Shown: piece by piece, positions 1 to 64,000 of the stretch | Position numbering within the stretch: the stretch's first letter is position 1 | How the letters are laid out: every line of letters begins with the position of its first letter | Assembly (NCBI GenBank): GCA_965112155.1 | Contig: OZ218104.1 | Source of the DNA: Podarcis liolepis | Lineage: Eukaryota | Direction: 5' to 3' (one strand) | DNA: 64,000 nt | The notes under the pieces: generated by a model | Told to the model about the DNA's origin: nothing | Database searches by the model: none | What the model saw: only the letters and a program-made list of their open reading frames with translations | Program-made: the position numbers and the translations under genes

Positions 1-504
1 CCAGAAGGAGGTGGGTTGTTTTGTAAAAAAGAGAGAGAGAGAGAGGAGGAGGGCAAATGCTTTGCAGCACGCAAGCCCTGCAATTGTAAGGAGCTGTAAT
101 GAATCAAGCCGTCTTGGAAAACGTTGCTGAGGCCTGCCCAGCTTCAAAACACCTAGCCCAATGCAAGCCACCCGCCATGTATTGTGACTTGTTGGGTCCT
201 TGGCGACATTTCAGTTTCTTCAGTCTTCGTTGACCTAGCAGCCAAAAGCTAGGAGATTTATCAAGCCCACCCACCCAACAGTCTGTACTATGCAGCTGGT
301 AGGAAGCCTTCAGCTGAGGTCCCCAGCTGCAGTTTCTGTAGGAGACTCTCAAAATATCATCATACAGTATTCAAGCTCAAATAGAGGCTGCCTGACTTCT
401 CATGCAGTGCCTGTCCTTCTCCTAAAAGGAAATGATAGAGAGGTCAGGAGACTGGACAAATGGCACGCTTTAAATTATGTAGCGCAGAATTCAGAACATC
501 ACCC

Positions 505-576
505 AGGGACAGCTGTAGGCAGAATTCCTGTATTGCATGGGGGTTCCCTTCCAACTCTATAATTCTATGATTCTAA
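505..576 (+). mobile_element. CR1 3'-terminal remnant
   Basis: cccttccaactctataattctatgattcta tail. Confidence 0.6.
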
Positions 577-3500
577 TGTTCTCTTTCTTTTCGTCTGAAA
601 ATATCATTTTTTTACTATTTAAGCTACGTTATCAAAATGTAAGTTGTGAAATTTGTCACCATTACTTTCATTTAACCCTGATAAATCCAAGGATGAAGTG
701 GGTTCAGCTACCCCAAAATCAGATGGTGTGAAGCAGGCCCTGGGGTGGGGTAGCTAATCTATAGTCTTCCAACTCCTGCCAGCTCCAGCCACCATGGCCA
801 GTGGTTAGGGGTGATGGGGGAGGGGGCTGTAGTCCATCAATATCTGGAGGGGCCACCCCTGCCTCAGATGAATGAAGGAGTAAGGATTTACAAGCCAGCC
901 AAATGCCAGATCCCACATATCACAAACTAACCTTAGCATTGCATGACTAAAACAAAAAGTTAACGCATTGAGATTCCCTGTTTAGTGTGCCAGAGAAATA
1001 TAACAAAGTAGTTACTACTTAGAACTGAATTGTTTGCTGCAATCATTTTTTTGACCCGACAAATTTGAAAGGAAATCTGAAAAGCATGAATTCCAGGCAA
1101 AAATCCTCTTGCGAGTTAGGCACCATTCTTAATAACCCACACTGCCTCATACTTAGGATTTTAAAGTCAGTCTCGGGTCTGTTTTGGCTAAAATGTGGAA
1201 TTTTATGAGAAGGGTATAAAATCCCGGGATCTCAATTTTTTTTTTTATTAAATTCATTTGTTTGCATAGCAAGCATGTGGCTTTAAAACACCTGGGCTTT
1301 TAACAAAAAGTAGCCAGTCTCTCTTATTTGCCTTGGGGCTTTCTCCCCCCTTCCCCTTCTAAAGAGCACAGGGTTCAACTTCAGCCAATCTTGCTGCAGA
1401 AACATTAACGAAAATCTGATGAGAGCAAATCCCAAGGTGATACGGCTGCAGGCAGCTGTGAGCTTTGAATAAAGCTGCACTGTGGTTAACACACTTAAAG
1501 GAATGTCAGCAAAAATGTAGCACTTGGACGGGCCCCCAGTCTCTGGCACCTTCTCTTTTCTCTCCACCCCCCCCCCACAGCTTATAAAGCAGAGGAAGGG
1601 AACCTGTGGCCCTCCAGATGTTGTTGAACTCAAAGACCCATTGACCCTGCCAGCATGGGCAGCAATCAGAGATGATGGGAGTCTGACAGTATCTGGAGGG
1701 CAAAAGAATCCTCACTCTGCCCTGTTGCAAAAGTTGAAGTCTACTGGCACAATCTGCCCAGAAAATTATCTGGTGCTGGCCCACTAAAATGGCAAAGAGC
1801 TGGGTAAGAGTAAAGCTTGTGACCCAAACACTCTGTGTAAAGGAGTAATATCAACAGCAGGGGCAGGCAACCTGGTGCCTTCCAGATGTTCATGGAATGC
1901 AACTCCTGGAGTGCTAACTGGGACTGGAGGGAGGGAACCCAGTAGACTCCCCCAAACTATACATACACCCTGTCTTAAGTTTGCTCCCCAAGCCTGTGCT
2001 TGCATGTTTGGCAGTCAGTCCCACAGAGCTCAGTGGGGCTTCCTCCAAGAAGCTGGGTCACAGTATTTTGCCCCTCTTTCCTAGCAACACAGACTGTGGA
2101 AGTACCATATCCAAGTGCAGGTCCCCACAGCTAACTGGGACCCTCAGAGACAGGACTCTGTGAGCCCAAATCTTCTGAGAAGATTCTCTAGGCTCCCTTC
2201 AGACCAAAAGCCCCACACAGTTTACGATGGGGAACCTGAGACCCTCCAGTTGTCTTGGGACTCCAGCTCCCATCAGCCCCCCCCCCCAGCATGGCCAATG
2301 GTCAGAGGTGATGGGAGTTCAAGTCCAGCAACATGTGGAAGGGGCCACAGGTTCCCCATCCCTCTGAAAGATGTCCTATCCAAGCCTTCCTCATGGACAG
2401 ATCCATTCAGGACCAAATTTAGTTCAATGGACAATTTAGGATAATCTCCTCCTGCCCTCACTGGACTTGTGTGAAATCTTAACATCATACTTTTTAAATC
2501 TAGTTGTTATCTTTCTAATTTAAAATAAGCCAACCTGTTTTGTAGGCGATATTTTTTTTTATTACTATTCTTCAGCCTGCTTGGTTCTGTAGCCTCTTGT
2601 GAGGTTTGTATGTTTATGTAACAAACGCCAATCTGATTATTTGATGCTTCAGTCCGGCCTGTGTTCTATTTGTAATCAGAATGAGCTAAGAGAGCTTATT
2701 ATTTGAAGCAGAAACCACAACGCTAGCTGTAATTGCACAACTTGGTATGCAAAGTTGCAAATTTTGTGTTACATCAGATTTGGGGCAGTAGGGGAGGGGG
2801 TCAGAGAGTGGATTAAATTTCTGCCGAAAGATGGGACACTGTTGTTTGTCACTGCGACGTATTATGAAACAGGTCTTCCTAATTGGGTTATCTGAGTATA
2901 AAGCAAAAAAAGAAAGAAAGAAAGAAAGGTGGTTTTCTCAATAGGACAGATGCCCTTCACAAATTCAGGAGAGAATCATTTACAAGTCCCCCATGTTGCC
3001 AACTGCTGTCTGCAGAGTGAGCAGCTTGAAATAAAACTGGACCAAGTCCCAGTTAAAATATGAATAGTTTCCTGTATGCTTTTAGTTTCTTATTTATTTA
3101 TTTTTATTTCATAAAATTTATACACTGCTTGATTGTAAAAAAAGAAAACCCTCAAAGCAGTTTACAAAGAGAATTAAAAAATGAAAATATCAGTAGAAAC
3201 AACTCTTTTAAACATTCAAAAGATAAAACCAGCAATAAACTAAAAACAGACTTAAGACTTATGTCAACATTCTACATATCTGGGTAGGCTTGCCTAACAA
3301 AAATTATTTTAGTGGGCACCAAAAAGAATACAGTGAAAATGCTTGTGTGACGTCAATAGACCAGGAGTTCCAGAGTGTAGGTGCTGCCACACTAAAAGAT
3401 TGATTTCTTACAAATGCGGAATGGGTATTCTGTAACACCTGCAACAGTGCTAATTCCTCCTATCTTAATGGTTGAGAAGGCATGTATGGGTTTTCCAAAT

Positions 3501-4799
3501 AAACTAGCTGCTTAAGTCTTCCAGCAAAATGCTGGAGAGCATTCCTATGGTGTTATGTATGCATTGGTGTCTTTCGTTGCACACTTTTCCTTCCCGTGCC
3601 TTCCACCATTGCGCTGATGAGGGACACTGCAGGACACAGTAGTAACATACATTCTGTCATTCTAAGGATCCCTGTGCAAAGCTTCCCTCCTGCTGCCAGT
3701 ACCCCTTGCTGTAGACTCTACTCACTCTGTGTGCTATGCTGCAGTGGTGGAGGATCTGTGGCTCTCGAGATGTGGTCAGACTCCTGCTCCATTGGTCATG
3801 ACCACTGGCCATGCTGGAGTTGACTAATGGGAGTTGGAATCCAACAACATTTGGAAGGCCACAGGTTTCCCACTTTGGCTCTATTGGTCTAAGAACACAG
3901 GACACTTTGTTCTACGGATCCTTAGTGCATCTATCTCATTATTGTATTGGCAGAGAGAAGCGAATGTGGGGTCCTGCAGATGTTGTTAGACTAGAACCCC
4001 CATGCTGGTTGGGGCTGATGAGCATTGGAGTACAACAACGCACATTGTCTATAGTGGTTTACACGGACTGGCAGCAGCTCTTCATCTACCCAACTCTACC
4101 TGGAGATGTCAGGGCTGTATCTGAGGACTTTTGCAAGCATAGTCATGTGCACAACCACTTAGCTGCTTCTTTCTCCCATAGGGTCTTCCTCATGGACTTA
4201 TATTCTCTCTTTCGTTGATTTAAAAACAAAGAACGTGTTTGTTCTTTTGGTTAAAAATACCGACCTGGAACATGGGTGGGGGCTTGTGACACACAGAGAA
4301 ATGTTGTTGGATTCCCAATTCCCATCAGCCCAGCCAGTGGGAGCAAGGAGCAGGGAAGATGGGAGTTGGTCCAGCAACACTTTGAGGAGCAAAGGTTCTC
4401 CACTTCTTTTCTCAAAGAACATAAAATCTCCTACAATGTGTTATCCATTGTTCAAAACATACGTCAGGGAGAGACTATTGCTGTGTGGCAGAACACATAC
4501 TTTGCATGCCAAAGGTCCCATGATCAATAGCTGGCATCTCCAGTTAAAGAAGAATCAAGTAGCAAGTGTTGCGAAAGACCCCCTGCCTTTTGTGCCCTGA
4601 AGAGCCGCTGCTTGTCATATAGACTCAATGAGAACAGTGGTCTTTACTTGGTGTAAAACATCTTTGTGTTCACTTGCACCTCACCAGCTGCTGTGGGAGA
4701 AGTGGCAGGCTGCACACTCTGCAGTCTTCATGCACACACATTTGGACGCATATGTGTTTGAAAGAAGATGTATCTTCCCTACAGCATCTTCCCTACAAT

Positions 4800-4802
<3 letters not shown>

Positions 4803-4833
<31 letters not shown>
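4803..4833. repeat. (GT)n microsatellite
   Basis: Direct reading. Confidence 0.95.
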
Positions 4834-4835
<2 letters not shown>

Positions 4836-4934
4836 CTGTGTTAAATGATGTGACTGAATCATTGATCCTTAGGAGTAGCTCCATCAAGTGGTTGCCCATC
4901 CATTTAGTGGAGCCAGTCAATATTCTCTCTAGAA

Positions 4935-5070
4935 CAGGCATAGGCAAACTCGGCCCTCCAGCTGTTTTGGGACTACAACTCCCATCATCCCTACCTAACA
5001 GGAACAGTGGTCAGGGATGATGGGAATTGTAGTCCCAAAACAGCTGGAGGGCCGAGTTTGCCTATGCCTG
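4935..5070. mobile_element. Palindromic hAT-type MITE (young copy)
   Basis: 58-nt arms with one mismatch, CAGG...CCTG ends, perfect 8-bp TSD ctctagaa. Confidence 0.9.
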
Positions 5071-5138
5071 CTCTAGAAGTTGCCGGCAAATGTTTCTTAT
5101 GATCATATCTGTGAAGTGACCTTTTTTCTAACCTTAAG

Positions 5139-5281
5139 AGTGTAGAGAGCATGTTGCGGAAGATGCGAAGCCTGATTCTCTCAGCGACACTGCCGATCTG
5201 GCTCTGCCACCTGAAATGCCCATTCTAATTGACTTAGATGCCTTGAAGGACATTCTTGGGCCACCAATGTACGAACTGGAG
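5139..5281 (+). CDS. LONP2: LONP2 internal coding exon (fourth from last; equivalent to human exon 12)
   Basis: Pyrimidine tract and AG at 5137-5138, GT donor at 5282. The 143 nt translate as (E)CREHVAEDAKPDSLSDTADLALPPEMPILIDLDALKDILGPPMYELE, recognisable LONP2 sequence. The phase joins the next exon. Confidence 0.93.
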
Positions 5282-8224
5282 GTAATTATTGACTATTTTC
5301 TATCTTTGCTCTTTTTTATTTTGTAGCTTGTATAAATTAGTTGGTGGTGGTGGTTTGTTTGCTTCCCCGCCTTCAGAACAGCCAGGTTGGGAAGGGACTT
5401 CTGGGGAGAGTCCCATGGGCCAGATAGAAAGGCTGGGGTGGGGCCTGAATTTGGGTCCCTGGCCTGCTGTTCTCCACCTTATTCTAGTGGTACGAAATCT
5501 AAGCTCTTCGAGAAGCTACTTGGTTACATCCAGACTACATCTGAAGCCTCTGAGCTCTGCTCAGGCGCAAGGGTAAAACCCCTCTTATTACATGCAGTAG
5601 CAGGTAGCTCCCACTGAACTGTAGGTCTTATAAGGCCAGTGAAAAAATTAGGACCTAGGGATGGAATGTCAAACCTCCAGTAGCTCTGTGTGCAACTTTG
5701 AACCATTGGGGTGTTTTTCCTTGCGATTTTGTCACCAGGATCTGGCCACATCCAGGGGCCAAGATTACCGGATGGCAGCTTCATAAAAGAAGTGAGGCTT
5801 TGGCACGCTTGAAGGGGTTTCTTTCTTCTTAAGCTGCTGTTGCCCTTCTCTCTGCAGCGAGGAGCGCTGAACTTCCGTCTCTGTGAAAAACATTCCAGAT
5901 TGGTTCCGTTTGTTTTTCTTTGCTGCAGTCTGCAGTGGGGCCTCTCTCCCTCCCCACCCCACCCCCGGCTCAGAAAGCCTCACCTCTAACCTTCACTCTG
6001 CCATCAATAACTAGCTGGAAATCAAGACTCTGCAAAGGCCAGTCACATGTCAGCGCTCAGCTCGAGGAGGCCCGGCAGAGAGAAATTGAAAACCTCCCGT
6101 AATTGAATTGACTGGCCCTTCTGGAAGGGGAAGGCCCTTTTCAAATGACTATATATATTAGAGAGAAGTTAGGCCTATAATCTCATAAGCGAGGGTGCTT
6201 TGGAAAGAATCAATTCAATCAGCTGTTCCAAAGTCACAGTTCGCTTTTAGAGTCAAAACCTCTTTTGGTGGAATCAGAATATGGCACACCCCAGACGGAT
6301 ACATGTCACTCGCTGGAATTTCGAAATCCGATCCTGGCAGAGTCTGAGTGTGTATATCTAAAGCACCCTTTTGCCTCTCTCAAGAGAGATGGCTCAGTGC
6401 TGGCTGAGGATGATTAACTCATGATGGTTTCCTGAAATGCGAAATCCCTTTGTGTGCCTAGGAACACCCTGTGGCCTGCCTCTTCTCACATCTGTCTCTG
6501 CTGCTCCATAGGGCTGCTGCCACCCTGGTCCCAACTGCAATGTTTTCTTTACAATATTGTTGATGAATCCTGGGCTGCTTAATGGCCACTGGAAACAGCA
6601 GGTGTATAGGACTGTTGACAACCTGGAAGCTGTAGGTGAGGGCAGGAGTTGGAAACCTGTGGTGCTCCAGATGTTGCTGGAGCCCAACTCCCATTCTTCC
6701 TAACCATCAGCCATGCTGGTTAGGGCTGATGGGGGTCCAGACAGCAGCTGGGAAGCCACAGGCTTTACCCCCAGACTTTGGGGGGGGGGGTAAGGCTGAC
6801 TCGCCTAGCACTTTGCTTGAAAAATGCTGCCTTAGGTTTACAACAATGGACTCCTCTGAGCATTCAGTGGCAGCTCATCCCACCATTTGGAAGCTAAACT
6901 TTTCATATGTGTGGCAAAACAGAAAACGGGTTAAAAATCAGGGCGGGGTGTTTGTCTGCAGCATTAACACTAAACTTTTAAGATAGAATTATCTGGGTGG
7001 ATAAGAAAGTCTTCACTTGGTGCTACAAGGACACAAGACTTGGCAATAGGTGTGCCCTTCTGGGGAGAGAATTTCACAGAAAAGTCCACAGTTGAGGTGC
7101 CACCACTGAAAAGGCCCTTTGTCTCTGAAGTGTGTAGCAGGGAGCCTCTAAATATGGCTTCAATATTTGGGAGTAGGTTGCCCTTCGTATGTCTACATCC
7201 TAAACCATATGGGACTTAAGTGGTTTTAAGCCAGCACTTCACATTATACTTGGAGACAAACTATTAGGCAGTGATGCTCTGTAAGTGAGATGTGTTCTAT
7301 TCAACCAGCCTCAGTCAGCAGTCTGGCAGCTGTATAACAACTGCCTGAGGCAGTTGAAGTTCTGTGGGTGCAGACACTACCTACCAGAGTTGGAACACTT
7401 CTGAATCCCATTGAGTTCTGTAGAACTCTCCAATTAAATCAGGGAGACAGAAAGGCACCTAGCTTTGGCTGGATCATGGCCCATTTGAAGGTTTGATAGA
7501 GCACTTTTTAAAAAGCATCTTCCTTTATAGCAGTTAAAGTTGAAGGTATAAGAGCTGACCTTTCCTTACTTGGAGAATCTGAAAAACAGGGTAGATCTCT
7601 GGGTTGCTGCATAAATGAAAAGTTCCATTTGCCAACTTCAAAAAACTTCAACTCATTTTTGCTGTTACAAAAAAACAGTACTCTATTCTCTGCTCTATGA
7701 AGCACCCATTTTAAGCCCCTACCCACATGCACCCTAGCCTTAGGAGAAACTTTCCTCAGAGTATATGTTTGCAGCTCCACCCTTTCAGAAAGCTGTTATC
7801 AGTGGTGTTTCAGTCCTTAGCTTCCTTGGCCTGATGCAGGGAAGAAAAAATATGTGTAGCCGGAAAATATTAATGTGTGTAGTGAAAGGGTAACATTTCA
7901 CTTGAAGTTTTGCTTGCTTTGTTTGTTAAAGCTAGGATTCTGGAAATGATCCATGCTGCAAAATGTTGACATCTTTCCGCAGGGCCTGCAAGAAGGAGCT
8001 GTGCCGCCTGGCCTTTGGTTTGGACTCAGTCTAACCCTTATGTTTCCCTCCCCTTATGGTTTTGATTTATGGGCTACTGCTAAAATGAGGCTGCATTTTA
8101 AATTGTATTTTAACCCGTATTTTAATTAACTGTCCCCCCCCTTCCTATTACATTTTATTGTAATTTTATTGGTGTTAGCCACCCTGAGCTGGGTTCTGGC
8201 TGGGGAGGGTGGGGTATAATAAAA

Positions 8225-8272
<48 letters not shown>
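8225..8272. repeat. (TAT)n microsatellite
   Basis: Direct reading; forms the tail of an upstream LINE-like remnant. Confidence 0.95.
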
Positions 8273-8274
<2 letters not shown>

Positions 8275-8538
8275 TTTGTGCCCAGTAATAAGCAGAAGTC
8301 AATAAGCAGAAGTCATTTCTGAGATTCCCTCCTGTAATCCTCTTAGGAATGTTCCTAGAAGCTTGTCCAGAATGCCTGTGAACTAGGACCATTTCTGATA
8401 ATCAAGGATGCTCTAATAGCATGGGCATACCGTCTCTGCTGGCTCCTTCTTTGTTTCTGGGCTCAGTTCAAGATGCTGTTCAGCTCTTTGGCCCCATCAA
8501 TGCAGAGTTACTCATGGCTCAGTTTTATCCCTTATGCT

Positions 8539-8647
8539 CATGGGAGTAGCCAGGATTTTTGTCAGGGGGGCTGACCTTTTGTTAGGGGGAGCAGAACCTC
8601 AGTTTGCTATCTATTCTTATTAATTGGGGAGGGCAGCTACACCCATG
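8539..8647. mobile_element. Short hAT-type MITE
   Basis: TIR catgggagtagc / gctacacccatg; 8-bp TSD cttatgct; a relative lies at about 38123-38255. Confidence 0.75.
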
Positions 8648-8809
8648 CTTATGCTATTTAACATCTACATGAAACCACTTATTAGGGTCATTCGGAGAAA
8701 CCCATCTTGGCCTTTCTGCAGTACTGAAATCAGAAGACCTATTTCAAGCGGGAGCCTTATTTTCGGCACCAAGCTGTCCTTTTCCATAGAAATACTATGC
8801 TTCTTTCAG

Positions 8810-9017
8810 GTGTCCGAGCGGCTGAATCAACCCGGCGTAGCAATAGGTTTGGCTTGGACTCCTTTAGGAGGGGAGATCATGTTTGTAGAAGCCAGCCGCA
8901 TGGATGGGGAAGGCCAGCTGACTCTGACTGGGCAGCTGGGCGATGTCATGAAGGAGTCGGCACATCTTGCCATCAGCTGGCTGCGCAGCAACGCAAAGAA
9001 ATACCTACTGACAAATG
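8810..9017 (+). CDS. LONP2: LONP2 coding exon, start of the Lon protease domain
   Basis: ttctttcag acceptor and g|gtatgt donor; 208 nt; [69 protein letters not shown]. Confidence 0.97.
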
Positions 9018-9995
9018 GTATGTGAGAAGGCATGAATGGAAAGATCTGGCGCATGCTTCATGCATACATAGAATAGGTTTTGAACATGTCTGGCTTTTGC
9101 TGCCTGCCTCAGACTATAGAAGTGGAGGCCATCAAGCCTCTGGAAGACACCATACATTTTGGGTGGAAGGCATTTTTAGCTTGGGGCAAGTTGCAAAAGG
9201 AGACTGTTGCAAGTGCTTTGCATGGAAAAGGTCCCAGGTTTGGGCCTCAGCACAGCCCATGTAAATTAGCCGCCAAACAATACTAGCCTGCTCAGTTTTT
9301 TACTAGCCTACTTTACCCATAAGAAGAACTGGCAGAGAACAAACAGGGCAGTCTGTCCCAATTTTACCAGCCTTTTACAAGTTAAAATCAGGCTTATGAT
9401 TAGCAGGCTAAAAACACAGTAGGCTGGCTAAGAAAGGCGCTGACATGTCTCCATTTTATTATATTAAATGTCTTTATATAAATGTCTTTGGGTTAACCCA
9501 AAGAGCCTTATAGCAACCCAATGTAAAACAGAAGCTTTTCTTTTTAAATTTCTCTTTTTGGGCAAGGGTTTGATCTTTAAAAGTGCTTGGAATTGAATTA
9601 GTACTGTATATTTTGACACTGCTGTCTGGTTAAATTAGTCTGGGAATTCTTTCTTCTTGCTGCAGTAATTGCTTTGATTGTATTTTTTTGATTCCCGTTC
9701 TCAGGACATACATAAACTGAAAAGCAGATAGAAATGTTTCCAAATAAACAAAGAATTTGTAAATGGCCTCAGTTGGAAATTCCATTTTTAAGAACAGCGC
9801 AGCTATTGAAAACAGCAGAGTATTGGTTTTGAGGGACTTGCCTTCGTGTGAATGATCTGCACCTTGGTTTCTTAAGGTTGCTTTTACAAAAGGCTAAGAA
9901 TGCTGTTTTCCCTCTAGCTGCTTTTTAAAGATGTGCTTTAAGCCTCAGCCCCTCATCTGTAATACGGAGATAATACTAGGCACATGAAACCATTG

Positions 9996-10168
9996 AAAGC
10001 TGCCTTATAGTGAGTCAGACCTTTTGGTCCACCTTGCTCAGTCCTGCCTACTTTGACTGGCAGCATCTCTCCAGGGATTCAGGCAAGGGGCAGTCCCAGT
10101 CCTGCTTGGAGATGCCAGGGATTGAATGCATGTGAAACCACGTGCTCTACTCACGAGTTACAGTCCAG
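9996..10168 (-). mobile_element. Short tRNA-derived squamate SINE (Squam3-like)
   Basis: Ends in aagctgccttata on +; tRNA-like head. Similar copies occur near 4470, 34590, 58925, 60040, 60260 and 60895. Confidence 0.55.
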
Positions 10169-10357
10169 ATCCACTTTACAGATGCCAAAGGTGGTGTGTG
10201 TTTTCAAAGTATGCTTTGAAAACTCAGGACACTTCCTAGCGATGCTCAGTGTGTTTGTCCAATGGTGACTTTGCCTTAGGCTTAGCAGAAAGCAACTCCA
10301 CCTGGGCAGCTGATTTTCACCACTGGGGCCCTGCCTTGTGCAGCCCTCTGTGCCATA

Positions 10358-10714
10358 AAAGGTAAAGGTAAAGGGACCCCTGACCATTAGGTCCAGTCGT
10401 GGCCGACTCTGGGGTTGCAGCACTCATCTTGCTTTACTGGCCGAGGGAGCCAGCATACAGCTTCCGGGTCATGTGGCCAGCATGACTAAGCCGCTTCTGG
10501 CGAAACAGAGCAGCGCACGGAATCGCCGTTTACCTTCCTGCCGGAGCGGTACCTATTTATCTACTTGCACTTTGACGTGCTTTCGAACTGCTAGGTTGGC
10601 AGGAGCAGGGACAGAGCAACGGGAGCTCACCCTGTTGCGGGGATTCGAACTGCCGACCTTCCGTTCGGCAAGTCCTAAGCTCTGTGGTTTAACCCATAGC
10701 GCCACCCGTGTCCC
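10358..10714 (-). mobile_element. Full-length Sauria SINE, subfamily A
   Basis: GGGAC 5' start, tRNA-like B box (GTTCGAATCC), (ACCTTT)n tail; 13-bp TSD cctctgtgccata at 10345 and 10715. Confidence 0.9.
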
Positions 10715-11515
10715 CCTCTGTGCCATAGCTCATACTATTTCAGTGTCCCCCAACCTCAGCAACAAGGAATTTGAGGGGAGGGGTGCCTAAGCAGGTAGGT
10801 ACGACTGGCAAAAATTGGGTGTCCCACCTTGTGCAAGCCCCAGTAGATAACAGTCCTAACTAATTTTATCATTCACTTGAAGATTTATCCAAGTGAATTT
10901 ACTATTGACTGACTACTTCGAACAGCATACATTTTTGCCTGATCAAAACCAGCAATTCTGAAAGAAACCAGTGCTTTTATTGCCTGCACCCCGTATCATC
11001 ACCAAAGAAGCATTCCTCCTCTCACATGTGCAGAAGGGAATGCCTCTGCTGAGATAGCCCTTATTCAGCTACAGTTCTTATAAACACTTTAAAAAAATTA
11101 AAAGTAACTTAAAAAAAAAAAAAATCTGCTGCCCAGTTATGGGGGGGGGCACCATTTTTAATCCAATCAATTCATTTTAGTACCACGGAAAGTGTTCGTA
11201 CTGCTGTTAAACCGGTTTATCTGGGAAAGTGTTTCCAGATTCAAAGTGTAGCAGAGTATATTGACACAGGTGTTTTCTTCCTTAATCCTTCTGTCTCCCC
11301 CTCCTCCTCCCCCCCCCCTCCTCCACCACCCGGCACAGATCTCCTTTCAAATGCTCTGCTGCCAAGTGGAACAAGCGTCTGGAATGCAAGTCCTCCAGTG
11401 ATGTGGTTTGTTTATTTGTTTGTTTGCTTTCCCCCAAAGAACAAAAGACCAGAAGCACCGCAGGTTTGAATTTTCCACACTGAACATCCCCCCTCCCCAA
11501 TTCTCTTTCTTAAAG

Positions 11516-11706
11516 CTTCTGGAAGTTTTGATCTCCTTGACAACACAGACATCCATCTGCACTTCCCAGCTGGAGCTGTCACAAAAGATGGACCATCTGC
11601 TGGTGTTACCATAGTAACCTGCCTTGCCTCCTTGTTCAGTGGGCGGCTAGTGCGTTCAGATGTAGCCATGACTGGAGAAATTACACTAAGAGGCCTTGTT
11701 CTTCCA
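11516..11706 (+). CDS. LONP2: LONP2 coding exon containing the catalytic Ser (KDGPSAG)
   Basis: ttcttaaag acceptor and gtaagt donor; 191 nt; (A)[63 protein letters not shown]. Confidence 0.97.
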
Positions 11707-12155
11707 GTAAGTATTCTTTGCAGGTAACGATATTGTTGAGGCTTTCTATCTCTCTATCTCATCCCCTGCCCCACCCCCTGCAAAACAAAAAAACCCAATA
11801 CACCGCACATTCCAATACTAGTTCTAATTCTTTAATCTAGTCACGCTACTGAAGGTTGTCTGGTAAAGTTAGCACAGTTCTACAAAACAAACAGTTAGCA
11901 GATACTTTATTTTTCAAATCTGCTCTACATTAGTGATCTGCCACAGGCGACATTTGCAAGACAACAGAGAAGATAATAGTAATTTATTCCAGAGGGTGGG
12001 GCTTATATTTTCAGATATTGCCTAATTGAAAACTGTGGCCGCATCATCACTTTGTTCTCTGGGGAGCTGTTGAAGAAGGAATTTTTTTACCAGATTCAGC
12101 CAGTTTTACTTCCTTCCCACTTCTGTCTTGATGACAGCTAAGAATACCCCTAGAT

Positions 12156-12538
12156 CAGACATGTTCAACCGGTCGACCATGATCTACAGGTAGATCCCTG
12201 GGTGCTCCTGGTAGATCATGGTTGATCGTGGGACCCTTATCGATCTCAGGATTAAAATAATGTTTCCAACCCCCTCCCCCCCTCTGTTCCTCCGTCGCGT
12301 AAAGTGTTTGCTTGTTTGGCGTTTGTTGCTGTCGAACGTGGATATGATCATTGTCTTAATTGGTGTGTGCATTTGTTTTCTTACTGTTTTTTTTTTTTTT
12401 GGTGAGCGATGTATGGCATTTCCCCCAAAAAAGTTCAACAACTCTGGCTCCTCCTCCCTCTAATGTCAATGGGTAGATCACTGCCAGTTTTTCTATACTG
12501 GGAGTAGATCGCAGTCCCTTGGGAGTTGGATGTGCCTG
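12156..12538. mobile_element. Non-autonomous hAT element
   Basis: CAG...CTG ends, subterminal gtagatc/gatctac repeats, near-perfect TSD ccctagat / ccctagaa. Confidence 0.7.
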
Positions 12539-12559
12539 CCCTAGAAGTTTGGTTAAACA

Positions 12560-12975
12560 CCACTTCCAAGAACTGGAAGTGTTGCTCACTGGGGCAATAT
12601 GGTTTGAGCATATGATGCCAATCCTGGCCTGACTGCAGTGGCTGACGGTTAGTTTTCGGGTCCAATTCAAAGTGCTGGTTTTGACCTATTAAGCCTTAAA
12701 TGGCTCAGGTCCACAATACCTCAAGGACTGCCTTTCCTCACATGAACCGACCTTCAGCCCCTCTTCATGTGCTTCCTCCACCAGGTGCCGGGGGCAGGAA
12801 TATGAGAGAGGGCCTTTACTGTGGTGGCTCCCCACTTGTGGAATGCTCTCCCCAGGGAGACTCACCTGGCACCTTTGTTACATATATTTTAGGTGCCAGG
12901 CAAAATTAAACAATCTGTGTAACTGTAAACCACTCTGTGATCCTCAGATGGAAGGGTGGTATAGAAATTTTCATC
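12560..12975 (+). mobile_element. L2-like LINE 3' fragment
   Basis: Degenerate LQWLTVSFRVQFKVLVLTY*ALNGSGPQYLKD motif. Confidence 0.65.
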
Positions 12976-14078
12976 ATCATCCTTTTTAAAAAGCACTACT
13001 TGTGCGGGGATTTCATTATACTTGCCCAAAATCATCTTTCATAGGTTTGCTACAAAAATAAAAATACAAAACTGACACATGCCTCAGCTAGCCCAGGCCA
13101 TTGTGATCTGAAGTGCTTTCTGGAATGTGCATAGTGTTGGTTGACGTCACCAACAGCAAGCAAGAAAACACTCCCTCTTCCTTGTGACATCTCAAGGCAC
13201 CATTCAGCCTGCAAAGAGCAAGTTTGCACTGGACCAGAAACTGACTAATCTCCGGAATTAGTCCTTTGCCAGTTTCAACCCTTATTCCAATCGAGACCTT
13301 TTCAGGATTGGTCATTGGGCTAAAACTGATGATGGGGCTTTTCTGCTCCTTTCCCTCCCTTGAGGTTGGTTTCAGGTCTTTGTAGTCTTAAGTGTTCTCA
13401 TTTCGCAGGCTGGGGCCAAAATGGGGTGGCTGAACCAATATGGCTAACTGCTCTCATCCCCAATACACACAAGAACAAAAACCAGAATCTGCATAACAGT
13501 TACACTTGCTTTGCTCTGTGTAGATCGGCAAACAAGTGATTCAGGTTAAAGGCAGTCCTGTTGGTTAATGATCCCAGGGAATGACCTGAAGGCTCACACA
13601 CATCACAAAGCAAGCCTACTGCAGCAAAATAGCTTCAGCTCTGTTCAGTTCCTAGGTGAGAGACCATCTAGGAAACTCATGTATGTTGTCTTTAATGATG
13701 GGAAAAGGTGGAATATAAATTTGATTAAATAACACATAGTCCAGGGTTACATGTGTTTTTGTGCCCCCCTCCTTTCAAATCTGCACGTGGCAAACCCAAA
13801 TTATGTATATGTTTATTACATTTTATCTGTTTGACAAGCATTCACATAATTTGGATTCTTTAAGGAAGGGGTGAAGGGAACAAATGGACATGGAGACAAG
13901 AGAGGAGTTGGCAAGAAAACACTGGAGTATGATGCATTGGTCTGTGAAAACATTAACAAAACAAGTTGAGAAAATTATTTGCACATAGCATAGTAATAAC
14001 ACAATGCCTTATTTCTGCCAGTAGCATCCTCCTTAAACTCTCTCTGCTCTCCCCATTTCATTCTGTGTATTTAAACAG

Positions 14079-14300
14079 GTTGGAGGAATTAAGGACAAAG
14101 TTCTAGCAGCACACCGAGCTGGTCTAAAGCGAATTATCATTCCTCAAAGAAATGAAAAGGATCTTGAGGAGATTGCCGCCAACGTACGGCAGGATCTGAA
14201 TTTTGTGATGACAAGCTGCCTGGATGAAGTTCTTAATGCCGCTTTTGATGGGGGATTTTCAGCCAAGACAAAACTTGATCACTTCAACAGTAAACTCTAA
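14079..14300 (+). CDS. LONP2: LONP2 terminal coding exon with catalytic Lys region and C-terminal PTS1 (SKL)
   Basis: ttaaacag acceptor; VGGIKDKVLAAHRAGLKRIIIPQRNEKDLEEIAANVRQDLNFVMTSCLDEVLNAAFDGGFSAKTKLDHFNSKL then TAA at 14298-14300. Confidence 0.97.
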   Translation, partial: VGGIKDKVLAAHRAGLKRIIIPQRNEKDLEEIAANVRQDLNFVMTSCLDEVLNAAFDGGFSAKTKLDHFNSKL

Positions 14301-15241
14301 GCAGATTGACTTGGGCTCACTCAAGGAACAAAATGCAAAGCTGATGTTCATCTGGCAGGATGCAAAAAAAATGTGAGAGTGTTTAAAAGTGGCCAACACT
14401 GGAATGAGATTAGAATGTGTGAAAGGGCTCTTCTTCATTTGGCGGTACAAACTTGCTGCCCATTCTTACTGGTCTTTATGTGCATTAGTGGACAGGAGTC
14501 CAAAGAGATAGATTTGAATGCTAAGCTCTTAATTGTTAATCCCCTGTGCAATTAAGGGGTAGGCTGATACAGCAGCAGAATATCCAATCACATGATCCTC
14601 CATGAAATCTGCCTGTTAATTTATTGAAGCCTGCTTTCTTCCACCCCCACCCACCAAGAGCCTGATGCAAATGTTGAGATTTTACCTTGCTTTAATATCA
14701 GAGCTGTAGTTAAACTGTCACTGATGCCAAGCTACAGTATTGTTCACTTCGGGTTTTTAAGCTGAATGGGTATGCAAATGAATTAGTTCTGGTCTTGCAC
14801 ATGGGATTGTCCTGAGGTCTCATTCTTACAATAGACCAGGGACTTGCAGCTTTGAATCATAGGAGAGTCTCTGAAACTAGAAGAGTCTTAGAACAGTCTA
14901 GGAAGTGTTGCAACAGAGGTGGCGAATTGTGTCTTCACCATTGGCCTTGCTGGCTGGGAGAAGTCCTACAACATTTAGGGTCCAAAGGCTCCCCCACTCC
15001 TGCTTTAGAGAGTAACTGCATCGAATTTAGTCTGCTGCCCCGCTGCTCCTGACTGCTTTAAATTAATGAAGTGATTCATTTGAAATGGTAGAGGAAGAAG
15101 CAAAGCATTTCTAGACAATATATGGCCTGGCTGATTTGTTAATAATAGTGCTGTTAAAATAGTGTTTAATATCAGAAACTTAACTTTGATTATTATAAAA
15201 GACTTTATTGCCTTGAAAAGTTGTAATGAGATCAGACACAA

Positions 15242-15247
15242 AATAAA
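15242..15247 (+). terminator. Candidate LONP2 polyadenylation signal (proximal)
   Basis: AATAAA about 0.95 kb after the stop codon; motif only. Confidence 0.35.
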
Positions 15248-16122
15248 GAGCTGATGGTACACAAGAGCCAACTTTCCTTTCAGGCTGAAGGTTCTCCTAG
15301 CACTGATAACACTTTCTACATGGAATAAGAGCCACATCTGCAGTGGTTATGGTTAGGGAAACAAGTATATGAAAGAGAGAGGAGATCATTCTGGTAAAAA
15401 AAGGGGAAAATAATTATCTATTGATTGCCTGAAGTATCTCAAGATGCCAGCTGGCTCACAGGGGCATTTCTGAACAGAGGCTTGTTAGTGACATAACAGC
15501 TGTGAGAGATGTGACATACAGAAGAGAATGAGGTCTCCCAGACTGAGCAGTAGCAACTGTTCCCCCTGAGCAGCCCTATGGCTGTTGGACTCTAACTCCC
15601 ATCAGCCAGCCCCAGCCAGCATGCTCAATGGCTAAGGATAATGGGAGCGGTTGTCCCACAAAATATATTGTGGATGGTCATCATAGGGTGTTTTCAGAGC
15701 ACATTCATTCATTTCCACAAAGGAGTCCATTTGCGTTCGATACAAAATGGGTTGTTTACACAACCCAGTTACCTAAAGAATGCTCATTGGTTATTGCAGG
15801 GATGAGGAACTTGTGGCCTTCTGGACATTACTGTACTCTTAACTCCCATTATCCCTGACCTTACTGGCTAGAGTTAATGGGAGGTGGAGCCCTACACCAT
15901 CCACAGGAACACACGTTCCCCACCCCCTAGGTTATTTGAAGCTTTTGCTTGTCTAAAAACCTTCTGTTTCACGGAGGCCACACACAATGACTTCCGTTTA
16001 AATTACATTTTAAATAACCTTTTAAAGGTTATATAGCCTTACGTTTCGCACAGACACGTTTTCAGCATTCTGTTTCACATAAAAGAAGTTCTAGTAAACG
16101 TCAATCCATGTAGCATGGCATG

Positions 16123-16128
16123 AATAAA
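16123..16128 (+). terminator. Candidate LONP2 polyadenylation signal (distal)
   Basis: AATAAA with an upstream TGTA; motif only. Confidence 0.35.
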
Positions 16129-17495
16129 GCACAGTGCTTAAATGTCATATGATACTATGCAAGACAGCACTAGCCCTGGCCTTGTTCCATGGAATGTAGC
16201 TTGGGCATGTGAGCGAGAGATGCATCCTTCACAGGGCTTAATATATGACTGCAATTTTGGCTTTTAAGAACTCCATGTGCAACACACTACTTGACTAGTG
16301 TACAAAATCATACCATAGGGACGGAAGGGGGTATTTCTTACCACACCCAGTGCTCAAAGGACATGGGGTTCTGCAACCCACCGCAGGCTACAGGCACTTT
16401 GATTTGATTGATAGATGTGAACACACGAGCAGCACTACTTTATTGTACAAAGTTGTGGGTACAATTAGTATTTATGGGAATTTTGTTTTACAAACATACA
16501 AGGCTACAGGCAAGCACTTCAGATACGCAGTGTGGTGTTGGATCACTTTCCACTGCATTTTATTTATTGCTCTTTCAGCTGTTCCTGCCCCTCCCCCATC
16601 TTCTCCCACATCAAGCAGGGCAAATCTATTCTGGTCATGAATAGCTCAGGGCTTCTGAAGTCACAACCTCATCACACCCAGAGGTATTTGATCAATGCAA
16701 GATTGCAAGCGATACTGGTAGAGTCAGCTTGCTTAAACCATTTTTGACACACCCACTATTTTGACACTCTTGGAAATATGCTCCCTGCCACAAACTCTGT
16801 GTGTTTAAATGGGCCAGCTGCAATTCCTTTTGTTCACTCTCAAAATAAGCTTTCATCATAATTGCCCCACACAAGCCCAGCTTTTGGTTCATATATTCAG
16901 TACTGCTCTTTAAAAACGTTTTCAAAGCCACTGGGAAATTTTCAATAACTTAGGGCTGCACAGTGCTGTGCACTTACTTAGAAGCAAGTCTCGCAGAATG
17001 CAATGAGGCTTGCTTTTGCACGCAAACGTAGGATTGCAGGCTTATCATGACATCAACTGAAAACAATCTAGTCAAGTACAGCAACCCTCACCCTAGGACA
17101 ACTGAGTCCTGCAAAAGAACAATAGTTGTTTTAGAACTCCTAGTAAATATTTTACTTTTGAGTGTCAACCAACATATAGAGGTGATCTAGTCAACACTGT
17201 GTACATAGGGTTGTATCCAATTCAAGAGTGGGCCCAATAAAATAAATGGGCGTAAGTTAGGTATATCCATTACTTTCAATAGATCTGCTCTAAGTAGGAA
17301 AAACACTGGAAACAACTCTGACTTTGAAAAAACCCTTCACAAAAAATACTTGAGTAAGCTTCGTAGTTATGGGATAAGAGGACCTCCTAATGGAGAGTGA
17401 GATAGTGGAGTCCCCTTCGTTTCAGTATTGCAACCTGTGCTTTTCAACATGTTTATTTATAGATGTGTTTGATAAATGTATTTATAAACCACCAA

Positions 17496-17531
<36 letters not shown>
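17496..17531. repeat. (CTAT)n microsatellite
   Basis: Direct reading. Confidence 0.95.
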
Positions 17532-19089
17532 TGTGGTGTAAAATAATAATAATTTGTTAATTTATTATTTGTACTGCATCCATCTGACTGGGCTGCCCCA
17601 ACCACTCTAGGCGGCTGATTAAAATCATTTAAAAAATCATAAAACACAAAGCCAACAACCAACCCTGAATCAAAGTAATTCTCTACAAAACACTTGGCAA
17701 CAAAACATTGTAATTGCCTGTTTAATTTCCATGGGAACAGTTATCCAAAGTACTAGCGCCATGATGCTAAAAGCTTTAGTTCTCATACACACTAAACAGA
17801 AATGAGGGTGGCATTTGATTATTGTAGTGATAAGAGACAAGGGAAGCCGTGATATTCTACCTCCTCTGTCAGCAGCAATCAGAAAACCAGTTTCTGGAAA
17901 TTGCAAGAGGAGAGAGTGTTGTTGCACTCAGGCCCCGCTTGCAGGCTTCCCACAGCCATCTGGTGATCACTGTAAGAACAGGATGCTGGACTAGATGGGC
18001 CTTTTGGACCAAGTCAGTGGGGCTCTTCTTATGCAGTGTATCCTCAACTTCTAACAGATGCCTAAAAACCTAGACAGCCATGTAAGGATACTGTAAGCTG
18101 TTAGGTACTCAAGTCCCCACTTCTTGTCCTATTTTTCTTTCCCAGCTGACAGCCAACATGCTGACTGCTGACCATGCTCCATTATCATCAGACTAAATTT
18201 GTATTGGGCCACTGCAGAAAAGGCCCTCACTAGAACTTTTTAGATGAGTCTTGTTTAAAAGGGAGAAAGCAGGGTATACAATTAGGGCACCAGGCAGCAA
18301 ATGCATATAGATGAAGCCCTCCTCTTCCTAAATATATTTTCTCCAGACAGAGAACTGAAACCCTAAGGGGAGGACACACACGCGCGTCATTCCTGGAGTT
18401 TCCTTTCTCTTGGCTCCCGTTAACCAGCTTATTTTTATCGTTCTTGAACCCTGCTCAATTTGTATTTGTCAGTGGGAGATTCTTCCTTGGCTCAGAAGCG
18501 GGGAGATTCCTCAGCTAATCTTTTCCCTCCTCTGCTCCTGTAGAGCAAGCTTTGTGGGAAATTTTGCCCTCCGACCCTCACTGCTAAGGAATGCAACCCT
18601 TTGTCTTCCTGCTAGCCAGTCTGGAGACACTTGATGAGAAAATCCTGCAGGCACCCCTTGCCTCTCCTGGAATGGGAAGCTACCCCGCCTGAAGTTATAG
18701 GAAGCCACTGGCCCAGGCAGGAAATGTTAATGGAGAACTGGGAGGGAGAACTGATTGAACTTCCCTTTTGAAAAAGCTCTGTAAGCTCCCCTTCCAACAC
18801 ATCACTGAGTCATGATTCAAAGCAAGCTGCTAGGCATTGCTGTGAAATCACCCTTTCCATCTACTCCAAATCCAGGGCATGAAAAAATTATCTTGAACCA
18901 GAAGGAAAGTATTCCTTAGTGCAGCAACTCTAACTCCCAAACTCTGGTCTATGAGCCACATACAGGTGGTCCATGGTATAGCCCCATTAGATATCATGTG
19001 TTTAATTATACTTTTGTTGCTTCTTTTATTGTAATCCTAAATGCACTTTACTGTACTATAATCTGAATTCTACGATTCAAACTGTAATA

Positions 19090-19295
19090 CAGTGGTACCT
19101 TGGTTTACAACCATAATCCGTTCCGGAGGTCCATTTGTAAACCAAAACAGGTTGTAACCCAAGGCACGCTTTTGCCAATGGGGCCTCAAAAAAAAGGGGG
19201 GAAGGGTTGTAATCCAAAAAAAGGTTGCAACCCGGGACATGCACTTCCGGGTTTGATGTGTGTAATCCAAACTTAGGCAAACCAAGGTACCACTG
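19090..19295. mobile_element. Tc1/mariner-type MITE
   Basis: TIR cagtggtaccttggttt; TA TSD. Confidence 0.85.
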
Positions 19296-22075
19296 TACAG
19301 TATAATACAATGTAAGAAATAAAAGCAGCAATAAAAATAGATTAAGAATGGTACAGCATCTAGCACAGCACATTGCAAAAGGCAGCTGAAATATCAGAGC
19401 TATAGTCAAATTGTCACTGATGCCAAGCTACAGTCTTCTACTTGAGTAAGCTTCGTAAAAAGAAAAATAGAATTTCAGTAAAGGAAGGTTACAGCAGGGA
19501 TCAACACTTCACTACCCCACCCCCCAAAAAAATTCCACATTACAACCAAAAGTTCATAGGGAGACATCTCCAACCAAGGAGGCAGCTCCAAGATATTACT
19601 CCAAAATGGAAGAATGAATACACATCTCCTGTCCCATTGGTTATTGAATATGTGGTCATAATTCTGTTTCAGCAGGATTTGATGCCATAATACTGTTCCC
19701 ACCCTATTCTTCCAAAGGCCTGTGCAGGCAGCCACTGTAGGGGGCTCAAGAATGAAAAGCAACCAAGTAAACACTTCCTTTTTAATACAGCCAGGCTGCA
19801 TCATTGTCTGTCTTGAAATTTGTATTTCACAAAGGGGAAAACACACATAATGCTTTCCCTCCAATTATTGCATGTATACATGAGCTGAAAGCAGCCAAGG
19901 ATGGGGCTAGGGACTGCCCTAAACACTGTGACACAAAATAAAATTGATGCTCTGGAAAAACCCACTTTGTTCATTCTCTCGTTACATGTCATAGCAACAT
20001 AGACTCCTACAAAGCCCCACACCCATATGCTAATATTTCATTTCCATAGTCCATTTCTGAATTTAACCCAGCAAGTATAACAGGAGTCTCCAGTAACAAA
20101 AGAGATTCAAACCGGTCTAACTTGCACATCAAAAGCCAGGATGTTAAGTGTAGTGTATGAACAAAGGATCTGAGATTTGTTTACCTCTTTTGTTCTCTCA
20201 CATCTCTGACTTTCTAAGCACGAAGGTTTCAACCCTAAACACACCATTACTAGGAAGTAGTTCTTACTGAAAACAGTTGGTTTTACTTACAGGTGAAGAT
20301 GTGTAGAAGAGGGCTGCACACATTTTTTTAACTGTTACATAGGCAGTCTATTTTCTCCATTAAAAAGGGCACACGAGGACAACCTGGATCTGACTGCAGT
20401 GCATTCAGCTTTTTTTTTTAAGGCAGTAACAACATTGCCTCACTCCTCAAAACCATTTTTATAAACCTGGTAAAGGAGTCTGCCGCTGATGCTGCAGCAA
20501 TGGCTCTCACTTCAAGCTGCATGAGAGTGAGAAGCCACAGGGCAACAAGAACAAATCAGCAGCTACTTTCTGTTTCATTAAGCAAATGTGTGGCATTCAT
20601 CTTGGACCATTTAAAAAAAATTTTAAAAATAAAAAATGTCTGTGCATGTCAACTAGAATTGCTCCCCAACTGATCTGGATTATTATTATTTTTTTCAGAA
20701 AAGAAAAATCCACCGGAGAGCTGCTGGTGATCAGGGTATACACTAGCAGCTTAGACAGACTCTGGGCAGCTTCATTATGACTTGGCACATAGTTTGAAGG
20801 CACATAGTGCAACTGATTTGCTGACGCTAAGCAAGTTTAGATCTGGGCAGGGTCTGAAAAGCTTCCATGTTCATTGCTTTGAGTTCCATCCCGGAGGACA
20901 GGGGAGATATACATATTAAAAATATATGTAACCTTAGTTATACTGCCAAGTGGGTTTGCAAACATTCCCAGAACACAAGATAATTCAGGAAACTCAAAGA
21001 AAAACCTTTGCAAAGTCAGTAGTGCAGCAGTTCAACACCTAAATCCTATATGGCTAGGATCCATGTTACCTGAAAGATTATCTCTCTTTTTGAACCTGCC
21101 CTGGTGCTAAGATCTGTGGGAGAGCATCTTCTCTTGGTCCCATCAACATCAAAGTTGGTGGTGACACGAGAGCAAGCCTTTTCCTATATTGTGGGATTCC
21201 CTCACAAAAGGGGTTAGACCAGATCTCTGTTATCATTTCACCAGTAGGTTAAGAACTTCCTATTTAGACAGAGCTTTAAAAAGCAGGTGCAGTTTATGTT
21301 CACTACTGGGCTGCTTGTTATCAGGGCAATCAGTATGTTAATACTGGCTCTAAGTGTGTTTTACCGTATTTTAACTATTGTTTTTAACTAGATTGTTTTT
21401 ATTACTTCACATTTTAAAATGTTTTTAAAACTGTTGTAAGCTGCCTTGAATCCCAACTTTGGAGAAAGGTGGAATAGAAATACTTTAAATAAACAAACAA
21501 ATCCAGCATAATTGGCTGCAGTATGCACAATGGTCCAAGGTGCTCTCTAAGTATATTTGCAATGTCACAGAAAACAGCAGGGCAGAGATTCTCAGAAAAC
21601 ATACAGCTGCCAAGATGCATGCCATCCAAATTGCATGCCATTTCACTGATGCCCTGAAACGTATCACTGTCCAAAGCAAGGTTATCTTAAAATATCTGCA
21701 TAATTCTTACTCAGTTTCAATGCCCTTCCTTAAATACAAGGGGGAAAGAGGGGCAAACATTCAGAAGTAAACTTCAGAGTCAAATGACCCCCCCAAACAA
21801 AAAAAAATCAGAAAAAGGATTTATGCAAATACATTGATTGGTTATGTGTACATTACACCTTAAAGTGAGCAGAGCCCTGCTGGATCAAGACAATGCCCCA
21901 ACTAGTCCAGTACTTTGTTCTCACTGCAGCCAACTGGATGCCTGTGGAAAGCCCACAAGGAGGACCAAAATGCAACAGTGGTTTATCTATTTGAAATTCC
22001 CAGCAACTAGAATTCAGAGACATACTGCCTCCACCATCAGAGACAGAACCAAGCAATTGTGACTAGTATTATTAA

Positions 22076-23881
22076 CAAAACAAATTCCTTCCATCCAGTA
22101 GCACCTTGGAGACCAACTAAGTTTGTTATTGGTATGAGCTTTCATGTGCATGCACACTTCTTCAGATACACTGAAACAGAAGTCACCAGACCCTGATATA
22201 TAGTGAGATGGTGGGGAGGGGCATTACTCAGGATAGTGGGAATGGGTGATTGGCTGATAGGTGTGGTAAACCTGTTGACAACTGTTAACGACTGCAATTG
22301 GTCTTACAGGAAAAAGCAAGGGGTGAGATGGCTTTAAATAGCTTTATCGTGTATAATGAGATAAGAATCCAATGTCTCTATTCAGACCACGTCTCTCCAT
22401 GGTTTTAAGCTTGGTAATAAGTTGCAATTCAGCAACTTCTCTTTCCAGTCTATTTCTGAAATTCTTTTGTAATAAGACAGCTACTTTGAGATCTTGTATA
22501 GAAGGTCCTGGGAGATTAAAGTGCTCTCCTACTGGTTTCTCTGTCTTGTTATTCCTGATATCAGATTTATGTCCATTTATCCTTTGGCGTAGGGTTTGGC
22601 CTTTTTGTCCAATATAGAGAGATGAAGGGCATTGTTGGCATTTGATGGCATACACAATGTTAGATGAGCAATTAAATAGTCCTGAGATGGTATGTTTTAT
22701 GTTGTTGGGGCCAGTAATGGTGTTGTCCGGGTGTATGTGTCAGCAAAGTTGGCATCTGGGTTTATTGTAGGCTCTGGTACCAGTGTCCATGTTAAGTCTG
22801 GTTGTTTAAGATTGGGTGGCTGTCTGTAGGCAATGAAAGGTCTTCTTCCCAGAGCTTGAGAAAGAACTGTCATTTTCTAGGAGAGGTTGTAGATCTCTGA
22901 TGATGCGTTGAACTGTTTTAACTTGGGAGCTACAAGTGATTACTAGTGGTGTTGCTATTTTCTTTTTTGGGTCTGTCTTGCAGCAAGTTCTCTTTGAGTA
23001 TCAGTCTGGCTCTGTTGATCTGTTGTTTAACTTCATCAGGTGGGTATTTTAGTTCTAAAAAGGTTTGCCGTAGATCTCTTAGGTGAATGTCTCTGTCTGT
23101 AGAGTTGGAACAGATGCGGGTGTAATGTAGGGCCTGGCTATATACAATGGATTGTTTGATATGTTTGGTATGGTAGCTAGAAGCATGTAGATATGTTTGT
23201 CGGTCAGTTGGTTTACGGTATAAGGTGGTGTCTATACGCCCATCCTGTATTTTTATAGTAGTGTCCAAAAATGTATTTCTTGCATAGATTGGTTCATTGT
23301 TAGGTTGATGGTGGGGTGAAAGTCATTGAATGTCTGGTGGAAGGTGTCCAGGGTCTGCTGACCATGTGTCCAGATAATAAAAATCGTCAACATATCGCAG
23401 GTATAAGATAGGTTTGAGTGGGTAGGAGTTTAGGAAATGCTGTTCTAAATCTGCCATGAAGCTGTTGGCATACTGTGGGGCCATGTGGGTGCCCATTGCT
23501 GTGCTACTGATATGGAGGAACAGGTCATCACCAAATTTGAAGTTGTTGTGGGTAAGGACAAATGGCAGAGTTTGGTAGCAAAGTCCGCTGTGATTTTATT
23601 TGAAATGGTGTTCCTTATAGCTTGTAATCCATCGCTGTGCGGGATGTTGGTATACAGAGATTCCACATCCATAGTGGCTAGTATAGTATTGTTAGGAAGA
23701 TTATTCAAAGATTGTATTTTCCTCAGAAAATCTGTGGTGCCACATACGTAGCTGGGAGCACTGATGGCATATGGTTTCAAAACAGAGTCCATATAACCGG
23801 AAACACCCACAGTAATAGTGCCAATACCTGAGATAATGGGGCATCCTGGATTTCCTGGTTTGAGTATTTTAGGTAGAAGAC
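22076..23881 (-). mobile_element. 5'-truncated, decayed Penelope-like retroelement (RT plus GIY-YIG endonuclease, probably Neptune-type)
   Basis: RT motifs LATMDVESLYTNIP, TAMGTHMAPQYAN, YLRYVDD and TTLYRKPTDRQTYL; Cys-rich linker KPRCQLC; GIY-YIG domain VYAIKCQQCPSSLYIGQ...RINGHKS...EHFN. Several frameshifts and stops. Possible degenerate TSD agtattattaa (22065) / agtatttttaa (23882). Confidence 0.92.
22132..22169 (-). ncRNA. Minimal type I hammerhead ribozyme motif in the PLE 3' repeat
   Basis: Minus strand reads GUAU-CUGAAGA-A-GUGUGCAUGCACAU-GAAA-GC-UC-AUAC: core boxes, stem II, palindromic AGCU stem III and a 4-bp stem I. Confidence 0.7.
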
Positions 23882-24857
23882 AGTATTTTTAAGCAAGCTT
23901 AATACGCAACAGGCTGAATGGCACTTACCTTAATGCAGCTGCTCATTTCATACCTGCTTTGAAGTCAAAACTAATTAGTAGCACAGTCAATATCCTGTTA
24001 AAGCAAACTGCAATCTATTGAATTCTAGATTACAACTAAATATTTACATATAACATAGCAGTTTGGGGGGGGGGAGGAAATGGGCAGGATCAGCCATATT
24101 TAAGTACTTTGAAGTACTTTGATAACCAAGGAATTGCATGTGGGAGAGTGACTGGGCTGATTACCAGGACAGAGTGCTTCATTCTTCCTCTACACAAAGT
24201 ATAGAAATCATTGGGCTGCCAGAGAAAGGAAATCCCACTGCCACCTCACCTAGCACAGAAGCTCTACAGCTGTCCTCTGCTAGCCTATGACAGACTAGTA
24301 ACTCTCCTGAGCTTAGTCACAAGACTGATTCAGCCACAGCAGACATGGAGAAGTACCCCTCACACAGTGTATTCAAACCCTCTCTCCTCCCAGTTCCCTA
24401 TCTGCATTGTGCTGAAGCTTGCCTTGTGCGTCTTGGTGAAATGAGGTTCTTTTTGTGCCTCACCTATCTGCATCCAGCAGCCTTCTGCTTCCTAGACCCC
24501 CTTCCCACCACAGTGCTATTCCAGCTGTTGAATAGATAGAATATTTCCCATTCTTGCATTGATTCCTGCCTGCCCCTTCTATTAAAGGAATCCTTATAGA
24601 TTACTTTTAATCTTTCACAAGCACTTCCCTCAGGATAACTTTTAAGACATGCAGAGTGTTCATCTGTGTAATCCGCACAAAAATTAAGAGAGCCTTGGCA
24701 CAGATCCCATTGGCAAAACAAAAGTAAACACAAAAGAAATATCACATTGGTTGACATTTCTGGAAAGTAGATGCAGCACTAAGCCCTGCATGTTGAATCC
24801 CAGAAATCCCAACCATTAACGTTCCAGAAAAAAGGTCAGGTCAAAGAATGGCTGCTA

Positions 24858-24891
24858 CCACCACCACCACCACCACCACCACCACCACCAC
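24858..24891. repeat. (CCA)n microsatellite
   Basis: Direct reading. Confidence 0.95.
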
Positions 24892-25687
24892 TGGGAATTC
24901 CTCTAGGAGCTAGGAACACTATCAGTGTTCCCCTTGTGCAAGAACAGGCAGCATATCCTTGGACAAAGGAACAAGGAATTCTGAGCAATGTTGCATTCAA
25001 GTGAGCTTCTATTCCGTTAAGGCAAAAAATTCACTTAAAAGAGTTTTCAGTTTGCCAGGAATTCTTTTAATGACAGAATTTAAAAAAGACCAAAAACAGC
25101 TTATTTCAACTGCCTCATTTAAACAAATGGTCTGTAATTTATAGTTACAAATACTGTATAGACAATGCCTTCTTGTACTGCACAACCAATAAATACAAGA
25201 ATGACTTCAAAATGTCTAAAGGTCTCTAAAGTCATTTGAAAATGTGCCTGACCTTCCACTTTTTTAAATTAGAACATTCTCAAACAAATCTGCAGTTATG
25301 CTTGAACTCAAAATACAATGGCATCTACAATTTAAAAGAAGCCTTTTTAGGAATCAGTTCAATGTTGCCCCTTTTTAGACACTGTTATGTTCACAAAAAT
25401 AGCTGAATGAACAACAGTATCATTGAATGAACTACTGGAAAGAGACTAAGGACTTCAATCCTTTGCAGAGTTACTCAGGTTTAAGTTCCATATAGGTCCA
25501 CAGGACTTATCTGTACTATATAACCACTGGCAGGATTGCACCCCCCTAAAAATGATACCAAACATACAGAAGTATACACTTTACCATAAGTAATTATAAG
25601 TATCAGAAAATGGACACCTGTAATTAATCTCAAAGGGTCAAAAAAAGGAAAAAGGAAAAACCTGAATTACATAAAAGAAAAAAATCA

Positions 25688-25693
25688 TTTATT
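25688..25693 (-). terminator. SIAH1 proximal polyadenylation signal
   Basis: AATAAA on - about 560 nt after the stop codon, followed by a U-rich downstream tract. Confidence 0.7.
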
Positions 25694-26250
25694 TAATGAA
25701 AAACTAGAAGTTAATAAAAATTAGCAAATACACAGAAAATTTACACAAGAACAGCAGCAATACTATGTAGTGACTTACGCAGTGGGAGGGGGAGGAAGAA
25801 TAGGGGGAAGTAGCGGCCAGAGACTGGACCGCCTTGCATGGCTTGTCAGTCAAAGGAAAAGAATACAAATTAAACACAAAACAGTATCTGTTCCAAACGT
25901 ACAATCAATCTACAAACAAGTTTAGAATTATTTTACAACACATTTCATTCAATCAGTTCTTAATACAAAAAGATGCCCATTTTGGGTAGAATATATATAT
26001 ATATACACATACACGCATATATATATATTTTCAGTGGTTTACTGCTGACTTATTTTAAATATATTAGTGTTATTACATGCAACTGTTTCCTGTACTTTAA
26101 CAGCCTTCCTATTAATTTACCTTCATATATGCTAACCTCTCCCTACCAAATTGTTCACATTTGGCAGTCAAAGATGTTTACCTTTGTTCTATGAAACTGA
26201 ATGCTGTGGGTTGTTTTTAGACACTGGCCTGAAAACGTCAGATCGCGGTT

Positions 26251-27099
26251 TCAACACATTGAAATCGTCACATTAATGCCTAAATTGCCGTTCTCTGCAA
26301 AAAGCTGTGCAATGCTGGTGTCAAAGACTAGACAGTCACTGTTCATGATGGCAGTTGCAATCCCTTCGTGAATTGATCGAGGAGTTGCTTCCCAAGTCAA
26401 TCGTCGCCTATGACCATTTAGCTCAAGTCGATAAGCAAAATTTTCAGCTTGTTTCCGTGTTCCTATCAGCTGTACAATTGCAAAGAACTGCTGGTGACCA
26501 TCATATTTCTCCTGTTTCTCCAATACAAGCATGAAGTGAAAGCCAAAACAAGACTGCATCATAACCCAGTCAACGGCACCAGGAAGATTAATGTCTGTAG
26601 CAAGGAAAACTATATCTTCTCCCTGTAGCGTCGTTATTGACTTATGCTGGTGCATGAGATGAGGCATGACAGCATCTAGAGAGCCTTGCCATTTACAAGA
26701 AGCACCAGGACATGGGCACGAATAAGGCCTGAATTCACAAAGCTCTTCATGGTCTGCTTTTTCAGTGTGGGGCAAAGTGATTTCGCAGCCAGAGGAGGCA
26801 TATTTACAAGGAAACAGTACAGAGTTGGCAACCTTTTCCATAGCCAAGTTACGAATTGAACCCAGTGGGCCTCGGCAGGTCGGACAGCATGTGAGCTTGG
26901 GACGACAGTTGCTACAAACAAGATGGCCACTTTGGCACTGCAGAATAGGTGGCAGTACATAGTCAAAACAGACAGGACACTCAAAGAGACTAGCCAAGTC
27001 ATTGTTGGAAGCGGTGGTGCCAGTCAATGCAGGCACCCTCTGTGATGGTGTGCACTTGGAGGTACCCGTGGGAAGCGCTGTAGCAGTTTGACGACTCAT
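26251..27099 (-). CDS. SIAH1: E3 ubiquitin-protein ligase SIAH1, main coding exon (282 aa)
   Basis: [16 protein letters not shown]... with RING ([25 protein letters not shown]...CPTC), SIAH zinc fingers and substrate-binding domain ending NVTISMC-TGA. The acceptor cttacag|aaATG puts the exon start at 27101. Confidence 0.99.
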
Positions 27100-27230
27100 T
27101 TCTGTAAGAAAGCAAAACAAAATGAGCACATTTGTAAAGCTCCTTCTTTCAAAAGAAAACAATCAAGCCTACTTTTCAGGGGGGGGGGGGAGAATCTGAC
27201 ACATTTACTAAATGTAAAAATGGTCTAATC

Positions 27231-27364
27231 CAGGGTTTCCCAAACTTGGGTCTCCAGCGGTTTCTGGACTACAGGCCACCATCCCTGACCACTGGTCCTG
27301 CTAGCTAGGGATAATGGAAGTTGTAGTTCAACAACTGCTGGTGATCCAAGTTTAGGAAAACTTG
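27231..27364. mobile_element. Palindromic hAT-type MITE related to 4935-5070
   Basis: 8-bp TSD gtctaatc; imperfect arms. Diverged relatives occur near 740, 1590, 2230, 3750, 4270, 6640, 14920, 15800 and 49530. Confidence 0.8.
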
Positions 27365-30259
27365 GTCTAATCCAACAGGGCTTATAGGTCCATCTAGTCC
27401 AGCATTTATTTCTCACAGCTTCCAGAAGGGTAACAAGCACAACATGAAGACAGCAACCCATCCTATATGCCAACTTCCCCAGAAACTTGGTATTTACAGT
27501 GATACTGCCTCTGATCATAGAAGCTCCACTTAGCTAGACCAATTCTCCATTAAATTTTCCAATCCTTTTTCAAAGCCATCTAAGAGGATGGATGTTGGGG
27601 AGGTTTTGCTAAGACTTCCGGGTATAGGGCAGTATATAAATTCAATAAATAATAATAATACCAACACATGTTACTTGAATTGCAATCAATATATAATGTA
27701 TTGGAATATGTATTTTAACCACATTTATTAATAATTTGTAACTAAAGAAATGGATGAGATAGTTGTAAAGGAATACTGCTTAATTAGAGCACCTAATAAG
27801 GTGGTTTAGGGTAAATGAGTTTTAATCTATTTTTTAACAGCCATCTAAGCCATGGTCAACACCACATCTTGTGGTTGGGAATGCCATACATTAATTTGTT
27901 GTGTGAAAAGTGTTTTCTTTTGTCTCCCCTGAAATTAATTTCACCAGGGGACCCAATAAATGCTAAATATTACCACATTTCACAATGTCTGAAATCAGAA
28001 CCTGATGTGATCTGCATTAAAACATAAGAGCCACCATCAAGTTCATGCTCATGTCTGCGTCTAGGTCTCAGTGGAAGCAGTGGAAGTTAAGCGTGTTTAA
28101 CTGTGTCTGAATTACAGCCAAAGTACCAATGAAGTTTAAACAGGGTATTAAAAAGTCTTATATAGCAACTAGTCATATGGCGTTAATAAGTAGTACAGAC
28201 ATTCAGGTGCTGGTTTTGTATGGAGTAACACAGTCTGTTTGAGAAAGTAGTATCTCGGAGTTAAAATGCTCCTGAAACGCAAATGCCAAGAGAGCTTCTC
28301 TACATGTAGGATACATCAAACCTGTGATTGTAGCCACACCCTGAACAATGTATAAAAACACAGGACTGCAGTCACAATCCTTCTGTCATAACAACTGCAA
28401 GCAAAACCTGCAAGTGACCAGTAAGCTGGTTTGTTTTACTGCATATATTTACCCCACAAAGAAAAATCCCTGAGGCATGCAACAGTGGGCAACTGCTAAT
28501 GATCTCAGAGATGAGGTGATTCTTTCCACCATCTCAAAAATCAGACTAATTAGTGTCTACTTAAAAACATAACAGCTTCTCTAGTTAAGTTTTGTGCTAT
28601 TCAGGAAACCTTATCCTTGATACATTCAAAGTTCTTGCTCAATATACTCTGGGCAGCAATTAGCAATTTTGCTTAGCCATTTGCAGCAAAGAAATCTCTA
28701 CCTCACTTAAAGACAAGCAGTAACCTTACAAGGAAAAAGAATGACAAAATTCCTGGTGTATGTATCGACACATACTTTGCATATAGTGTTGTTTTAAAGA
28801 TAGGATAGTAACATCTTTTTTAAAAAAAAATAAGCAGACTAAAATAGAAACGTTTTGTACTATTCACACTTCAAGCACAGTAACAGCTTACAAATTGGTT
28901 TTTCACATTAGTCAAAATATTTTCACAAAGTCTCTAACCATCTGGCTACATTTTTTGTGTGTGGTTGCAATGCTATTACATACCTTAGAGACTATAGCTA
29001 ACCTTAATAGCCTGCTAAAAGGTTCACTGGGAACTGAGAAGCTTATGGTGCATTTTTAGTGAACATAGAACTGCAAGTATTTAAATCAATTAATGGTATG
29101 GATCAAGCAATTAAAATATTTTGAATAAAAATATGCCACCAATTAATTGATAGGCAGATTCTTTCAAGAATCTAATCACACTTTGTAGGGAGTAATTCCC
29201 ATTAACACAGTGGGCCTTACTTCTGTGTACACATGCATATAGACACACTGCACTAATTATTTTTGTTTACAAAAACATCATATTGGAACAGACATTTCTT
29301 CTATCAGACAATAAGGAATCTCTTTCCATATGCTGCCCCCTGTGACACGTGTACGCATCTAAAAGCAAAATACAATTTCCTTCAGAATAATTTATTTGTA
29401 CACAGGTGTAACCAACAGATTACAATTTATGACCCAACCATTAAAAACCTTTAAATCACCTGACAGCCCACACATGTAGATAATTCAATGTAGGAAGAGT
29501 TAAATGTTCATTTCGGCATCCCCTCTTCCCATCTTGTAAGCCTTGCAAGGTAATTACCACTACGCATATGCTTAGAAGCTGGGCACCAGAACAGGCAAGC
29601 TCAGCTACCACACACATTTCAATACACCACTGAACAAGTCACATTCAACTCTGAATGACCATTTAGACATAAGCACGTTGCCTCACTTTTTACCAAATTA
29701 ATCTGCAATGCAATAAATATATCCACTGACAAATATCAGGTTGTCCCAACTATCTTGCAGGCCCAATCAGAACCTTCAGTTATCTATGGAACTCATTGCT
29801 GGAAGACCGGAGAAATCAACTAGTTTTCCTATGGGCCAACTCTCACAACATTTTAATATGAGTAAAATTACAATATCCAACAAGAACCCAGAACCTGCGC
29901 CTTCTCCCTCCCTCCCTCCCTCCTCCTGGCTTCTCCCTGCCCTGCCTAGAGAAGGAAGGGGGCTGGGCTTTGATGAGCCGCAGTTGGCTGAACACCATTT
30001 TAAGCAGCCTCTCTCCGGAGCCAGCCCTTTTGTGCCGCTCATCATCCTGCCGCCAGCCCCTGCCGCTCATAAGGAATAGGTAAGCAGCCACTGGGGCTCA
30101 TCCAGTGCTGTAGAGAAGGGGAGAGTCAGTGGGGGGGCTTCCCAAAATATAGTCCGCCCCCCCAAGGTCTGAGGAACAGTGGACCGGCCCCCTGCAAAAA
30201 AAAAATTGTTGACCCCTGGATTAGTGCACTGTGTTGTGTGATTGGGTTCCCTTGAAAAT

Positions 30260-30790
30260 GGTTTGGAAACCACAGCTAGTGCAAAATTCAGCTGCCAAAT
30301 TGCAGGACAGTTTGAGCATATAACATCAATATTGGCACAACTGCACTGGTGGCCAAGTTTAACTCTGGTTTTGACCTATAAAGCCTTAGGCAGTGCAGTA
30401 CCCCAGTATCTCAATGACCACCTCTCTCCACATGAACTAACCTGGACCCTGCATTCAATCACCTTTCACTATGTGTCCCTCTAAGGGAGATGCAGAGTGA
30501 AGATACAATAAAGGGCCTTTTCAGTGGAGACTCTCCACTTGTAAAATGCTCTCCCCAGGGGGTTATGCCTGGAACTATCACATTGTTTTTAATTGCCCAG
30601 GCTTTTAACTCTTAATTTGGAAGGTGGTGGTTGTTTTTAGCCTACTTTTGTGCTCATCCTTTTAGTGGGGTAAGTTGGATATGTCCTTTTTATATATTTT
30701 TATGAATGAGCATTTTAGGTTCTTGTTTTAGTCTTATTATTCTGTTTGGTTTTAATGTTTGTTCTTGTACTGCAAGCTGCGTTGCAAAAA
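30260..30790 (+). mobile_element. L2-like LINE 3' fragment
   Basis: FEHITSILAQLHW...LVLTYKALG...PQYLNDHL; homologous to 12600-12900. Confidence 0.65.
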
Positions 30791-32658
30791 AGTGACAAGT
30801 ATAATCATAATATATATAATCATATAGAATTATATAAATATATAATCATAATACTATTTTATGTACAGTTGACTTTTTCTTTTTTTCATGGTTGATTGTT
30901 TTATGTATTCATTGTTGCAACTTATCCTGGGATTTAGGACAAAAGGTATAATATTTTGCTTGAAATTATTTGATATATAAAATCAATCAATAAGACAGCC
31001 TTTAATATTAATGCGGACAACCCATTTTTAAATTTTTTAAAACCCGCAACCTCAAAAAATAATCAAAATTTACCCTATGCCAGTTCAGAATGTTGCATCT
31101 GGGTGGTCCCTCACAACAGAACACCAAAAACACCTGTAGTTTATACTGAATATATTAGTACAAAAGGTTTACGAGTTTTTGCTTACAGTTACTCAGAATG
31201 TCTCATCTCTCCATTTTGGCAGGGTTTGCTAGAAGAGAAGTGGCCTTGTTCTGTGGACACTGAAGTCAACACCATAATGCTCTGACTACTAGGCAAGATC
31301 TAACTGAAACTGCTGGTTTTACCAAGTGTGCTGTGCAAACTTTACCTCCAATTTAAGTTAATATGAGAATTTGTTTTGACTTGTTATATGTTTCATAAGA
31401 CATCTGTAAACCCCAAACAAAACTCAAATCGTATGAATTTTGTCACACACAAAAATAAAAGTTTGAAAGATTCAAATTATCTCTTTGAGTAGCACCAAAT
31501 GTACTGCAATTCAATCAATAGAGCCTGCCTCCTTTGTTCTCTAAGAACCAAAGAACTAACAGTTAGGTCATAAAGTATTAGACCTTGATGCACTTTTCTC
31601 AATTTCTACTGGGTATACTGTACCTATGGCTAAGTTGTCACTTGTTAAGATCTAAAAGCTTGATTTAAAAAAACCACACACCCCTTAATGACCCATTTTT
31701 TAAACTACAGCTGTGCTCACAAGAATACCTTACCACTGTTTGACAGCCAGAGTTAGTCCATCACAGTGTCCACACATTACTACAGATAATTTGGTGTTAA
31801 ATCTGAATTAGTTGTAAGCATTCCTGTGAGACCAGAATTAAAGTGTTGAAGCTACTGACCAACAGTCATGTATTTTCTAAGTACATATGCCTCCTCTGCA
31901 TTACAAGGGCTTGCATAGTAAACAACATTTTTGCAAGGTGAAGTAGTGAGCAACCAGAAGAAAATGGAGTAGAGGAGGGAGGGAAAGAACAACATAAACA
32001 AAACTGCAACAGAACTGTGTGTACAGATGCTTCTGCAGTGAAATAGTTAATCCTGAAGTCACCAAGGGAACACAACCAGATGTTGGAGGTTGCTGTACTT
32101 TTTGATAGCCATCTGAGAGTTTTATTCACCTCTGCTACTCTACTACAATGCACAAGGCTGCTGTTTTAAAAAAGAAAAGAAAAAGTAGTAGTGATAGCTA
32201 TTTTCATCAGCACCAGCTTGGAACGATAGCCCTCGCTCTTGACAAAGTTCTGGCTGCAGGCTTGGACACTATATTGTGATTCAAGGAAGTAAATAAAACC
32301 TATTTTGCTTTGTCACCATCTCCTTTATTAACACAGGACAAATAGTACAAGAGGAAAAAGACATTCAAATTGACTCTCATTATGTCTATTTTTTAAAGCC
32401 ATGTTAATTGTTCTGCTACATTAATTCCATAGAATAAAAATTAAAGTGAGCAGTATGCACACCAACTAATTACAGCTGAAGTTACAACCAAGGTCTTTTT
32501 CACCCACACAAACCTTTACACAAATCTTCAGGAACAACACAGATAAATATGAAGTGGACATATATGCAACAGCCTGGGGTGCTTGGGGTAGAAAGTGGAT
32601 CTCTACACAACAAAGGAAATCCAGGGTAGCCTGTGAGTCACTAAGTATGTTTTGCACA

Positions 32659-32659
<1 letters not shown>

Positions 32660-32690
<31 letters not shown>
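32660..32690. repeat. (CA)n microsatellite
   Basis: Direct reading. Confidence 0.95.
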
Positions 32691-32693
<3 letters not shown>

Positions 32694-33469
32694 GGTAAGT
32701 GCTGGATCCTGTCCCACCATCATGGAGCCTGCCAGATCCCGCCCAATTCTGCAACAATCTCTAACATCCATAAATTTTATGTGGCTTTTTGATTGCACCA
32801 GTTTCATATTGTGTCTTGATACCCACAATACAAAAATCCATGTCAGAATCAGATTATCACATGAGGAGCCCAACTTCTCACTAGTACACCCGCAAATTCC
32901 ACTGTGCAAAGTATTTCTACAATGTCTGCTCCAGCTGAAAGGAAAAACTCTATAAAAAGTTCAGGTGCAGGCAAACAAACTAAAATTCCGTACCTTGTTT
33001 CCCCAAAATATTTTGATCATGCTGAGTAAACAGAAGCATTTCAATGTTGGATCAAAACTTGGTAGGGGTTCAAGAAAGAAAATGCATTCAAATCCAGCCT
33101 CCAAGTCTGATTTCCTTAACAGGTGCCTTGGTAATGAAAAGAGGGTAAACACCTGCATGGATTATATGATGAGCATTCACACAGTATGTTTCCCCCCAGT
33201 AGTAGTTGGATTTTGAGGGGGAAGGGGAGCTACATTCCAAACGTGTAGTGAATGTAAAGAAAAATAAAACATGGGCAACAAACCTATTTCTGATAGCTCT
33301 TTAAGATTACAGGATCAGCTACTGTACTCATCAAGTGAGAAACTAAAGATGTTTCTGATACTGTGCCAAACAAGGAAAATTGGCCATTTGCGATATCCCA
33401 AGCAACTGCTGGCTTTCACAAATCTCACTGAGGTCCAGCGCCTAACAATGCCAGTGTAAGAAATGCTAC

Positions 33470-33560
33470 CTTTTCTTTTGCTGGTTTTATTTCCTGGCAG
33501 GCATGTATCAAGGACTCCTTTCCATGCGTATAAAAAACTGAAGGCGGATTTCCCCGTCAT
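33470..33560 (-). CDS. SIAH1: SIAH1 alternative coding first exon (long isoform, +31 aa)
   Basis: ATG at 33560 gives MTGKSAFSFLYAWKGVLDTCLPGNKTSKRK, then G|GTAGCA donor. Splicing to AA-ATG at 27101 gives ...KRK-E-MSRQ in frame. It resembles the recalled human long-isoform N-terminus MTGKATPPSLYSWRGVLFTCLPAARTRKRKE. Confidence 0.88.
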
Positions 33561-34350
33561 GAGGAGTAGAACAGCTCATTGCGTTTCTCCATAGAAACAA
33601 AAACAATCCACAACAGAGGCCCCTCCTGGAAACGCCAAGGCTTAGAGACAGCCGGCGCGAAAACAATACCCAGAAGGGGGCACAAATCCATGCGAGGCAG
33701 GCAGCTCCCTGAACAAGGGAAGGGCGTTCCTTTAATGAAAGTTTCCGAAGTAATCCAAAGTGAAAGACGTGCTAGTGTGAAGAAGCTGCAGAAAGTCTCA
33801 CCAATTAGATCCACTTTGATTAGGAAGCCTCCTAAGATGGAGACCCGAATTTCGACCCCCACCCAACTCCTTTTCTTGCGCGATCTCCGGAGCCCTCGCG
33901 AATCTGAACTGGAAACAACTGCGCCCAAACCCAAGAGGGAGGCGCACGGTCACATCCAAAGCAGAAGCAGCAACTCCCGAGTTCAGTCCGAAGCCTCGTG
34001 TGGCAAAGCTATTGGTCGCCGAAGAAAGCCTGAGCTCACTCTCCGCCAGCTCCTCCTAACGCCAGTGAGAACGAGGCGGCGGTATCCTGCTTGGGCCCAG
34101 GGAGGGAAGGAGGCTGGGCGGGCAGATCTGCCTCACATGATCAGCCGGACTCCGTTTGCAGCCAGCTATCGCAAGCATCCGCCAAGGGAGACTGCTTAGC
34201 GCAGCAAAGGTCGCGCCGGGAAAAGAAGGCTTGGTCCTTCCTTCGCTACGAAGGGACGATCCTGGTCACTGCTCGCCCGGAAGACGCTCTCGAGGCGGGA
34301 GGCAAACAAGCGCCGGCCCATCCACCCCAGCCCCTCCCTCTCCAGCGATT
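33560..34350 (-). promoter_or_regulatory. Intragenic CpG-rich alternative promoter and 5' leader of the SIAH1 long isoform
   Basis: CpG and GC enrichment against an AT-rich intron; CCAAT box (ATTGG near 34011 on +) and GC box (gggcggg near 34117); lies directly upstream of the alternative ATG. Confidence 0.7.
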
Positions 34351-35479
34351 AAGCTGTCTCCAAAAGTAGCTGACAGAGTTCAATTACTGTCCTTCCTGCA
34401 CAGCAGGATTAATATGGAGCAAAATTCGAGTGAATGAGTCAAACTTGACAGGCTGGTAGGCAGAGTCAAAACAATGGACTTGAACCATCTAGTAAAACAG
34501 TTTACTACGTATCTGATTTAGATCTTCCCCTTTAACTCTTAAGAATGTTGGTAATTTGCACAGCTGATGTTTTGAAACAAAGGAATCTTGACGTCTACCA
34601 AATCATACTATTAGTCTACCTAACTCAATATTGTCTACACACTACTTGGCAGAACTCTCCGGTTTGATGCAGGAATCTTTCCCAGCCCTACTAAGATGCC
34701 AGGAACTGAACCCTAGGCATTTTGCATGCAAAGCATGTGCTCTACCACTGAACTATGGACCTTCCCATAAAAGGTCTTTATATACACCCTGAGTATTTTT
34801 AAAAAACTGGGATAGCATGAGCAGGAAACTCCATGGAGATTTTACTGATACCAATAGAGGAATGAGACTAAACTAAACTGAGGAACTTCTGCTGACAAAA
34901 TTCCTTAACCCAAATTCTGTACCAAGGAAAGGGAGGATAGTGCCTGCAGCCTGGAGACACAGACCATGCAGTCAACAGAGGACAATTACTATGCACAAAA
35001 TGCCAGGGATAGTACTGACCACAATGCTCCACAGCAATGACACATGGAAGAAACCACTCCAAGCTCAACAGGTTCATCTTTATGCCTATACTCCTGCCTA
35101 GTTAAACACTTTAAGGAATGTATATGATCAACTAATTAAGTCATAAGAAAATTGGCAAACAGCTAACGAATGTGTTAATTGTCTTGCAAGCTCAAGTGCA
35201 TCATGGTGAGGATTTGAGGGGCTAGAAGCACATTTCTGGCTAGCAGGCCACTTCAAGCCTTGTTACAAATTGCTAGAGAGCTCTTTACATAGTTTAAAAG
35301 GGGGCTGAGGGCTCCCAGCAACCAACTAATGATCAGGATAGCCACACTCCCTCTCCTTTTAAGGCAATAAAGCTTTAAGTGCCATTTCCTCCTTCAGGCC
35401 TCCATACTGCTCACTGTGTCTGCCTAGCTCCCAAACTGTGCTGCCATTTACTGTTCTGATCACCTATTTCGAGAAGCTG

Positions 35480-35690
35480 GGCAAGATAATGAAGAACTTC
35501 TGCATGTGAAAAATGGCAACTAAAATGATCAGGGGACTGGAGCAACTCATTTACAGTACAAGGAAATTTTACGTTTTGAGATACTGAGCTTCAGAAAAAA
35601 AGTGGGGTGTATGTTAGAGATGTATAAAACGATGCATGGTGTAGAGAAAGTAGGCAGAGATGCTTTACTTCTTTGCTTCTAATGAGTAGG
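35480..35690 (+). mobile_element. Old CR1 fragment
   Basis: ggcaactaaaatgatcaggggactggagca (ATKMIRGLE) is homologous to 57362-57390. Confidence 0.6.
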
Positions 35691-35829
35691 ACTAGAGGAT
35701 ATCTGGTTTTCAAAATTGTGATATATCACTAGCTAAAAATTGTGATATACCAATATATTGTGATGTTGAAATAAGGATGGAACTATGCAAAGGTGAACGG
35801 GGCAACGTCCTGGCAACTGCTACTACTTG

Positions 35830-36640
35830 TTGCAGAGGTGGCCTGCAGGGCCTCAGGGAGCCAGTGGTAGAAGTGGCAACAGCCTGTGAGGCCATATCAT
35901 GGTGGTGGGAGGTGGCGACAGAAGTTGTGGTGGCTTGTGAGGCCTTGCCGTGGCAACGGGAAGTGGTGGTAGAAGCAGTGGCAGCCTGGCAGCAGTGGTA
36001 CAATAATCAGGGACTTGCGAGGCCTCATGGCAGTGGGAGGCAGCAGCAGCAATGAAGGCAACTTGTGAGGCCATGTTGTGGAAGCATGATGTGGCAGAAG
36101 TTGGGGTTGGCCTGCAAGGCCTCATGGTGGTGGTGGGATGTGACGGCAGAAGCAGCCTGTGAGGCCATGTCACTGAGGCGGGAAGTGGCAGCAGAAACGG
36201 CCTGCCTTGGTGAGGCCTTTAAGGCCACTGCCGTTTCTCACCACTGAGAAGCTTTGCAAACCGCCACTTTTGTGCCCCTGGCGCAAGGCCTCACAAGCTG
36301 CCACCACTACTACTGCATTGCCGTGGCAGTGTTGATTCTGTCACTGCTGGACCACTGCCGTCACCTCCCGTTGCTACCACAAGGTCTCGCAGGTGGCTGC
36401 TTCTGCTGCCACTTCTGGCCACTGCTTCTGCCGCCACAGCAACATGACCTCACAGGCCGCCTCCTCCTCCTGCTGGACAAGGCCTCACAGGCTGCTGATT
36501 ATCATGCCACTAGTGCCAGGCTGGCACCACTTCTACCACCACAAAGTGACCTTGCAGGCCACTGCTGCATCTGCCTCCTGCTGCGACATGGCCTTGCAGG
36601 CTGCCGCCACTTTTGCTGCTACCACAAGGCCTTACAGGCT
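35830..36640. repeat. Degenerate minisatellite arranged as a large inverted repeat
   Basis: Units of roughly 35-45 nt with a gcctgtgaggcc core on the left and ggcctcacaggc on the right; the axis is near 36220. Confidence 0.7.
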
Positions 36641-37000
36641 GCTTGTGTTCAAGCAAATGTAAGCAAAAGTCTCCTGCAGGCTTTCCCCACACAAGACAAG
36701 GTTTGCTTTTGTTCTTTTTTATTTTGTGCTTTTTTATCTCGTATTTTGATGTTGTAAACTGCCTTGAGATCTATGGATGAAGGGCAGTAATACAAATTTT
36801 ACTACTACTACTAATAATAATAAAAAATGTAAGTCCTTCTGAATTTAATGCAGCTTACTCCCAGATAAGTGGCATTGGGATTGCAGACACAATAATGTAT
36901 AATTATATAAATAATTTAATCTTCTACATGAAAGAGCTCAATAGTTGTAGTCATAATGTTTCTATATTAGGAGTTTTGATTAGCATGTTCTTTTAGGATA

Positions 37001-37316
37001 AAGTGGTGCCCCGCAAGACGAATGCCTCGCAAGACGGAAAACTCACTAGACGAAAGAGTTTTCCGTTTTGGAGGTGCTTCGCAAAACGAATCTCCTATGG
37101 GCTTGCTTCGCAAGACGAAAATGTCTTGCGAGTTCCTGCGGGTTTTTTCCCCTCCCCCCCTTTTCTAAGCCGCTAATCCGCTGATCCGATAAGCCGCTAA
37201 GACACTAAAAGCCGCTAATCTGCTAATCCATCAATGGGCTTGCTTCGCAAGACGAAAAAACCGCTAGACGAAGAGAATCACAGAACGGATGCTTTTCGTC
37301 TTGCGAGGCACCACTG
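37001..37316. mobile_element. Tc1/mariner-type MITE
   Basis: TIR agtggtgcc.cgcaagacgaa; TA flanks; internal cgcaagacgaa and ccgctaa repeats. Confidence 0.8.
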
Positions 37317-37382
37317 TAACTTAAAATTGTATCTATTTGTATATTTTTTCACCTCTTAGGTATTTAAAAAGTGAACCAAGTA

Positions 37383-37543
37383 TAGTGGTACCTCGGGTTA
37401 AGTACTTAATTCGTTCCGGAGGTCCGTTCTTAACTTGAAACAGTTCTTAACCTGAAGCACCACTTTAGTTAATGGGGCCTCCTCCCGCTGCTGCGCCGCC
37501 GGAGGCGTAACCTGAAGCGTATGTAACCCAAGATATACCACTG
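37383..37543. mobile_element. Tc1/mariner-type MITE (internally deleted)
   Basis: agtggtacctcgggtta...taccactg; TA flanks; inverted relative of 39436-39661. Confidence 0.8.
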
Positions 37544-39435
37544 TATGAGGGACAATAAGCTGGGCTTTAATCTTGACAAAATTGGAAACACGGTTCCTGT
37601 GTCCAAGAAATCTGTCAACTGCTTGTTCTAGGCAGGATTGTACACCCCCTGATGAAGCAGGTATACGGTCTGGAGGGCTTCTTAATCCAGCTTTGTCACT
37701 GGAAGTCTGGGTTGCCTCAAGGGCTAGAAGTGCCTTTAACTAGCTACACCTGGTATTACAGCTATGATCATTCCTGGGCTGGGAGAGCTTGGCATAGTAG
37801 TTCAGGCACTGGTGACTTCAAGATTGGATTACTGCAATGCATTCTTTATGTAGGGCTGGTTGGGCTTCTTTTAATTGAAAAAAAAAACAATAGTTATTTT
37901 AAACCACTTAGAGGTTTCATAATATTCAAGTGGTAGATACATTTTGTTAAAAACAACTACATGTAACTACCTTAACTCTGTATCAAAACACAACCGAGGA
38001 AGTTCAAAAAGATGGAACTAGGAAATGCAAGTATCCACTCACTAATACACACTGGCACACTCTCTCACAATTATTCATGTGCAGGCTTTAAAAAAAAAAT
38101 ATTTAACAAAATGAAAATAACACCATGGGTGCAGCCAGGATTTGGGGGGGCAGGACTTTGTTGGGGGGCAGAACTAACATGATTGGACTATTAGTTAAGT
38201 ATTTCTATTGTTTCACTTGATCGGGGGGGGGGGCTGCCCCCAGGCTACATCCATGTATACCGACCACTAAATAAAAACAATCTTAAGTGCTTCCCCCCGC
38301 TCTTAAATAGAAGTTAAGCCAATATTTTAAACCTAGTCCAAATAAATTTGACGTATATATATACACATTGTAAGTGAAATGGAGAAAATAAGTAAGAAAT
38401 ATTTGCCGAAATAGTAATGATTTCTTTTTAATCCGCCTACTATCCAGAAGTCTGTATAATAATAGACCAAGACAGATCTGACTACAATGGGTATGGATTG
38501 TTGCAACTCTTAAATTTTAATGCATGTCTTATTTAAGACTATATATCCTACCAATTTTCCTTTCAAAACACTAACCCAGTAATGAAATGTGTTAATGAAC
38601 CACTGTAGTTTAGTTATTTTTGTATTACACAAACACAAAAGCTTCAGGAGAGATAATTATGGGTTTTCTTGAACTCCTATCAGTCAGGAAACTTCGCATC
38701 AAGTTCCAGTTTTCAGTACATGCATTAGATCAAAAAGGAAAGTTATATCATAATATTCAAATACATAGGGCAATACTTAGCAGATGGGTTTCAAACCCTT
38801 GGTGAGTTAGGTACTTCCCCTGCATGTGAGGACAAGCTCTAGGTGGAGGAGACAAGACGGGGTGGGAAAACAGAGCGATGTAGACACCATTATCCCACCC
38901 CAGGGGAAATGACAAAACAGTGCCAGGGCAGGACATGCTATTCCTTCTGTGACTTATGTCACAGTAGTGTTGCTGCATTTTCTCCGGATGCAGCAATGCT
39001 CTGCCTGCATAGGCTTGGGCAAAGGCAACATTTTCAAGCCCTGCCTATACAATGTACAAAATAAGCTTGATGCTGTTAGTGAGAGTTACACCTGCATGGT
39101 GGCTATAACAGTGCTTGCAGGACTACAGCCATTGCAAAGAACCTTCAAACTCCAACAGACTGCTAGCAATTTATAGGACAGAAGTGTCCAACCTTTTTGG
39201 AAAGCTTGCTATAAATCATGTTCAGAGTACAAGACAGACTTTTTCTAGTGTACACTGCAATGCCTATTTGGATCTCAAGAGCACTGTTTGATTGGTTATA
39301 CCACTAGCCTATTGAGCCAAAGGTACATGTAGCTGTACAGACGCAGGCAGAAGTTTGGGCCTAGATATGGTATACAGTCAGGACTGGGGAGGTGGGTGGG
39401 GACTCCTTCCTTGCCTATCAGTGGCACACACCTTA

Positions 39436-39661
39436 CAGTGGTACCTCGGGTTGCAGACGCTTCAGGTTACAGACTCTGCTAACCCAGAAATAGTACCTCA
39501 GGTTAAGAACTTTGCTTCAGGATGAGAACAGAAATCGTGCGACGGCGGGGCGACGGCAGCGGGAGGCCCCATTAGCTAAAGTAGTGTCTCAGGTTAAGAA
39601 CAGTTTCAGGTTAAGAACAGACCTCCGGAACGAATTAAATTCTTAACTCGAGGTACCACTG
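39436..39661. mobile_element. Tc1/mariner-type MITE
   Basis: TIR cagtggtacctcg; TA TSD. Confidence 0.85.
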
Positions 39662-40790
39662 TATTTGCATCCATCTTCGATAGTATCTAATGGTGGCCAT
39701 ATGTCCTCTTTTTCCAGGACACGCCCTCTTTTTCATTTTAGTGATTGATAGTTAAAAGTAGAAGTTGGCAAATATGTCCTCTTTTTTGCTCTTCAAAATA
39801 TTGCAACCCTAGACCTGGGAAACACATCTTCAAAGTGGAGCACCCAATTTTCATCAATCCGTCCTACCCACCTAAGCCCACCTACACCTAGAAAAACTAC
39901 TGCACTTTTGAAAAAGTATGGAATACAACACAGATGACACCTATCGAAAAAGCCATGACTGGATATAACATATCTTTACAATATCAAGCATGATGCAGAT
40001 TTGACACCAATTATGTTAATCTGAGGTCTCTAACCAACTTCTCCACTGAAGACTGTGGTTGGGTTATTAAAAAATTCTCAAAGGCACCTTAATTAAAAAT
40101 GTAAAATAGTTATTTCAGTTCTTCATTTAAAGGTATGATGCCTTTTCAGGAATCCCAAGATGAATCTTAGAAGTCTATTCTAGTTCACTTCAAAACTTAA
40201 GAAGCAATAAGGGCCCGATATTGTTATACAACTGCATGGGTATTCTAAGTGAACAAAAAAGAAGAAGATTAAACTAAATTTATGAATAAGAGAACCCATT
40301 TAAATATTGCATGTATTTTCTGGAATGCTCCTTTCCTAAAATAAATACATTTTCTGTGAAAAGTTCTTGAAATGCAACATGAAATTCTCAGTCCTTGGGC
40401 CAAGAGTGTTTACATTAATGCTATTAGTCTAATCTAGTGGCTTACATGATGCAAGAAGTATTTACTTCGCCTTGCATCACAGCTAGAATGATAAACAAAC
40501 TGACTTAACAGATAATAGAGAGCACAGGGACCCAATTCAAAGAGCTAGTTAGGACTTCTGAAGTCCTAAACAGCTTGGGCCCAGTATGAACCACAACCTC
40601 TTAAGGTCAACAAGAAACTCTGAATTATGCCATCTATGTATCAAAACCAAAACCATAAGAGCTAGCAGAAAAGCATTCTCTAAGAGCTTAGAATTCTCCC
40701 CACACCATATTTTATTTATTTATTTCTATACCACCCTCTCATAAGGTATCAGGACTGTGAATAGTAAAATAAAAGCAATTAAAAGCAGTA

Positions 40791-41117
40791 AGGTAAAGGT
40801 AAAGGGACCCCTGACCATTAGGTCCAGTTGTAACCAACTTTGGGGTTGTGGCGCTCATCTTGCTTTATTGGCCAAGGGAGGCCGCGTACAGCTTCCGGGT
40901 CTGGCGAACCAGAGCAGTGCACGGAAATGCCGTTTACCTTCCCGCCGGAGCAGTACCTATTTATCTACTTGCACTTTGATGTGCTTTTGAACTGCTAGGT
41001 TGGCAGGAGCAGGGACCAAGCAACGGGAGCTCACCCCGTCACGGGGATTCGAACCACGACCTTCTGATCGGCAAGTCCTAGGCTCTGTGGTTTAACCCAC
41101 ACCGCCACCCGCGTCCC
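40791..41117 (-). mobile_element. Sauria SINE, subfamily A, with internal deletion
   Basis: Aligns to 10358-10714 but lacks about 27 nt; TSD attaaaagcagta at 40778 and 41122. Confidence 0.9.
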
Positions 41118-41233
41118 TTGTATTAAAAGCAGTACAGATCATTAAAATGACTAGCTACTAATAATAATTTTTAAAAATGGATAGATTTCAAGAGACACGT
41201 GAGCCCAAGTGGTTTCTGGTGTTAGACATATTA

Positions 41234-41600
41234 AAGGTAAAGGTAAAGGTACCCCTGCCCATACGGGCCAGTCTTGACAGACTCTAGGGTTGTGCGCTCA
41301 TCTCACTCTAGAGGCCGGGAGCCAGCGCTGTCCGCAGACACTTCCGGATCACGTGGCCAGCGTGGCAAAGCTGCTGTGGCGAGCCGGCACCAGAGAAGCA
41401 CACGGAACGCCGTTTACCTTCCCGCTATAAAGCGGTACCTATTTATCTACTTGCACTTAAGGGTGCTTTCGAACTGCTAGGTGGGCAGGATCTCGGACCG
41501 AACGACGGGAGCTCACCCCGCTGCAGGGATTCGAACCGCCGACCATGCAAGCGGCAAGTCCTAGGAGCTGAGGTTTTACCCACAGCGCCACCCGCGTCCC
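41234..41600 (-). mobile_element. Full-length Sauria SINE, subfamily B
   Basis: Same architecture with a distinct 3' half; perfect 13-bp TSD gttagacatatta at 41221 and 41601. Confidence 0.9.
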
Positions 41601-44169
41601 GTTAGACATATTATGTTCAGTTAAATGCACAGGATTCACAGATTCAACAACTGTAACTTCATTTTTACAGCAGCAAGAAATCATGAAAAACAGTGCTACA
41701 ATGGTCTGAAAATAACCCTCAGGCAGCTTTGATGTTTTTTAAACTGCATTTAAAGGCCACCTTTTCTTCTCCAAGAAGCTCAAGGTGATTATGTTGTTGT
41801 CCCCCTCTTCATACAAACCCCACAACAACCCTGTGAGGTACATTAGTCTGAGAGGCAATAAGTGGCCTAAGGTCAGTGAGCCTCATGACTGAGTGGGGAT
41901 TTGAACCCTGCTCTTTAGCTCCTGGTCAGATACTCTATCCACTTCACTACAATGACTACAAGCTACAATTCCCAGGGCTCTTAAATAATTTGGAGGTGGG
42001 GTTGTTGGGTTTTGTTTGTGTGCTTAGAATGCCATTTTATAAGTGCTCAATTCAACGAAAGTTTTCATCCCAACTGCACTTCTTTCAAAGCAAGTTGCAT
42101 TACTGTGTGCAACTTCCTTCCAGTTACGTTTGTTTAGCACTGTGGAATAAAAGCAGGCAATACACATTCTCATATTAGACCCCCAAGAGCACCAGATTAC
42201 TTGCTTTTAAAACTGTACATACATTTTAACCTGGGATAGCAAATATTTTCAACGACATTTTCAAGCGCTGAAAATTGTGCTCAAATTCAGTCACACAACT
42301 ATCCCAATATGGCTTATGTATTTGAACTTCTGCGATCACTGTCTATTACATTAATCTATTATTGAAACTATCTATCCTTAGGTATGATGGTTAACATCAG
42401 AAATGAACTTAAGTCAGTATTCTGAGTGCTTGGTTCCTCAGGTACCTAAAAATCAGAAACATTTTTTCTTTACCCCTGTGCAAGTAATGCCATGAAACCA
42501 AATGCTGCTCATGAAAAAATTGGCAGAGGCACTGGGAAATCTTTAATCCCCACTACTGCCTGCATGGTCCCTTGTCCATCTAACATAGTTTGATTGCTCC
42601 ATTAGGATTTTTCAGGCTTTTCTCATTTTAAGCTATGTGAGCAGCAAATGTGACATACACCAAACAAACAGAAAAAAACAATTAGGAGAAAATACGTAAC
42701 TTCATGCCATAATCTCCCCAAGAAAAAGCAGGGCTAGTGAGGCAAAATGAATCAAAAGAACTAAAAGGGACTTGCATAAAATATACTTTAAAGTATTTTA
42801 AAAGGCAACTATAAGCCTTGAATTGAAAAAGAGCTACTTTAGAAGTAGGGAACCTCTGGCCCATGGGCCAAATCTCTGTCTGTCAGGGATGCAATTTGGC
42901 CAGCAAGGCCACTTGCCTCAAACCACATCTGCCTATTATCAGATGAGCAGGGTTCAATCCTGTTGGGTGCTGCTTCACCAGTGTCTTTCCTGTGGTGGCA
43001 AAGCAGACCCTCCCCCTCCCAGCAGTGTTAGAAACTCAGATATGTAAGCTAAAAGTCAAATGGCGCCTTAACCGTAGGTTATGGTCACCACAATGGAGTT
43101 TCTAGACGCCCTTTTGCAATTAAATAAATAGTATTGCTAAATCAGTGTTTTATAAATGTATAAACACTTAAATAAGCTATTTACAACCTAGCTGACAGCA
43201 CTTTGTTAAGAGCTGAAAGTATATTGGGGTGCAGGGGTGCTTCTCACTGGAGACTAATGGGATAGTGCATTTTCTGCTTGTTGGAAGCATTTATGCCATC
43301 TGCACTCACCTATTCTGTTTGCAGTCTCTGAACAATAAATCAAATTATTACAGAAAACACCAGAAATCTCCAGTGATCCCAGATAAGTCCTGCCACAGAG
43401 TTTTTTTATCATCACTAGGGTATGTGGGAAACATGTACCACATATTTACTTCTCTCACCTAATATAGCAGTAATCATAGAATCTCTGCATATTGCTCTGA
43501 ACTACATGAAAGTGTTGATTTGAGTGAAGGCTGTTCGTCACTTTGATTTCAGTTAAAGAAAGTTTTGTAACTAACCCTGTAATAAGACCCACATTAAATA
43601 CAGTTTTTTTAGGTTACACTATCCTAACCACCTTATGCTAGGCTAGTTCAGTTCTTGATTAGTACAAACAACTAATTTATTGGACTACCAAAAGTTCAGT
43701 TTCTCTATAATTTTAGTACAAGAAAACAGGACCGGACTGCAGTTATCTTGCCCTAGGCTTCTGAACTATTTTGTAATCAATGAAAATATTTTATAGCAAA
43801 TGTGCCAATACTACCACAGGTAACTGCAGTATGGCATTTGGAAGACTTTTTTTGTTTCTGGAACATTTAATATTTTTACTCACAGCACTGTTTCACACAT
43901 GATGACAAATTCCTATTTTCTTAGATAATGATTATTTCAACACAGGAAAGGAACAATATGTCAGTCTTCTTTAAACCCAATTAAGAGATGGGGAAAAATT
44001 CAGACACAGAAAAAGAAGCAATTAAAATTGTTGTAATGTATGCAGAATCCATATTTGCTTAGTGATCATCCAATCTTATCTATCTTTCTCTAGAACCTTT
44101 CTTTTATACTAAATTTATGAAATCATCAACCCTTTCATCACAATGACCCTCACAAATCCAAGCTAGAAT

Positions 44170-44400
44170 TATAGAGGACTAGTTTAGTTCAGTAACTAAG
44201 AGTCAGAGACCCAAGTTCAAATCTGACCTCAGCCATGGGATTAAAAAGTGGCCCTAGGCAAACCACTATCTCATAGCTTCAGACCCATATGCAGCATGGG
44301 GATAATAATATTGGGACTATACTATCCTGCAGTGTTATATTAAGGATTATCAAATAATGTGCCAGGTGTTTTGAACAGGTGAATTAAACTACATGAATGT
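44170..44400 (+). mobile_element. MIR/CORE-type ancient SINE
   Basis: gacccaagttcaaatc B box followed by ...atggggataataata core-like sequence. Confidence 0.5.
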
Positions 44401-44765
44401 TTAATATTATTTAGCTATTTCACAAGAAGTCTGCTTATACACAGGTGGCCCAATGCTTTCTGCTTTTCCAACTCTTATTTAACTTCATGAACCAAGTCAT
44501 CATGCAAGGTTGATGTCACAATACCAAATCAACTATTCTGTACTCGAAAAAGCAGTGATTTAAAAGTAAGCATACAGCATCTATAGGGAGAGCATGAAGA
44601 ACTAGGTCATGGCTCAAACATGTAAAAAACAAACCCACAAACAGCATAGAACCTTGCATTTTTAAAGAGTATAATTACACAATTGTCCACTTCTGTCATA
44701 TATGATTAAAGCAAATAATGATTTTATTCTTTATTCTGGAAAATACCATATTTCTCTGTATACAT

Positions 44766-45061
44766 CAGGGGTCAGCAAGCTTACCGAACGATGGGCCGGT
44801 CCACACTCTGTCTTTCAGATGGGCCGGAGCATGTGTGCACGCACGCGTGCTCTTCCAGGTCGGAGGAGAGCCTGTGCGCACATGCTATTTCCGGCGCTCC
44901 TCCGACCTGGATGTGCGCCGGAAATAGCGTGTGCGTACAGGCACCATCAACCCGGAAGTCGGTCCCTGCGCCGCGCCAGTAAGAGCAGGCAGCACCATGG
45001 GCCGGATAGACGAGCCCCGTGGGCCGCTACCAGCCCATGGGCCTTAGGTTTCCAACCCCTG
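44766..45061. mobile_element. Non-autonomous hAT element
   Basis: TIR caggggtcagcaa / ttccaacccctg; CpG-rich interior; degenerate TSD gtatacat / gtatatag. Confidence 0.75.
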
Positions 45062-46361
45062 GTATATAGCTAGGAAGCCTACACAGGCAATTTTCATGAT
45101 ACATGTATTAAAGATTTTTAAAAAAACAAAACATGAAATTGAAAGTGGCAAGATGTGTTATATATTTCCATACTCCTATCTTTACCACTTGCACACAGTT
45201 TCTCTAAGGCCACATTGCCCCTAATTTATCAAGTTTCCACAGTTCAAAACCAGTCTTGAACTTCCCCAAACTACACAAGAACAGGAACCACTTCTGCAGT
45301 AAAAAATGTACACTAAACATAAACAGCCCTTTCCGTATTTTATGTAATGCCTTCACTCTACACAGGTAAAGTAATAACATATCATTATGTACATATAACA
45401 ATGCATGGTGATGCATTGTAGAACAAAAAAAGGGCGGAGACAAACAAGCAGAAACATATCACAAACTAGGAATTTAAACAGGGAAAATAAGTGTGCAATA
45501 AACAGATCAACTGAGATGTAGATACAAGATGAGGAATGTCCCTACCTCTTAAGATCTCTGGTGTAATAAATTGGTAAGGAGAGGTAGGGAGATTAGAAAG
45601 TCCAGCAGCAATTACAACTAGGGCTACAATCCTATGCATGCTTAGCTGGGACTAAGTCCTACTGAAAACAATGGGAGTTACTTTGAACACAGTGGATAAT
45701 GATATTGGGCTGCATCCTAATCACACTTACTGGAGAGTAAGGCATACAGGATATAATGGCAGTTTTAAGTAAACACTTGTACAGCAGATCTTGCATTTTT
45801 GTTAGAAAGGAAAGGTGATCAGCATCCCTTCCAATTTTATTTGATGTCAGGAATTGTCCATATAAGGGATGTCAAACATCTGGGGATCAGGGAAGTGGGG
45901 GTGGAGAGATGTGATCAGCTCCCAATAAGTTTTGAAAACTAGAGAGAAAGGTAAGAGAGAAAGTGCAGCTTAACCCTCCAGTGTCACACTCATCATTTAA
46001 CGTTCCAATCCACAATTAACCTGTTTCTCTTTCTTATTGTTTTCTCCACACACACCAAAGAACCAGTGTGCTCTAATAAGGGCTACAGACAGAACCCAGT
46101 AAGTGAAATGTGCATTTCCAAATACCCCAAAATGGGGAACTATCTTCATTGCTTCTTTTGTCCCAAGTACTCCCCCCCCCCCGTGCATGCTGCCATCTTG
46201 TACGGTGGCAAGTGTGGCTAATATCATTACATCTATCTAGCCACCACGTGCATTCCAGCTTAAAGACCGTTACAAATTGCACACAAGTTTGGGGCAGCAA
46301 ACATCATTGGGATCACCATTCCCCCTTTCTCACCCACTACCACTTGTTTCCTTTTAACATC

Positions 46362-46402
46362 TTGACTGATGAAGAGTTCTGGGGAACTTGAAAACTTTGC
46401 AC
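46362..46402 (+). ncRNA. Degenerate hammerhead-like motif (probable PLE relic)
   Basis: CUGAUGA-A-GAGUUC-UGGG-GAACUU-GAAA-ACUU; stem II is intact, stems I and III are weak. Confidence 0.45.
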
Positions 46403-46466
46403 GTGGCTTTGCACGATCTTTTGGCGTCAGTCCTACTTAGTTATTAGTCCTTATTAGCAACATTAA

Positions 46467-46489
46467 CAGCAGCAGCAGCAGCAGCAGCA
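46467..46489. repeat. (CAG)n tract at the edge of the CpG island
   Basis: Direct reading. Confidence 0.9.
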
Positions 46490-47745
46490 ACAGACTGTGG
46501 CTGCCGGCCTTCCTCGGGAGCAAGGGCTACATCTGAAGGCAGCGGGGCTTGCTCCCTAAGCAGCAACACGACTACACCGTGGCTGTCAGACTTCCTCAAG
46601 AGTAAGCGCCGCTTCTTGAAAGCTGCGGGGCTTTGCTCCAAAGGAAACCGCGCCGCACGGGCCGCTCCCCACCCGCCTCGCACTTCCTCCTCCCCGCCAC
46701 TGAAGCGGTGACCGTGGAAGACGAGGCTGAGGGCTGCGAGGAGGCCGCCGCCGAAGCCACGCTGTTGTTTCTGGTGCCGCCGAGGCCTGCCTCCCCTCCG
46801 AACTCAGCACAAAAGGACACCCGAGGCTAAGCAGGCGACGCCGGCCGGCCGGCTGCCCAGCCAGCCCCTCTCTTCCACCACAAAGGGAAGAAGGCGAGGG
46901 AGGCGGAGCGGGGCCTGCGCGCGGCGGGGCCTGGGAATCCGACCAAGCCAGTCAGCCCACCCACCCTCCTTCCGAGGAGGCGAGCCGCGGGCCTCCCCTC
47001 CTCCGGACTCTCCCCACCCCCTCGCACTCAGGCCCGCCGCCGCCACTTCTCCTCAGACTCCCGTTAGGCCGCGGCGAGGCCTGCTCGGGCCCGGCATGAG
47101 GCGGCGGCGGCGACACCACACATTCCCTCTCACTCTTTGCCTCCTCACCTGTGGGTGCTGGGCTGGGCGGCGAGCCGCGGCCTGGCTCCCACCCCCGGAC
47201 GGGCCGCGAGAGGACCGTGTGAGGAGGGCTCTATGAGCTGGCGAAGCGAGCACGGGGGGGGGGGATGGAGGGAATTAAAAAAAGGGGGGTTAAAAGAAGG
47301 AGTAAAAGAGGCGGGCGGGCTTATCTCGACGATGGCCGCCAAAACGACACTCACTCAAACACGAAAATAAAACGGAGGAAGAACCAGCCTTGGGAGAAAG
47401 CGGGGTCGGGGTGGGGGGAGTTAAATAGTCGGCCGGCCGAGCGACCCCGCGCTCGCTCGCTCGCTCGTTCCCTCTACCGCCACCACCAGCGCTAGGCCGG
47501 GAGGGGAGCGCGCTCGGCTCTCTTTCTCCAGCGGTGGCGCGCGCACGCGCGCTCGCGCACACACCCTACCCTGCCCTCTCCCTCGCGCGTGCGCGCGCAC
47601 CCCGGCTAAGGGCAGCAGCTGCAGCTCAGAAACAGAGAGCTGGCTCGCTCTCCTTGCGCACGCGCACGAGACCTCGCCTGACGGGGAATGAGCGGCGTTA
47701 GGTGGAGGGAGGATAGAATTAGATGGATTTGTGGCGCCGCCTCCT
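46480..47745. promoter_or_regulatory. CpG island and main SIAH1 promoter
   Basis: Very high GC and CpG density; TATA-like TATTTAA on - at 47421-47427; GC boxes; (CG/CA)n tracts. Confidence 0.9.
47149..47400 (-). other. SIAH1: SIAH1 non-coding first exon (5' boundary approximate)
   Basis: Strong donor CCCACAG|GTGAGG (GT at 47148-47147) inside the CpG island; no ATG in the exon; the junction gives cccacag-aaATG; TATTTAA about 25 nt upstream. Confidence 0.75.
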
Positions 47746-49630
47746 CAGCTTTTGGATGTACCTCATCCTTCACTGAGGTGAGACAAGATTTATTCCTCTC
47801 ACCTAGTTAATCTTGAAATATATGGTTGTTAACTTGGGATCTCCTTTAATAATAATAATAATAATGATAATGTCCTGTGATATTTAAATAACAGGAAATA
47901 ATAGTAAAGTTTAACCATTTAAGGCAGAAATGTTTACGAAATTAACTTTCAAGCTAATTTTAATAAACTTTCAAAATTATTTATTATTTATTATTATTAT
48001 TATTTGCTTCCCATGAGGCCTCTAGAAGCGATTTGCAATGTGCAGTAATGACGTATGTAGAAGTTATGTATACAGAAACCGTATCTGCATATAAAAACAA
48101 TTTTGGGGACAACAGCAGGAAATCTAGAAACAGTTTAAAAGAACGGATACTGACTGAGAAATATTTTAAAAGGCTTTTTGAAAGAGGACTGAAATGATTA
48201 TTATGTTGGGTTATATTCCATTTTTGCTTGACTCAGAGTAGACCTACTGAAATCAATAAACATGGGTAACATTAAGTCCATTAAATTCAGTGAACCTACT
48301 CTGACTAGTTCTGAGTAGGATTAACATTGGATATGATCCATAATTGTGTGTGTGTGTGTGTGTGTGCGCGCGCACGCGCGTACATACAGTACTTTTTTGA
48401 TTAAAAATAAAATGTGCTGGTACTTGTATCTTGGTACAAGATACAGCACAAAATGGTTGACATGGGCAGCGGAAAAAGAGGTGGTTGCACCAGTGAATAC
48501 ATCCACACACACTGTTATTATATCAGGCTCCAGAACACATCGTATACATTTATCATATTTTTGTTTGGCTCACCTCTTGGTCTGGGTGTCTAACACTGAA
48601 CAACAGACCACAACCAACCACGATTTGGCATAATGTGTTGGGTGCTTCGTATTATCTTCTTGAGTTAGAATTCCACTCCACCTTATTTCTCTTTCTTTCT
48701 TTCTTTCTTTCTTTCTTTCGCTCTCTCTCTCTCTCACCGACCTACCAATCAGGCAATAACAAAGAACCCACCCACATTATATGCCAGGGATAGAGAACCC
48801 TCCACTCTCATAATCACTGAGGGACTACTCCAACTCCCATAATCCATGACTGTTGGTCATACTGGCCGGAATTATTGTCAAACCCCATTGCTGTAATAAC
48901 TGTGTTTTAAGGGCATGTGTTTGTATATGCTGGTCTGGCCTTGCCCAGTGGAATGTGCCTTCCCAGTGTGGTTCTTAGCCTAAAAATTTCCCCATTCCTG
49001 ATTTAAATTATGATTTAACCAGAATGAAACTACTGTAATGGAAACATTCAAGTGAGCTATCTGTTTTAAGTATTAGATTATCTATTAATTGTTGTAATAA
49101 ATGACATTTGTTTTGAATTATGGAAATGTTTGATAAATTCTGCTCTTAAGTTTAGTAATACTAGATAATGTAAATCAACTCTGATGATTTATAATTTCCT
49201 GAGATTGGAGGACAATTACTTTTGCATTCCAGTACATTAGGTGCAGTAAAGTAGATACAGTCATTAATTACCTTGGGTGCCAATTACCTTGCGTGCCATT
49301 TCATTAGATAAGGAACTGTTTGCTTATCTGCTAAATCAGTATTCGTGATAATGAATTTATTGTCATTAAATTCTACAATCTAAGCTATATAATTCATTTA
49401 TTATGTTGATTTCCCATGTACTTAAATATTCTCTTACCTATTGACAGCATTTCTGGAGGTGAGCAATAGCCCCAAGGCTTCGTTTTGCTTCTCTGCCACC
49501 ACTTAACAGTTGTTAGATCACTTTCCCAATAGCAGGAATGGGGACATGTGGCCCTCCAAATGTTGTTGGGCTGCAACTCCCATCAGACCCAGTCAGCATG
49601 GCCAACAGCCAGAGATGTTGAGATTTATAG

Positions 49631-49940
49631 TCCAACAACATATGGAGACACACATTCCCTACCCCTGACAAATAACTCATGATCTGCAGCCATCTTGTCC
49701 AGGAGAGGCTAGTCCAATACATGCATTACATGCCTGCAGGAATGCAATGCATTCACACAACAATTTATTCCATTTCTCCTAAAAGGCCTGTTCTCATGTT
49801 GCCACCCTCCGGAGAGGGTCAGGACTAGCCTCTTCTGGACAAGATTACATGTATTGGACTAGCCTCTCCTGGACACGATGACATCAGATCATGGGTTACT
49901 TGTCAGGGGTAGGGGATGTGTGCCTCCATATGTTGTTGGA
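49631..49940. repeat. Inverted duplication with 93-nt arms
   Basis: 49631-49723 is the reverse complement of 49848-49940 with a few mismatches. Confidence 0.9.
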
Positions 49941-52278
49941 TTCAAATTTGAATTCAAATTGTAATACAATAAAAACTCAATGTAAGAAGCAATAAAAATA
50001 TGAAAAATATGAATTAAAAGTCAGTAGGAATATTTAATGTGATAAATGTGCCATCTTCAACCATAAATCCACAGATGCTCTACGGACCACCTGAATGAAA
50101 CTCACAGACCATTGAAGGTCTGCAAACCAGTTTGGGGACTCCTCTTTTAGATGGCAAAGTGAGATATAAATGATTGGCAATAAACAATAGCTATAATTGA
50201 CAATAATCACAACTCTTGTCTTTCCTTCCCTTCTTTTTCCACTCTCTTTCTTCTTCCAATCCAACCCATCATTCTTTCATCCCACCAGTTTATCCGAACT
50301 ATTGTGTTAGAAATCTGGGTTTTATGCACAAAACCCTGCTCTCCTGTTGGCTATAATACAAATAGCCTGTTCATTTAGCCTATCTGATTTGCATATTCAT
50401 AATTGGACTAACCTCTATGACTTCTCCAAAACCTCCTGCGAAGCTGTTGTCTTCTCCTTCCGCTATAGCTCACTAGTCACCCTAGTGTAATATGGCTTTG
50501 GGCAACAAGTGTAAAACGAGGGGAAATATTTACAAAATTAGGCAATGTTTTAAATGCCCCTGCTTGAGACCAATTGCAAAACCTTTTATCATGAGAGTAC
50601 AACACTTCAGAAATTGGCAAGAAACAGAGGCCAAATGAATGAGCCTCTTTCCAACTGTGACTGAGATTTGGCAGACATGAGTGGAGGTTCCTCACTCATT
50701 CTGAGGTTGAGAATTCTTGGGAAACTAGACAGCAGTGCTCCCAATATTTGATGAAATGCAGCCTGCACTATGGAAAGTAATACCTTACCTTGGACTGCAC
50801 AGCCATTAATACTCTTAATGCTCCCTACCATTCATGCTAAGCATCTTTACAATGCTGTTGAATCACTGTGTCTGGGATTCCCAATCATTTCTTTTCCCTG
50901 AGCTGCATATTCTGAAAGACCACATTCCCAGGACCCTGGAAGTGTTTTTGAGGTAGAGTGGGGTGGCCACTCAAGGCAGTCCACTTAAAATGGAAATGGA
51001 AATGGGTTCTAACTGAAAATATAGTTTATGAATATTATTAGGATACCCTGGTTCCCCTCACAGAACTACAGTTCTCAGAGTCATTTGACAGTCAATCCGT
51101 ATTCCCAAGGAACTCCGGGAATTATTGTTCTCTGAGAGGAATACAGACCTCCTAACAACCTTAACACCCATAACAAACTACAGTTCTCAGGATTCTTTGG
51201 GGAAGCTATGACAGTTTAAAGTATTATGCTACTGATTTACATGTATAATGCAGATGCAGAGCAAGTCTTGCTGAAGAAAAATCTTGTGCAAAGTCTACTC
51301 ATTTCTCATTAACCCTTTAGAGTTACTTTGAGAATGTAATAGTGATGGTCCATTATGCATTGGACTTCCAAGAAGCTTTGGACAAAGGCCCACTCTAAAG
51401 CTGTCTGAGTACACTTAGGAGTCAAAGGATAAGAGGAACAGTCCTCTGGTTAAGGAGCAGGAAGGAGAGGGGGGAAGGAGTCAGGTGTGTGTATTACCCT
51501 AATGCGGCTGATTTTACAGAGCAGTGAGGGGACTGTAAAAAAGACATTAATGGCTGCATCCAGACAGGATTATTGCATTAGTTTTCCTGGTTATAATGCT
51601 AGTGCTGTGCCATTTTCTAATGTTCCTTTTACACTTCGCTACCTGCTTCATTATGGAACTGTGGCTTTTTTATTGATGTATCACCATGTCCCCCTAAATT
51701 TCATTCACATCCTTGACTATGGTGTGACACAGCAGCCGGCATCATTGGACATGTTGCCGCTGTGTATGCAGATGTGCACTTCTGTTTTCCCTACGGTTCC
51801 TCCATGAAAACGACAGGAAAGAACTGTATGCCAGAATACAATCCCAAATTTCGTCCCAGTGTATGATCCATGAAAACCTCAGGGAACTAGCATCTTACAA
51901 ACCTCCCACGATTTTGCGGGTTAATGGGGTTGCAAACAGATTTTGTTCTGGAAGCAATTAGCACAGAAATGAAGGCTAAACTTCCACCACATTCCTGTAG
52001 ATTTCTAGAAGTAGTGTTTAAGTCACACGAAAGATCACATAAAACATGTAAATTATCAGATAAGGAAACATCAGGAAAATGGAATAAGGCGCTGTCTGAA
52101 TGCAGGCTGTGTCATGTTGCACATCTGAGTGCCAAAGAAGCATAATGTTCATTGAGATGAATGCCTACAGTGACAATAGTTCATTCAAGGAAGATAATCT
52201 CGTTTTAGAAGCCTGCCAACTTACAGTGTCACTTCTGCTTTTAGGCTAGGGAACCTTTTTCAATAAGTATGAGGGTTG

Positions 52279-52858
52279 TTTTTTTTTTAAAGATATTTGT
52301 TAAAAGTTTAATAGTTACAGAAAAAAGAAGAAAGAAACAATAAAAAGTTCACAATACATCAAAAATAAAGAGAAAAAACAAAAAAAACCAATACAACAAA
52401 ACAACAAGAAAAGCAAAAACATTTAAAAAACACATCCAATATCTCTATATCTCTACCTTTCATTTACTTGTATCATCGACCTCCTCATACCTCCCTTTTT
52501 GTATTCTTGTTCAATTAGCTATTTCAGCAAATCCTTTCCATCTTTCTTAATTTTTGTTCTATAATTTATCTTAACACAATCTAACCTTAAATTTCCACTT
52601 TGACCCATTAACAATCTATTTTTACTTAATTCTTTATAACATTTCTGCTAAGGCCATATAACTTCATTCCAGCATCCTTCTAACATTCATTAATTTTACA
52701 ATATTTCTGTAAATAAACTTTAAATTTTTTCCAGTCTTCTTCCACCGACTCTTCTCCCTGGTCTCGGATTCTGCCAGTCATTTCTGCCAACTCCATGTAG
52801 TCCATCAGCTTCATCTGCCATTCTTCCCAGGTGGGTAGATCTTGTGTCTTCCAGTACT
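52279..52858 (-). mobile_element. 5'-truncated L1-clade LINE (ORF2 C-terminus, 3' UTR, poly-A)
   Basis: Minus-strand frame YWKTQDLPTWEEWQMKLMDYMELAEMTGRIRDQGEESVEEDWKKFKVYLQKYCKINEC-TAG (stop at 52680-52682); T-tract at 52279. Confidence 0.75.
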
Positions 52859-55783
52859 ATTTTTCAATACAGTAACCTCCCAAGGGTCCCATGCAACCTC
52901 CCAAGGGTCCCATGCTAGTGGTGGGCGGTGCCAGAGGCAAAAGTGAACTGAGCAAAATATATGATCTTGTACAGTAAGCTATGCTTCAACCATGCAAAAA
53001 TCAGCTTTCCATGTGTGCATGCACTCACTTGTCCCTATGTATACACACATTTCTTCATCCAGGCAAACAAGAAGCGTTATCACAGTTCAAAGACATATTC
53101 CAGCAAGGCAAAGTACTCAAGGGGGGGGGGGCGTGTCCTGGGAAAAGTCTCAGGGGCCTCATAAACTTGCAGAGCCACATTCCATTCCTGAGCCTATGGT
53201 GAGTCATGAGGGCCAGATAGCAAAGGCTTGAACACTGCATTCTAGCCCTGGGCTTGAGATTCCCTCCTCCTATTCTACTGTTACGTAACAAACCTTGGAG
53301 CCTACAAGCTTCTTTTTCATTGGTGAAGTCACCATAATCATATTATTCTGAGTCTCATGAGATGCATTTGGAAAGGGTTGTCTCCTCTGCGGCAGGATCA
53401 TTCAAAGAAAGTTAATACAGCGGGATTATGTTAGCTATCCAATTTGGTATGGTAATATTGAGCTTTGCCAGCAGTGTCTCCTTAATTCTATTTATTAAAA
53501 CCACTGCATTCACGATAGGCTGTGGTGTTCTATTACTTTGTCCTCAGAGAGTTGGTTCTGTGACCAGTGTCCTCCTTAGAAAATAGGAAATATGCTCTCT
53601 TGACTTTGAGCCAAGGCGCTCTAGATTTCATCCGTGCAAGGTTAAATATATGCCCCAAAGTAAACACAAAATTAAATACAAAAATCCCTTAAGCTCTTCT
53701 GTTTGAAATAAATCTCAAGCCTCCTGCCCCACCACCACCTTCTTCTTAAAAAACAAAAACAAAAAAAGTACATTCAGAGTTCTGCCTGGAAGAAAATTTA
53801 TCACTCATCAGCTCATAAAGATACCCTCCTTCCAAAGTATTTTGATCTGTATGTCTGCGTGTATACACATGAGGAAATGACATGACCACAGTGTGCAGTG
53901 AGGCAGTCAACTGAAATCCTTTTGTAAGCTCTGTCAGTGCTTTTGGTGGATACTGCTGAAAAGTGAATTTTCTCTATAAACGAGCTAAAGCTGGCGCATT
54001 GTCCGGACATCTGCACAGAGTAAAATAAACATCCATTTCAATAATGTATGGAATAAATCCTGCTCGAGCTGGCCTGGAGGGGATAAACAGAAGCATTACA
54101 CAGCACATCCTCAAGCAAAGGGTGGGGCATGCACTTTTCCTGCCAGCCAGATCTGGACACCACCGATTGCATCATGAAGAGAGAACATGCTTTAAATTTA
54201 TGCCGTGCAGCCCGAGGCACTGTTGCTCCTGTACAAATGCGCCTTGCTGTGTCTGTGAACCAAAAGCCCCAGCTACATCTCAGATAGCCTGCTTTTTCCT
54301 ATGCCAGTGAGGCTCATTTTGTACTCTTAATAGCAAACTGTAGGACAGTTGGATGCAGTGTTGGCTCAAAGGTGTGCAGGGACTTAGGGTAACCATTTAT
54401 GCGTTAGCTTCCCCCTACCCACCCAAAGGAAACATACCATAGAGAAAAGAGGGCATGCATTTGCATAAAATCAGCATATGCTAAGGTCTATGTGCAAATT
54501 TAGAACTAATGACTGCAATTCAAATAGAAATACAGCCTGTCTCACAACAGTGAGGAAGACTTTGACCAGGTAGCACACGTGCCTGCTCAGTCTGCTGTCC
54601 AGCTACTCACTGTTCCTGATTGACAATAAGACTCCTGATCTCCCGTCTTAGGGGTCATTTTATCTTTAAACTGGACATGAACTGGGCAGCCCTTCAAATC
54701 AAGGACATCTTCAAATAGAGAACTGCCTTCCTATGCTTCTTCAAACAGTAGATTGTCCTCTATAAAGTAGGACATGAGACTATGCTAGAAAATGCTCAGT
54801 GGGGCCTCTATTGCTTACAAGTCACGACTGTCATCACTGCGCACTGAATTCTCCATTCCATCTGGGCATGATCTGCACCATTGCCCAGCAGAAGACAAGA
54901 CTGTGAGGCTCCAGTGGTTTAGCTTTAGTATGTTCCCAGTTATGCCAGCCCCTGGTGCTAGGGATGCAAGAAGGCATCGTTTCCCATTCTACCCCATAGT
55001 TACCACATACAGATAAGTTTCTGTTCTGTTGCAGTTCGTATTTCACCAAAAACTCTATTATTTGATTTACTCTCCACACTGGCAAAATGTAACTTATGAT
55101 ATTCCACCCTATTATTTTCAGTGCTAAGGAAATGCAATGCAAATGGGTGTGTGGAATCAATTACTAACATTTGTGGACCGAAAGCAACAACAGCAGCAAA
55201 TACCAATCTTATTCACTGCATTCATTTCTGTTTTGGGCATGGGCTGAATAAGTGAACATCAGCAACATTTTCATTCTTGTTTTCATTTTTGTCTGAATTC
55301 TCCAACATCTCTACCTAATGCTGGACCTGATTATGTTTTTCTAGTGTATCTTTGACCTATCAGTGCAGGTTAGTAACAGAGAGTAGAATATATATCATAT
55401 ATATCATGAGGCAGCCAGGGCAGTAACGCTTCCAGTGAGATCAAGGATTTTACCAGTATGTCCCTAGTTTCCTCTGTGAGTCATTGGGAGGTTTTGCACT
55501 TCCAAGATAGGAAGTCAATCTGTTTAAATGCCTGTCTGCTCAGATGTAATTCCTCAGCTGTCATTTTGACAAGCAGATCCTTCAGCTTGAGTCTGCAAAT
55601 AGCTGATGTCCACCCACCATTCCTTTTATCACCTTTCTGATTATTACAGAAGCTCAGTTTGGAAACCCCTCAGAAGAGTAAAGCCTGGAGATGATTGATG
55701 TCGAAATCTCCACATTTCTGCCTTGAGCTCTTTGAACCTAGTGGACAAATTTAATTAGTACCCAACTTTGAATCTCCCAACAA

Positions 55784-55788
55784 GAAAG

Positions 55789-55822
<34 letters not shown>
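55784..55822. repeat. (GAAA)n microsatellite
   Basis: Direct reading. Confidence 0.9.
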
Positions 55823-55824
<2 letters not shown>

Positions 55825-56275
55825 TCTTAACTAGAATCGAATATCTTCAATTTTATATGCAGGATCCCAAATTCTCTGGAATAGCTGTAGGACAACAAAA
55901 GGAATAAAGCCCAATGCTGAAGTGGCTGTAAATTAAGTCTCGCTGATACTGCATGATTTGTCTTTTCTTTACTTCTAGCCCTCGTGTTAATCAGATGCTC
56001 CACAGGGGTAAAAGAAGTAGGGAAGGGAAGGGAAAAGGAAGCAGAGAGCACTTTTGATGAATTAGTAGGGGTGAGGAATAAATGGATCTGGGAAATGAAA
56101 ATGTCATCAGGCCACGGCCGATTAATTCCCATTGCAAGAGGTATGAGAAGGAGTTTGTACTGGGTGGCAGCAGGGGCAGGCAGGGCGACACATGTAGTAA
56201 ACTACTGAATAAAATAACTTGCTCACCAGGGCCCAGAAGGGCTCACTTGGAGCCTTTATTACATATCTTAAGGTG

Positions 56276-56365
56276 CATAGCTGTCAACTTTTCCCTTTTC
56301 TTGAGAGGAATCCTATTCGGAATAAGGGAATTTCCTTTTAAAAAAGGGAAACTTTGACAGCTATG
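56276..56365. mobile_element. 90-bp MITE (hAT-like)
   Basis: Perfect 12-bp TIR catagctgtcaa and perfect 8-bp TSD ttaaggtg. Confidence 0.85.
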
Positions 56366-56472
56366 TTAAGGTGCCCGGTGAAAATGTTACTTTATAACCA
56401 GGCTTTCGGCTGTTAACAATAACAATAATTTATTTACCGTATATGCTGCCCCTCTGACTGGGTTCCCTATGG

Positions 56473-56596
56473 TAAGGTTACCAGACGTCCCCGTCTCCCG
56501 GGGACAGTCCCCGGATTTACAAATCAGTCCCCATACAAAATCCATTGAAGTTGAAAAGTGTCCCTGGATTCATTGAAAAAAAATCTGGTAACATTT
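56473..56596. mobile_element. Short hAT/Tip100-like MITE
   Basis: TIR core gttaccaga / tctggtaac; cctatgg duplicated on both flanks. Confidence 0.65.
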
Positions 56597-56912
56597 CCTA
56601 TGGCCTTTTAAATGTGTTTGTAGGAAGGGTTTTATTGGTTTGCTATTTTTTTAATGTTTTGTGTTCCTAATTTATATTTATATTTTGTGAACCGCCCTGT
56701 GATCTTTGGATTAAGGGCAATATACAAATTTCATAAATAATAATAATACATTCTCCAAACACGTTCCCTCCAGATGTCTAGAAATACAACACCTATCACC
56801 CCCATACTTCAGACTCTACAATTATATGGTTCTATGAGTTGTAGTCCAACAATGCCTGGAGGCCACACATTGTCAATATATATGAGTGTATATATGAGTG
56901 TATATGTGTGAG

Positions 56913-57935
56913 TGTCATGGGTCGTATATGTGTGAGTGTCGCTTCACCTGCTGAACAGTAACCTGAAGGCAGAGTGACTCCACCTGCAGCTGATCAGCCT
57001 TCAAGGACACAAAGGAGAAGGTGCTGATGAGAACTAGGTGGCTTCAGCCTTCTTAAGCAGAGCTTCCAGCAGCAGTCAGATGCTGGTTGCAACACTTGTG
57101 GTTCCTGGTTCTATCTTGCTGCTTCCTGCTCATTTTGACTCTTGACCCCAAGAGCATCGGATTCCCTGACCCCTGGATCGACTGCCACATAGATGCCAAT
57201 GCAATTCTGGGCTGCATCAATAGGAGTATAGCATCTAGATCAAGGGAAGTAATAGTGCCACTGTATTCTGCTCTGGTCAGTCCTCACCTGGAGTACTGTG
57301 TCCAGTTCTGGGCACCACAATTCAAGAAGGACACTGACAAACTGGAACGTGTCCAGAGGAGGGCAACCAAAATGGTCAAAGGCCTGGAAACGATGCCTTA
57401 TGAGGAACGGCTAAGGGAGCTGGGCATGTTTAGCCTGGAGAAGAGGAGGTTAAGGGGTGATATGATAGCCATGTTCAAATATATAAAAGGATGTCATAAA
57501 AGGATGTCACATAGAGGAAGGAGAAAGGTTGTTTTCTGCTGCTCCAGAGAAGCGGACACGGAGCAATGGATCCAAACTACAAGAAAGAAGATTCCACCTA
57601 AACATTAGGAAGAACTTCCTGACAGTAAGAGCTGTTCGACAGTGGAATTTGCTGCCAAGGAGTGTGGTGGAGTCTCCTTCTTTGGAGGTCTTTAAGCAGA
57701 GGCTTGACAACTATATGTCAGGAGTGCTCTGATGGTGTTTCCTGCTTGGCAGGGGGTTGGACTCGATGGCCCTTGTGGTCTCTTCCAAACTCTATGATTC
57801 TACTGTTTGCCTGACCCTAGGACTGGACCTGACTTTGGATGTGGATTCTGCCTCCAGGCAAGTTCACCTCAGAGTCTTTTCTGGTTGGCTGGCCTCCCAC
57901 TCCATTGAGCCCTGCGCGTTGCTCAGCAACAAGAC
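56913..57935 (+). mobile_element. Possible solo LTR split by the CR1 insertion
   Basis: Begins TGTCATG; pyrimidine-rich ctgacc/ggac repeats continue on both sides of the CR1. Confidence 0.35.
57193..57802 (+). mobile_element. CR1 LINE 3' fragment
   Basis: [46 protein letters not shown]...[11 protein letters not shown]; frameshift at a duplicated ataaaaggatgtc; CR1 tail ctatgattcta. Confidence 0.95.
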
Positions 57936-59332
57936 TGTGGGTGGGTGGGTGTGGTGGGTGTAAAAATCAACCCCCCACCTTTTGGGGACCAGAGGCACAT
58001 CTGGAAATCTTAAGAAACTGTCATGGACACCACAAAATACCCACTTCCAAAAAGATGCTCAAAAAAACCCACCCTAAAAAAGGAGGGGAACCAAAATTAC
58101 ACAAGGCAAGACATATGTGCCAAAACAAAATACAGGCAAAAACAGCCCCCTCTACCCCAAAAACAAGAGGCAACCCTCCCCAACCAAACCAAGACACAAT
58201 TCTTAAAATGTGGGAGCAGCAGGGGGCCTTGGCAGCCACAAAGAAAGGCACTATGGTGCCAAATTAGAGACCACTACTGTAGAGTAAAAATTGTAATGCA
58301 GCAATACATTTTAGAAGCAATTTTGAGGGTTTTTTGTAGGGGCGAATGAGTACAAATGATCTTCCTGCAAAATTCTAGAGTGTAGGAAAGTATGCTTATT
58401 TTGCCATCTCTAGCGTTCCAGAAAGAGAGACTACACACTGTGGATTAAGTGTTAGAACTAAAACAGTTGCTGGCACAAAACTTTGCTATTATTTGCTACA
58501 GTGAAAAACTTACCTAAACTACCAAGACACCTGATTGCAGTGGAGAGAGTGGCAAAAATCCACTATATCTTTATACTCCCAAATTTAAGAGACAAGCACC
58601 TGCTACATCTGAGATTGACTTACAAATGCCTGAAGCAAGGCAGATGATAAACAATTGCATGTGGTTTTTTTGTTTGTTTTTTATTGACAGCATAAAATTC
58701 TAAATTTAAACTGCCAGGTAGGAAGATGTTGCATGGATTTTAAATGATGCTATATCTCACATTTATGAGCAGTCTTTTAATAGAAAAAGAGCCCGTCTGG
58801 TGTCTGTGGCTGATAGCAAGCAAGTTAATGCAGCACTTTGGGAGTGCAGAGAATAATGTGGACAAAATGACTCTGTACTTGAAGGCAGATGAGAAGTAAT
58901 TGTCAGCGATGACTTTGGAAGATAGGAAGCTGCCTTTAAGTGAGTCAGACGGTTGGTCCATTTAGCTCAGTATTGTCCTGAGCAATACTGGATTTACGGT
59001 GGTGTGAGCACAGAGGACACTGAGCCAAGGGGGCACAAAATAATAATAATTTTTTTAAAAGGAATTATTGTGAAAATGAGAAGTATTTTGGGGAAGGGTG
59101 CCAAATTTTGTCCTCGCTCAGGGCACCATATTACCAAAGTCTGCTACTATCTTGAGATGCTGGCAATAATGTTCCTGGGCTTCCTACAGAGTCTTTCCAA
59201 TTCATACCTGGAGATGTCATTTGGGATTGAACCTTGGATTTTCTCTCTACAAAGCATTTGCTCTACTAATGAGGCACGGCTCTGCCTAGGGAAGCTGCCT
59301 TATACTGAGGCAGGCCATTCATCCATCTAAAC

Positions 59333-59590
59333 CAGGGGTCGGCAACCTTTTTCAGCCATGGGCTGGTCCACCGTCCCTCAGACCATGTGGTGGGCCGGAC
59401 TATATTTTTTTTGTGGTGGTGGGGGGAATGAACAAACTCCTATGCCCCACAAATAATCCAGAGATGCATTTTAAATAAAAGGACACATTCTACTCATGTA
59501 AAAACACGCTCATTCCCAGACCGTCTGTGGGCTGGACTGAGGCGGCAATTGGCCGCATCCAGCCCACGGGCCTTGGGTTGCCTAGCCCTG
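59333..59590. mobile_element. Non-autonomous hAT element
   Basis: TIR caggggtcggcaacc / ggttgcctagccctg; perfect 8-bp TSD atctaaac; a related end fragment lies at about 30120-30218. Confidence 0.85.
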
Positions 59591-61084
59591 ATCTAAACTG
59601 AGGAAAAGCACATCATCTAGGCCAATGAGGGGGTGCAGCCTGGAGAGAAAGGGTGTGGCCTGGGGAGTGGGCATTGCCTGATGAGATACCTGAGGGTCAG
59701 ATGAAGGGGACTGGAGTTCCATATTTGGACCTAGGCTCACAACCTCTAGTGTACATATTTTAAAGGAAGGAAGGAAAATGAAATAAAGGAACAAGTAAGT
59801 TGTATGTTGTCAGCTGTCTGGCATCATCTCCTATTTTGAGCTCTGATAACAAAACATCTGATAACAAAAATATTACTTGACAAATGGATTAACAGAGAAA
59901 TTGATTGACAGAAATTACATGGTAAGCAGGTGGAGAATCTATGACAGAGCTGCTGCCGCTTCCCATGCCCTGCTGGGTCCCACTGCCTAGGGAAGGAGGT
60001 TGGGAGCCATCTTTTCTCCTAAGCCTGATGAGTCACAACTCAATGGTAGAGCACAGACATGGCATGTATAACGTCCCAGGTTCAATCCCCACAATTTCTG
60101 GGTAGGGCTGGGAACGTCCTTTGCCTGGAGAGCCACTTCCAGTCAGTATGGACAATACTGAGCTGGGTGGACAAATGGTCTGACTCAGTGCAGTTTCCTG
60201 TGTCAATATTTAATTACATCCTTTATTCAGAACCACAAGGACTAGAATAATTTTGAAGGAAGGGCCATCTGCCTTGCATGCAGAGAGGGTCCCAGGTTTG
60301 ATCTTTGTCATCTCTAGGTAAGGCTGGTAAAGAATCCTGTCTGAACCCCTGGAAAGCTGCTTCTTAGATGGACCAGTGATTTTACTCATTAGAACGCAGC
60401 TTCCTTTGCTCCTAAAGCAGAGCAAAAAAAAAGAGTCTGAAAGCCTGGACATCCAATGCAAACCTGGTGCAGACCTCGTTTACTCATAGATACTAGGGGA
60501 GCAACTACCATCCTTGAAATGTATGAAGTGGGTGTTGGATAAAGAGAGTTTTGCAGATTAGTTTGCTGGCTTGTATAACCCTTTTACTCATGCTTGGAAT
60601 CCCATCCTAGAATAAAGGAAATAGCTACACTCTACTGACTTTCAGATAAGCACAATTGGGACTAATTGGCCTGTCCCAGACTCATTGAGCCCAGACTCTT
60701 GGCAGTCTCCATGAAAGGAAGATGAAGGAGGCTGTTGGAAAGCAACTCAACAGCTCTGGCTTCGAGTCCTTTGGCTGGGCCTCAGATATAATCTGTAGCC
60801 TAAATTTACTTGCTTTTTGTGATCCTTCATTCTTCCTTGTCCTGCTCTGAGCCTGCTAATTACCTAGAGTTCCTTCCCAATATCATAGAAACATTAGTCC
60901 ATCTAGCTCAGGATCATCTGCTCTGACTGGTAGTGGCCCTTCATGAATTCAGATAGGGGACACCCCCAGCCTTATCTGGATATGTTTCTGGGGATTGAAT
61001 TTGGGACCTTCCGCATTCAAAGCAGATACTCTACCACTGAGTTTTAAGCATTCCCCATCCTCTTCGTTGGGTCATATTGGAAGT

Positions 61085-61390
61085 AGAACATTGACAGCCC
61101 TACCCATGAACTTGCTAATCCTCTTCTAAAACCATCCAGGTTGGTGGCCATCACTGCATCTTGGGGAAGCAGATTCCATAGTTTAACTATGTCGTATGTG
61201 AAGAAGTACTATATTTTGTCTGTCCTAAATCTTCCAACCTTCAGATTCATTAGATGGCCTCAGATTCTAGTATTATGAGAAAAACTTCTCTCTGTCAACT
61301 TTCTTCACACTGTGCATCTATCATGTCCCCACTTACTCACCTTTTTCTAAACTTAAAAGCCCCAAATATTGTAACCATTTCTTATAGACA
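61085..61390 (-). mobile_element. Old CR1 fragment
   Basis: Reverse-strand similarity to the CR1 ORF2 end (ttccatagtttaact..., cccaaat...). Confidence 0.55.
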
Positions 61391-63041
61391 ACTTGGTAGT
61401 ATCCCATGAGTTTCAGAAGGGTACTCACTATGTGAGGATAACTTACAATGGGTCTGCATTAATACCTGGAAACAGCAGGAGTCACAAGAACTTCAGTAGC
61501 TGTATTTATGAATCAATAAAAGGTCAACATCTGCATAGATCAGCTAGTGCTTGGTACATGGATAAGACTAAGAGCTTGTCCACACTTCTGCTTGTCCCAT
61601 GCTTTCTAGGTGTGAGTTTGGGCAGTTTCTCATTTGTCCCACCATTCTCCTCAGGAAAACCCACTGTTTACCACAAAAATGGGGGGAAAGTAAATCTGCA
61701 GAAAAACTGATTGGCATTTGTTCTGATTTAACAATAAACTGTGGGTTTCCCCAGCAGAAAGTGGCAGGACAAATGGAAGTGTGGTCAAGCCCTATGGTTC
61801 CAGCTAGTTCCCACTGAGCTACGGAGGGATGTGCAAAATCTCTCAATTTCAGTTTCTTTTAGTTTCTCATTTCCGTTCATTTTTCCTGCATTTCCACATC
61901 AGTTTGCTAAAATAATAATAATAATTGTCATGAAAATTCATTAGCGTTTTAGTTCAAATTTAGTTCAAAGTTCTGCAAGAGGGACAGGTGTCTCCAAGCA
62001 ATTCCTAGCACAGCACCTATTATAGACTATGACTTCTATGGCTATGACTTCTTTGGCAGAAGCCACAGCTGCTTAAAGTGATACCATACAGCTTTAAATG
62101 CATGGTGTGAATGTGGCCTGTATGTGGAAGGGGACATTCCCACTGAAACAAAACAAAGGGCCTTCTCTGAATTTAGAAAATAGAGTGTTAGGTAGTGAGG
62201 TATAGCCTGACTTTCTCTCTGACACCCTCGTTTGCTCTATCAACAAAGCCAGCCTACTCCCTCAGCAAACAAATCCTTATTATTCCATATATATCCTGAC
62301 TAATGCCTTAATTTTCCCATAGCAGAATCCTAAAAGGGTTTCATTTATTCATTTTCCCTATGATGCTTAGTGCTTAGACAAGTGGAGACAGGGGCGTGTC
62401 TTAAACAAATCTCAGCAAAGCTAACTGATAGTAATTTTATCTCCAAAGCATAATGCAAATGGAGCAATCTCATAGTCAGGCACCTACAAGATTGTCTTGG
62501 CAAGATGCCAGCTTTGACTCACAAATGTTCCTTGGCTAAATTGGATCCAGATGTTTACATGACATAAAATATTAACAAACATTTCCCAGGGGCAGCCAAT
62601 AGTTATTGAGCTAGTAAATTAATAAACGAATCCAAAAAAGAAAGAAAAGAAAAATCATTAGGGTGGCACCCAAGTCTTTAGCCAAACATCAGCTTTAGTT
62701 TATTTATTTTAATAAAAGAGGGATGTGTTATTCTAATTTAATTAATTACAGCCATTTAAAAGTAATGTTTGCCTAGGTTATTACTGAAAGGTTATGCAGG
62801 ATAACATTTAGGAAAGCAACCCTTATCCTGTTTATGTAAGTGATTAAAATTGTACTGCTTGTTCTTTTCTCAAATGTTTCCATGCCCCCACCCCCACCTC
62901 TCATGAAGAAACAGAGCTGAATTAACAATTATATTGAGTATGCTGCAGAGATGAGCCCAACTCATGTGGTTCTTGCCATGGTTAGGTGGAATGTCATTGT
63001 TGCAGAGATTGTCTAGAGGCTCATGGAGAAGAATAGCGATG

Positions 63042-63353
63042 GCATGGTCGGCGGTTCGAATCCCTGCAGCAGGGTGAGCTCCCGTCGTTCGGTCCCAGCT
63101 CCTGCCCACCTAGCAGTTCGAAAGCACCCTTAAGTGCAAGTAGATAAATAGGTACCGCTTTATAGCGGGAAGGTAAATGGCGTTCCGTGTGCTTCTCTGG
63201 TGCCGGTTCGCCCGAGCAGCTTCGTCACACTGGCCACGTGACCTGGAAGTGTCTGCGGACAGCGCTGGCTCCCGGCCTCTAGAGTGAGATGAGCGCACAA
63301 CCCTAGAGTCTGTCAAGACTGGCCCGTATGGGCAGGGGTACCTTTACCTTTAC
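63042..63353 (+). mobile_element. 5'-truncated Sauria SINE, subfamily B
   Basis: Closely matches the reverse complement of 41234-41550; ends in acctttaccttt. Confidence 0.88.
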
Positions 63354-63720
63354 TAGACATGATGACTATGCTCTGCTTCAAGGCTCGGAGGCAGTAATAC
63401 TTCTGAATACTAGTTGCTAGAAACCATAGGAGGGGAGAGTGCTCTTGTGCTCAAGTCCTGCTTGCAAGTTTCCCACCAGCATCAGTCGGCCATAGAATGC
63501 TGGTCTAGATGGGTCATTGACCTGACCCAGCAGAGTCTTCTTATGACCTTATGGTCTTCTTGTTCCTATCCTATTCTCCGAAGCAAAGCTGAGAATATAG
63601 TGGCAGTCAAGCTGGAGAGGGCTGTGGGAAAAGTTAAATTCTAAGCAGTTTGTCTGGAGGCTATATACAGTTCTGTTTATAAGGAGCAAGATCACACCTT
63701 TCTTTTAGTACTCATGAGTA

Positions 63721-63774
63721 CAGTCGTACCTTGGAAGTTGAATGGAATCCGTTTCGGAAGTCCGTTCGACTTCC
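63721..63774. mobile_element. Left end of a Tc1/mariner-type MITE, interrupted by a poly(T)-headed insertion
   Basis: TA-cagtcgtaccttgg...aatccgtttcggaagtccg resembles the start of 19090. Confidence 0.6.
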
Positions 63775-64000
63775 TTTTTTTTTTTTTTTTAATAATTTTT
63801 ATTAATTTTCCAAGCATATATAAAACAGAAAGTAAAACAAAACAATACAAAACATACAAACAAATAAACACGTATAATTTCTTAGACTTATTTTCATACA
63901 CCTTATTTCCCAGACTTCCCCATACCTCCCTTTTTCTGCATCCTTATGTTAGCCCTTTCTCAGCAACCCTTAGTTCAATTAATTCGCTCATTTTCATTTT
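63775..64000 (-). mobile_element. 3' end (poly-A tail and 3' UTR) of an L1-like LINE
   Basis: Long T run followed by tttatt (AATAAA on -); shares catacctcccttttt with the L1 3' UTR near 52490. Confidence 0.55.

Follow-up and report, generated by a model that had tools for sequence, protein, structure and literature searches.

A minimal hammerhead motif between SIAH1 and LONP2 of Podarcis liolepis as a probable fossil of a Penelope-like element

Results

Convergent genes and a truncated insertion between them

We analysed a 64,000-nucleotide stretch of Podarcis liolepis DNA (hereafter the window) in which SIAH1, on the minus strand, and LONP2, on the plus strand, converge. A hammerhead motif lies in the gap between them in the SIAH1-sense orientation, as the initial annotation had it. 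The features are as follows.

14037..14300, plus strand: frame with the last LONP2 coding exon, ending SKL-stop; an upstream exon matches Lon_C
22065..22075, minus strand: candidate target-site duplication, 3' copy (by eye)
22090..22343, minus strand: 3' untranslated pseudo-LTR, from the stop codon to the end common to other copies (alignment of other copies)
22132..22169, minus strand: minimal type I hammerhead motif (sequence, fold of stems I and II, 19,574 copies at up to 3 mismatches)
22135..22136, minus strand: predicted cleavage site after C17 (hammerhead numbering)
22144, minus strand: U in place of the family's C at position 11.1, turning the G10.1-C11.1 pair into a G-U wobble through a CpG-type transition (copy counts, loci selected by reverse transcriptase)
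22344..23883, minus strand: broken 3' two-thirds of an open reading frame with reverse transcriptase (RT), linker zinc finger and GIY-YIG endonuclease (tblastn, Pfam)
23882..23892, minus strand: candidate target-site duplication, 5' copy, an AT-rich stretch of 11 nt that differs from the 3' copy at one position (by eye, empty site unseen)
25688..25697, minus strand: overlapping ATTAAA/AATAAA 0.56 kb past the SIAH1 stop with U-rich sequence after it; probable proximal poly(A) signal, presumably used
26251..27162, minus strand: SIAH1 coding frame (Sina RING, zinc finger and TRAF-like domains)

The motif is located 3.5 kb past the first SIAH1 AATAAA (25693), in agreement with the distance of about 3.5 kb from the proximal poly(A) site given initially, and 7.8 kb from the LONP2 stop (14300), an interval in which both strands carry several poly(A) hexamers. 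A search of the literature on the overlap of SIAH1 and LONP2 found no ribozyme paper by title. Elsewhere in the window, 33570-34199 (plus strand), within the region of the SIAH1 gene, holds a stop-free frame of 209 aa that had no Pfam match and is possibly a repeat. The stretches 57057-57608 and 37740-37853 (both plus strand) gave no significant Pfam match, and we take them to resemble CR1-type and L2-type LINE fragments; 10359-10790 (plus strand), in a LONP2 intron, presumably resembles a lizard SINE.

Sequence and fold of the motif

Read directly, the minus strand from 22169 to 22132 is GUAU CUGAAGA A GUGUGCAUGCACAU GAAA GC UC AUAC, exactly the sequence and strand first reported, and it is a real minimal type I hammerhead motif. 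It consists of a 4-bp stem I, one extra A past A9, a 14-nt stem II and an AGCU palindrome in place of stem III. Stem I is formed by 22169-22166 and 22135-22132 (GUAU/AUAC), which pair in the fold of the 38-nt piece; the core follows in type I order, with C3-A9 at 22165-22159 (CUGAAGA), an unpaired A between positions 9 and 10.1 at 22158, stem II at 22157-22144 and G12-A15.1 at 22143-22140 (GAAA). The AGCU palindrome occupies 22140-22137 (15.2-16.2 being palindromic), without a monomeric helix III, and UC at 22137-22136 places C17 of the CUC triplet at 22136. Hammerhead numbering thus puts the predicted cut between 22136 and 22135, the same position as originally proposed. All 13 letters of the CUGANGA ... 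GAAA ... UH core are intact.

Folding of the 38-nt piece yields both stems, I and II, with stability z-scores of 0.37 for this piece and 0.34 and 0.65 otherwise, not above shuffled sequences. The check suggested initially, a search with hammerhead models, gave no support: Rfam covariance models run on 17000-28000 at E up to 10 returned 13 matches, none to a hammerhead family, a miss that would be expected because helix III is absent. A loose core pattern matched the window 9 times where 8.5 matches would be expected, and the motif at 22132-22169 itself accounts for 3 of them. What sets the motif apart from chance is the presence of both stems, its position 3' of a frame with RT and GIY-YIG domains, and 19,574 repeats of it against 0 for the reversed control.

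A broken Penelope-like element as the host

The sequence assigns the motif to a 5'-truncated, frameshifted Penelope-like element of Neptune type on the minus strand (22090-23883). Its relatives align from 23883 and stop at 22090/22089, after which a T-rich tail follows. The motif sits in the terminal repeat of the element, 175 nt past the GIY-YIG stop and 42 nt ahead of the shared end. In tblastn the remnant of the reading frame covered about residues 225-748 of the frame of one relative (locus L033), split into three pieces that occupy two frames and all contain stops, so that the earlier description of a Penelope-like host with a broken ORF is confirmed. In L033 itself, RT and, at the C terminus, a GIY-YIG domain lie in one open 748-aa frame (827-3073, plus strand; RVT_1, E 2.9e-12; GIY-YIG, E 3e-5), to which the window copy aligns brokenly; the window piece matched GIY-YIG at E 1.9e-4, just under Pfam's cut-off. 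Searches of PDB and phage sequences with the ORF pieces gave no match. Recent activity of the family is suggested by the open frame of L033 and the 11,672 exact motifs.

Between RT and endonuclease, all 19 loci picked by RT similarity carry a CX4CxxC linker, whose first cysteine is changed in the window copy, and two cysteines lie within the GIY-YIG stretch. The Neptune clade, as described in the accessible text of Craig et al. (2021, PMC8557442), likewise has RT followed by C-terminal GIY-YIG, two such cysteines and a CX2-5CxxC linker that is missing in Penelope and Poseidon; the putative assignment to Neptune rests on the linker. The window copy differs from Neptune elements in its broken ORF and its changed first linker cysteine. 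Inverted 5'-truncated neighbours are another Neptune trait reported there and are common among the matches listed here. In those matches many motif copies form inverted pairs tens to hundreds of bases apart (e.g., G000 C1, 3041638/3041683, 3442244/3442282 and 4018581/4018626), the inverted 5'-truncated layout known for Penelope-like elements.

Upstream of the motif, the element contributes two AATAAA hexamers to the SIAH1 strand (23595-23600 and 22761-22766, minus strand), the former created by a change private to the window copy; read-through RNA could end at such a hexamer before reaching the motif.

The 5' junction of the element at 23883 was bridged by contigs of 4/4 DNA runs compared, a subset of the 20 listed, under three organism labels; the 3' junction was unbridged, so the comparison covers the 5' junction only. 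The shared junction implies that the insertion is older than the split of these close relatives. One flank contig had 14 differing letters in 1,675, and persistence over so short a distance is compatible with selection and drift alike.

Copy number in the genome

Across the whole genome (1.57 Gb), the 34-letter form of the family gave 19,574 matches at up to 3 mismatches, or one per 80 kb. If the copies are evenly spread, at least one would fall in the 11,950-bp gap with a probability of 0.14; for a sense-strand copy near a given point, the probability is 0.03 within 5 kb and 0.06 within 10 kb. With about 20,000 copies at this density, the site between SIAH1 and LONP2 needs no special reason, and a similar motif must neighbour many genes.

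Loss of C11.1 in stem II and probable neutral decay within the family

The family closes stem II with G10.1-C11.1, and the window copy has U at 11.1. The C11.1 form is present in 11,672 exact copies genome-wide and in 24/24 motifs of the 19 RT-selected loci; the U11.1 (T) form has 571 exact copies. Altering the G10.1-C11.1 pair slows hammerhead cleavage. The description of the catalytic core as intact holds for the 13 core letters, which are untouched, but not for the conserved closing pair of stem II, which is G-U here and G-C in the family. The accessible text of PMC4209133 describes G10.1-C11.1 as a highly conserved, not invariant, pair of minimal hammerheads. Having lost C11.1, the window copy is classed here as a decayed descendant of the family, at most a putative working member. 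In two of the 19 loci (L047 and L049), both motifs carry U for C at position 17 (4/24 motifs), which points to a possible subfamily with a CUU triplet.

Mutations of the same CpG allow a family-wide view of selection on the core. The mirror change G12A, which kills the core, was found in 674 copies against 571 for C11.1U, a family-level comparison (TG/CA) that says nothing of the window copy and may include subfamily variants. Dead cores thus show no depletion in comparison with the milder change, the imbalance running the other way (binomial p = 0.004); that G12A is as common as C11.1U matches the prediction of neutral decay.

Against the majority of 48 other loci, the window copy differs at 99/1,810 scored columns (5.5%; columns with at least 8 rows and a majority of at least 60%), a divergence biased low because these loci were its best matches; bases were missing at 6 places. 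At 5.5% divergence, a 13-nt core would be untouched with a probability of 0.48. Within the 38-nt motif, 1 change was seen and 2.1 were expected (P of at most one change, 0.39), a comparison to which a single 38-nt copy lends little power.

Predicted capacity for cleavage

The 64,000-nt window contained no second copy of the repeat that could serve as a cis partner, so a dimer would have to form in trans. The computed energies were -2.8 kcal/mol for the stem II hairpin of the window copy (-4.1 for the family form) and -6.7 kcal/mol for its double hammerhead (-11.1 for the family form); the intermolecular stem III, of 4 bp, came to -2.5 kcal/mol. An extended duplex of stem II was computed to be far more stable, at -27.6 kcal/mol for the window copy. 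In the family form, stem II is a perfect 14-nt palindrome (e.g., L019) and its pairing amounts to -30.6 kcal/mol against -11.1 for the double hammerhead. Since stem II is palindromic, two copies are predicted to favour the extended duplex and leave stem III unformed, which may be one reason why such motifs need protein. These energies are equilibrium models that ignore co-transcriptional folding and proteins. In three longer contexts, the pair probability of stem I was 0.0.

We also looked in the genome for copies starting exactly at the cut site, as past cleavage might have left, and found 12; a control position 3 nt further downstream gave 7, so the excess is not a clear one. Several of the 12 appeared by eye to follow inverted repeat pieces or AT-rich DNA. 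The genome sequence thus holds no clear trace of past cleavage.

Hammerheads that cleave as dimers were reportedly described by Lunse et al. in 2017. For minimal hammerheads, the accessible text of PMC4209133 reports that a single motif is uncut and that dimers and trimers are cut at a low level. An Anolis motif was uncut in the absence of the element protein, and RNA-seq reads neither began nor ended at its site (PMC11167929, accessible part). One of nine Xenopus retrozyme dimers was cut, according to the available text of bioRxiv 10.64898/2026.07.22.740005, and the function of the hammerhead in endonuclease-bearing elements is called unclear in that of PMC8557442.

Discussion

The motif is of a class that is already known: it descends from, and would work like, the minimal hammerheads that Penelope-like elements carry and that were reported for reptiles in 2014. 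The features common to the window motif and those described by Cervera and De la Pena (2014; PMC4209133, as far as its text is accessible) are a location in the terminal repeat of Penelope-like elements, a 4-bp helix I, a long helix II, one unpaired base separating positions 9 and 10.1 and palindromic 15.2-16.2 (GC). Most copies there are solo and dispersed and tied to truncated elements, as here, and they were reported in Neptune elements of fish, in turtle and in snakes; the supplementary sequences of that paper may include this exact family. The window copy differs in having G-U for G10.1-C11.1, the one structural feature in which it departs from the class named by the initial annotation, a Penelope-like minimal type I hammerhead with a palindromic stem III. 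Another reptile element, PAc of Anolis carolinensis, likewise carries a hammerhead in its pseudo-LTR (Frangieh et al. 2024; PMC11167929, accessible part). PAc belongs to a different clade (Poseidon), its ORF begins inside stem II and its cleavage was demonstrated with protein, whereas the window motif is a solo 3' copy followed by no ORF.

The most probable explanation by a wide margin of our confidence is that the motif is a neutrally decaying passenger in a dead Penelope-like element, an ordinary fossil that would rarely or never cut. The hammerhead would have been carried into the SIAH1-LONP2 gap within the 5'-truncated retroelement insertion. In intact tandem elements, according to the literature, precursor RNA is thought to be cut by double hammerheads, in which one copy pairs with another to make stem III, possibly aided by the element's protein. 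The solo copy in the window has no cis partner, its stem II is weakened and it would supply no protein itself, so that, even if polymerase continues 3.5 kb beyond the SIAH1 poly(A) signal, slow cleavage between two molecules would come too late, after degradation or release of the RNA. Some observations do not fit this explanation so readily, namely that the 13 core letters are intact and the G-U wobble still pairs, that the insertion has been kept since close relatives split (5' junction in 4/4 runs), and that an efficient hammerhead past a poly(A) site can release pre-mRNA early (PMC2288634, accessible text).

Continued low-rate cutting of SIAH1 read-through RNA by the window copy, paired in trans with other family transcripts or aided by protein from active copies and with no selected effect, is improbable, yet somewhat less so than any role for the host. 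The intact core, at least 11,672 perfect motifs as possible partners and a relative with an open 748-aa frame (L033) are in accord with such activity, as is the weak cutting of dimers of such motifs in vitro (PMC4209133, accessible text). However, the intermolecular stem III has just 4 bp (-2.5 kcal/mol), the active fold is made less favourable by the G-U pair and by competition from the stem II duplex, and copies that start at the cut site (12 against 7 in the control) are not clearly enriched. In addition, the region bound by protein in Anolis lies within the first 172 nt of the ORF (PMC11167929, accessible part), which is absent after the 3' motif, if the comparison can be carried across clades.

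The initial annotation had suggested that the motif truncates SIAH1 read-through RNA or aids termination before collision with LONP2. Co-option of the window copy, with co-transcriptional cleavage that would shorten long SIAH1 transcripts or help to stop polymerase ahead of LONP2 transcription, seems to us very unlikely, and a host role for the motif at SIAH1 is unlikely in general. The setting does lend itself to the idea, since the motif is sense-oriented and lies 3.5 kb beyond the proximal poly(A) signal of one of two convergent genes and the insertion is common to three organism labels. On the other hand, such a position is expected by chance, the LONP2 stop is 7.8 kb away, beyond several poly(A) hexamers of both strands, C11.1 is lost and there is no clear sign of selection (1 change against 2.1 expected in 38 nt). 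SIAH1 and LONP2 are adjacent in mammals too. These elements are absent from birds and mammals according to the available text of bioRxiv 10.64898/2026.07.22.740005. The suggested function is thus left unsupported by an intact core expected with P = 0.48, the loss of C11.1, a 14% chance of a copy in the gap, the lack of a partner in the window and a loss of G12 as frequent as that of C11.1 across the family.

The evidence that cutting helps termination is itself mixed. Engineered hammerheads and co-transcriptional cleavage terminators (West et al. 2008; PMC2288634, accessible text) are likewise placed on the sense strand past a poly(A) signal, and an engineered hammerhead can mimic such a terminator; in that work, an efficient hammerhead past the poly(A) site left the termination profile unchanged and pre-mRNA was released earlier. 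Those tests used a fast monomeric ribozyme, whereas the window motif cannot form stem III alone; a fast ribozyme could matter in principle, and the window motif is predicted to be slow. The accessible parts of two further sources state that the downstream product of a ribozyme is undegradable owing to its 5'-OH (PMC6938672) and that ribozyme cuts are expected to short-circuit the XRN2 chase (PMC2702688). Resistance of the 5'-OH product to degradation argues against the motif aiding termination.

A more specific version, in which the motif has been domesticated at the SIAH1 3' end and cuts read-through RNA only when trans-paired with active Penelope-like transcripts, strikes us as equally far-fetched. 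If it were true, the 3' end of a host gene and its termination would be adjusted by how active the transposon is, a host gene would be using a transposon ribozyme that depends on a trans partner, and the locus would offer an in vivo test of whether such weak ribozymes cut at all. As found, the motif has little significance of its own, being one decayed copy among about 20,000 of a motif class described in 2014. The lesson is that, at 5% divergence, an intact core inside a broken element is no sign of selection.
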